NCBI GenBank assembly: GCA_041659405.1
Contig: JBAZYK010000011.1
Location: 31,674-63,673, forward strand
DNA from: Candidatus Altimarinota bacterium
GTDB lineage: Bacteria; Patescibacteriota; Gracilibacteria; UBA1369
Length of the DNA: 32,000 nt
Direction: 5' to 3'
Part shown: positions 1-32,000 of the stretch, piece by piece
How the letters are laid out: each line of letters starts with the position of its first letter
How positions within the stretch are numbered: the first letter of the stretch is position 1
Position numbers and translations under genes: made by a program
The notes under the pieces: generated by a model
Database searches by the model: none
Seen by the model: the letters and a program-made list of their open reading frames with translations, nothing else
What the model was told of the DNA's origin: nothing

Positions 1-157
1 TCCCCAGACGCTTTAAATGCTCATCTATCTGCCAAATTCGACCATCATAAGTTCGCAAAGTTTCATAAACGCCGTCTCCATACAAAAAACCATTATCAAA
101 AACGGACACTTTTGCCTGCGCCGCCTTCAAAAACTTACCATTCAAAAAGACAATCAT
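1..157 (-). CDS. Class IV (fold type IV) PLP aminotransferase, N-terminal fragment (BCAT / D-aa aminotransferase / aminodeoxychorismate lyase family); continues past the window start
   Basis: Not in the ORF track (truncated, 52 codons). My translation of the minus strand from the ATG at 157 gives MIVFLNGKFLKAAQAKVSVFDNGFLYGDGVYETLRTYDGRIWQIDEHLKRLG. The FDxGFxYGDGVxE..R and H..RL pattern is typical of class IV aminotransferase N-termini. Confidence 0.7.
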   Translation of the reverse strand, partial: MIVFLNGKFLKAAQAKVSVFDNGFLYGDGVYETLRTYDGRIWQIDEHLKRLG

Positions 158-210
158 TCCAAAACTTTAAATCCGCATCCATTCTACAACAACCAATCGC
201 AAAAGAAATG

Positions 211-756
211 CTATTCTTCTTCGGCTTCTCCCGCTTCCACAGATATATCAAATCCACCAATAGCTGGAGATGCAATCGGAGTAAAAAATTCCGCACTAAC
301 TCCCGCAAAACCAGCAAAAGTCAGCAATGGGCCCCCAATTGAAACGCCCTTATAAGCCTCACGAATTAAATCAACTTCCGCACCGGCAGGCGTTGGCGTA
401 AATTCATTTCTTCCTGGAATATAAGTACTACTTCCATCAACAAAAACCGGCACCGCATCAACCGGAGTAGAAACTTGATCAACACTTGCGCGCATTAGAC
501 CACGAATACCATCGATTTTTATCCCGGCATAACCAAGAAATTCCGGAGTTTCAAAACCTCCCGATTGATGTATTCTGTTAGGATAACCGGCAGGGGCACG
601 CTTTGTATCAGATTCCGATCTGGGCACATTGATGACCTTTCCCAATTCCGGCGTAAGCACCTCTATTCCTTCTGCTCCTAGCTTAGGATTTCTTTTTTCA
701 TCTTCCAGTAATCCCGGATCAAACGCACCATCCGGATCTTTATTTGTTTCACTCAT
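211..756 (-). CDS. Hypothetical protein, 181 aa, acidic C-terminus
   Basis: ATG-initiated ORF in an operon-like arrangement with flanking minus-strand genes. No family recognised. Confidence 0.5.
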   Translation of the reverse strand: MSETNKDPDGAFDPGLLEDEKRNPKLGAEGIEVLTPELGKVINVPRSESDTKRAPAGYPNRIHQSGGFETPEFLGYAGIKIDGIRGLMRASVDQVSTPVDAVPVFVDGSSTYIPGRNEFTPTPAGAEVDLIREAYKGVSIGGPLLTFAGFAGVSAEFFTPIASPAIGGFDISVEAGEAEEE

Positions 757-796
757 AAAAAATTAGTAAAAAATACAAAGCGTAAATTATTCAATT

Positions 797-1492
797 TCAA
801 TCAACACGCGCCCCTACAAAACTGTTATACAAAGTATCTTCCGCAGGCGGAATGATGACCGGCTTGCGCTTAGCAACAGGCTTTAACGCAGAAAGAGGAG
901 GCGCATCAACAACTTCAACGGGAGCATGAACCGGTCTTTTATATACACCCGAGTTTGGCAAAGTTGGCGCCGCAGATGGAACGGAAGAGTTAACTTCCGC
1001 AGAAACACCAACTTCTGGCAGAACATCAACCTCATCAAAAGTCACCCAATTTCCACTATCTTTTGGAGCCCTAGAAGCAGCGACCTCACTCAAAACACGT
1101 TGGCATTGTCCACTAACTTCTCCAACACTATCCACAACCGGATTACGACAAACCTCAACCAGTGCCCTTTCCAAGGATCCATATGAAAGGGTAAAAGCCG
1201 ACTCTTTAGGATCATCAACATCAGTTTTTGGCCCACTGTCTGCTACATCCGCCAAATCACTGGAAAGTGGCCCCCAATTATCAAAGCCTCCCCTCGCATG
1301 TACTTCTGCCAATCCTGCAGCTACCTCATGACCTTCCGGCCTTTGTCCATAAGCTTTCGCCTGCTCTCCTACATGTTCTCGTATTTTGGCCAATGTCCTC
1401 ATTCTTGTCTTTTCATTAGCAGCCCTCACAGCCTCCATAGCAGCAAGATCAACAGGCCATTCGCCTACATCACTTTCTTCCATATCCATCAT
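797..1492 (-). CDS. Hypothetical protein, 231 aa, acidic, Pro/Val-rich C-terminal half
   Basis: Long ATG ORF co-oriented with its neighbours. No motif recognised. Confidence 0.5.
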   Translation of the reverse strand: MMDMEESDVGEWPVDLAAMEAVRAANEKTRMRTLAKIREHVGEQAKAYGQRPEGHEVAAGLAEVHARGGFDNWGPLSSDLADVADSGPKTDVDDPKESAFTLSYGSLERALVEVCRNPVVDSVGEVSGQCQRVLSEVAASRAPKDSGNWVTFDEVDVLPEVGVSAEVNSSVPSAAPTLPNSGVYKRPVHAPVEVVDAPPLSALKPVAKRKPVIIPPAEDTLYNSFVGARVD

Positions 1493-1620
1493 TATATTGA
1501 AATTAGTTTCTAAAAAAAACCACGAAGTTCAACATACACACACAAATTCAAAAAGTCAACCACTCGCTCCAGGCACTTTTGAAAACAAAATCCCATTTCC
1601 TGTCTAAAAAATCACACACA

Positions 1621-3060
1621 CTACTTTAAAGCCTCATTCAAAGCCTCCGCCTTCATTAAAGTTTCCTCATATTCTTTTGTAGGATCAGAATCAGCCACAA
1701 TTCCGCCGCCAACCTGCGCATAAATTTTCCCGTTTTTCTGCAAAATCGTCCGAATCAAAATATTTAGATCGGAGTCGCCCAAAAGGTTCACAAAACCTGC
1801 AGAACCGGTGTAAATCCCTCGCTTAAAATCCTCCAAACCATCAATAATCTGCATGGTCCGCTTTTTAGGACAGCCGGTAATTGACCCACCCGGAAACACC
1901 GCCCGCAGCGCATCCCAAAAATCCTTTCCATAAGCCAATTTTCCTTCAACTTTCGCAATTGTATGAATCACATGTGAATATTTTTCGATTTTCTGAAAAT
2001 CAGTAACCTTTACACTGCCCGCCTCGCAAACTTTTCCAAGATCATTTCGCTCCAAATCGGTAATCATAGCGAGCTCCGCTTTTTCCTTTTCCGAAGCCAA
2101 AAGTTCCGCCTCATGCGCCGCATCTTCTTCCGCATTTTTTCCACGAGCCACCGTGCCTTTAATCGGCCAGGTTTCAACTTTCGTTCCTCTTTTTCTAAGC
2201 AACAATTCCGGCGAAGAACTCATAATTTTGAACTCCGGGAACTCAAAATAACAGCTAAACGGTGAAGGATTAAGGCTTGAAAGTTTTTGATAGATTTTCC
2301 AGCCATCAACCGTACAATCCGCCGCAAATCTCTGTGAAAAATTAACCTGATAAGTTTCTCCATCCTTCAAATATTGTTTTACCGCCGCGATTTTCTCTTG
2401 ATATTGAGCAAAACTCACATTCGATTTTAAAGCTCCCATTTCGCCGACAGACCGTGGTCTAACCGGCTTCTGCAAATCCTCTTTCATGGTTTCAATTTTT
2501 TTACGCGCCTGCAAATCCGTCTCGGCCAAAGCCAAAAAATACAATTCATTTTCCTGATGATCAAACGCAAAAACCTTATCCACAAAAGCAAAAACAAAAT
2601 CAGGCAGAACCACATCATCAAAAACTTTCTGTTCAACTTCCATCAAATTCGCGCCAAAATCATAACTGAAATAACCCGCCGCTCCACCAAAAAACGGCAC
2701 CGGCGCCGCCCCATGATAATGAATGAATTTAAAAATATTTTGCAAAACGTCCAAAGGCTCCCCTTCCACAATTTGACCGGTATTTTTCTTCTCAAAATCC
2801 AAAAAATCACGACGCTTTAAAAGCTGCGTCACCCCTTTGGTGGAACCTGCCCCACTTGCCTCACGCATACTGGAACAAACCATGTATGGATCATAACCAA
2901 TATAAGAATAGCGCTCGGACAAGCCACTTTTCTTCCCCGCAAAATCTCCGCCACTTTGCAGCAAAAACGCGTAATCTCCGCGAACATGATCAAAAAAACT
3001 GGCCGGATTTTCATCCTTGGCCAGTTTCCTTTTCTCGAAAAAAAGTTTTACGTATTTCAT
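1621..3060 (-). CDS. pabB: Chorismate-binding enzyme, aminodeoxychorismate synthase component I / anthranilate synthase component I family
   Basis: 479 aa. The C-terminal half has family signatures (SPELLLR...PIKGT..RG, LxxSEKExAELxMIxDLxRND, FPGGSITGxPK, RGxYxGxxG). The PabB assignment over TrpE rests only on size, absence of trp genes and a class IV aminotransferase downstream. Confidence 0.75.
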   Translation of the reverse strand: MKYVKLFFEKRKLAKDENPASFFDHVRGDYAFLLQSGGDFAGKKSGLSERYSYIGYDPYMVCSSMREASGAGSTKGVTQLLKRRDFLDFEKKNTGQIVEGEPLDVLQNIFKFIHYHGAAPVPFFGGAAGYFSYDFGANLMEVEQKVFDDVVLPDFVFAFVDKVFAFDHQENELYFLALAETDLQARKKIETMKEDLQKPVRPRSVGEMGALKSNVSFAQYQEKIAAVKQYLKDGETYQVNFSQRFAADCTVDGWKIYQKLSSLNPSPFSCYFEFPEFKIMSSSPELLLRKRGTKVETWPIKGTVARGKNAEEDAAHEAELLASEKEKAELAMITDLERNDLGKVCEAGSVKVTDFQKIEKYSHVIHTIAKVEGKLAYGKDFWDALRAVFPGGSITGCPKKRTMQIIDGLEDFKRGIYTGSAGFVNLLGDSDLNILIRTILQKNGKIYAQVGGGIVADSDPTKEYEETLMKAEALNEALK

Positions 3061-3134
3061 ACAAATTGTTCACAAGCGACAAAAGTTCAACAGAACAATT
3101 TTTAACTCAATTCCACAAAAAACAAATCCACCAA

Positions 3135-3623
3135 TTAAACCCGTTCGTCTTCCCCGTAAACATGTTCATACTCGCTCTTAGCGTAGTCAAAAAGTTCATC
3201 TGGATTGAAAAATCTTGGAACTTCTTTCATGGCAGTTTCAACGGAATCGGAAGCGTGAACAACGTTACAAGCCACGCTCATAGCCAAATCACCGCGGATA
3301 GATCCGGCTTCGGCACTGCGAGCCTTGGTAATTCCACATAAAATGCGAATAGCTTGAACAACTTCCAAGCCCTCCAAACAAATCGCAACCACCGGCGAAC
3401 TTTGCATAAACCTTGTTACACCGGGGAAAAATGGCTTATCGGCAATATGCGCGTAATGTTCACGCAAAACAGCTTCACTCAAACTCATCATTTTAATACC
3501 AACAACTTTTAGACCTTTCTTTTCAAAACGGTTCAAAACTTCTCCAATAAGCCCTCTTTGAACTCCATCCGGTTTAATTAAAACGAGTGTTTTTTCTTTG
3601 ATACCTTTAAATTCCATTGCCAT
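3135..3623 (-). CDS. ndk: Nucleoside diphosphate kinase
   Basis: KTLVLIKPDGVQRGLIGEVLNRFEKKGLKVVGIKMM and the active-site NVVHASDS motif. Confidence 0.95.
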   Translation of the reverse strand: MAMEFKGIKEKTLVLIKPDGVQRGLIGEVLNRFEKKGLKVVGIKMMSLSEAVLREHYAHIADKPFFPGVTRFMQSSPVVAICLEGLEVVQAIRILCGITKARSAEAGSIRGDLAMSVACNVVHASDSVETAMKEVPRFFNPDELFDYAKSEYEHVYGEDERV

Positions 3624-3814
3624 AATTTTAGATCAGTTAGCGAATAAATCGAAAACATATTACCGAGAATAGGAAATTTGGCAAGTGGAGTTCGCTCCGC
3701 GGCTACTTATAAGCTCAGTCCATGACCTCATAAAAATAGGTACTTCGTGCGTGGCCATCATTTAAAAAAATCACGATAAGCTATATAATCATCACCGCAT
3801 AACAATAAAACCGC

Positions 3815-4309
3815 ATGAAAGCCGTACGAATAATTCAAACCGTATTTACCGCAATCGGGGCAATATTTTTACTTGTAGCCGCCGGAATTTTTCTAAACTC
3901 CCAAGCATCTCTTGCAAACGGCACCATCACTTCCAGCCTTGTCGATTTATGGCTTTTGCCAATGCTTTTTGGCCTAATCGGGGTCGTATTTTTCGCCGTT
4001 GGTTTTGGAATGATAATGTGGGGAGTTAAAAAAGCTGCCACTATTAAAAAACTCCAGGAATCCGGCCGCAGAATTGAAACCGAAATTAAAGGTGTTGAAT
4101 TAAATACCCACTATAGAGTCAACGGACGTCACCCCTATCGCATTATTTCAGAGTTCACCGAAGGCAATAATATTTACATTTTTAAAAGCGATAATATCTG
4201 GTTCGACCCCACAAACTACATCAAAACAAAAACCATCAGCGTCCTGGTCGACCCCAACAATATGAAAAAATATTACACAGACATTTCATTTCTGCCGAAG
4301 GTGAATTAA
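3815..4309 (+). CDS. Membrane protein, two N-terminal TM helices followed by a beta-rich domain (DUF3592-like architecture)
   Basis: Two hydrophobic segments (IIQTVFTAIGAIFLLVAAGIFL, LLPMLFGLIGVVFFAVGFGMIMWGV) followed by a soluble domain. A TATAAT at 3784-3789 lies upstream. Confidence 0.6.
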   Translation: MKAVRIIQTVFTAIGAIFLLVAAGIFLNSQASLANGTITSSLVDLWLLPMLFGLIGVVFFAVGFGMIMWGVKKAATIKKLQESGRRIETEIKGVELNTHYRVNGRHPYRIISEFTEGNNIYIFKSDNIWFDPTNYIKTKTISVLVDPNNMKKYYTDISFLPKVN

Positions 4310-4325
4310 GTTCGCATCACCCACA

Positions 4326-4688
4326 TCATTTTTCAAACTCTACAAGAATTTTATTGATTATTACCTCTGCTTTATCAATATCTTCCTGCGTTGTAAGCCT
4401 ATCTTTAAATTCGGTGTCGTTTACTAAAGCTTCATGATAAGCAAAAACTTCAGCGCATAATTCTTCAGGAATTTGAAGTTCTTCATTCAAGACATTCCTT
4501 ATGATGTCTGCCAAATTGCCGGCCACCAGAGCAAACCAAGCTTTTCGAACTTTATATTTGGAATTCGGCGAAGTCGAATACAAAACCTCTTTTGGTATAC
4601 CATTTTTCCAACCGGTCATTGCCGCCCTTAAACCACCAACAATCTCTTGCTTTAAAGCCTCTTGCCCCATTGGTTCACCCTCTCCCAT
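4326..4688 (-). CDS. Hypothetical protein, 120 aa
   Basis: ATG ORF with clean coding appearance. No family recognised. Confidence 0.5.
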   Translation of the reverse strand: MGEGEPMGQEALKQEIVGGLRAAMTGWKNGIPKEVLYSTSPNSKYKVRKAWFALVAGNLADIIRNVLNEELQIPEELCAEVFAYHEALVNDTEFKDRLTTQEDIDKAEVIINKILVEFEK

Positions 4689-4719
4689 ATAATTTATTGA
4701 AAATAAGTTTCATCTCCCT

Positions 4720-4803
4720 CCCCGGCCCCCCGTGGCATGTTTCCTGAGCACATTCGGGGTAGGGGCCCCATGTGCGAAGGGAATATGCCGCGGGGGGCTG
4801 GGG
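4720..4803. other. GC-rich extended hairpin (19-bp outer stem plus nested inner stem)
   Basis: CCCCGGCCCCCCGTGGCAT (4720-4738) pairs with ATGCCGCGGGGGGCTGGGG (4785-4803). An inner GCACAT/ATGTGC stem encloses GGGGTAGGGGCCCC. It lies 12 nt 3' of the M16 peptidase stop. Confidence 0.55.
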
Positions 4804-4814
4804 TTAAGAGTTCC

Positions 4815-6080
4815 CTAAAACTTTAGTAGCTTCAAGAATCGTTCCTCATCATCATACGGCCCAATTATCGCAATTCGCAAATTTTCTTCTTTGAACAAAT
4901 CACGCGCCACGCGACCAAGATCCTCTACAGTTACAGCATCAACCATTTTCATAATTTCTTCCGGTGTCTCTACATTTCCATACAAAAGTTCAAATTTACC
5001 AAGCAAATGCGCGTATTCTTCCGAATCTTCCAGACGCAAAACCATTTTTCCTTTCAAAAATTCCTTTGATTTCAGCAACTCCGCTTCCGGCACGGGTTCG
5101 GTTAAAACTTTTTTATACTCTTCCACAATTGCGGTAATTGCCTTGTCTATGCCGTCTAAAGAAACTCCGGCATTCGTGGAAAAAGTTCCGGTATCGGTAT
5201 AATCGTCAGTTGAAGTGTTGATGTAATAAGCCAATCCCTGCTTTTCACGAACCGACAAAAACATTCTGGAACTCATATTCCCACCCAAAACAATTCCCAA
5301 TAATTTTGCGGCATAGTGATCTTTATGCTGTTCCGAATAACCCGGAAAACCCAAAATCACATGAGCCTGTTCGGTTTTTTTATTGCGAAGATAAATCTTT
5401 TTTTCAACCTTAACATCTTTTACCTCATTAAAATTGTAGGCTTTTTCGGCATCCTCAAACGTAAACAATTTTGAAACAGCCTTCACCATTTCATCATGAT
5501 CAACATTTCCGGAAACGGCAATTACCGTATTCCCAGGCACATAAAGCTCTTTCTTGTACTTAATGAAATCCGCCTGTTTTATGCCCATGATCACCTCTTT
5601 AGTCCCCACCTGATCCCAACCAATCGGCTGATCACCATAAATCAAACGCTCAAAATCCCAACCAATCTGGTACATTGGCGTATCCTGATACATATTATAT
5701 TCTTCCATAATTACCCCACGCTCTTTGTCGATCTCCGCCGGATCAAACTTGGAATGAATCAACATATCCGCCAAAACATCCAAAGCCAAATCCACATGCC
5801 TGTCCGCAACCTTTATATAATAGCCGGCATATTCTTTGCCTGTGAAAGCGTTAAAATCGCCACCAACCGAATCAATTGCCTCCGAAACCTCTTTAGTATT
5901 CGTATATTTTTCAGCGCCCTTAAAAAACATGTGCTCCAAAAAATGCGAAATTCCATTAAGTTCTTTTATTTCATAACGCGATCCCGCTCCCACTAAAATC
6001 AAAACCGTTACCGATTTTGTATTATCGAGTTTTTTAGTCACAATTCTAAGTCCATTTTGTAAAGCTGTTTTCTTTAACAT
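4815..6080 (-). CDS. M16 family (pitrilysin/insulinase-like) zinc peptidase
   Basis: Inverted zinc motif HFLEH (HxxEH) near the N-terminus. The 421-aa two-domain length is typical of M16B. Confidence 0.9.
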   Translation of the reverse strand: MLKKTALQNGLRIVTKKLDNTKSVTVLILVGAGSRYEIKELNGISHFLEHMFFKGAEKYTNTKEVSEAIDSVGGDFNAFTGKEYAGYYIKVADRHVDLALDVLADMLIHSKFDPAEIDKERGVIMEEYNMYQDTPMYQIGWDFERLIYGDQPIGWDQVGTKEVIMGIKQADFIKYKKELYVPGNTVIAVSGNVDHDEMVKAVSKLFTFEDAEKAYNFNEVKDVKVEKKIYLRNKKTEQAHVILGFPGYSEQHKDHYAAKLLGIVLGGNMSSRMFLSVREKQGLAYYINTSTDDYTDTGTFSTNAGVSLDGIDKAITAIVEEYKKVLTEPVPEAELLKSKEFLKGKMVLRLEDSEEYAHLLGKFELLYGNVETPEEIMKMVDAVTVEDLGRVARDLFKEENLRIAIIGPYDDEERFLKLLKF

Positions 6081-6165
6081 AGATTCAAAATCAAAAAGAG
6101 TAGCTGGTTTATTATAAAGAATCTGCTATATAATACAATCCCGATTATCCGGAAGACTTCAACTT

Positions 6166-8472
6166 ATGAAAAACCGTGCTTTTGGCAAAAGAAAACCTAT
6201 AAATCGTCTTTCAATTCTGCTGATTGCAGCCTTTTTTATGACCGGCGTGATTGCCGTACGATTATTTTATTTGCAAGTGATTAAGGGCGATTATTACAGC
6301 AAAAAAGCCGATGCCGAACATTTTGGAGAAAGCACACTTTCCGCTCGCCGTGGTGAAATTTACATTAAGGATTATGCCTCAAACGACATGGTTAGGGTCG
6401 CCACCAACACCACTCTTGACCTTTTGTTTGCGGATCCCACCCAAATTGCCGACAAAAAACTGGTCGCGGACAGAATTTCACCAATGATTTTCAACCTGGA
6501 TCAAGCCAAAAAAGATGACACAACCAGAATCAAAAACGAAACAATTCATGCCAAAACCGCCGAAGATCTGGCTAAAGTGGCCCCACTAAACGACCAGGAA
6601 CTTTATCAAAAATTTTATACCGATCTTTTGGATAAAATCAGCCAGGAAAAGCGCTTACAAATCACCCTGCGTGACGATCTTCCCAAAGAAACCCTGGATC
6701 AAATTAAGGCCTTAAATTTAACCGGAATAGATGCGGTTGAAGGTGCTTTAATTGCCTACCCTGCGCAAATAGTTGATCGTGATAAGGTTGCCCTGGCCCT
6801 GACTCCATATATGGAAATGCCACCAACCGAACTTGCCAATATTTTAAAAGGAAGAAACCGCTACGTTATCCTTCAACGTAAAATCAAACCGGAAATTGCC
6901 GCCCAAATCAAAAAACTGATTGATGAAGATAAAACCAAAAACTTCACAGGGCTTGGCCTAAAAGAAGAATACTTCCGTTATTACCCGGAAGGTACTTTGG
7001 CATCCAACATTTTAGGTTTTGTTGTTGATAGCGGTGCAAGCCAACTTGGCCAATATGGAATTGAAAGTAAATTCAACAGCCAACTTCAAGGAAAAAAGGG
7101 TATCTTTAAAACTCAAAAAGACGGACTCAATCGTCAAATCACTGTTGGCAACAGCGAAATCATTCCTGCTGTAGATGGCGACAACGTAGTCTTAACTATT
7201 GATCGTTCCATCCAAATGGCAGCAGAAAAATATTTGGCCCAGGCTGTCCGCGACTTTAATGCCGATAACGGACAAGTAATCGTAATGGATCCAAAAACCG
7301 GCAAAATTATGGCCATGGCCAGTTACCCGACTTTTAATCCCAACAGTTTTGGTGACATTTATCAAACCGAAGATGTCAGCCTAAGCCCCGAAAATATTAA
7401 AAACCTCGTTCCAATTGAAAACGTCCCAAATGCTTTTTGGTTCTACAGAAATTTTATAACCAAAGACCGTATCCAAATTTTCAAAGTGCAAAAAGATGAT
7501 GGGACCGTTATTTATCAAAGATACGCAAATCTTGTCGGACCCGAGGCATATCAAAATAAACCTGTTTCCCAGGCTTATGAACCGGGATCCATTTTCAAAA
7601 TTGTCACCATGGCAGCTGCAATTGATGACGGCGACGTAAAGCCAACAACAGCCATTAACGATCCGGGCATTTTGTATCTTGATAAAAACAAAAATGGCGG
7701 AAAATTTAAAGGCCCCGATGGGCTTGGTTATGATGCCATCATCCATAATGTTTCTGAAAAATGCACGAATTCACATTCCACCATGACCTGGATCATCCAA
7801 AATTCATGTAACACCGGAATGACCTGGGTGGCACAAAAAATCGGCAGAAATCTGTTCTATAATTACATGCTAAAATTCGGATTCAACGAAAGAACCGATA
7901 TTGAATTCGATAACGAAAGTCCGGGCAGAATCGCCAACTTTGATCAATGGACCGATTCCGAACTTGCCAACCATGCCTTTGGACAAGGTATTCTTGCCAC
8001 TCCCCTGCAAATGATTTCGGCCTATGCCACCGTTGCCAACAAGGGCATTTATATGCAACCGCACATTGTGGAAAGTGTTCAGCAACAGGACGGGAAAATA
8101 ATCACCTATGACCCAAAACCAATCCAGCGCGTAATTTCGGAACAGGCTGCGGAAACTATGAAGGCCATGCTGGTCAATAACGTTGAAAATGGCGACAGTT
8201 ACGGCAGAATCCGCATGCCGGACCATTACATCGGCGCTAAAACCGGTACAGCTCAAACTTATATGAACGGTGAAGCCTTAAAAGGCGCAGGTACAACCAT
8301 TGCCACCATCATCGGCTTTGCTCCAAAAGATAATCCACGCTTTGTGATTTTAGCCAAATTGGATCACCCGCGCGCCAGCGAATGGGCCGACGCAACTTCC
8401 GCCGTCCTCTTCCAAAAAATGGCCGCTTACCTGTTTGACTACTTCAGCCTCCCACCGGATAAAAAAGGCTAA
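6166..8472 (+). CDS. Class B penicillin-binding protein (peptidoglycan D,D-transpeptidase, PBP2/FtsI type)
   Basis: N-terminal TM anchor, then a transpeptidase domain with SIFK (SxxK), SCN (SxN) and KTGT motifs in the correct order. Confidence 0.9.
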   Translation: MKNRAFGKRKPINRLSILLIAAFFMTGVIAVRLFYLQVIKGDYYSKKADAEHFGESTLSARRGEIYIKDYASNDMVRVATNTTLDLLFADPTQIADKKLVADRISPMIFNLDQAKKDDTTRIKNETIHAKTAEDLAKVAPLNDQELYQKFYTDLLDKISQEKRLQITLRDDLPKETLDQIKALNLTGIDAVEGALIAYPAQIVDRDKVALALTPYMEMPPTELANILKGRNRYVILQRKIKPEIAAQIKKLIDEDKTKNFTGLGLKEEYFRYYPEGTLASNILGFVVDSGASQLGQYGIESKFNSQLQGKKGIFKTQKDGLNRQITVGNSEIIPAVDGDNVVLTIDRSIQMAAEKYLAQAVRDFNADNGQVIVMDPKTGKIMAMASYPTFNPNSFGDIYQTEDVSLSPENIKNLVPIENVPNAFWFYRNFITKDRIQIFKVQKDDGTVIYQRYANLVGPEAYQNKPVSQAYEPGSIFKIVTMAAAIDDGDVKPTTAINDPGILYLDKNKNGGKFKGPDGLGYDAIIHNVSEKCTNSHSTMTWIIQNSCNTGMTWVAQKIGRNLFYNYMLKFGFNERTDIEFDNESPGRIANFDQWTDSELANHAFGQGILATPLQMISAYATVANKGIYMQPHIVESVQQQDGKIITYDPKPIQRVISEQAAETMKAMLVNNVENGDSYGRIRMPDHYIGAKTGTAQTYMNGEALKGAGTTIATIIGFAPKDNPRFVILAKLDHPRASEWADATSAVLFQKMAAYLFDYFSLPPDKKG

Positions 8473-8554
8473 TAGCCAAGTTTTGCTGTTTTAAGGATTG
8501 GTGTTAAACTTCCCACCAACTCATCCAAACGTAAAAAAACCTAAAAAACACCTT

Positions 8555-9889
8555 ATGGCCATCAAAAATTTAGAAGAAAGCCAGCATAACATTCTGGAAA
8601 TTATGAAGCGCGAACCGGAAGGCTTGATAACAAAGCTAACTACTGTTGTCGATGAAGCCTTAAAGAAAAGATCAGCGGTTCTAAAGCTCGCCGCAAAAAA
8701 GCAAACCCCCTTTTATCTTTTGGATGAGAAAGCGCTGGATAAAAGCATTGATGAGTTCATGACCGGATTTTCGAAACACCTAAGTGGACGGCCTTACTAT
8801 GCCATAAAATCCAATTATCATCCCCTCATTTTAAAAAGAGTGGTCCAAAAAGGCATGGGGCTGGACGTTAGTAGCGGAAGAGAGCTGAAATTCGCAATTA
8901 AAGCAAAAGCCAAATACATCGTTTTTTCGGGACCGGGCAAAACCGATGAAGAGCTTCGTTTGGCCCTAAAATACCATAAAAGAGTGATCGTGCACGTGGA
9001 CAGCTTTAATGAACTTAAACGTCTGGGAAACTTAAGCCAAAAATCCCACAAAAAAATTACAATTGGAGTCCGCTTTTTCACCAACTATCACTTGGGAAAC
9101 AAATTCGGAATCCCCCTGGATGACCTGCGAGAATTCTGGACCGAAGCCAAAAAATACCCATATCTTGAACTAAGAGGACTACAATCTCATTTCAGCTGGA
9201 ACAAAGACTCCGAAAAATATAGCAAAATGCTCAAATTGCTCGCAGACCACTTAAAGAAATATTTTAAGCCCGAAGAGTTGGATGAAATTCATTTTATTGA
9301 TCTGGGCGGCGGATTCTACCCAAAACAAATCGATGGATTTTACCCCTGGACAGGCCGCTATCCAAGCCATATGCATGCCGGCGCTCTTGCCAAGTTGGCA
9401 AACGCTGAATTCGGCGTAAAAACCGAATTTATAGACCCATACTACATTGTGGATTCAAAAACCCCTGAAGAATATGCGGAATTGATCGGAACCGTGGTCA
9501 AAGAAAACTTAAGCTTCCTAAAAAACTGCATCTATTACGCAGAACCGGGACGAATGATCTCCTACAGTTCCATGCACATTGTTGTGAAGCTTATCGACAT
9601 CAAAAAATCCTCCGTTGGCATCACGGACGGAGGAATCAACGCTATCGGTTGGGAATTTGGCGAACATTTCTACATGCCCATCATTAATTTAACTCATCCT
9701 TCAAAAGAAGAAATCCCCTTCACATTATACGGATCACTCTGCACACCAAGAGACGTCTGGGGCTACTATTGTTTTGCCAGCGAAATGCAAAGCGGCGATG
9801 TCCTGATCATCCCAAATCAAGGGGCCTATCGCTACACTCTCGCCCAGGAATTTATCAAAGCCATTCCGCCAGTCTACGTTCTAAAATAA
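8555..9889 (+). CDS. PLP-dependent decarboxylase, fold type III (Orn/DAP/Arg decarboxylase family, LysA-like)
   Basis: YAIKSN (PLP lysine), DLGGGF, EPGR and the C-terminal CTPRD-type motif. The track start at 8498 is a TTG; the ATG at 8555 is preferred. Confidence 0.8.
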   Translation: MAIKNLEESQHNILEIMKREPEGLITKLTTVVDEALKKRSAVLKLAAKKQTPFYLLDEKALDKSIDEFMTGFSKHLSGRPYYAIKSNYHPLILKRVVQKGMGLDVSSGRELKFAIKAKAKYIVFSGPGKTDEELRLALKYHKRVIVHVDSFNELKRLGNLSQKSHKKITIGVRFFTNYHLGNKFGIPLDDLREFWTEAKKYPYLELRGLQSHFSWNKDSEKYSKMLKLLADHLKKYFKPEELDEIHFIDLGGGFYPKQIDGFYPWTGRYPSHMHAGALAKLANAEFGVKTEFIDPYYIVDSKTPEEYAELIGTVVKENLSFLKNCIYYAEPGRMISYSSMHIVVKLIDIKKSSVGITDGGINAIGWEFGEHFYMPIINLTHPSKEEIPFTLYGSLCTPRDVWGYYCFASEMQSGDVLIIPNQGAYRYTLAQEFIKAIPPVYVLK

Positions 9890-9939
9890 GCCCGCTCCGG
9901 GCGCGGTAGCGATAGACATTTCATGCGTGAACATTCAAG

Positions 9940-11262
9940 CTAAGAACAAATACAGGTCAAAGTTAAACTTTGCACGCCGCGATCCATCAACGCCTTTGCA
10001 ACCTTTTCTCTTGGAGTATTTTCATCAAAAACAAGCGCTCCATTAAAACGGAAAGTCTCGTTTTCATAAGACAAAGAAGCAATATTCAAAAGCTGTTCAG
10101 ATGTTCCAAGTTTGGCAATTGGCAGAATTTTTTCTCTAAATTCAGCTTCGGTTCCTTTAAAAGTTCCGGTAAAACCAAGCAAAGATTTTTTGATCTGCTG
10201 ATTTCTAACCTGACACACAAACACAAAAGTCGCGGTCATGCGGAAATTAGGATCAATGAAATAGTACTCCCCTTTCTCCGTAATCAGCACATCCAAACCA
10301 CCAACGCCATACCAGCCTTTTGCTCGCACCTTAGGCAAAATATCGTCCTTGATCAAAGCAAAAAGATCCTGTAATTCCGACCTGTCAAAATCCGGAGTTA
10401 CCATTCCACCCAAAAACTCTCCACATTTCCCGATCACCTGTTCATTAAAACCAATAATGTCGATTTCCTTTTTCGGATCAGCCGGAATCCCAAACTGAAT
10501 GCACAGATTTCTTAAAGAATGAATAAATTGATAAATAATGACATGCCCATCCAAATCCTTAAACACCTCTTTGGCACTCTTAAGATCCTCAGACGTATGA
10601 CAAATTCGCACACCATCACCCGCGCTGGAAGAACTCATTTTAACGACACAGGGAAAAGGATATTCCTGAATACTTGCCGCAAAATCCTTTCCGCTAAAAA
10701 AGTGGTTATATTCAGCAGGTAAATTATGAGCGGGAATATAATAACTAAGATTTTCTTTATCATTCAGCCACACCGTAACTTCCGGCGGAATTTGGTAAAA
10801 ACTTTTCAGGTCCTTATCCAAAAAAGGCTGGGCCATCATCAATTTACCTTCACATTTCAGATTCTTAATTGCTGATTTAACCGCACGATTTCTGTCCTTA
10901 CCCACAAGATCAAAATTGATCACCTCGGGCAAAACAATCACCTCGGAAGGATCAAGAGGTTCTGCACCCATTTCGGACAATAACCCTAAAATATTTGGAG
11001 AATAAACAGCAGAAAATGTCATTACTTTCACATCAGGACCGGCGCAAAGCAAAGGACGCCCGGCAACCAGCTCCTCCACCCATGGCGGAATATTATTAAA
11101 AAAGCCCGATTCTTCTCCGGCAGGGAAAGAGTAAAAATACAAAGTATCTGCAGGAAAGTAACGGGACAGAGTATACGTTTTGTGGCTTAACGCCGGTAAA
11201 GGATCTTCTTCTTTATTCTTTCTCAATAAACTATTAGCTACGGTTTTATGACTTTTAGTCAT
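9940..11262 (-). CDS. ATP-grasp-like ligase, specificity unknown
   Basis: Central CVVKMSSSSAGDGVRICHTSEDLKSAKEVF resembles the ATP-grasp phosphate-binding region. The track start at 11295 is a TTG; the ATG at 11262 is preferred. Confidence 0.6.
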   Translation of the reverse strand: MTKSHKTVANSLLRKNKEEDPLPALSHKTYTLSRYFPADTLYFYSFPAGEESGFFNNIPPWVEELVAGRPLLCAGPDVKVMTFSAVYSPNILGLLSEMGAEPLDPSEVIVLPEVINFDLVGKDRNRAVKSAIKNLKCEGKLMMAQPFLDKDLKSFYQIPPEVTVWLNDKENLSYYIPAHNLPAEYNHFFSGKDFAASIQEYPFPCVVKMSSSSAGDGVRICHTSEDLKSAKEVFKDLDGHVIIYQFIHSLRNLCIQFGIPADPKKEIDIIGFNEQVIGKCGEFLGGMVTPDFDRSELQDLFALIKDDILPKVRAKGWYGVGGLDVLITEKGEYYFIDPNFRMTATFVFVCQVRNQQIKKSLLGFTGTFKGTEAEFREKILPIAKLGTSEQLLNIASLSYENETFRFNGALVFDENTPREKVAKALMDRGVQSLTLTCICS

Positions 11263-11427
11263 ATAATCGACGTAAAAAAAATTTAAGTACAACAAGGTTA
11301 CTCTTTTTACCCTAAAAAAACAAGCCTCAGGCCTTCTAAAACGACGGCCATCTCATCCAAGGCTTGCCAGAAAGCTCAATGCCATATACCATGCGTTTAG
11401 TTAAAAATTAGAAAAAAATCACCTCAT

Positions 11428-11502
11428 AGGCCCTTCGTATAACGGCTAGTACAAAGGTTTCCAAAACCTTTAGCGCGGGTTCGACTCCTGCAGGGCCTGC
11501 CA
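11428..11502 (+). tRNA. tRNA-Trp (anticodon CCA), CCA encoded
   Basis: Hand-folded cloverleaf: acceptor AGGCCCT/AGGGCCT, D stem GTAT/GTAC, anticodon stem AAGGT/ACCTT with loop TTCCAAA, T loop TTCGACT, discriminator G, CCA. Confidence 0.9.
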
Positions 11503-11519
11503 TTGAGTTTTACAGCTTG

Positions 11520-11548
11520 TTTAAGCTGTTTTTCCAGTGTGCTATACT
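11520..11548 (+). promoter_or_regulatory. Sigma70-like promoter, TTTAAG-N17-TATACT with TGn extension
   Basis: -35 at 11520-11525 and -10 at 11543-11548, preceded by GTGC; 27 nt upstream of the 11575 ATG. Confidence 0.4.
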
Positions 11549-11574
11549 GAAGAAAACAATTTTCTATTTTATAA

Positions 11575-13338
11575 ATGGTTGATCAATTCTGTCAAAATTG
11601 TAAAGGTAAATTTCACATAGAGGATGCTGATATTGAATTTTACAAAAAAATGGATGTTCCATTACCGACCTTTTGCCCAGATTGTCGTTTTCAAAGAAGA
11701 TTAAGTTATCTCAATATCAGAAATTTATATTCAAGAAAGCTGAGTTATTCAGAAAAAAGCGTTATTTCGATATATTCGCCAGATAAAAACTTTAACATAG
11801 TTGAAGACAAAGATTGGTACTCGGATAAATACGATTTTACCAACTTTGGAAAGGATTATGATTTTCATAAGCCCTTTTTTTTACAATTTCGCGAGTTGAT
11901 GGAGCAGGTTCCTTTGCCTCATTTACAGAGACAATATTCAACTTTTGAGAATAGTGATTATTGCAATGCAGCTTCAGGATTAAAAAATTGTTACCTCGTT
12001 TTTAGTGCTGATTTGGATCAGGATTGTTATTATGGATATTCGCTTGAAGAGGCTAAAGATTGCATGGACGTTATTTTTACCAATAAAAGTGAGCTTTGTT
12101 ATGAAGGAGTTAATCTAAAGAACTGTTACAATTGTCTTTTTTGTGAAGACTTGGAAGGGTCAAATGGGATGATATTTTGTCGTGATTGTGTAGGTTGCAA
12201 TGATTGTTTTGGAAGTATTGGCTTGCGTCAAAAATCGTATTACATTTTCAATAAACCGTATTCCAAAGAAGAGTATCAAAAGAAAATTGCTGAATTCAAG
12301 ATGAGTTCTTGGAGTTCATACCAAAAAATAAAAAAAGAGGTGGAAGAGTTTTTCCTCTCCGTTCCACGAAAATTTATTCATGGCAGAAATAATCTTAACG
12401 TTGAAGGTGATTATGTATATCAGTCTAAAAACGTGCAAGAGTCTTTTATGGTGGAAAAAGCGGAAGACTGTAAATTTACGCATTTGCTTAGATATTTAAC
12501 TACCGGCACCAATAATTCTTATGATTATACAATGTATGGTTGTGGAGCTGAGCTTATTTATGAGTCTGCCTGGTGTGGCTTAAACATTCACAATCTTAAG
12601 TTTTCTTTATGGAATTATGGGAGTTCGGATCTGGAGTATTGTTTTGGATGTCATTATTCTACAAATCTTTTTGGTTGCATTGGCTTGCAGCATAAAAAAT
12701 ATTGCATTTTAAACAAGCAATATACCGAAGACGAATACAAAGCGTTATTACCGAAAATAAAAGAGCAGATGAAAAATATTCCGTATAAAGATAAAAAGGG
12801 GAATATTTACCGCTATGGTGAGTTTTTCCCAAATGAATTAAGTCCTTTCGATTATAACCAAACTCTTGCTCAAGAATTTTGCCCCATCACCAAAGAAGAA
12901 AGTTTAAATCAAAATTATGGCTGGTACGAAAATAAAGAACGAGTAATAGGTGATTTTACTCATTGGAAAGACCTGGCTGACGATATTGAATCTGTTGATG
13001 ACAGGGTATTAACCAAACCAATTCTGTGTAAAGCTTACGAAGAGAATTCGGCCGTGGCTTTAAGACATAACTGTAGCCAAATTTTTAAGATTATCCCTCA
13101 AGAATTGGGACTCTATCGAAAAATGGGAGTGCCTCTTCCCAGATACTGCCCTAATACACGTTGCTACCAAAAATTAAAACAATTGAATCCTTTTAAATTG
13201 TGGCAACGTGAATGCACATGTAAAGCGACAACGCATGGACACCCGGATATGTGCGACAAGATTTTTGAAACCAGTTATAAACCCGATCGCAAAGAGATGG
13301 TCCATTGTGAAGAATGTTACTTAAAAGAAGTGTATTAG
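11575..13338 (+). CDS. Cys-rich multi-zinc-ribbon protein, unknown function
   Basis: 587 aa with many CxxC pairs. The N-terminal FYKKMDVPLPTFCPDCRFQRRL recurs near the C-terminus as LYRKMGVPLPRYCPNTRCYQKL. An internal FG(S/C)IGL..K.Y.I.NK.Y..(E/D)EY repeat occurs twice. Confidence 0.7.
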   Translation: MVDQFCQNCKGKFHIEDADIEFYKKMDVPLPTFCPDCRFQRRLSYLNIRNLYSRKLSYSEKSVISIYSPDKNFNIVEDKDWYSDKYDFTNFGKDYDFHKPFFLQFRELMEQVPLPHLQRQYSTFENSDYCNAASGLKNCYLVFSADLDQDCYYGYSLEEAKDCMDVIFTNKSELCYEGVNLKNCYNCLFCEDLEGSNGMIFCRDCVGCNDCFGSIGLRQKSYYIFNKPYSKEEYQKKIAEFKMSSWSSYQKIKKEVEEFFLSVPRKFIHGRNNLNVEGDYVYQSKNVQESFMVEKAEDCKFTHLLRYLTTGTNNSYDYTMYGCGAELIYESAWCGLNIHNLKFSLWNYGSSDLEYCFGCHYSTNLFGCIGLQHKKYCILNKQYTEDEYKALLPKIKEQMKNIPYKDKKGNIYRYGEFFPNELSPFDYNQTLAQEFCPITKEESLNQNYGWYENKERVIGDFTHWKDLADDIESVDDRVLTKPILCKAYEENSAVALRHNCSQIFKIIPQELGLYRKMGVPLPRYCPNTRCYQKLKQLNPFKLWQRECTCKATTHGHPDMCDKIFETSYKPDRKEMVHCEECYLKEVY

Positions 13339-13354
13339 CAGCTTATTCAAGCCA

Positions 13355-13543
13355 TCAATCCTCTTCACCAGACTTTGTAACACCTTCTCCTGAAATAAAA
13401 TTTCCCGCCAGGGCTTGTTTGATTTGGCGATCCACTTCTATAAGAGCCGCCTTAACTTCTAAACCACTAGCTGCCAAAGCACAGACCATTGCTCTTTTTC
13501 CAAGCAAAAGATCTAAAAATGATGTATCCTGATATCCTTCCAT
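13355..13543 (-). CDS. Small hypothetical protein, 62 aa
   Basis: ATG ORF starting 14 nt after the cupin stop on the same strand, with a protein-like amphipathic sequence. It competes with the + ORF 13314..13532, which overlaps the preceding gene. Confidence 0.35.
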   Translation of the reverse strand: MEGYQDTSFLDLLLGKRAMVCALAASGLEVKAALIEVDRQIKQALAGNFISGEGVTKSGEED

Positions 13544-13557
13544 TTAATTATAAATTA

Positions 13558-13971
13558 TTAACGAACCGCCTGTCCAAAAGCTTCGTCCTCTACATCAGCT
13601 TTTTCGTCAGCTATAGTGTGTTGAACGCGACCATCAATATGATTTGGTGGAGCGTACGTCGTGAAGATTTGCAAAGGAACGGTTCCGGTATTTACAAAAT
13701 TATGCAAAGTCCCCGGAGTCACCACGACCACATCCCCCGGACCAACCGGAGATTTTTTCCCATCCAAACTTGCTTCCCCTGTCCCCGATTGAAAGTACAA
13801 TGTTTGTTCAACGTGCTGATGGGTTTCTTCACCAACTTCCCCACCCACAGGAATACTCATCACAACCAACTGGGATTTTGCCCCTGTAAATAAAACATGA
13901 CGAAAATCCTGGTTATCTGCTGTCGCTTTTACAATGTTTGTCTGAAATGACGCAATATGTGGAGTTTCCAT
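13558..13971 (-). CDS. Cupin domain protein
   Basis: Both cupin motifs are present: GEETHQHVEQTLYFQSG and GDVVVVTPGTLHNFVN. The ATG at 13971 is chosen because the track start at 14064 would overlap the sortase gene. Confidence 0.8.
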   Translation of the reverse strand: METPHIASFQTNIVKATADNQDFRHVLFTGAKSQLVVMSIPVGGEVGEETHQHVEQTLYFQSGTGEASLDGKKSPVGPGDVVVVTPGTLHNFVNTGTVPLQIFTTYAPPNHIDGRVQHTIADEKADVEDEAFGQAVR

Positions 13972-13996
13972 TTTTGGAAAGATTAAAAAATAAATT

Positions 13997-14641
13997 TCAT
14001 TCTTTATCGGCAAAGATAACCAACCGTTTGGAATATTGTTTGGCATTTTTATCCCACACCCCATCGCAAGTAATCAGATTTAGATGAGCTTTTCCATCGC
14101 TTGATTTAAAGACATCGGTCGCATCCGCCGCAGCGGCATACATGCGGCTTCCACGAACCACAAAAGAAATGATCGCTCCTTTGTCATCCTGAACCGTAAT
14201 CTTATCGCCCGGCTTAACCTTGCGCAGATCGGCAAACACGCCGGTAGCGCCATAATACCAGTTAACATGACCATCAATGGCCGCGCTGCCAATTTCCCCC
14301 GGACGAGGCCCCAATTCATACCAGCCGGCATCAAGAGGCTGTTTGGGCACACCCATCGATCCGTCAGTCTTCAAACCCACTTTTTCGATCACGGCATCCA
14401 CCTTAATGCTTGGAATCTTAATATTCACCGGAACGCCAATACTTTCCCCAATGGCAAGAAGGTGATTGGAAACAACCGAATCAGTCTTCAAACCAACATT
14501 CATATTCACGGATGCGCCAACATTCCCCAACAAAGGACGCAAAGGCACGTTGTACCAAAACACAACTACGCATATCACCAATATTATAACTACCACGGAA
14601 AATATCCGGATTTTAATTTGATTTGATAATTTCTTAGGCAT
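13997..14641 (-). CDS. Sortase family transpeptidase (class E/F-like)
   Basis: N-terminal TM anchor, catalytic His context AIDGHV, LNLITCDG (TLxTC variant) and a downstream Arg (KRLVIFA). Confidence 0.8.
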   Translation of the reverse strand: MPKKLSNQIKIRIFSVVVIILVICVVVFWYNVPLRPLLGNVGASVNMNVGLKTDSVVSNHLLAIGESIGVPVNIKIPSIKVDAVIEKVGLKTDGSMGVPKQPLDAGWYELGPRPGEIGSAAIDGHVNWYYGATGVFADLRKVKPGDKITVQDDKGAIISFVVRGSRMYAAAADATDVFKSSDGKAHLNLITCDGVWDKNAKQYSKRLVIFADKE

Positions 14642-14677
14642 AAATCCTCCTGTTAAGGAAATTGCTCATGAAGTCTA

Positions 14678-15085
14678 TTAAGCCGCGCGCTTTTTCTCCT
14701 CCCTGCCGTTCAAATAAACCCGCATTTCCGGCTGAATCTGGACGCGAACCGGGCCTTCTTCCGTTTCCATATTCATCTGGAAAAATTTAGGTGGAAGTTC
14801 CGAAATAAGTTCAAAAAGCTTTTTATTCATGTGAGCCACCTCTTCTTCTTTTCTAACCTTCATTTCCTGCAATTTCATATATTGTTCCTCTTTCAAAAGA
14901 TCCTGCATCCATTTATCCTCAACATCTTTAACCTGAGCCTTTAAATCTTTATAGGCTTTTTTAAGATCAACATAGTCTTCAGTATCGATTTTCTCGTCAA
15001 ACTTCATATCTTTTCTGATGTCCTTCAGTTCATCCTTCAACTTTTTAAGCTCCTTCAGAGCCAGAGAAATTTTATCTTCAATCAT
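14678..15085 (-). CDS. Coiled-coil hypothetical protein
   Basis: Lys/Glu-rich heptad-like sequence. The ATG at 15085 is preferred over the GTG at 15106. Confidence 0.5.
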   Translation of the reverse strand: MIEDKISLALKELKKLKDELKDIRKDMKFDEKIDTEDYVDLKKAYKDLKAQVKDVEDKWMQDLLKEEQYMKLQEMKVRKEEEVAHMNKKLFELISELPPKFFQMNMETEEGPVRVQIQPEMRVYLNGREEKKRAA

Positions 15086-15164
15086 AGTAAAAAATAAATG
15101 AGCCACGACAGTCTAGCAGTTTCCCACGGTCTATCAATTACAATCCCTTGCTAAAACTGACAAT

Positions 15165-15283
15165 AATCTTTTTCGATCGTTTCAAAAATCCGAACTTCGG
15201 CTGAGAGCACCTCGCAGGCGTGAGCCGAGAACTGTGCTCGAAGACGAAGTTTGGATTTTTGAAACCCTTAGTTGAAAAAGATT
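15165..15283. other. Long imperfect hairpin (about 119 nt) in an intergenic region
   Basis: Outer AATCTTTTTC (15165-15174) pairs with GAAAAAGATT (15274-15283). Middle TTTCAAAAATCCGAACTTCG (15180-15199) pairs with CGAAGTTTGGATTTTTGAAA (15245-15264), with one G:U on the plus strand. Inner stem is GAGCAC/GTGCTC. Confidence 0.55.
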
Positions 15284-15323
15284 AAAGAATCTTTAGAAAG
15301 ATTAAGGAATTTTTTCATTAAGA

Positions 15324-17234
15324 TTATTGGCTCTTCACCAAAACATACCCGCTGAAGTCGATTTCACTTTCCGAAACCGCCTTGGAATTGAAAATTATGC
15401 CCTTAAAAGGTTTGAAATAGGATTCAAGTACAAGCTGATCGGCTTTAACTTGTGCCGAATTGGCAGCGCCAATAGAAGGATCGGAAGATGCAGTTCCCAT
15501 GATCGCGCCAATATCTCCAAAATGACTAATATATTGAGCAACAACCTTCGGTGAAAAATAAACAAAATTCGACAAAGACTTTCCCATAGCCGTCTGCGTA
15601 TCTTTAAAATCAGCATCATTCGCCAACGTCTTGGCATTCACCTCAAAATCCTGATCAAAATGTGGATAAAAAGCCACAAAAGCCAGATTATCTTTGCTAA
15701 CTCCGTACCACAATTCCAAAGGCGTATTCAACAAAAGCTGCGTTAACGGCGACGAAGATTTGGATTCAAGCCCCTCCGACTTAAAGCGCAAAACATGAAC
15801 CTTACTTCCATCTGCCAAAATGCCATCTTCAAACACAAACCCTTGCACAATATTTTTATATTTTTGGCCAAGTTGAGTAATCACCTCTTGCAAAAAAATA
15901 TGCAGAGCGTCCACCGTTTTTTGCGCGCCCGCAGGATTGGAAGAAGCATCAACATAAAAGGCCAAATTTGGCATAAAATTGCCACTATCCCGCCAAACAA
16001 AGCTGTTACCTTTATCCAAAAATGAAAGAACATCTTTTTCAAAATCAAGCCCTTTAGAAGCAAAAAATTGCTGTATTTTACCTTTAAGATCAGCCACTTT
16101 ATACATTTTCTCAAAAACAGCCAACTCAATATTCAAAAGCGATTTCAAGTCACTGTTTTCAACATACATCAAAGCCTTATCAACCGGAATTTTTTTATAA
16201 AGATAAGGATCGGAATGAGGCAAAGTCAAAAAATTGATCTTATTATTTTTCAAAACCTGCGCATCACCAAATTCCCGGCCCAAAATGCGTAAACCATTAG
16301 GCTCAGCGGAAAAAGCATAATACATTCCCTGCAAAGCCTGAAAATATTTTTCTTCATCCAAATAAGAAGTGGAAGCCTGTGTCGCCGCCTGCCCGCCCAC
16401 CTGCGAACCGCCATACATTGCCGGACTAACACCTTTTGGATCCACAAACATAAATCCCACATTCGCCGGCATTTGCGCTAAACTTTTTTGATAAAATTCA
16501 TTATCCAACAAAGAGGCGGAAACATCCTGATAACGGTCAATTGTCGACTTTAATCCTTCCAGCGAATTTGTCACAACCAAAGCATCACCAAGTCTGGTAA
16601 TAAATATTTTGGTCCCGCCTTTTTGGAAAAAAGTTACACCACGATAATTATCCTGCAAAGCACCATTATTATTCGCCAACTTCCGGGCAACCTGATCAAC
16701 TTTTTCAACATCCAAAATTGGCATTACCAATTCCATATCCATCACCCCCTGCCCGCCCGAACTCGGCTGAGGAAAACTTCTCATCCCAACCATAAAATGG
16801 ACCTTATCACCTAAAATCGGCTTTAAATCGGCAGCATAAGTCACGCCATAAGCACTTAAAGCTTGATCCAATCCCTTATAAAACTGATCCTGAACATTTT
16901 GAATAATAGATGCGCCTCCGGTTGAGGTCGTCCCGCCGGGCACTTCATTCATAAAAGGCAAATTTCGGAAAATTAAACCCAAATTATTAAGCTGAGTTGC
17001 GTCATTTGTGCCAACCTTAATCACCAAACCGGAATCTTTTGAAAGAAGCATTTCCAGCGGAATTCCCTGCGTTGTTTTTAAAGCGGAAGGCTTATTCGGA
17101 AGAGCTTTTTGGCAACCGGACATCAAAAAAAACATTGCCCCAAGCACCAAAAACAAAAAAACACCTTTAAATAAAAGGAGAAACTCACGAATAACAACAT
17201 TGAAGTTCGCTTTACTCGCAGTAGAAATAAGCAC
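15324..17234 (-). CDS. Large putative lipoprotein, unknown function
   Basis: Hydrophobic leader ending in the lipobox-like LMSGC. The track start at 17348 overlaps rpmG, so the in-frame GTG at 17234 is proposed; the exact start is uncertain. Confidence 0.6.
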   Translation of the reverse strand: MLISTASKANFNVVIREFLLLFKGVFLFLVLGAMFFLMSGCQKALPNKPSALKTTQGIPLEMLLSKDSGLVIKVGTNDATQLNNLGLIFRNLPFMNEVPGGTTSTGGASIIQNVQDQFYKGLDQALSAYGVTYAADLKPILGDKVHFMVGMRSFPQPSSGGQGVMDMELVMPILDVEKVDQVARKLANNNGALQDNYRGVTFFQKGGTKIFITRLGDALVVTNSLEGLKSTIDRYQDVSASLLDNEFYQKSLAQMPANVGFMFVDPKGVSPAMYGGSQVGGQAATQASTSYLDEEKYFQALQGMYYAFSAEPNGLRILGREFGDAQVLKNNKINFLTLPHSDPYLYKKIPVDKALMYVENSDLKSLLNIELAVFEKMYKVADLKGKIQQFFASKGLDFEKDVLSFLDKGNSFVWRDSGNFMPNLAFYVDASSNPAGAQKTVDALHIFLQEVITQLGQKYKNIVQGFVFEDGILADGSKVHVLRFKSEGLESKSSSPLTQLLLNTPLELWYGVSKDNLAFVAFYPHFDQDFEVNAKTLANDADFKDTQTAMGKSLSNFVYFSPKVVAQYISHFGDIGAIMGTASSDPSIGAANSAQVKADQLVLESYFKPFKGIIFNSKAVSESEIDFSGYVLVKSQ

Positions 17235-17253
17235 TTCGTGCGTGGGGGTTAGA

Positions 17254-17436
17254 TTACTTAGCCGCTTTCTTAAGATCTTTCCTTTTGTGAACTGTACGAG
17301 TTTTACTCTGCTTGCAGAACTTGCTGAGCTCCTTCTTGATTTTGTCATTGCTCTTTTTGTTGTAAGCAGTCACATAATTCGCTCTGCCACATTCGGAACA
17401 ATACCACGCAGTATATTGACTTTTTCCTTTTGCCAT
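17254..17436 (-). CDS. rpmG: 50S ribosomal protein L33
   Basis: MAKGKSQYTAWYCSECGRANYVTAYNKK...TRTVHKRKDLKK. This is the typical L33 zinc-ribbon pattern and size when started at the ATG at 17436. Confidence 0.9.
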   Translation of the reverse strand: MAKGKSQYTAWYCSECGRANYVTAYNKKSNDKIKKELSKFCKQSKTRTVHKRKDLKKAAK

Positions 17437-17489
17437 AAAAATAAACGAAAAATAAAAGCAGAGCAATCATAGCCAATTTTGGCTTTAAG

Positions 17490-18386
17490 TCAATCTTTTT
17501 TTACGTGATTTTTGATTAATGCAAGAATATTTGGCAATTTTTGTTGAAAAAACAGGCCAAACAACACCAGCAGCAACACAATCAAAATAGTCAAAACAAG
17601 GCTGTAAGAAGGGATAAACGCCGGATCAAAAAGATTCGTGGAAAGATCATGGCTCGTAAGACCTGCCTGGATTCCATCCGTTGGACCGACCACAGCCAAC
17701 GTAGCCAATGGATCAGAGACATCCGTTCCCGCCGGCTCAGCCACAACCGAACCATCACCCGCCGGAGCCTCAACCGCAATTTTGGACTGGACATCTTTAG
17801 ACGGGGAATCCTGCAATTTCTGAGGTTGAACCACTTGCGCCCCCAACAAAGACACCAAATCAAATTGCCCATCCTGCCAGGAAACCGCACTTAGATCTTT
17901 TCTTCCAGCGTCAAAAACACTCAAAACCTTACGATCAAAATGGAATAATAGATTTTGATTAAGATCAGACTTGGGCAAACTCAAATAAAAAGAGACAATT
18001 TTACCATCCTTAAAAGTTATTACTGAACCCTGCTTAAAAGTTAACCCAAAAACAACACGCGCCGGATTTGTTTTAAAAGTTGCCAAACTCAAAACTTTTT
18101 CCGGATTATTTAAATCCGCGCTCAATTCAAACTTTTGATATGCCCAATTTTTCAGAAAGTTAGTAGATTCGCCCGTAAACTCACTCGGATTTTTCGCAGA
18201 GAAACCGGTAGTCACAGGCACTTTGTACGCAATGGAAATTTCAAACGCAGTTCCAAGGAAATTTTTGGGCAAATCTTTTCCCATGACATCCAAGCGAAAA
18301 GGAACCGACTGGGTATCCAAATGACTAGTCGCCCCGGATTGATTTAATGGCACCAAATCAACATACAAAACAGTGGAGGTATTCAT
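17490..18386 (-). CDS. Hypothetical protein with a C-terminal TM anchor (tail-anchored or surface protein)
   Basis: C-terminal SYSLVLTILIVLLLVLFGLFF followed by a basic tail. The ATG at 18386 is chosen because the upstream extension runs through a GC-rich hairpin. Confidence 0.55.
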   Translation of the reverse strand: MNTSTVLYVDLVPLNQSGATSHLDTQSVPFRLDVMGKDLPKNFLGTAFEISIAYKVPVTTGFSAKNPSEFTGESTNFLKNWAYQKFELSADLNNPEKVLSLATFKTNPARVVFGLTFKQGSVITFKDGKIVSFYLSLPKSDLNQNLLFHFDRKVLSVFDAGRKDLSAVSWQDGQFDLVSLLGAQVVQPQKLQDSPSKDVQSKIAVEAPAGDGSVVAEPAGTDVSDPLATLAVVGPTDGIQAGLTSHDLSTNLFDPAFIPSYSLVLTILIVLLLVLFGLFFQQKLPNILALIKNHVKKD

Positions 18387-18480
18387 AAATAATGATTTAA
18401 ATTTATAATTTTTCAGAAATTTGACCTTAAACTTATTCGACCACAAAGGTCGGACCACCAACCAATCCCCGCCCCCAAGA

Positions 18481-18553
18481 GGACTTCCCTGCCCGCGCAT
18501 TCTTGAGTCCGCGCTCTACCGCGCTTTGACTCACGCACAAAACAGGGAAGTCC
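18481..18553. other. GC-rich nested hairpin
   Basis: GGACTTCCCTG (18481-18491) pairs with CAGGGAAGTCC (18543-18553). Inner TGAGTC (18504-18509) pairs with GACTCA (18528-18533) around CGCG..CGCG. It lies 10 nt 3' of the 18563 stop. Confidence 0.55.
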
Positions 18554-18562
18554 AATCAAGCA

Positions 18563-20140
18563 TCAAGGTTTATACGTTTTAGCGAATTGCGCGCCAATAT
18601 CGATCAAATCACTTCCATCAATTTGACCATCATAAGTTGTGTCCGTAAGGGCATCAAAAGTTTGGTCCGCATCCACTTCACCAAAATGCTTCGCCAGCTT
18701 CTCTAAATCACGTCCATCAACCCGATCAGAACGATCATTGTCACCCGCCAAACCTCTGGTATCTTTTTGGACAATTTCAACCGGCAAACTCACAATTTGG
18801 CCATTCAAAGCCAAAACCTGATAATAATATTCATGATTTGGCACAATCGAGCCACCCTTTACCACTCCATCCTTATCCACAAAAGTGGTTTGCGCGATTT
18901 CACCCAAACTTATCCACTGACTATGCGCATCTTTTCTCAACACGCGATAACCGGTAGCGCCAACAACCGCATCCCAATTTAATTGCAAACTATATCTGTC
19001 TGTCCCTTCAGCCGCTTTCAAATTGGCAATTGCAGCAATCTGTTTGTCCTTAGGCGTAAAAGTCTGATCGGTAAATTGCGCAGCAGTATCCTGAGTCGGA
19101 TTTGCCACAAAACTTTTCGCATCAAAATGCAAAGTACTCGCAACCCCATTGCCACCTACCACATCAAATTGAACAGTCAAAAGATCGCCACTTCCGGAAA
19201 CCCCGGTTTTTACCGCATTAGTTCGAGCTTCCGCCAAAACCAACTTTCCTTCGATTCCATTTTCAAGCGCCGACTGAAATGAAGTTTGAACCTGTCCATT
19301 TTGGCTCAAGAAAGGTTTAATCGCCGCACTCTTAAAATGCAAAACTGCCGGATCGTAAGTCAAATCAAAACCATAAGCAAAAAGATCCTGCGCATTGGTA
19401 ATTTTGAAGGTAACATTAAGCAGATCCCCCACATAAGGAGTTTGTGAATCCAAACTCAATTCTATTTTCTGACCGGAAACCGGATCAATTTTCTGCGCAC
19501 TATTCACTCTTTTAGGAGTACCAATAATTGCGGATCCGGCAGAAGAAGTGTCCCCTGCTCCGGTTGAACTTGCCCAATTGGAAGCCAGATCGCCATTCGT
19601 TGCAGAATCAATACGTTCCATGGAAGCTTTAGTTACCGCACTACCCGCAAACCAGGCTCCGGCAGAACTATTCACCACATCAATTGAACTATCACCGGAA
19701 TCAAAAAGTTCCAAACTTTGCCCGCTATTGGCCAAGGTAATATTAATAATCGCATCCGCCGTAACAGTATTCACAGCCACTTCACGATCTTCAATCAAAA
19801 AATATCCATGCGCCGCAATTGTTCCACTCAAAATCGTATAGATATAAGCTCCGTGATTATCGTTGATAGACCAGTTTGTAAGATCAACCACCTGATCCGA
19901 ATTATTATAGAGCTCAATCCACTCATCCGTAGAAGAATCCGCAGATCCAGCCCAAGCCACTTCATTGATCACAACCGAACCCGGAGTTGCAGCTTTAGCC
20001 CTTAACAAAGAGCCCAACCAGCCATCAGCAAATCCTAAAGAAAAAACAAAAGTCGCTAAAACGGTAATCGCCAATCCTCGCCAAAATCTTCGCGGAGACG
20101 CCTCCGCCCGCAATAAACACTTCATGTGTTTTTGTTTCAT
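18563..20140 (-). CDS. Secreted surface protein: lamin-tail domain, cohesin-like domain, FN3-like domain, dockerin-like repeats
   Basis: Signal or TM segment; LTD signature VVINEVAWAGS..DEWIELYN; cohesin-like LNVTFKITNAQDLFAYGFDLTYDPAVLHF; C-terminal Ca-binding dockerin-type repeats DNDRSDRVDGRDLEKL and DTTYDGQIDGSDLIDI. An alternative ATG is at 20125. Confidence 0.8.
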   Translation of the reverse strand: MKQKHMKCLLRAEASPRRFWRGLAITVLATFVFSLGFADGWLGSLLRAKAATPGSVVINEVAWAGSADSSTDEWIELYNNSDQVVDLTNWSINDNHGAYIYTILSGTIAAHGYFLIEDREVAVNTVTADAIINITLANSGQSLELFDSGDSSIDVVNSSAGAWFAGSAVTKASMERIDSATNGDLASNWASSTGAGDTSSAGSAIIGTPKRVNSAQKIDPVSGQKIELSLDSQTPYVGDLLNVTFKITNAQDLFAYGFDLTYDPAVLHFKSAAIKPFLSQNGQVQTSFQSALENGIEGKLVLAEARTNAVKTGVSGSGDLLTVQFDVVGGNGVASTLHFDAKSFVANPTQDTAAQFTDQTFTPKDKQIAAIANLKAAEGTDRYSLQLNWDAVVGATGYRVLRKDAHSQWISLGEIAQTTFVDKDGVVKGGSIVPNHEYYYQVLALNGQIVSLPVEIVQKDTRGLAGDNDRSDRVDGRDLEKLAKHFGEVDADQTFDALTDTTYDGQIDGSDLIDIGAQFAKTYKP

Positions 20141-20240
20141 AATTTGTTTTTAAGAAATACAAGAAATACTTTCAGCTAAAAGTATCGCCAAAATATCACC
20201 ATCAAATTAAAAAAATCTAAACCCAAAGTGAAATAAACTT

Positions 20241-20278
20241 AAAAACGCGGGACGCCAATGTTATTCAGCAATCCCGCG
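20241..20278 (-). terminator. Rho-independent terminator of the 20319..21815 gene
   Basis: CGCGGGA (20246-20252) pairs with TCCCGCG (20272-20278). On the minus strand the stem is followed by TTTTT (plus-strand AAAAA at 20241-20245). Confidence 0.7.
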
Positions 20279-20318
20279 CATTAATTTAAAGCCTGCTTTC
20301 AACTATGAGACTCCGGAT

Positions 20319-21815
20319 TTATATTTTCTTAAAAAACTTTTTAACCTTACCTGCGGCCGCATTTACTTTATCGGCAGCACGCTGGGCTTCCGCCTTGATT
20401 CTGCTTGCTTCCGCCTTTACTTTATCGGCAGCACGTTTAAGTTCAGCCTCAACTTTATTCTTAAAACTTTGCGCCTGACCAGCCACAGTTTTAACCTGTT
20501 TTTTAAGCTGATTTTTAGTATTACTCACATATCGATTCAATTCATTTTTTGCGCTGTTAATTTCACGTCGCAATTCCGCAACATATCTTTTCGCAACACG
20601 CTCTCCTTCGGCTGCAACATCTTCATATTCACGCTGCATCTCTTGACCGAATCTATCAATGGTTCCTCCAACTGTTTCATAATAATCGGTAAGTTCCCTT
20701 TCAATTTCCTTGCCAATTTTTGAGTCCTGAGCGCGCTTTAGTTCAGCATTAAAATGTTCATTAGCCCTATTAGCTTCCGCAACAACCTGTTTCTTTTCAC
20801 GACCAAGTTCCGCGGAAACACGTCCCTTTAATCGATTAAACTCTTCTTTAACCTGGTTTCCAATACGCTTGGATTCCGCCTTTAAAACATCTTCAAAGCG
20901 ATCATATTCATTGGCAATTTTTCCGGTAACAGGTTGAAGATAATTTTTATCAAAACGCTTCAACTCAGCCTGGGTTTTTACCATACAAGAAGGACAAGCG
21001 ATTGAAACAACCGTATATAACGCAACATATTGCGGACCAAGATAACTTTGAGCCATGGCATTTATGATCATACTGCGCAAAGTTGCTTTAATAGTTTTTG
21101 AATTTACAGGCTTGGTAAAATCAAATTCGACGCCCGCAAACGCCGGAACCAATTTAGCAAGCGCCTGATTTGCAAGCTTATTCGCTTCCTGCTTGGCATA
21201 ATTTTTGAATTCATTTTCAACAGCCGCTTTAATCGCTTTGGTATTTTTTGGATCCTTAATTAATATTTCGGCAAAATTTCTTACACTTTCCTTACCCAAC
21301 ATATTGATGGCAAATTCTCCGGTATCGGTGACAGCAGTACTAAAAACTTCACGCATAACTTCCTCCACTTTTATGCCGGAAATGCTGCCGGACAAAACGA
21401 ATTTACCAAGTTTTTCCGTAGATTTTTTAACGGTATTGGCGATATCTGTTTCCGGATAAAGTTTCAACAAAGCTTCAGGGACTTCCCGTGACGCATACTC
21501 AGCCAATATTTTAGATACGACATCATCTTTGGATTCTTTGTTTTTCTGAACTTCCAGAGACTTTTTTTCTTCTAAAGATTTCACATTGTCTTCAGGAGCG
21601 GACCCTTTTAAAGGCGCTTCCGAAGTTAAAGGATTATTCGCAATAAGAACATTATGTGAAATTCCGGAAGTTTGAACAGCCGCTTTTGGATAAAACGAAC
21701 TAAAGAATGAACCAAAAACAGACGCTTCCAAACTGGAAGCATTTGAGTAAGTGACAAATCCAAACATCGTTAGAGCCGCCACCAAAGTAACCATTTGTTT
21801 TTTATGTGTATTCAT
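20319..21815 (-). CDS. Secreted coiled-coil protein, unknown function
   Basis: N-terminal signal-like MVTLVAALTMFGFVTYSNASS. The C-terminal half is Lys/Glu/Ala-rich with repeated AELKRA / AADKV units; the DNA repeat TTTACTTTATCGGCAGCACG occurs twice near 20360-20440. Confidence 0.6.
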   Translation of the reverse strand: MNTHKKQMVTLVAALTMFGFVTYSNASSLEASVFGSFFSSFYPKAAVQTSGISHNVLIANNPLTSEAPLKGSAPEDNVKSLEEKKSLEVQKNKESKDDVVSKILAEYASREVPEALLKLYPETDIANTVKKSTEKLGKFVLSGSISGIKVEEVMREVFSTAVTDTGEFAINMLGKESVRNFAEILIKDPKNTKAIKAAVENEFKNYAKQEANKLANQALAKLVPAFAGVEFDFTKPVNSKTIKATLRSMIINAMAQSYLGPQYVALYTVVSIACPSCMVKTQAELKRFDKNYLQPVTGKIANEYDRFEDVLKAESKRIGNQVKEEFNRLKGRVSAELGREKKQVVAEANRANEHFNAELKRAQDSKIGKEIERELTDYYETVGGTIDRFGQEMQREYEDVAAEGERVAKRYVAELRREINSAKNELNRYVSNTKNQLKKQVKTVAGQAQSFKNKVEAELKRAADKVKAEASRIKAEAQRAADKVNAAAGKVKKFFKKI

Positions 21816-21971
21816 ATGATTTTTGTTTTAAAAAATAAACACTTCGACATATTATGACACATATCCAGACTTAATGCAAGTGCCAATTCGCAAAAATTAA
21901 AAAGCAAAGCCGTAAGACTTAAATGAAATTTGCTTTTTGCAATCGCTATGCTAAAATTCGCACACAATTAA

Positions 21972-22246
21972 GCCGCAGTAGCTCAGCCGGTAGAGCGCAT
22001 CCATGGTAAGAAATTTGCCCATCCCCAGAGAAATCTCCGGATGAATCCCGAATAACGGTTAAAGGCCTTAAGCAAAAACAAGGTTAAGACCGTGGCCCGC
22101 CAAGGCGGGCCCGAACGACTGACAAGGGTAGCTAAATCCAGAATAGCTGGATATGCTAAAGATACAGTCTAATCCTCAGCAATACATAAAACTGAGGTAA
22201 CAAATGAAGGATGAGGTCTCGGGTTCGATTCCCGACTGTGGCTCCA
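21972..22246 (+). tRNA. tRNA-Thr (anticodon GGU) interrupted by a group I intron, CCA encoded
   Basis: Exon 1 (21972-22007) is GCCGCAGTAGCTCAGCCGGTAGAGCGCATCCATGGT. Exon 2 (22207-22246) is AAGGATGAGGTCTCGGGTTCGATTCCCGACTGTGGCTCCA. Joined, they form a canonical cloverleaf with loop ATGGTAA. This is the only junction with an exon ending in U and an intron ending in G. Confidence 0.8.
22008..22206 (+). ncRNA. Group I intron (199 nt) in the tRNA-Thr anticodon loop, between positions 36 and 37
   Basis: P7 GACTG...CAGTC; J8/7-P7 string AAGATACAGTC (compare the Tetrahymena AAGAUAUAGUC element); P8 TAGC..[TCCAG AATAG CTGGA]..GCTA; P9 CCTCAG...CTGAGG; GC hairpin GGCCCGCC AA GGCGGGCC; terminal G. No ORF inside. 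Confidence 0.75.
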
Positions 22247-22253
22247 GAAATTA
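22237..22253. repeat. Direct repeat copy 1 (tRNA-Thr 3' end plus 7 nt), att-like
   Basis: TGTGGCTCCAGAAATTA is identical to 22897-22913. Confidence 0.85.
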
Positions 22254-22811
22254 CAAATCAGTTTTAAACCCTATGCTCTGAGAAGATTTGTTTTCGATAG
22301 GCTTCGTCAAAGCTTCAATAGTTTTCCAGACCTTTTTAAATTCGCGATCTGTTTTATTGGCCTGTTTTAACATAAAACTACGTACCTCAGAAAGCTGATC
22401 AACTAAGTTTTCATGAGAGGCAAGCGCATGACGAAGTCTGACAAAAGCCTTAACAACTTCTATGCTCATTTGAATAGCTCGTTTACTTCTAAGCACGCTG
22501 GCTAGCATGACGGTACCGTGTTCAGTGAACGCAAATGGCATCTTTCTACGGCCTCCACGGTTTGATGTCACAAATTGTGATATCAAATTATCAAACTCTT
22601 TGACTGACAGTTGAAACATAAAGTCTTCGGGGAATCGATCCATGTTTCTATGAACAGCCTGATTGAGAACTCGAGTTTCAACATCGTATAGTTTTGCCAA
22701 ATCTTCATCCAACATTATTTTCCGCCCTCGAATCACATAAATTGAATCATCAATAAGCTGAACCGGAATAAGGGCACCAATTTTACTATTTTTCGATTGT
22801 TTTTTAATCAT
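22251..22811 (-). CDS. ORF6N-domain protein (KilA-N/antirepressor-related DNA-binding family)
   Basis: IMLDEDLAKLYDVETRVLNQAVHRNMDRFPEDFMFQL matches the ORF6N domain pattern. The ATG at 22811 is preferred over the TTG at 22832. The stop codon lies inside the direct repeat. Confidence 0.75.
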   Translation of the reverse strand: MIKKQSKNSKIGALIPVQLIDDSIYVIRGRKIMLDEDLAKLYDVETRVLNQAVHRNMDRFPEDFMFQLSVKEFDNLISQFVTSNRGGRRKMPFAFTEHGTVMLASVLRSKRAIQMSIEVVKAFVRLRHALASHENLVDQLSEVRSFMLKQANKTDREFKKVWKTIEALTKPIENKSSQSIGFKTDL

Positions 22812-22877
22812 GAAATAATTTATAGCAAACAAACATTAAATTTTTATAAAAAAAACTTAAAATTTCCCCTCAAATAA

Positions 22878-22913
22878 GTTCAATTCCCATCCAAGATGTG
22901 GCTCCAGAAATTA
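22878..22913. repeat. Direct repeat copy 2: degenerate tRNA T-arm plus exact 17-mer
   Basis: GTTCAATTCCC (compare the tRNA's GTTCGATTCCC), then TGTGGCTCCAGAAATTA at 22897-22913. Confidence 0.8.
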
Positions 22914-22916
22914 AAA

Positions 22917-23396
22917 CTACTTCCTCTTTTCCAAAAGATCCCGGATTTCCGTTAGAAGATGAACCTCTTTGGTTTCCATTGTAAGCATAGGACCAATTTC
23001 TTCCGTTTGCTGAACCCCGGATTGAACACTTTGACCAGCTTTTTTGTCTTTTTTCTCCTGCATTTCTTTTAGAGTGTTGAGAATTTTAACCGCAACAAAC
23101 ATTGAAAGCGCGACCAGCACAAAATTAAAAAGAACCTGAATAAAATTCCCATAATTAACAGAAACCGCACCGGCAAGGACTTTCCCTGCGCTATCCGTTA
23201 CCTCCGGTTTAAGAATAAATTTAAAACTATCAAATTTGATCCCGCCGGTTACATAACCAATTGGCGGCATAATCATGTCGTTCACAAGCGACGAAACAAT
23301 GCCATTGAAGGCCGTTCCAATCATAATACCAATGGCCATATCAATCACATTGCCCTTGATCGCAAACTTTTTAAATTCGTCCAAAAACTTAAACAT
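22917..23396 (-). CDS. mscL: Large-conductance mechanosensitive channel
   Basis: MFKFLDEFKKFAIKGNVIDMAIGIMIGTAFNGIVSSLVNDMIMPPIG is a canonical MscL N-terminus with TM1. Confidence 0.95.
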   Translation of the reverse strand: MFKFLDEFKKFAIKGNVIDMAIGIMIGTAFNGIVSSLVNDMIMPPIGYVTGGIKFDSFKFILKPEVTDSAGKVLAGAVSVNYGNFIQVLFNFVLVALSMFVAVKILNTLKEMQEKKDKKAGQSVQSGVQQTEEIGPMLTMETKEVHLLTEIRDLLEKRK

Positions 23397-23450
23397 GCCC
23401 CCAGTTTACCCCAACTTCCCATTTTAACAATCCCCACAAACTCTAAAAAA

Positions 23451-23621
23451 CAGCATGAGCGGAGGAAAGTTTGAGCAAAATACAAAAAGATGAGCGAAAA
23501 ATTCGAAGCAAAGCGTGGATTTTTGAGGATTGGGTCTCGTGGGCCCCAACTACAAACAGCATTCGCGGAGGAAAGTTTGAGCAAATTGAGGATTTTTGAA
23601 TGATGGGTCTCGTGGGCCCCA
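23451..23621. repeat. Imperfect tandem duplication of a two-part module in an ORF-free gap
   Basis: CAGCATGAGCGGAGGAAAGTTTGAGCAAAAT (23451-23481) matches CAGCATTCGCGGAGGAAAGTTTGAGCAAATT (23557-23587). GGATTTTTGAGGATTGGGTCTCGTGGGCCCCA (23517-23548) matches GGATTTTTGAATGATGGGTCTCGTGGGCCCCA (about 23590-23621). Confidence 0.8.
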
Positions 23622-23976
23622 GCATGAAAAAATCCGAATAGTGCGAAAACTTTTCGTAGCGAATACCCTGCCCTTTTGGAAAATACTAAAAAACTTTTCA
23701 GGGAAAAGGTTTTTAGATTTAAAAAAACTCCATCATGCCGTTGAACCTCAAGGATACTAAACCCCCAGTACCCAGTATGGGTGCCCGCAAACCAACCGCA
23801 CACGGTTGGATATATTGAGCCCCCTTAAACAATGCGAAGAGAGAGTATATGGGGTCCTGACGTGCAAAATAGAGTAACCAAAATGTAACAAAAATCAGCC
23901 AAAATATCAAGGACTTCCCGGCTTAAAAAATAGTCAACTAGCCATTGTATCTGGTCAGTCGACAACGCCCCTATTG

Positions 23977-24597
23977 CTAGGTACCCAAAAAAATCACCGA
24001 TTTAATGAAAATGGCCATAGTGCTGATCAAGTACTGCAAAATCGAATATCCTAAATAATGAGCCAACACATATTGGTCAAAAAGCAAAAAAATGATGAAA
24101 TATAGCATACTCTTCTGTAAATATCGATCATACGCAAGCCGGAATCGCTTAGGAATAAGTATTCCGATCATTTTCGAACCATCCAAAGGCGCAAACGGGA
24201 AAAAATTAAACACGCACAGGAAAATATTCACATCCAAAATAGTAAATAAAAGACGATCCAGCCACATCGGCATCAAAAATGGCAAATATTTTAAAGGCAG
24301 CGCCAATACAAACGCTAAAATCAGATTCGATACAGGGCCGGCAAAAGCCGTTAAAGACGAATCACGCACCGGACGCCGAAAATAATTTAGATTCACCGGA
24401 ACCGGTTTTCCCCAGCCAAAATGAATCAAAAAAAGCATGATCGTGCCCATTGGATCCAGGTGCGCCAAAGGGTTTAAAGAAATGCGCCCGGCCAGTTTTG
24501 CGGTTGGATCACCCAGATAATAAGCGACCATGGCATGTGAACATTCATGGATTGTAACCGCTACCAGAAGCGCAATAATTACATAAGGATCAAACAT
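23977..24597 (-). CDS. M50 family site-2 protease-like zinc metalloprotease
   Basis: HECSHAMVA (HExxH) in a TM helix and NFFPFAPLDG (NxxPxxxLDG). Polytopic membrane protein. The start is the ATG at 24597 or the TTG at 24621. Confidence 0.8.
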   Translation of the reverse strand: MFDPYVIIALLVAVTIHECSHAMVAYYLGDPTAKLAGRISLNPLAHLDPMGTIMLFLIHFGWGKPVPVNLNYFRRPVRDSSLTAFAGPVSNLILAFVLALPLKYLPFLMPMWLDRLLFTILDVNIFLCVFNFFPFAPLDGSKMIGILIPKRFRLAYDRYLQKSMLYFIIFLLFDQYVLAHYLGYSILQYLISTMAIFIKSVIFLGT

Positions 24598-24743
24598 ATT
24601 CGGAACAAAATTAAACTTCAAACGGGGTTATCATATCATTAAAATACTGCACTTAACCTTGAAAAAACAATAAATCATGTTAAACTTACGAAGCTCGCGC
24701 CAAAAAGCGCTACTTAATCACACCAATTACTAATTTAATAATT

Positions 24744-25007
24744 ATGTCTAAAGTTTGCCAACTATCCGGAAAAAGACCACAAACCGGTCACAATGTGAGT
24801 CATTCCAACCGCAAGACAATGCGCCGTTTTCTACCTAACCTGGTCACCAAAAGAATCGTTGACCCGGTAACCAAGAAAACAATTAAAGTTAAAATGTCCG
24901 TTCGCGCACAAAGAACATTGTTGAAAAATCCAGCTAAATTCAAGAAACAACTCGCAAAATTGGTAGAGAAAAAAGCGATCAGAGCAGCCGGAAAATCATT
25001 GGCGTAA
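24744..25007 (+). CDS. rpmB: 50S ribosomal protein L28
   Basis: [33 protein letters not shown] is a canonical L28 N-terminus. Confidence 0.9.
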
Positions 25008-25022
25008 GCGAATCTTTAATTA

Positions 25023-25112
25023 GGAGAGATCGCATAGTGGCCGAGTGCGCATGCTTGGAAAGCATGTAACGTCGCAAGGCGTTCGAGGGTTCGAATCCCT
25101 CTCTCTCCGCCA
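25023..25112 (+). tRNA. tRNA-Ser (anticodon GGA), CCA encoded
   Basis: Acceptor GGAGAGA/TCTCTCC, anticodon stem CATGC/GCATG with loop TTGGAAA, long variable arm, T arm GAGGG TTCGAAT CCCTC. Confidence 0.9.
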
Positions 25113-25291
25113 GACAACATGCGAGAAATGCGGTCCGAAATGGAGCGCATCCGAGCTCCGCGAGGATAAGCGTAATGCAGGACTCCGAGTCAAAAATAGC
25201 GTGAGTTATTTTTGAACGAGGAGAGCATTTCCCTTGTGCAAGAATTGCGAGGTTTGCGTTCCGAACCAAAGATTTAGTACAATCAAGCCAC

Positions 25292-25837
25292 ATGAAAAAA
25301 ATTTTATTACCACTGCTACTCATTGTTTTCATTCAAACGGGTTGTGGTAACGGCGGAATTAAAGAAGAAGCCCACACCCAACGACCGGGTGAGTTTAAAA
25401 ATGGGCAACTGTATGCCACTTTTAAGATAGATAATTTCCAGATGAACTATCCCAATTGGCCGAATTTTGATACAAGCAAAGCGGCCGACGCGGACAAATA
25501 CAAGCTTGCAGTAGCCAATGAAGGCTGCAGTTTTATTATTAAAGTCTCACCGGTTCCCTCAAACATTTCCTTTAAAGATTATGCCGAGAATGCGCTTCAA
25601 GAAGGGACAAAACTATATCCAACAAAGATTTTGATCAAAGACGTTAAGGACACTTTTGCCCATTTTGAAGGCGAAATATCAATGAGCAACGTTATCATGA
25701 AAAGTGTTACCTACGCCTATTTCACCGGCAAAAAAGAATCTGTCAGTGTCGGTTTGGTTGCCCGAAAAGACCAATTTGACCAAGGCTGCACGCCAATAAT
25801 GGATGAAGCGATCAGCAGCGTTAAAGTGGACTTCTAA
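25292..25837 (+). CDS. Putative lipoprotein, unknown function
   Basis: MKKILLPLLLIVFIQTGC lipobox. The 3' end overlaps the recombinase 3' end by 17 nt (convergent genes). Confidence 0.6.
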   Translation: MKKILLPLLLIVFIQTGCGNGGIKEEAHTQRPGEFKNGQLYATFKIDNFQMNYPNWPNFDTSKAADADKYKLAVANEGCSFIIKVSPVPSNISFKDYAENALQEGTKLYPTKILIKDVKDTFAHFEGEISMSNVIMKSVTYAYFTGKKESVSVGLVARKDQFDQGCTPIMDEAISSVKVDF

Positions 25838-26693
25838 TTCTGGCCAAAGCCACACTTGTAAGTCTGGTATAAATTTGAGTTGTGCGGATACTGCTGTGCC
25901 CCAAAAGCTCCTGCAAATAACGAATATCCACACCATTTTCCAGCAAATGAGTCGCAAAACTGTGCCGCAACGCATGAAATCCGGCAATTTTATTGATCCC
26001 CGCTTTTTGCATAGCCTGCAAAAAAACTTTCTGAGCCGTTCGCGAATGCAACTTCCCTCCCCTCTGGCTTTCAAAAACAAAATCGCCCAAACTCTTACCA
26101 AAAATAAACGCCTTCAATTCATCTTTTATTTTACCCGGCATCACCGAAAGACGATCCTTGCCACCTTTTCCTTTTCGCACACAAACAAGCACACGCTCAA
26201 AATCCAAATCAGCCACCTTCAAATTAACAACCTCACTCACCCGCAAACCAGATCCATAAGCCAAAGAAAGCATTAACCGATGTTTCTGATTTTTAAGAGC
26301 TGCCAGTAGTGCCAAAATCTCTTCCTTCAAGAAAACAACAGGCAAACGCCGAGATCTTTTCGCAAACTTTAAAGGAATTTGTGTTTGATTCTTCAGCACC
26401 TCCCGATAAAAAAATTTAATCGAATTCAAATAAAGATTCACCGTTTGCGGAGCAAAGCCCTTATCGTGCTTCCACAAAAGAAAAGTCCGAATTTTCTCGA
26501 CATCCAAAATTTCAATATTAGAGCCCGCTTCGCAAGCAGTAGCAATAGTCATATCCTGCGGCCCCAAAGCTCTGGAATCATTTTTCAAAAATGCCAAAAA
26601 CACACTCAAACATGACCGATAAGCCTTAGCCGTCCGCTGACTATGCCCACGAAGCTTCACTTCCTCCACCAAACGATCCAAATAATATTTCAT
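25821..26693 (-). CDS. Tyrosine site-specific recombinase, IntI/Xer-like, 290 aa
   Basis: Catalytic set: GLRVSE (R), HALRHSFATHLL (HxxR), LLGHSS (H), TTQIYTRL (Y). By eye it is close to IntI1 blocks RRLPVV, HRL..LLYG.G.R.SE...L.V.DLDF and GKG.KDR, and to the terminal (V/I)RSPL. It has no equivalent of the long IntI-specific insertion between GKG.KDR and HxLRH. Confidence 0.9.
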   Translation of the reverse strand: MKYYLDRLVEEVKLRGHSQRTAKAYRSCLSVFLAFLKNDSRALGPQDMTIATACEAGSNIEILDVEKIRTFLLWKHDKGFAPQTVNLYLNSIKFFYREVLKNQTQIPLKFAKRSRRLPVVFLKEEILALLAALKNQKHRLMLSLAYGSGLRVSEVVNLKVADLDFERVLVCVRKGKGGKDRLSVMPGKIKDELKAFIFGKSLGDFVFESQRGGKLHSRTAQKVFLQAMQKAGINKIAGFHALRHSFATHLLENGVDIRYLQELLGHSSIRTTQIYTRLTSVALARIRSPL

Positions 26694-26781
26694 AACTTTT
26701 TTATTATAAAACTAAAGACCCCCAAAGAAGACTCAATGGAGGTCGGTAGCAAGATGCTACGGAAGAAGAATTGCCAATAAC

Positions 26782-26811
26782 ATTGTAGTATTTTTCATTG
26801 TTCATGGTCAA
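26782..26811 (-). promoter_or_regulatory. Sigma70-like promoter for the recombinase gene, TTGACC-N18-TACAAT
   Basis: Minus strand: -35 at 26811-26806 and -10 at 26787-26782, about 90 nt upstream of the ATG at 26693. Confidence 0.45.
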
Positions 26812-26835
26812 TTTAAAATTTTTAGTGCTAGCCCG

Positions 26836-26904
26836 TGGTGGAGATAAGGGGAATTGAACCCCTGGAAGATGAATGGCAATTCCTCCTCCGCGCCTGCTAT
26901 CCCC
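26836..26904 (-). other. tRNA-like element (acceptor stem, T arm, CCA) without a canonical D or anticodon arm
   Basis: Minus strand reads GGGGATAGCAGGCGCGGAGGAGGAATTGCCATTCATCTTCCAGGGGTTCAATTCCCCTTATCTCCACCA. The acceptor GGGGATA/TATCTCC includes G3:U70 and A73. T arm is AGGGG TTCAATT CCCCT. Only 34 nt lie between them, forming one GGAGGA/TCTTCC hairpin. Confidence 0.45.
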
Positions 26905-27045
26905 GCCCAAGGCCAGCTGAGAACAAAATACACAAAAAACATTAAAAAATTCTAAACCCAAAATGAAAAAAACTTAAAAAACATCACTTCCCAAAACCCA
27001 CCATTCTCTGCTACTATCGCGCCATAAAGCACCGCAAGACACTAG

Positions 27046-27323
27046 TTGTGCAACAAGTTGCTCACGCGTTTATTAATCAATCTTCCTAAAACTCAAAAAA
27101 ACCTGGAAAAGTAAGAAGCTCCCGGTCTGTTCGCAACTCATCGCACAACAGCACACATGCGGTTCGCTGGCTTTCGGCTAATCCAAGGCACAAACTGCTC
27201 TTCAAAAAGGTTTAAGAAACCTATAAATCTCAAGAAAACTCTCACGCTCTCCCAACTTATTTGCAGCAGTCGCCCTTCGGGCATATTATACCGCTGCCAA
27301 TAAGTTCGCATGGCGTGCGAACG
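27046..27323 (+). mobile_element. Non-coding cassette R, copy 1 (97-nt body plus about 180-nt attC)
   Basis: A 278-bp unit that by eye shows no differences from copies at 30133-30410 and 30821-31098. It starts at the TT of GTTGTGC and ends at the G of GCGAACG|TT. Its attC R'' box GCACAAC (27143-27149) is the reverse complement of its own start GTTGTGC. The left flank is unique sequence (attI side). Confidence 0.85.
27261..27289 (+). promoter_or_regulatory. Sigma70-like promoter inside the R attC, TTGCAG-N17-TATTAT, reading into the downstream cassette
   Basis: Exact 17-nt spacer. Also present at 30348-30376, 31036-31064 and 31847-31875. The R4 homology ends exactly at the last base of the -10 hexamer. 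Confidence 0.5.
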
Positions 27324-27371
27324 TTAGCTGCCATACTCCCTGCGTGAAATTTTAATCTTAATAAAAAAACT

Positions 27372-27677
27372 ATGAAATTATCCACAATTTACAACGCAGC
27401 TCTGGAAAAAGCCGACGCAGATGCGGCAGAAGTCATGATGCGCATGAGTCCAAAGTTAGGTTTAAGTAATCTTGACGACCTTCAAGGTAAAAAAAATCGA
27501 CAAGAAGCCTTAGAAAGAGTTAATTTTGTTTATAATTTATCTGGTCCCATTGGAAAAATTGGATTTAGAGTCATAGAAGAAATAAGGGCAATAGATTGGG
27601 GTGATCGAATGGAAGAATTTCATGGAATAAACCAACAGGAATGGTATAAAGAACTTGGCAATTTCCAAAAAAATTAA
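27372..27677 (+). CDS. Cassette A ORF, hypothetical protein, 101 aa
   Basis: Single ATG ORF filling cassette 27324-27808. Confidence 0.6.
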   Translation: MKLSTIYNAALEKADADAAEVMMRMSPKLGLSNLDDLQGKKNRQEALERVNFVYNLSGPIGKIGFRVIEEIRAIDWGDRMEEFHGINQQEWYKELGNFQKN

Positions 27678-27697
27678 AATTTCCCTCCGGTCGTACA

Positions 27698-27814
27698 GCA
27701 GCTAACAGCGCCCAACCGGTTCGCCCTGCGGGGCTCTCCCAAATTTTGTGGCGGTGAGTCGCTCCGCTCCCAATTATACCGCCACAAAACTTCGGTTAGG
27801 CGCGGACGTTATAT
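27698..27814 (+). other. attC-like recombination site of cassette A
   Basis: R'' GCAGCTAAC (27698-27706) is the exact reverse complement of the cassette start GTTAGCTGC (27323-27331). L'' GCGCCCAACCG pairs with L' CGGTTAGGCGC (1 mismatch). The right end is GCGCGGACG|TT with the G at 27808. Confidence 0.85.
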
Positions 27815-27954
27815 GAAATATGCTTTTCTTTTTACGGCTAACGCCTTACACTTTTCTATAATGAACAAATTTTATTTTTAATTTTTTAGAGGGGGTATAT
27901 GGTATTTTTTCCGCTACGCTCCGAAAATGATTTATTAAATATAATTAAAAACAT

Positions 27955-28920
27955 ATGAAAAACGAAGTAGAAATTTTTGATGAAGAAAATACAATCGTCA
28001 TTGACGATGAATATACAACTAATACTTTTGAATTTTTTCCTGACGAGAAAAAATTCAAGATCGATGTGAGTATCAAAGATGATTTTCATCATAATTATTC
28101 AACAATTGAATATAAAATTTCAGATGATCCTATTAATTTAAAAATGCGTACGATAGAGCTTTTTCATGAATTTATAGGCGGGAAAAGTGATTCAATAAAA
28201 GACGGGGTTGTCTTGGAATCGGAACTCAGAAAAGATAAATTTAATAACCAAGAAAGAATAGACGATTTGAAAAAAGAAGTAGAGTGGTCAAATGTTGTCA
28301 TATTCGGCAACCCCGAAGTCAATCTTTATATTCTATCTAAACACCCAGAGATAATCTCAAAAGATGATTATAGGAAATTTTTGCGTCAGTCTATAGAGAG
28401 AATTAGAGATGGCGTTGCTAAAGTAAAAGAAATAGTAAAAACTGATTTTCATGGATTGGAAATCCATACGGGCGACCATGGAATGAGTATTTGGTATCCA
28501 GACAATGAATCGGAAAAGAAAGAAAGTGAGGCATATTGGGATTTACCGAAAGATAAGCGTGATAATTCTGCCTATGGTAAGAAGCTAAAATATGTCGAGG
28601 ATTTTAATAAATCGCTTTTTGATGAAAAATCTTCAAGTTATGTTGGCATTTCTGAAATTGAGTTTAGAAGTAGTGATGAAATAGTTGAATATGTCCAAAA
28701 ACTACTTGATAAAAAAGACGAGCCCGCTAAAAAAGAAGTTAAACCTAAAATTTCAAAAACAAAAGGATTTATTATTTCTCTGTTTATAACACTTATTCTT
28801 TCATGGGTTGTAAGCTGGTTTGTGGATATACACCCATTTTTGATTTTTATAATCGTGCAAGTTATCGCATTTGCACAAAGCATAATTGGTGGTTGGCTAG
28901 AAAAAATATTAGAAAAATAA
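27955..28920 (+). CDS. Cassette B gene 1: acidic soluble domain with two C-terminal TM helices, unknown function
   Basis: 321 aa, very AT-rich codons. The C-terminus GFIISLFITLILSWVVSWFV and PFLIFIIVQVIAFAQSIIGGWL gives two hydrophobic helices. Confidence 0.65.
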   Translation: MKNEVEIFDEENTIVIDDEYTTNTFEFFPDEKKFKIDVSIKDDFHHNYSTIEYKISDDPINLKMRTIELFHEFIGGKSDSIKDGVVLESELRKDKFNNQERIDDLKKEVEWSNVVIFGNPEVNLYILSKHPEIISKDDYRKFLRQSIERIRDGVAKVKEIVKTDFHGLEIHTGDHGMSIWYPDNESEKKESEAYWDLPKDKRDNSAYGKKLKYVEDFNKSLFDEKSSSYVGISEIEFRSSDEIVEYVQKLLDKKDEPAKKEVKPKISKTKGFIISLFITLILSWVVSWFVDIHPFLIFIIVQVIAFAQSIIGGWLEKILEK

Positions 28921-28933
28921 AATAGGTAATCGC

Positions 28934-29920
28934 ATGAATCAAAACGATTTGAAAATCATAGAAATTGGTCATCAAATCAGGGATCTCTTTAATAATTCCA
29001 CAATAAAAAAGACACAGGTTTATTCAAGAAAACAAAGTGGCGATTGGAATCAATTTTGTGCAGCATTAGATACACTTGAAGATACCTGCTTAGCGATAGA
29101 GAATTTTCAAAAAGATTCGAATAATTTATTTATAAAAAATCCATATTTAGCAACTTACGGACTTTTGCAGGCTCTTTTTATCCAACAAGACGCTGTAAAT
29201 TTTTTAAAAATATCCTTATTTGGTATAAGCAATAAAATTGATTGGAAGGACAAAAAATATTCAGAACTTTTTAAAATTAGGCAAGTCAGAAACGAAACCA
29301 TAGGACACCCCGTAAAAAAGGAGAACAAAGGCAATAAATCAAAGTATGAAAATGACGAAATCACCTCTTGCACCATTGATCGCTCATCTTTGAGCAAAGA
29401 CGGTTTTAGATACATGTTATGGATGCACTCAAAAACAGAAAGCAAAACGATAAAATTTACGGACATCATCAGTCAACAAGATAAATATCTCGGAAATGAA
29501 TTAGAAATTGTTATGAAAGAAATTCAAAAAGAAGAGAATCAACATAAAACAAAATTTAAAAATGAAAAATTGGCCGATTTGTTAAATAAACCTTCTCTGT
29601 ACCAGATAAATCATATTTATGGCGTTCAATGGAATGACCATTTAGCATGGCCTAGTTTTAATCATTATCACGAATTATACAAAAAAATAAGAAAGAGTTT
29701 AGAAGATCGCTATGGTAAATTTGGCGAAACTTTGAGGATTCCTGGAACGGAAGAAGTAATCAAAAAATTAGATTATGTATTTGGCAAAATTGAAACATTT
29801 CAAAAAACTGGTAATTTTGAAAATTACGAACTTGAGGTTTATATTGACGCTCTTGACGCTGGAATTAACGAGTTAAAAACTCATTTAGTAGAAGTTGATC
29901 AAGAATTTGAAATACAATAA
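28934..29920 (+). CDS. Cassette B gene 2: protein with a HEPN-like Rx5H motif (candidate RNase/Abi-type effector)
   Basis: 328 aa. FKIRQVRNETIGHP contains R-N-E-T-I-G-H, which fits the HEPN Rx4-6H signature, after a helical segment (YGLLQALFIQQDAVNFL). It starts 13 nt after gene 1. Confidence 0.6.
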   Translation: MNQNDLKIIEIGHQIRDLFNNSTIKKTQVYSRKQSGDWNQFCAALDTLEDTCLAIENFQKDSNNLFIKNPYLATYGLLQALFIQQDAVNFLKISLFGISNKIDWKDKKYSELFKIRQVRNETIGHPVKKENKGNKSKYENDEITSCTIDRSSLSKDGFRYMLWMHSKTESKTIKFTDIISQQDKYLGNELEIVMKEIQKEENQHKTKFKNEKLADLLNKPSLYQINHIYGVQWNDHLAWPSFNHYHELYKKIRKSLEDRYGKFGETLRIPGTEEVIKKLDYVFGKIETFQKTGNFENYELEVYIDALDAGINELKTHLVEVDQEFEIQ

Positions 29921-30038
29921 GGAGTCTTGGCTTCGGGGCATTCACCCCCCAGCCCCTCTGCCCCTACGCCAAGACAAAAATAAAATTTGTTAATTACAAA
30001 AAAGTGCCGACTATCGTCGGAAAAAAGAAAAGCATACA

Positions 30039-30138
30039 TCATATAGCAGCGTATATCTGGTTCGCGCTTGGCTAACGCCAAATGCTCACCCATATTGCTC
30101 CCTACGGTCGCAACATCAGATATGCGCGAACGTTGTGC
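30039..30138 (+). other. attC-like recombination site of cassette B
   Basis: R'' TCATATAGC (30039-30047) matches the reverse complement of the cassette start GTTATATGA (27808-27816) at 8 of 9 positions. L'' GCGTATATCTG pairs with L' CAGATATGCGC. The right end is GCGCGAACG|TT with the G at 30132. Confidence 0.75.
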
Positions 30139-30410
30139 AACAAGTTGCTCACGCGTTTATTAATCAATCTTCCTAAAACTCAAAAAAACCTGGAAAAGTA
30201 AGAAGCTCCCGGTCTGTTCGCAACTCATCGCACAACAGCACACATGCGGTTCGCTGGCTTTCGGCTAATCCAAGGCACAAACTGCTCTTCAAAAAGGTTT
30301 AAGAAACCTATAAATCTCAAGAAAACTCTCACGCTCTCCCAACTTATTTGCAGCAGTCGCCCTTCGGGCATATTATACCGCTGCCAATAAGTTCGCATGG
30401 CGTGCGAACG
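30133..30410 (+). mobile_element. Non-coding cassette R, copy 2
   Basis: 278 bp, matches R1 by eye. attC R'' is at 30230-30236 and the promoter at 30348-30376. Confidence 0.85.
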
Positions 30411-30465
30411 TTGTTGGAAATTATAAAAAATGCTACAATCACCCTTTAATCATTAAAAATAAGAT

Positions 30466-30705
30466 ATGAGAGATTATCCATCCGGAATGCCAGAAGTCAG
30501 CACAATAGAAGAAGCAATTGATGAGTTAGTTGGTCAATCTATTGGAACAAAAGTCCATTTAAATCAAAGTCTAGACAAGCCAGAAGACATTGAAAGTAAA
30601 CTTAAAGAAAAAGGCATAAAAGTTAGGGTTGATAAAGAATCAGATCCACATGATGGACGTAGAGGTGGAAGTTCAATAACATATATGCTAACTATTATTG
30701 AATAG
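30466..30705 (+). CDS. Cassette D ORF, hypothetical protein, 79 aa
   Basis: Single ATG ORF in cassette 30411-30820. Confidence 0.55.
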   Translation: MRDYPSGMPEVSTIEEAIDELVGQSIGTKVHLNQSLDKPEDIESKLKEKGIKVRVDKESDPHDGRRGGSSITYMLTIIE

Positions 30706-30730
30706 GGGCTAGAACGCATTTTTTATCACA

Positions 30731-30826
30731 TCCAACAACAGCGCCCATGTGGTTCGGCTGCGGCCTCTCCCAAATTTACTTTCCGCTTCGCTCCAAGTAA
30801 ACTTCACATAGGCGCGAACGTTGTGC
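30731..30826 (+). other. attC-like recombination site of cassette D
   Basis: R'' TCCAACAAC (30731-30739) is the exact reverse complement of the cassette start GTTGTTGGA (30410-30418). L'' GCGCCCATGTG pairs with L' CACATAGGCGC. The G is at 30820. Confidence 0.85.
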
Positions 30827-31098
30827 AACAAGTTGCTCACGCGTTTATTAATCAATCTTCCTAAAACTCAAAAAAACCTGGAAAAGTAAGAAGCTCCCGG
30901 TCTGTTCGCAACTCATCGCACAACAGCACACATGCGGTTCGCTGGCTTTCGGCTAATCCAAGGCACAAACTGCTCTTCAAAAAGGTTTAAGAAACCTATA
31001 AATCTCAAGAAAACTCTCACGCTCTCCCAACTTATTTGCAGCAGTCGCCCTTCGGGCATATTATACCGCTGCCAATAAGTTCGCATGGCGTGCGAACG
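30821..31098 (+). mobile_element. Non-coding cassette R, copy 3
   Basis: 278 bp, matches R1 by eye. attC R'' is at 30918-30924 and the promoter at 31036-31064. Confidence 0.85.
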
Positions 31099-31126
31099 TT
31101 AGCCGCCATACTTAACTTAATCGATA

Positions 31127-31513
31127 ATGAAAAAACTATTACCAATTATCATAGTCGCTATTTTTTTACTTAGTGGATGTGTAGAAATGAAACCACCAGG
31201 AAATTGGTCCAAAGGGTCAGACAATAGGCTTATACTACAAGATTGGGCATTCTTTTATTTCCCAGAAGGTATAAATAAAGGAAGTGTAGTTGGACCAATT
31301 TTTCCTTATAACAACTCTTTGGAAGTATGCAAAAAAACAGCTCAAGAAAAATATCCTGAAAAAGATTATTTTTGTGGAACAGAATGCATATTTGTATGGG
31401 ATGGAATGACAATCGAACACTGCAAAAAAGGAGTAGTTGGGATATATTCAAAAGGAGAATATAAATTTATAATTAATCCTAAAATACAGGGTTTACACAT
31501 TACTGTGGATTAA
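31127..31513 (+). CDS. Cassette F ORF, putative lipoprotein, 128 aa
   Basis: MKKLLPIIIVAIFLLSGC lipobox. Single ORF in cassette 31099-31632. Confidence 0.6.
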   Translation: MKKLLPIIIVAIFLLSGCVEMKPPGNWSKGSDNRLILQDWAFFYFPEGINKGSVVGPIFPYNNSLEVCKKTAQEKYPEKDYFCGTECIFVWDGMTIEHCKKGVVGIYSKGEYKFIINPKIQGLHITVD

Positions 31514-31519
31514 ACGCAC

Positions 31520-31638
31520 GGCGGCTAACAGCGCCTAACCGGTTCGCCTGCGGGCTCTCCCAAATTTTTTGTGGCGGTGGTCGCTCCGCTCCAAATTATA
31601 CCGCCACAAAAAACTTCGGTTAGGCGCGAACGTTGTGC
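31520..31638 (+). other. attC-like recombination site of cassette F
   Basis: R'' GGCGGCTAAC (31520-31529) is the exact reverse complement of the cassette start GTTAGCCGCC (31098-31107). L'' GCGCCTAACCG pairs perfectly with L' CGGTTAGGCGC. The G is at 31632. Confidence 0.9.
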
Positions 31639-31875
31639 AACAAGTTACTCACGCACTTATTAACCGATCTTTCTAAAGCTCAAAAAGCCTGGAAAAGTAT
31701 TCATCTCCCGGTCTGTTCGCAACTCATCGCACAACAGCACACATGCGGTTCGCTTGCTTTCGGCCAATCTAAGGCACAATCTGCTCATCAAAAAGGTTTA
31801 AGAAACCCATAAATCTCAAGAAAACTCTCACGCTCTCCCAACTTATTTGCAGCAGTCGCCCTTCGGGCATATTAT
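31633..31875 (+). mobile_element. Non-coding cassette R, copy 4, diverged and truncated within its attC
   Basis: Numerous substitutions in the first third and in the middle, and one 1-nt deletion, relative to R1-3. The CCCGGTCTGTTCGCAACTCATCGCACAACAGCACACATGCGGTTCGC core and the 3' part are conserved. Homology stops after TATTAT (31875); the right attC arm is missing. Confidence 0.8.
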
Positions 31876-31952
31876 GGATCAGTAGATAATTAGTTTGAAA
31901 AAGTTACGCAATCAAGTTTTAATGATAGCAATTATCATTTAACGAAATTGCT

Positions 31953-32000
31953 ATGTTGGAACATGACTTGTTATGGGATCTTTTGCCTGATGGGTTGAAA
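31953..32000 (+). CDS. Partial ORF (16 codons: MLEHDLLWDLLPDGLK), runs off the window end
   Basis: ATG at 31953 follows the unique sequence that replaces the R4 right arm. It is too short to assign. Confidence 0.3.
   Translation, partial: MLEHDLLWDLLPDGLK

Follow-up and report, generated by a model that had tools for sequence, protein, structure and literature searches.

Analysis of a 32,000-nt stretch of DNA from Candidatus Altimarinota bacterium (hereafter the window; assembly GCA_041659405.1, contig JBAZYK010000011.1, positions 31,674-63,673 of the forward strand) indicated that it most likely carries a chromosomal gene-cassette platform, integron-like in its working and made from an Xer/dif-type module. 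The array falls outside the integron family in the sense in which IntI defines that family. It occupies window positions 27046-31875 on the plus strand and consists of eight units in the pattern R-A-B-R-D-R-F-R' (R1, A, B, R2, D, R3, F, and R4), with the recombinase gene oriented divergently on the minus strand. The attI-type junction reads ...GCAAGACACTAG|TTGTGC, with its G at 27045. All array units terminate in ...ACG|TT, the 3' end being GCGCG(A/G)ACG|TT in units A, B, D, and F and GCGTGCGAACG|TT in unit R, and the unit boundaries (last base G) lie at 27323, 27808, 30132, 30410, 30820, 31098, and 31632. The crossover point is exact only to within the common ACGTT. An earlier sequence-only reading had described a minus-strand recombinase, an attI-like junction, and plus-strand units at these positions, all of which are present, and its view that a reduced-genome lineage carries an integron-like cassette system with a minimal Xer/IntI-type recombinase is supported by every test run. 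Its description of the layout as a classical integron needs refining, as the defining IntI domain is absent and the sites are unlike canonical attC; that tools based on the IntI domain would miss the system remains an expectation only, with no tool result behind it.

The array is composed of four cassettes interspersed with copies of unit R. R1 (27046-27323), R2 (30133-30410), and R3 (30821-31098), all on the plus strand, are 278-bp units with 100% identity, in which no convincing ORF was found. R1 consists of a 97-nt body followed by a long hairpin site, which begins with R'' GCACAAC at 27143-27149 and runs to G27323 on the plus strand. A promoter-like TTTGCA-18-TATTAT (27260-27289, plus strand) is directed at the next unit, and the ORF-less unit R is probably an outward promoter source for the following cassette, although support for this role is weak. 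Cassette A (27324-27808, plus) contains an ORF of 101 aa without a family match (27372-27677) and a hairpin site at 27698-27808. Cassette B (27809-30132, plus) has a conserved 5' leader (27809-27954), two plus-strand ORFs with no family above threshold for either (27955-28920, 321 aa; 28934-29920, 328 aa), and a hairpin site at 30039-30132; its ends pair with each other over about 70 nt (27809-27879 with 29976-30046). Cassette D (30411-30820, plus) contains an ORF of 79 aa (30466-30705) and a hairpin site at 30731-30820, while cassette F (31099-31632, plus) contains an ORF of 128 aa with a lipoprotein-like N-terminus (31127-31513) and a hairpin site at 31520-31632, which matches a site of the related locus L003 with 94.6% identity across 111 nt. 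R4 (31633-31875, plus) is an R copy with 92% identity that lacks L' and R', breaking off within its own hairpin site directly past the TATTAT box (31875), and this truncation likely marks the end of the array.

Comparison of the two ends of each unit revealed that the cassette start is complementary to its own R'' in A (9/9), D (9/9), F (10/10), R (7/7), and B (8/9). The first 26 nt of each unit pair with bases 5' of its own 3' hairpin site and not with those of the neighbour's. At unit positions 4-26, the self matches were 13, 16, 21, 18, and 12 of 23, compared with 3-9 for non-self combinations (4-8 for in-array neighbours), with about 5.8 expected by chance. The cassette ends thus bear a circular-permutation signature. 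When the circularised window sites were folded, the z values ranged from -3.8 to -8.8 relative to shuffles, and the bottom strand was more stable than the top in all five; the same preference was observed in 25/25 sites from 17 other loci (median -5.0 kcal/mol). Across 29 sites, 86.2% of the cells were paired, compared with 59.6% after shuffling and 26-39% with slid partners. Two-sided changes were found in 262 cells, against 85 in shuffles, and 25 of the 33 stem pairs vary on both sides. Because the sites had been chosen by a pattern requiring L pairing and a start-to-R'' match, this covariation signal is partly circular, and only columns outside the selection provide independent evidence; the covarying columns include stem columns 1-6 and 22-23, which were unused in site selection. 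Position 10 of the R stem is unpaired in 28/29 sites and position 11 in 23/29.

Several claims of the earlier reading could be assessed from these results. The complementarity between each unit start and its own R'' held exactly, with the pairing extending well past the span first described, as did the variable but complementary L''/L' boxes, the AGC after R'', the GCGAAC after L', and, over the 29 sites, the attC hallmark of structure kept while sequence varies. The proposed folding of both strands yielded a fold that was better in the bottom strand in 30/30 sites, and the suggested refutation, complementarity no better than at shuffled boundaries, failed to apply (12-21/23 for self against 3-9 for non-self).

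The recombinase (25821-26693, minus strand, 290 aa) is an Xer/IntI-like tyrosine recombinase with a PF00589 domain and an N-terminal SAM-like domain. It contains the motifs GKGGKDR, HALRH, and a C-terminal RSPL, and residues R151, K176, H240, R243, H266, and Y275 are invariant with IntI1, the full catalytic set being kept. Comparison with IntI1 and VchIntIA and inspection of an AlphaFold model revealed that the IntI-specific (I2) segment of about 45 residues is absent. Residues 196-214 occupy the place of VchIntIA residues 180-241, the three insertions of IntI1 in the I2 region are all missing, and residues 197-216 of the model contain no helix. Both the missing IntI signature insertion and the IntI1-like blocks, including RSPL, had been predicted correctly, and the test of the recombinase against the defining IntI domain, which had been proposed as a check, found that domain absent. 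The N-terminal domain carries a lineage-specific disordered insert of about 20 aa (residues ~41-57). The best NCBIfam match is XerA (210.6 bits, slightly below the cut-off of 220), and XerA and IntI are tied as structural neighbours. The protein falls within a Patescibacteria/CPR family of single tyrosine recombinases of ~270 aa that is very large and whose members of about this length carry the source names XerD or XerA-like; no IntI segment was found among the 120 best homologues listed or in 21 sequences inspected.

The attI-type core of the window (27028-27056, plus strand) comprises a left arm with the central region (...AGCACCGCAAG-ACACTAG) and, across the G27045|T27046 junction, a right arm (TTGTGCAACAA) that comes from the first unit. 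It is a diverged form of a CPR-wide dif-like site, ACTTCGCATAA-AAACGAG|TTATGTGAAAT, and its ...ACACTAG|TT ending is common to the window and loci L047, L071, and L081. The family attI consensus has a dif-type 11-7-11 organisation (arm-centre-arm), and 18/22 of its arm bases are identical to E. coli dif (8/11 and 10/11 per arm; PMC3025954 was the source of the dif sequences of E. coli and B. subtilis used for comparison). The left arm of the window attI departs from the dif-like consensus, and the junction position weight matrix (PWM) gives the relative L003 a score of only 0.8. A dif site had been named in advance as a possible refutation; the family attI is indeed dif-like, and the array is not dissolved by that. 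The picture therefore shifts to a cassette platform on an Xer/dif module.

Analysis of related loci showed that recombinase, junction, and arrays are linked across CPR. The junction PWM was positive in 55/73 related loci at a conserved position ~115 nt upstream of the recombinase gene, and 52 loci exceeded the top score of 878 control windows. The attC-like pattern occurred 63 times upstream on the opposite strand, compared with 3 times in all other compartments combined, which hold about 5.5 times more sequence; the enrichment of attC-like hairpins on the junction side and strand is about 100-fold. Contigs break 5' of the recombinase gene, with <2.5 kb left in 53/80 loci compared with 13/80 on the 3' side. 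In each of two closely related pairs, L022/L031 (95% identical through gene and attI) and L018/L024 (88%), similarity is lost exactly at ...GAG|TT, which answers the proposed search for junction polymorphism in relatives. In addition, L046 and L060 share a cassette of 2086 nt with 90% identity that begins at G|TT and lies at different array positions, while L003 has a recombinase with 65% identity, a conserved attI region, and two different cassettes. An alternative path, attI-R-D-R, was observed in L002 and is possibly an assembly artefact of the R repeat. Circular-junction or alternative-junction contigs were searched for and none were found, so the proposed check for circular-junction evidence among contigs was negative.

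Based on these results, we propose a mechanism in which the dif-like core ~115 nt upstream of the gene, pointed away from it, would serve as attI. Every cassette closes with a long imperfect hairpin site. On folding, its bottom strand displays two duplex arms copying both core-site arms, the R box TTATRTGAAAT matching the XerD-type arm and the L box CTTCNNATA... the left arm. The centre between these arms is asymmetric, 4 unpaired bases facing 1, and the R arm carries the conserved mismatch pair 10-11 bp out. At the right-arm border (top G|TT, bottom AA|C), the recombinase may then exchange a single strand of the folded site with attI, and replication would resolve the product, so that cassettes would enter at attI and exit as circles, the latter through recombination between two hairpin sites. 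That the neighbouring recombinase is the catalyst is inferred without recombination data. A single-stranded substrate with exchange of only one strand, a block of the second exchange by the asymmetric centre (the role of I2 in IntI), and cassette mobility itself are likewise inferred and not shown. Under the accepted model, safe handling of folded attC by a tyrosine recombinase depends on the I2 helix (PMC7790495). Recombination of folded sites by an I2-less enzyme is unproven, and direct recombination evidence is lacking; both points count against the platform reading.

Of the alternatives, the one that survives best, though we consider it unlikely, is a housekeeping single Xer acting with a chromosomal dif in dimer resolution. 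In this case, the gene would lie beside its own site as in XerS/difSL and XerH/difH, no dedicated cassette function would exist, and the cassettes would be small IMEX-like parasites piling up at dif in the manner of CTX-type phages, through a folded single-strand dif mimic. The mechanisms overlap with those of the platform, and the two readings differ on whether the site is a real dif. This alternative is supported by the dif layout and arm identities of the attI consensus, the size of the CPR-wide family and its XerD or XerA-like names, the XerA match and structural tie, and the described hijacking of Xer by ss-IMEX (PMC7790495). Against it, the GC skew sign does not change across the site in eight loci flanked by about 10 kb on each side (L004, L033, L040, L051, L055, L070, L072, and L080), though a terminus dif should show a switch, and the skew downstream has no consistent sign (34/58 positive); this test is weak owing to short windows and foreign DNA. 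Moreover, the window genes on either side are directed away from the site, contrary to the arrangement at a terminus, the centre measures 7 bp and not 6, and the units are cassettes of 0-2 ORFs without replication, transfer, or phage genes.

It is very unlikely that the locus is a canonical integron array (CALIN) with an I2-bearing IntI elsewhere or in trans and an unrelated Xer as neighbour. In its favour, the sites follow the attC plan R''-L''...L'-R' with G|TT and a bottom-strand preference, and integrase-less arrays are common among known integrons (PMC9668308). However, the junction lies about 115 nt from the recombinase gene in 55/73 loci from many CPR lineages, hairpins are enriched solely on its junction side and strand, the folded-site arms match those of the gene-proximal site, and the IntI segment was found in none of the homologues listed or inspected. 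An ordinary gene cluster whose intergenic repeats are immobile (terminator or REP-like palindromes) and whose recombinase is incidental would agree with the placement of sites between ORFs, where a terminator role is possible, and with the single genome path seen for the source organism, but is all but excluded by the pairing of each unit's 5' end across the ORF with its own 3' site and not the adjacent hairpin, the parting of near-identical relatives exactly at G|TT, the 2-kb G|TT-bounded unit in two different arrays, and the strict bias in both strand and side with respect to the recombinase gene. The strand that folds better runs antisense to the ORFs, so the structure cannot be read as an mRNA terminator.

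No prior description of a CPR Xer/dif cassette platform was found in the searchable literature. The platform favoured here fits the pre-I2 ancestor proposed for integrons, and cassette stacking without a domain thought essential for integrons, recurring in CPR, bears directly on integron origin. The system resembles sedentary chromosomal integrons (Vibrio superintegron) in its divergent tyrosine recombinase gene, gene-proximal G|TT insertion site, and unidirectional array, whose cassettes are mostly promoterless and of unknown function and include ORF-less and duplicated ones. The sites are likewise imperfect palindromes (R''/L''/L'/R') with starts belonging to their own 3' site, a bottom-strand preference, and within-array resemblance. 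In contrast, the CPR recombinase lacks the I2 helix domain that attC recombination is held to require, the R stem spans 20-70 bp compared with 7 in integron attC, a 4x1 loop at the centre takes the place of a mostly unpaired spacer of 5-6 nt, the R-arm mismatch pair is the conserved irregularity instead of extrahelical L-box bases, and the attI is a symmetric dif-type site; no integrons reported from CPR were found in the literature searched.

Among Xer-based systems, IMEX (as in CTX-phi, where a folded single-strand attP mimics dif and one strand exchange is followed by replicative resolution) also combine an Xer-type enzyme without I2, a dif-type target, a hairpin partner imitating both dif arms around an irregular centre, and tandem stacking at the site. 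They are phages, plasmids, or islands, whereas the CPR units are 0.3-2.3 kb with 0-2 ORFs; the CPR exchange is inferred at the XerD-type arm border and not on the XerC side, and the CPR system has a single recombinase and a site adjoining its gene, apparently not at the terminus. Acinetobacter pdif modules are also discrete gene modules with Xer-type site borders, but their sites are double-stranded, of alternating inverted orientation, and on plasmids, whereas the CPR sites are all direct, hairpin-forming, chromosomal, and one per unit. Single-Xer systems (archaeal XerA/dif, XerS/difSL, and XerH/difH) similarly use one ~270-300-aa enzyme on both arms of a near-palindromic site, and the window recombinase matches XerA best in both sequence and fold. 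Gene and site are adjacent in xerS/difSL, as in the CPR system. These systems perform dimer resolution at the terminus and have no cassette arrays, whereas in the CPR system a 7-bp centre is followed by an array.

The plus-strand array in the window starts at G27045|T27046, an attI-type junction that serves as the insertion site near the recombinase gene, and the tyrosine recombinase is encoded by a 290-aa ORF on the minus strand (25821–26693). The array has the order R-A-B-R-D-R-F-R', in which the ORF-less repeat units R1 (27046–27323), R2 (30133–30410), R3 (30821–31098), and R4 (31633–31875) are combined with the gene cassettes A (27324–27808), B (27809–30132), D (30411–30820), and F (31099–31632), all on the plus strand. 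Cassettes A, D, and F each carry one ORF and cassette B carries two, and none of the five cassette proteins matched a Pfam or PADLOC family above threshold. All eight units terminate in ...ACG|TT, and the site in every unit follows the layout R''(..AAC)-AGC-L''-GGTTCG...variable hairpin...-L'-GCGAAC-G|TT. R1–R3 are 278 bp long, 100% identical to one another, and without a credible ORF, while R4 shares 92% identity with them and is cut off inside its own 3' site. A promoter-like TTTGCA-18-TATTAT, pointing at the next unit, is located near the 3' end of each R copy, and the truncated R4 stops exactly after the TATTAT box; because the promoter and terminator scan of the whole region was not above chance (19 found, 15.8 expected), we regard the R promoter as a lead only.

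Several side observations concern the two ends of such arrays. Identical ORF-less R copies alternate with gene cassettes in the window (R-A-B-R-D-R-F-R'). Among the related loci with a homologous recombinase gene, ORF-less first units starting with TTGTGC(A/G)AAAT adjoin attI in L011, L022, L025, L034, L046, L060, and L081, and ORF-less 'TTGTGC...GCACAAC' first units beside attI are also found in other lineages. The final array site is truncated, without L' and R', both in the window (31875) and in the related locus L003 (about 2210 in locus coordinates), and in both cases ordinary genes directly follow it.

Analysis of the unit ends indicated that the first 26 nt of the window units are complementary to the bases preceding their own 3' site. 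Over positions 4–26, each start pairs with its own site at 12–21 of 23 positions, compared with 3–9 for the sites of other units and 4–8 for the preceding site in the array, and in cassette B the own-end pairing extends over about 70 nt. In 17 other loci, the starts of 25 cassettes likewise pair over 26 nt with the R'' of the same cassette. This pairing is a signature of circular permutation, as would arise from units that are excised and inserted as circles opened at G|TT. When joined as circles, the window sites reach folding z-scores of -3.8 to -8.8 relative to shuffles, and the bottom strand gives the more stable fold in all 5 window sites and all 25 further sites (30/30). Across 29 sites, 86% of the cells in the R and L stems are paired, compared with 60% in shuffles and 26–39% with slid partners, and 25 of 33 pairs are altered on both sides. 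This covariation signal is partly built in by the site selection; the stem columns 1–6 and 22–23, which were not used in the selection, also covary.

The geometry of the folded sites differs from that of canonical attC in having a long R stem and a 4x1 centre, in which four unpaired bases face a single one on the opposite strand. Nearly all sites carry mismatches at R-stem positions 10–11, and one of these mismatches turns into a T.G wobble on the bottom strand only. No consistent extrahelical bases in the L box, the IntI-type polarity feature, were observed in the sites examined. At gathering and E-value thresholds, Rfam contains no family matching the hairpin sites, and its only nearby match was a tmRNA-like piece. 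These results bear on a sequence-only reading that had proposed an integron-type array run by a minimal Xer/IntI-type enzyme. Its sequence details of the array and sites all held upon re-examination of the window, as did the complementarity of each unit start to its own R'' when set against the sites of other units (12–21 of 23 against 3–9). Folding of both strands, which it had suggested, revealed an attC-like fold with the better bottom strand in 30/30 sites, and the attC hallmark of conserved structure with variable sequence held on the 29 sites, with non-canonical geometry. The suggested scoring of extrahelical bases yielded no consistent ones in the L box, and the R-stem mismatches at 10–11 and the asymmetric centre were found instead.

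To characterize the insertion site, we derived the family junction consensus, ACTTCGCATAA-AAACGAG|TTATGTGAAAT, in which two 11-bp arms, inverted repeats at 9/11 positions, surround a 7-bp centre. Dif has the sequence GGTGCGCATAA-TGTATA-TTATGTTAAAT in E. coli and ACTTCCTAGAA-TATATA-TTATGTAAACT in B. subtilis (PMC3025954). Comparison with these sequences revealed that the consensus arms share 8/11 and 10/11 bases with E. coli dif (18/22) and 8/11 and 9/11 bases with B. subtilis dif, with the G|TT junction at the border of the XerD-type arm; the left attI arm of the window itself has diverged from the family consensus. The R box of the folded sites, in which GTTATNTGAAAT pairs with ACATCANATAAC, copies the right attI arm, and the L box, in which CTTCNNATANNC pairs with its counterpart, copies the left arm; both boxes point toward the irregular centre. 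Since the R and L boxes thus reproduce the attI arms around an irregular centre, the folded site would be a dif mimic, its single-strand nature being inferred. As a separate observation, the left-arm motif recurs as TTCG(T/C)ATAATATACAA about 45 nt upstream of the attI left arm in L011, L017, L034, L040, L045, L051, L060, and L062; this extra copy may be an accessory binding site comparable to DR1/DR2 of attI1, a TATAAT cassette promoter, or a dif remnant.

The recombinase matches both PF13495 (SAM-like N domain) and PF00589 (catalytic domain) in Pfam. Its residues Arg151, Lys176, His240, Arg243, His266, and Tyr275 are invariant with IntI1, completing the RKHRHY set, and the C-terminal ..SPL tail is common to the recombinase and IntI. 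Neither integron-integrase model reached its cut-off (TIGR02249, 197 against 265; NF011946, 137 against 435), their matches being split into two pieces, and the best NCBIfam match was archaeal XerA, with 210.6 bits just under the curated cut-off of 220. Among solved structures, XerA, matched in one piece at 142 bits, is tied with VchIntIA, matched in two pieces at 139 bits. The same two are tied as best structural neighbours of the AlphaFold model in the fold search, and the scores from HMM, phmmer, and Foldseek each leave XerA level with IntI. In VchIntIA (180–241), about 43 residues lack a counterpart in the recombinase, and three IntI1 insertions in this region, including ALPDALERKYPRAG, are absent from the recombinase and from all 21 family members inspected. 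The AlphaFold model (pLDDT 84) predicts no helix at residues 197–216. The IntI-specific additional domain, the I2 helix around patch III, is absent from the recombinase; the HMMs, the VchIntIA and IntI1 alignments, and the AlphaFold model all uphold the earlier claim that the IntI signature insertion is missing. The extra ~20 residues of the recombinase lie within a variable, disordered loop of the N-terminal domain. The loop after the second helix of this domain (residues ~38–60; 26514–26582, minus strand) is disordered in the model, with pLDDT below 50, and the same loop is a hot spot for insertions of 10–70 residues across the family, as in the homologous proteins P0013, P0026, P0033, P0035, P0042, and P0057. 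The homologues number in the thousands, are mostly ~270 aa long and 50–56% identical, and come from Patescibacteria/CPR.

To evaluate the recurrence of this organization, we examined 80 loci from species genomes. Of the 73 loci with sufficient sequence, 55 contain the junction motif, its median distance from the start codon being 115 nt, and 52 junction scores exceed the maximum of 878 control windows. The hairpin pattern occurs 63 times upstream of the gene on the opposite strand, compared with 3 times in all other compartments, which comprise about 5.5x more sequence; sixteen loci contain at least two hairpin sites, with seven in the largest. Contig ends lie within 2.5 kb on the 5' side of the gene in 53/80 loci, compared with 13/80 on the 3' side, a breakage that repeats or population variation upstream would cause. 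On a side note, the array contigs of L012, L013, L016, L026, L046, L055, and others are recorded as 'uncultured Gammaproteobacteria' or 'Pseudomonadales', labels that are probably wrong for contigs carrying the CPR-type recombinase and array.

Comparison of related loci revealed signs of mobility at G|TT. L022 and L031 are 95% identical over the recombinase gene and the 125-nt intergenic region, with no similarity right after ...AACGAG|TT, and similarity between L018 and L024 (88% identical) is likewise lost at G|TT, so that the junction polymorphism among relatives anticipated by the sequence-only reading was observed in both pairs. A 2086-nt unit that begins exactly at G|TT is 90% identical between L046 and L060 and occupies different array positions in them. 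In L003, the recombinase is 65% identical to that of the window and the attI region is conserved, and the array consists of two unrelated cassettes with the same site type. The circular junctions that had also been proposed were not found for the window organism, nor were alternative junctions: metagenome scans returned no match to a circular or reshuffled junction of cassettes A/F, nor to the left side of this organism's attI. Look-ups of the cassette proteins yielded nothing but short contigs that break at R and show unchanged neighbours. The L002 contig (attI-R-D-R) was considered as a presence/absence variant but set aside, since such a join can result from the 278-bp R repeat.

The main rival explanation is that the site is a real chromosomal dif and the recombinase a housekeeping Xer. 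In its favor, the attI consensus has the dif layout and shares 18/22 arm bases with E. coli dif. Against it, the GC skew has the same sign on both sides of the site in the loci with both flanks, and the window genes on either side diverge from the site instead of converging as at a replication terminus. The skew test is weak, because the windows span only 10–25 kb. We consider this rival unlikely and, as far as such short windows tell, the attI-type site is probably not a real chromosomal dif. A tRNA-integrating island, suggested by the tRNA-like sequence between gene and array, was rejected, as ARAGORN found no tRNA and L003 lacks the piece.

Other elements were observed around the array. A tmRNA-like stretch is located between the recombinase start and the attI junction (26709–26904, minus strand), on which RF00023 scores 33 bits (E 1e-10; tRNA-like domain only, below the gathering score), RF04321 (permuted-tmRNA) scores 21.7 bits, and ARAGORN made no call. 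Its homologue lies right upstream of the L004 recombinase on a Peregrinibacteria chromosome and is absent in L003; the stretch may represent a two-piece ssrA gene. Two RNA genes lie just outside the array locus: one for 6S RNA (23723–23878, minus strand), which passes the gathering score with 50 bits, and one for tRNA-Ser(GGA) (25023–25112, plus strand). The leader of cassette B (27888–27940) is a conserved element of ~60 nt composed of AGAGGGG(N3-8)GGTG, a hairpin, and then ATTTATTT, and B-type leaders occur in L006, L013, L014, L026, L027, L031, L050, L052, L058, L070, L078, L079, and L082, ~80–200 nt past G|TT and preceding unrelated genes. The leader stem covaries (GTTTTC/GAAAAC, GTCGCC/GGCGAC, GTCTTTTTTGC/GCAAAAAAGAC), and Rfam contains no match for it. 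A possible short ORF in the leader, MVFFPLRSENDLLNIIKNI with a stop, overlaps the ATG at 27955; because indels break the peptide between loci, the leader is more likely to be a nucleic-acid element than a peptide. In addition, a 57-nt motif, ATTAAAAAATTCTAAACCCAAAATGAAAAAAACTTAAAA, occurs in two copies with 86% similarity at 20189–20245 and 26924–26980, both upstream of minus-strand genes, and again in L003; its minus strand reads TTAAGT-17-TAGAAT, probably a shared promoter.

We propose a mechanism that follows the integron and CTX paradigms, in which catalysis and the single-strand substrate are inferred by analogy and not shown. The recombinase would bind the two arms of the folded bottom-strand site together with the two arms of double-stranded attI and carry out the exchange on the bottom strand, at AA|C (G|TT on the top strand), and replication would resolve the exchange product. 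Recombination between two sites would free circles, and the 4x1 centre is a candidate for avoiding the second exchange without I2. The system probably works like a sedentary chromosomal integron, with its mobility deduced from comparative signatures only. A bolder reading, which remains no more than a possibility, is that it represents a living example of a hypothesised stage in the origin of integrons, at which a dif-tied Xer-type enzyme without I2 already captures as well as stacks single-strand hairpin cassettes. If so, hairpin-cassette recombination predates and needs no I2, integrons are descendants or sisters of this system, and the asymmetric centre and arm mismatches perform the job of I2 in strand choice and in blocking the second exchange.

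A natural and widespread system appears to unite attC-like cassettes with a Xer-type enzyme that lacks I2 and a site of the dif type. It would add a cassette-based gene-exchange platform to CPR/Patescibacteria, a large share of bacterial diversity, and account for the frequent CPR assembly breaks just upstream of the recombinase gene; integron finders requiring the IntI domain would then under-count such systems. In the full-text literature searched, neither integrons nor attC arrays nor such a Xer-linked cassette system are described for CPR, and the text of the IntegronFinder 2.0 survey does not mention CPR. The origin of integrons becomes experimentally testable, since it can be asked whether hairpins are substrates of the CPR enzyme and by what means a second strand exchange is prevented.

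Comparison with integrons revealed that attI beside the gene with insertion at G|TT, the R''-L''...L'-R' sites, and the cassette starts owned by their own sites are all found here, so that these features of the 'classical integron' layout claimed earlier are met. The IntI additional domain, however, is stated to be defining for integrons (PMC9668308), and the system fails this definition because the domain is absent. Where integron attC sites carry extrahelical bases in the L box, the sites here have R-stem mismatches at 10–11 and an asymmetric centre. The Xer-type enzyme and the two 11-bp inverted arms are shared with Xer/dif, but in the short windows examined the site does not appear to lie at a terminus. 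With IMEX, the elements exploiting Xer, the CPR system shares the enzyme type, the target type, and, by inference, the hairpin-mimic logic; CTX-phi, for example, presents a dif mimic with an irregular centre and is integrated by Xer through a single strand exchange (PMC7790495). IMEX, however, are phages, plasmids, or islands with replication or transfer genes, whereas the CPR units contain 0–2 small ORFs without family matches above threshold. In integron research, the I2 helix of IntI is regarded as the innovation by which a Xer-like enzyme passed from recombining double strands to recombining single strands (attC), and integrons may descend from a Xer that single-strand IMEX elements had hijacked (PMC7790495). 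The CPR system is close to this hypothetical ancestor and, with catalysis so far inferred, would show that the capture of hairpin cassettes needs no I2.

Follow-up and report, generated by a model that had tools for sequence, protein, structure and literature searches.

The question raised by this locus is why a sequence of 278 nucleotides that carries no gene should occur four times in a single short array of cassettes, and what, if anything, it does there. We call this sequence R, its copies R1 to R4, and the whole 32,000-nt stretch of DNA that was analyzed (Candidatus Altimarinota bacterium, GCA_041659405.1, JBAZYK010000011.1:31674-63673) the window. An earlier interpretation made from the nucleotide sequence alone, the sequence-only reading, had described three copies without differences and a diverged, truncated fourth, and had proposed that R is a mobile promoter or leader cassette or else encodes a structured RNA. 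A repeat search and a four-way alignment bore out the description of the copies. R1, R2, and R3 are 100% identical over 278 nt, and R4 is 92% identical to them over 244 alignment columns, with similarity ending completely at position 31876. Three identical copies of this length cannot have arisen by chance. The differences between R1 and R4 are unevenly distributed, with 14 in the first 73 nt (about 19%) and only 6 in the next 171 (Fisher P = 1.3e-4), and the long invariant stretches are limited to two, as had been reported, at R positions 74 to 123 (50 nt) and 178 to 244 (67 nt). Three other assemblies, from ENA, JGI, and Logan, confirmed the junctions attI-R, R-A, BC-R, R-F, and F-R4, and the junction at which R4 ends recurs in L007/L012 and L011. 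DNA of the same population is also present in SRR6484324, ERZ27249449, and JGI 3300014208. The three other assemblies break inside R, and the exact number and order of the identical copies depend on the assembly of the window's own contig.

Each copy of R is bounded by the crossover G/TT (the slash marks the point of exchange), with TTGTGC following the G at its start and ...GAACG preceding the TT at its end. Every cassette of the array opens with 7 to 10 nt that pair, as reverse complement, with its own R'' box. In R, the start GTTGTGC pairs with the R'' box GCACAAC, with 82% complementarity when the match is extended to 17 nt; the corresponding start and R'' box are GTTAGCTGC and GCAGCTAAC in cassette A, GTTGTTGGA and TCCAACAAC in cassette D, and GTTAGCCGCC and GGCGGCTAAC in cassette F. 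This R'-R'' match is the circular-permutation signature of integron cassettes, and the proper cassette boundaries that had been ascribed to R are confirmed on both counts, crossover and complementarity. The same unit stands in differing contexts, with four left-hand neighbors (attI for R1, and the attC ends of BC, D, and F) and three right-hand neighbors (the starts of A, D, and F), at junctions that are also seen in the three other assemblies. Its alternation with ORF cassettes holds as an interleaving and fails as a strict rule, as A and BC both lie between R1 and R2. The proteins encoded by A, B, C, D, and F gave no match in Pfam, NCBIfam, or PADLOC. R is a gene-less cassette with its own attC, located in a chromosomal integron-like array of a Patescibacterium, and we conclude with high confidence that it is a paralogous cassette without a gene whose copies arose by site-specific recombination. 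A miniature inverted-repeat element (MITE), an insertion sequence, and a group II intron were considered and rejected for R, which has no terminal features beyond the attC logic and whose ends are the G/TT crossover. Weak direct repeats are visible inside R and may be due to chance.

The attC of R is recognizable as a member of a family, and it is unusually long. A covariance model was built from 13 attCs, 4 from the window and 9 from related arrays, with R excluded. It matched the R attC over its full length at 27139-27329 (54 bits, E about 8e-12) and did the same at 30226-30416 and 30914-31104, with a partial match at 31725-31887. In the 32-kb window the model gave exactly eight matches, all on the plus strand and all within 27139-31887, with no attC match elsewhere; at least two attCs in a single orientation are expected of an integron array. 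The division of R into a 97-nt body and an attC of about 180 nt was also upheld: R'' begins at R position 98, giving a body of about 97 nt and an attC of about 185 nt. attC sites are usually about 57 to 141 nt long, and that of R falls outside this range. When all sites were extracted in the same way, the R attC measured 191 nt versus 78 to 142 nt for 13 other attCs of the lineage, and the excess length is accounted for by a 79-nt segment that occupies the place of the variable first hairpin. An attC of L016 is interrupted at the corresponding place by an insertion of about 300 nt with a 78-aa ORF. Folded in its own form, with the first 17 nt of the cassette appended to the 3' part, the site is more stable on the bottom strand (-44.8 kcal/mol) than on the top strand (-33.7 kcal/mol). 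The bottom strand is predicted to form a long imperfect hairpin in which the R and L boxes are paired, with bulges beside the R box (GTT/GAAC) that may or may not correspond to the canonical extrahelical G and T.

Features of the R array and its platform, in positions of the window
Feature	Position	Strand	Remarks
Xer-like tyrosine recombinase, 290 aa	25821..26693	-	Divergent from array; presumed cassette integrase; PF00589, PF13495
Candidate Pc, TTCCCA-N18-TACTAT	26988..27017	+	28 nt upstream of attI crossover
attI core, ...AAGACACTAG/TT	27030..27047	+	Crossover between 27045 and 27046
R1, gene-less cassette	27046..27323	+	First after attI; TT...G between G/TT crossovers
R body, 97 nt	27046..27142	+	Fastest-diverging part of R (R1/R4 comparison)
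attC of R	27139..27329	+	R'' GCACAAC 27143-27149, then L'' CATGCG; other arm L' CGCATG, R' G/TT
R-specific extra segment, 79 nt	27168..27246	+	Variable hairpin 1 position, between GGTTCGC and CTCTCCCAA; from alignment to other attCs
Weak terminator-like hairpin, AGGTTTCTTAAACCT + TTTTTG	27202..27222	-	Read from sequence; speculative
Sigma-70-like TTGCAG-N17-TATTAT	27261..27289	+	Inside attC hairpin 2; pattern match
ATTATA, the attC-family hexamer ATTnTA	27285..27290		Bottom strand TATAAT
Cassette A + attC	27324..27808	+	101-aa ORF 27372-27677
Cassette BC + attC	27809..30132	+	ORFs of 321 and 328 aa
R2	30133..30410	+	Identical copy, between cassettes BC and D
Cassette D + attC	30411..30820	+	79-aa ORF 30466-30705
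R3	30821..31098	+	Identical copy, between cassettes D and F
Cassette F + attC	31099..31632	+	128-aa lipoprotein-like ORF 31127-31513
R4, older copy	31633..31875	+	92% identical; unrelated DNA from 31876 cuts the ATTATA motif

The recombinase encoded beside the array is not a typical integron integrase. It scores 197 bits against TIGR02249, in two stretches and below the cut-off of 265, and 137 against PRK15417, for which the corresponding value is 435, and it scores about equally well against archaeal XerA. In an alignment with VchIntIA (2a3v), 17 residues of the query (197-213) take the place of about 60 residues of the chain (181-240). With about 43 amino acids fewer in this region, the IntI-specific domain is absent, and the protein falls outside the IntI clade when membership is judged by that domain. 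Its homologues number in the thousands and are short Patescibacterial recombinases. The locus works like an integron and fails the defining integrase test.

The platform around the recombinase gene is conserved among its relatives, of which L013, L014/L015, L016, L018, and L019, at 56 to 66% identity, were compared. In the four with sufficient sequence upstream (L013, L014, L016, and L018), the recombinase gene has on its 5' side a row of small co-oriented ORFs with attCs of the same family between them, and the L015 and L019 contigs reach attI and the first cassette only. The flanking core genes vary from locus to locus. By alignment, the candidate Pc has the form TTCnCA-N18-TAnnAT, invariant at fixed spacing in seven related loci, which is a signal of conservation, and the attI core ending in AG/TT is kept in seven loci; a conserved attI region and a Pc-like promoter accompany the recombinase in every relative whose contig is long enough, and the cassettes that follow are variable. 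A Pint-like TTGACC-N18-TAnAAT precedes the recombinase gene and is conserved in the four aligned loci, namely, the window, L017, L019, and L014. L014 and L015 share an identical integrase and have different first cassettes, diverging from the first base after GTT, which indicates cassette turnover at attI. A tRNA-like element beside the integrase gene had to be considered as the cause of the array, by island integration. L013 and L014 share the platform and do not have this element, which is therefore not required. An apparent covariation between the element and the 5' untranslated region (UTR) of the integrase gene was likewise rejected as a sign of pairing in trans: the UTR segment resembles the element's own 3' half, so that a partial duplication is the better explanation.

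The promoter-like element on which the sequence-only reading had built its proposal, TTGCAG-N17-TATTAT facing the next cassette from within the attC, is present in all four copies of R, with equivalents at 30348-30376, 31036-31064, and 31847-31875. The notion that it is special to R did not survive comparison with other attCs, as it belongs to a hairpin common to the lineage. This hairpin 2 has a fixed order of modules, consisting of CTCnCCCAA, a stem whose 5' arm starts with TTG, a GC mini-hairpin, the hexamer ATTnTA, and the 3' arm. ATTnTA is invariant in 11 of 11 attCs from three arrays (the window, L013, and L016) while the stem sequences differ. The top strand reads TTGnnn-N16-18-TATTnT in 8 of the 11; in the exceptions, A, F, and L013_1, it is degraded to AATTAT or CATTAT with a 19-nt spacer. 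The bottom strand reads TAnAAT in all 11, which fits the -10 consensus better than the top-strand hexamer does, and an upstream TGn (extended -10) accompanies it in L016_2, L016_3, L016_5, L016_7, and L018_1. Because ATTnTA is found in all 11 attCs and can be read on both strands, the motif is a family trait of ambiguous strand. Its bottom-strand form means that its conservation may serve recombination or an antisense promoter, and ATTnTA could equally be a recombination determinant. Three attCs (BC, D, and L014_1) have no such motif and have normal boundaries.

The R site is a plausible candidate promoter. It scored 9 of 12 in a promoter scan of positions 26600-32000, in which 19 promoter-like sites were found versus 15.8 +/- 3.9 in shuffled sequences, a number not above chance. 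Its -35 and -10 are well spaced: the spacer of 17 nt agrees with those of the two conserved platform promoters of the lineage (Pint, TTGACC-N18-TACAAT; Pc, TTCCCA-N18-TACTAT). In L013 to L015, moreover, the conserved Pc candidate has TATTAT as its -10. Both points favor reading the motif on the top strand. The start codons of A, D, and F had been placed 80 to 90 nt from the -10; measured from the -10 to ATG, this is so for A (83 nt) and D (90 nt) and not for F (63 nt). No promoter-like site was seen by eye in the leaders of A (48 nt) and F (28 nt). Cassette D carries its own TGcTACAAT 5' of its ATG.

Homologues of R were sought in several collections. The arrays of L013, L014, L016, L018, and L019 contained nothing resembling R, whether examined by BLAST or by reading. 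A scan of GTDB genomes and JGI metagenomes for exact 21-mers returned only the same population (L007) and two chance matches, inside coding genes of Flavobacteriales and Actinomycetota. Viral contigs yielded nothing in two scans with DNA patterns and no relatives of the integrase. The first cassette of L016 (4968-5203, minus strand) is also gene-less, is 236 nt long, and occupies the same first position as R1. It was rejected as a homologue, for only the attC ends align and the bodies do not.

From established integron biology, the adjacent tyrosine recombinase would excise R as a circle and reinsert it at attI or at resident attCs. Excision would use one strand, with replication resolving the product, such that the donor copy can persist and copies accumulate; R1 to R3 would then be recent copies and R4 an older one. 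The likeliest effect of R would be in cis and on transcription. The hairpin 2 element could restart transcription 63 to 90 nt before the A, D, and F start codons, and R promoters would supplement the platform promoter Pc, as experiments have shown for gene-less cassettes in Vibrio superintegrons. Such a promoter effect in cis on the following cassette, as read from these sequence features, is the likeliest functional model, one that we favor tentatively and with slightly less than even confidence. It is consistent with the invariance of the motif region between R4 and the other copies, with a spacing of 17 to 18 nt like that of the lineage's platform promoters, with the top-strand pattern kept in 8 of 11 attCs of differing stem sequence, and with the short leaders of A and F. 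Against it, promoter-like sites are not enriched, the top-strand motif is degraded in A, F, and L013_1, and cassette D has an element of its own. Were the motif present in every attC, R would contribute nothing of its own, and about 170 nt of R is unexplained by the promoter model. The promoter-like motif belongs to the attC family, and R is better regarded as a cassette close to the minimum, made up of an attC and some 170 nt of unconstrained filler, than as a dedicated promoter device. A broader version, rather unlikely in our judgment, would make the attC itself the promoter module of this lineage, with transcription proceeding cassette by cassette and not from Pc alone. R might then be a stripped-down, promoter-only form that recently spread to junctions whose upstream site is poor in the motif (attI, BC, and D), all of this being run by the Xer-like recombinase without the IntI domain.

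The promoter model has to be weighed against several others, of which selfish spread is nearly as likely as a promoter role, while still doubtful when taken by itself. Here R would be a selfish or neutral minimal cassette, short, cheap, and efficiently recombined, that spreads across junctions and possibly strains, any promoter activity being incidental. Much of the evidence fits: the R-specific parts contain no ORF, no excess structure, and no promoter-like site, the body diverges fast (the 14 differences in 73 nt), R sits at four of the five readable junctions of the array, the identity of R1 to R3 points to a recent burst, and no homologue was found beyond this population in the five related arrays, GTDB, or the JGI metagenomes. 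The same possibility has been raised for paralogous non-coding cassettes of Vibrio (PMC1382264). The uneven divergence and the 50-nt and 67-nt invariant blocks could reflect constraint and so speak against neutrality, though attC function or gene conversion explains them equally well; promoter activity in most of the Vibrio gene-less cassettes tested (PMC11014356) also counts against it. A small protein or a structured cis-regulatory RNA leader, by comparison, is hardly credible. The longest ORFs in R1 to R3, of 48 aa on the plus strand and 57 aa on the minus strand, are both interrupted in R4, as the sequence-only reading had said of the short ORFs of R; they have no Pfam or NCBIfam match, the public collection has no gene called for either, and a small protein from R was rejected on these grounds. 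The whole of R does fold better than shuffled sequence (z = -2.25), but this signal comes from the attC hairpin alone (z = -2.7). The body (z = +0.65 on the plus strand and +0.02 on the minus strand) and the R-specific insert (z = +0.57 on the minus strand) are no more stably folded than shuffled sequence, with z between -0.08 and +0.65 for body and insert on both strands, and a structured RNA in the R-specific parts was rejected on these values near zero. A known RNA family was rejected after a search of Rfam at gathering and E-value thresholds, which gave no match to R (the best, Ref68, reached 16.8 bits against a threshold of 44). The R4 changes checked by hand, G15A, and G124T with T134C, break predicted pairs and are not compensatory; with only two distinct sequences of R, covariation has no power. 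The suggested structured RNA is not indicated by the folds, the family search, or the substitutions checked.

Two further explanations start from the conserved hexamer instead of from R as a whole. The motif and the long attC may serve recombination only, ATTnTA and the GC mini-hairpin guiding the recognition or folding of the site for a recombinase that has no IntI domain, the part by which extrahelical bases are read, with the R copies silent with respect to expression. An invariant sequence within an otherwise covarying hairpin in three arrays would fit this, and an integrase without the IntI-specific region may need other determinants. The normally bounded attCs of BC, D, and L014_1 cut both ways: they mark the motif as optional, and an optional motif is unlikely to have an essential recognition role. 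TTG at a spacing of 16 to 18 nt in 8 of 11 attCs is, moreover, not obviously required by recombination, and we consider this explanation quite improbable. An action of R through its bottom strand is slightly less probable again. TATAAT, read from 27290 down to 27285, would start an antisense RNA of about 60 to 75 nt ending at the hairpin and T5 of 27222-27202, or a longer antisense transcript into the upstream cassette, and R would act as a small RNA or as a silencer or insulator. The invariant hexamer is TAnAAT on the bottom strand of 11 attCs, it is preceded by TGn in the five sites of L016 and L018 named above, the conserved Pint of the lineage uses TAnAAT, and the terminator-like hairpin sits in the R-specific insert, about 60 to 70 nt downstream of the bottom-strand TATAAT; an antisense promoter is documented for one Vibrio cassette (PMC11014356). 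However, the bottom strand has no -35 at a usable distance, R itself lacks TGn, and the hairpin has only two G-C pairs and falls below the threshold of the terminator scan. The insert shows no excess structure on the minus strand, and there is no Rfam match. Finally, the repetition itself might be an assembly effect, with strain variants that share one R-X-R position threaded in series and fewer identical R copies per genome. Short-read assemblies of the same population do break inside R (L001, L010, L011, and L012), and the loops A-BC and D begin and end in identical R. Because the contigs with A-BC or D begin and end in R, a genome that has either needs at least two copies plus R4. Typical paired-end inserts exceed 278 nt, and repeats of this length are usually resolvable. 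We regard an assembly effect as very unlikely.

Whichever of these explanations applies to R, the platform is the more unusual part of the locus: an integron-like system with a recombinase that lacks the IntI domain and an attC family with a conserved promoter-like motif. The integrase without the IntI domain is a more novel aspect than R. The rules of IntegronFinder call for the IntI-specific domain, and arrays of this kind would probably be listed by it as attC clusters lacking an integrase. A list of integron-bearing phyla from 2021 does not include Patescibacteria (PMC8618304), and full-text literature searches found no papers describing Patescibacteria integrons. If the motif embedded in the attC proved to be a promoter, the model of expression as an operon from Pc would fail for this lineage.

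Compared with canonical integrons, the locus shares a divergent tyrosine recombinase gene, an attI with a G/TT crossover, a conserved candidate promoter facing the array, a single cassette orientation, R''/L''/L'/R' boxes, and a more stable bottom-strand fold. Unlike them, it has 17 aa where VchIntIA has about 60 and so no IntI-specific domain, with a score below the TIGR02249 cut-off; its attCs have a branched variable region and conserved sequence motifs, and their R'-R'' complementarity extends to 9 to 17 nt. Group IIC-attC introns are likewise mobile, occupy attC sites, and can provide the cassettes downstream with a promoter (PMC3001079). In contrast to these introns, R has no ribozyme or ORF and no Rfam match, and it is bounded by the crossover and does not lie inside an attC.

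The idea of a mobile promoter cassette is already known and has experimental precedent (PMC11014356; PMC6557892, abstract). According to the abstract of Tansirichaiya et al. (2019, PMC6557892), ORF-less Treponema cassettes from the oral metagenome drive reporters; a promoter role for the cassettes downstream of them was proposed and also shown, and one was tested in the first position beside Pc. That system belongs to a different phylum and has a canonical IntI, and the abstract says nothing of identical copies repeated in a single array. The closest counterparts to R are the gene-less cassettes of Vibrionaceae superintegrons, which are also short, have no gene, carry their own attC, and lie among promoterless gene cassettes (PMC11014356). 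Sense promoter activity was found in most of 29 of them, with one transcription start site located inside the attC, and such a promoter can turn on the downstream cassette (Blanco et al. 2024, PMC11014356). That activity was measured, whereas the putative promoter of R is a sequence pattern, and in-silico promoter calls failed to predict activity in the Vibrio cassettes (PMC11014356). R also differs in its host, a Patescibacterium whose recombinase lacks the IntI-specific domain, and in having its putative promoter in a motif common to many attCs of the lineage.

Repeated, identical non-coding cassettes had been called untypical of integrons, and here the Vibrio arrays contradict the sequence-only reading: in all of them non-coding cassettes tend toward paralogy, and one family can reach 45 copies (Boucher et al. 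2006, PMC1382264). Like R, these families are repeated within one array, at 6 to 45 copies, with high identity (PMC1382264). The present array is small in comparison, with eight attCs readable before the window ends. The Vibrio families have close homologues in other species, and none was found for R outside its population in the five related arrays, GTDB genomes, or JGI metagenomes. Both a selfish explanation and one based on promoters or regulatory RNA were proposed for the Vibrio non-coding cassettes in 2006 (PMC1382264), and R brings to that debate, on whether repeated non-coding cassettes are selfish or regulatory, an example from a very different lineage.

Eleven cassette recombination sites (attC) from three arrays carry an invariant hexamer, ATTnTA (bottom-strand reading TAnAAT), in the loop of hairpin 2, the module common to the attC sites of this lineage; the stem sequences of these sites vary. 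In 8 of the 11 sites, a TTG lies 16 to 18 nt 5' of the hexamer. The hexamer may serve as a promoter, in either orientation, or as a determinant of recombination. The final attC of the array in a related locus, L013 (~2200-2300, locus minus strand), is without its L'/R' end and retains TTGCGC-N16-TATTAT approximately 25 to 30 nt 5' of the ATG that begins a core gene of the GDT1 family. This remnant may be a domesticated promoter derived from an attC.

A gene-less cassette is also found in L016, a related locus whose integrase is 58% identical to that of the window. There, the first cassette (4968-5203, locus minus strand) is gene-less, is 236 nt long, and has an attC, 142 nt as extracted, with TTGACC-N18-TATTTT. 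The body of this cassette does not align with that of R, the repeated 278-nt gene-less cassette of the window. Elsewhere in the L016 array (~2769-3242, locus minus strand), an attC is interrupted between GGTTCG and CTCACCCAA by an insert of about 300 nt that encodes a 78-amino-acid open reading frame (ORF). The insertion has the direct repeat CGCTCGCT on both sides and is also bordered by the inverted repeats AAATAAAATTATT and AATAATTTTATTT; it has the appearance of a small mobile element aimed at the attC variable region.

In the window array, BC, the sole gene cassette without an R copy directly before it, has an AT-rich leader of 146 nt (window 27809-27954) with a perfect TATAAT at 27850-27855. 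Cassette D carries TGCTACAAT 30 nt 5' of its ATG, although the second R copy precedes it. Within R, two weak collinear direct repeats (72 to 74% identity) each have one unit in the body and the other in the 3' part of the attC, and these could be the vestige of an old internal duplication or could be due to chance. The diverged fourth copy, R4, is broken within the ATTATA motif by unrelated DNA (window 31876-32000), and contigs of other assemblies likewise end at this break. An ORF beyond R4 has its start at 31953 and the sequence MLEHDLLWDLLPDGLK...; it may resemble the N-terminus of IS5/IS1182-type transposases.

The tRNA-like element beside attI, the platform recombination site, is present also in L001, L017, and L019 and is absent from L013 and L014. 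It has an acceptor stem of GGGGATA/TATCTCC with G3.U70, a T-arm, and ACCA. ARAGORN made no call at its position in the window, and its match to the tmRNA model covers the ends of that model, with a score of 33 bits that is under threshold. The 5' untranslated region of the integrase (~26720-26775) appears to hold a degenerate copy of the element's 3' half. A 57-nt repeat occurs twice in the window (20189-20245 and 26924-26980; 81% identity), and on the minus strand each copy lies directly 5' of a transcription unit, one a gene whose start is at 20140, the other the tRNA-like element. The copies hold TTAAGT-N17-TAGAAT or TAGATT and may be a common promoter or operator. Upstream of the integron lie the genes for 6S RNA, tRNA-Ser, and tRNA-Trp, all ordinary core features.

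Positions of features in the window and related loci
Feature	Position	Strand	Remark
tRNA-Trp	window 11428-11502		
6S RNA	window 23723-23878	minus	Rfam, 50 bits
tRNA-Ser	window 25023-25112		
Xer-like recombinase	window 25821-26693	minus	adjoins cassette array
tRNA-like element	window 26836-26912	minus	between integrase promoter and attI
R direct-repeat pairs	window 27076-27094 / 27223-27241; 27118-27135 / 27293-27310		
ATTnTA hexamer	window 27285-27290 and equivalents; attCs in L013, L016, L018		

The Pc-like promoter facing the array and the attI core (window 26988-27047) were kept in all seven aligned loci, and the Pint-like promoter of the recombinase gene (window 26782-26811) was kept in all four loci aligned for it. 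The core genes beside the array vary among Patescibacterial relatives. The first cassettes of L014 and L015 differ from each other, and the recombinase is identical. In the window and its relatives, the array-linked recombinases are Xer-like proteins of 270 to 290 amino acids without the IntI-specific domain. IntegronFinder would presumably class arrays of this kind as clusters of attC sites that have no integrase.
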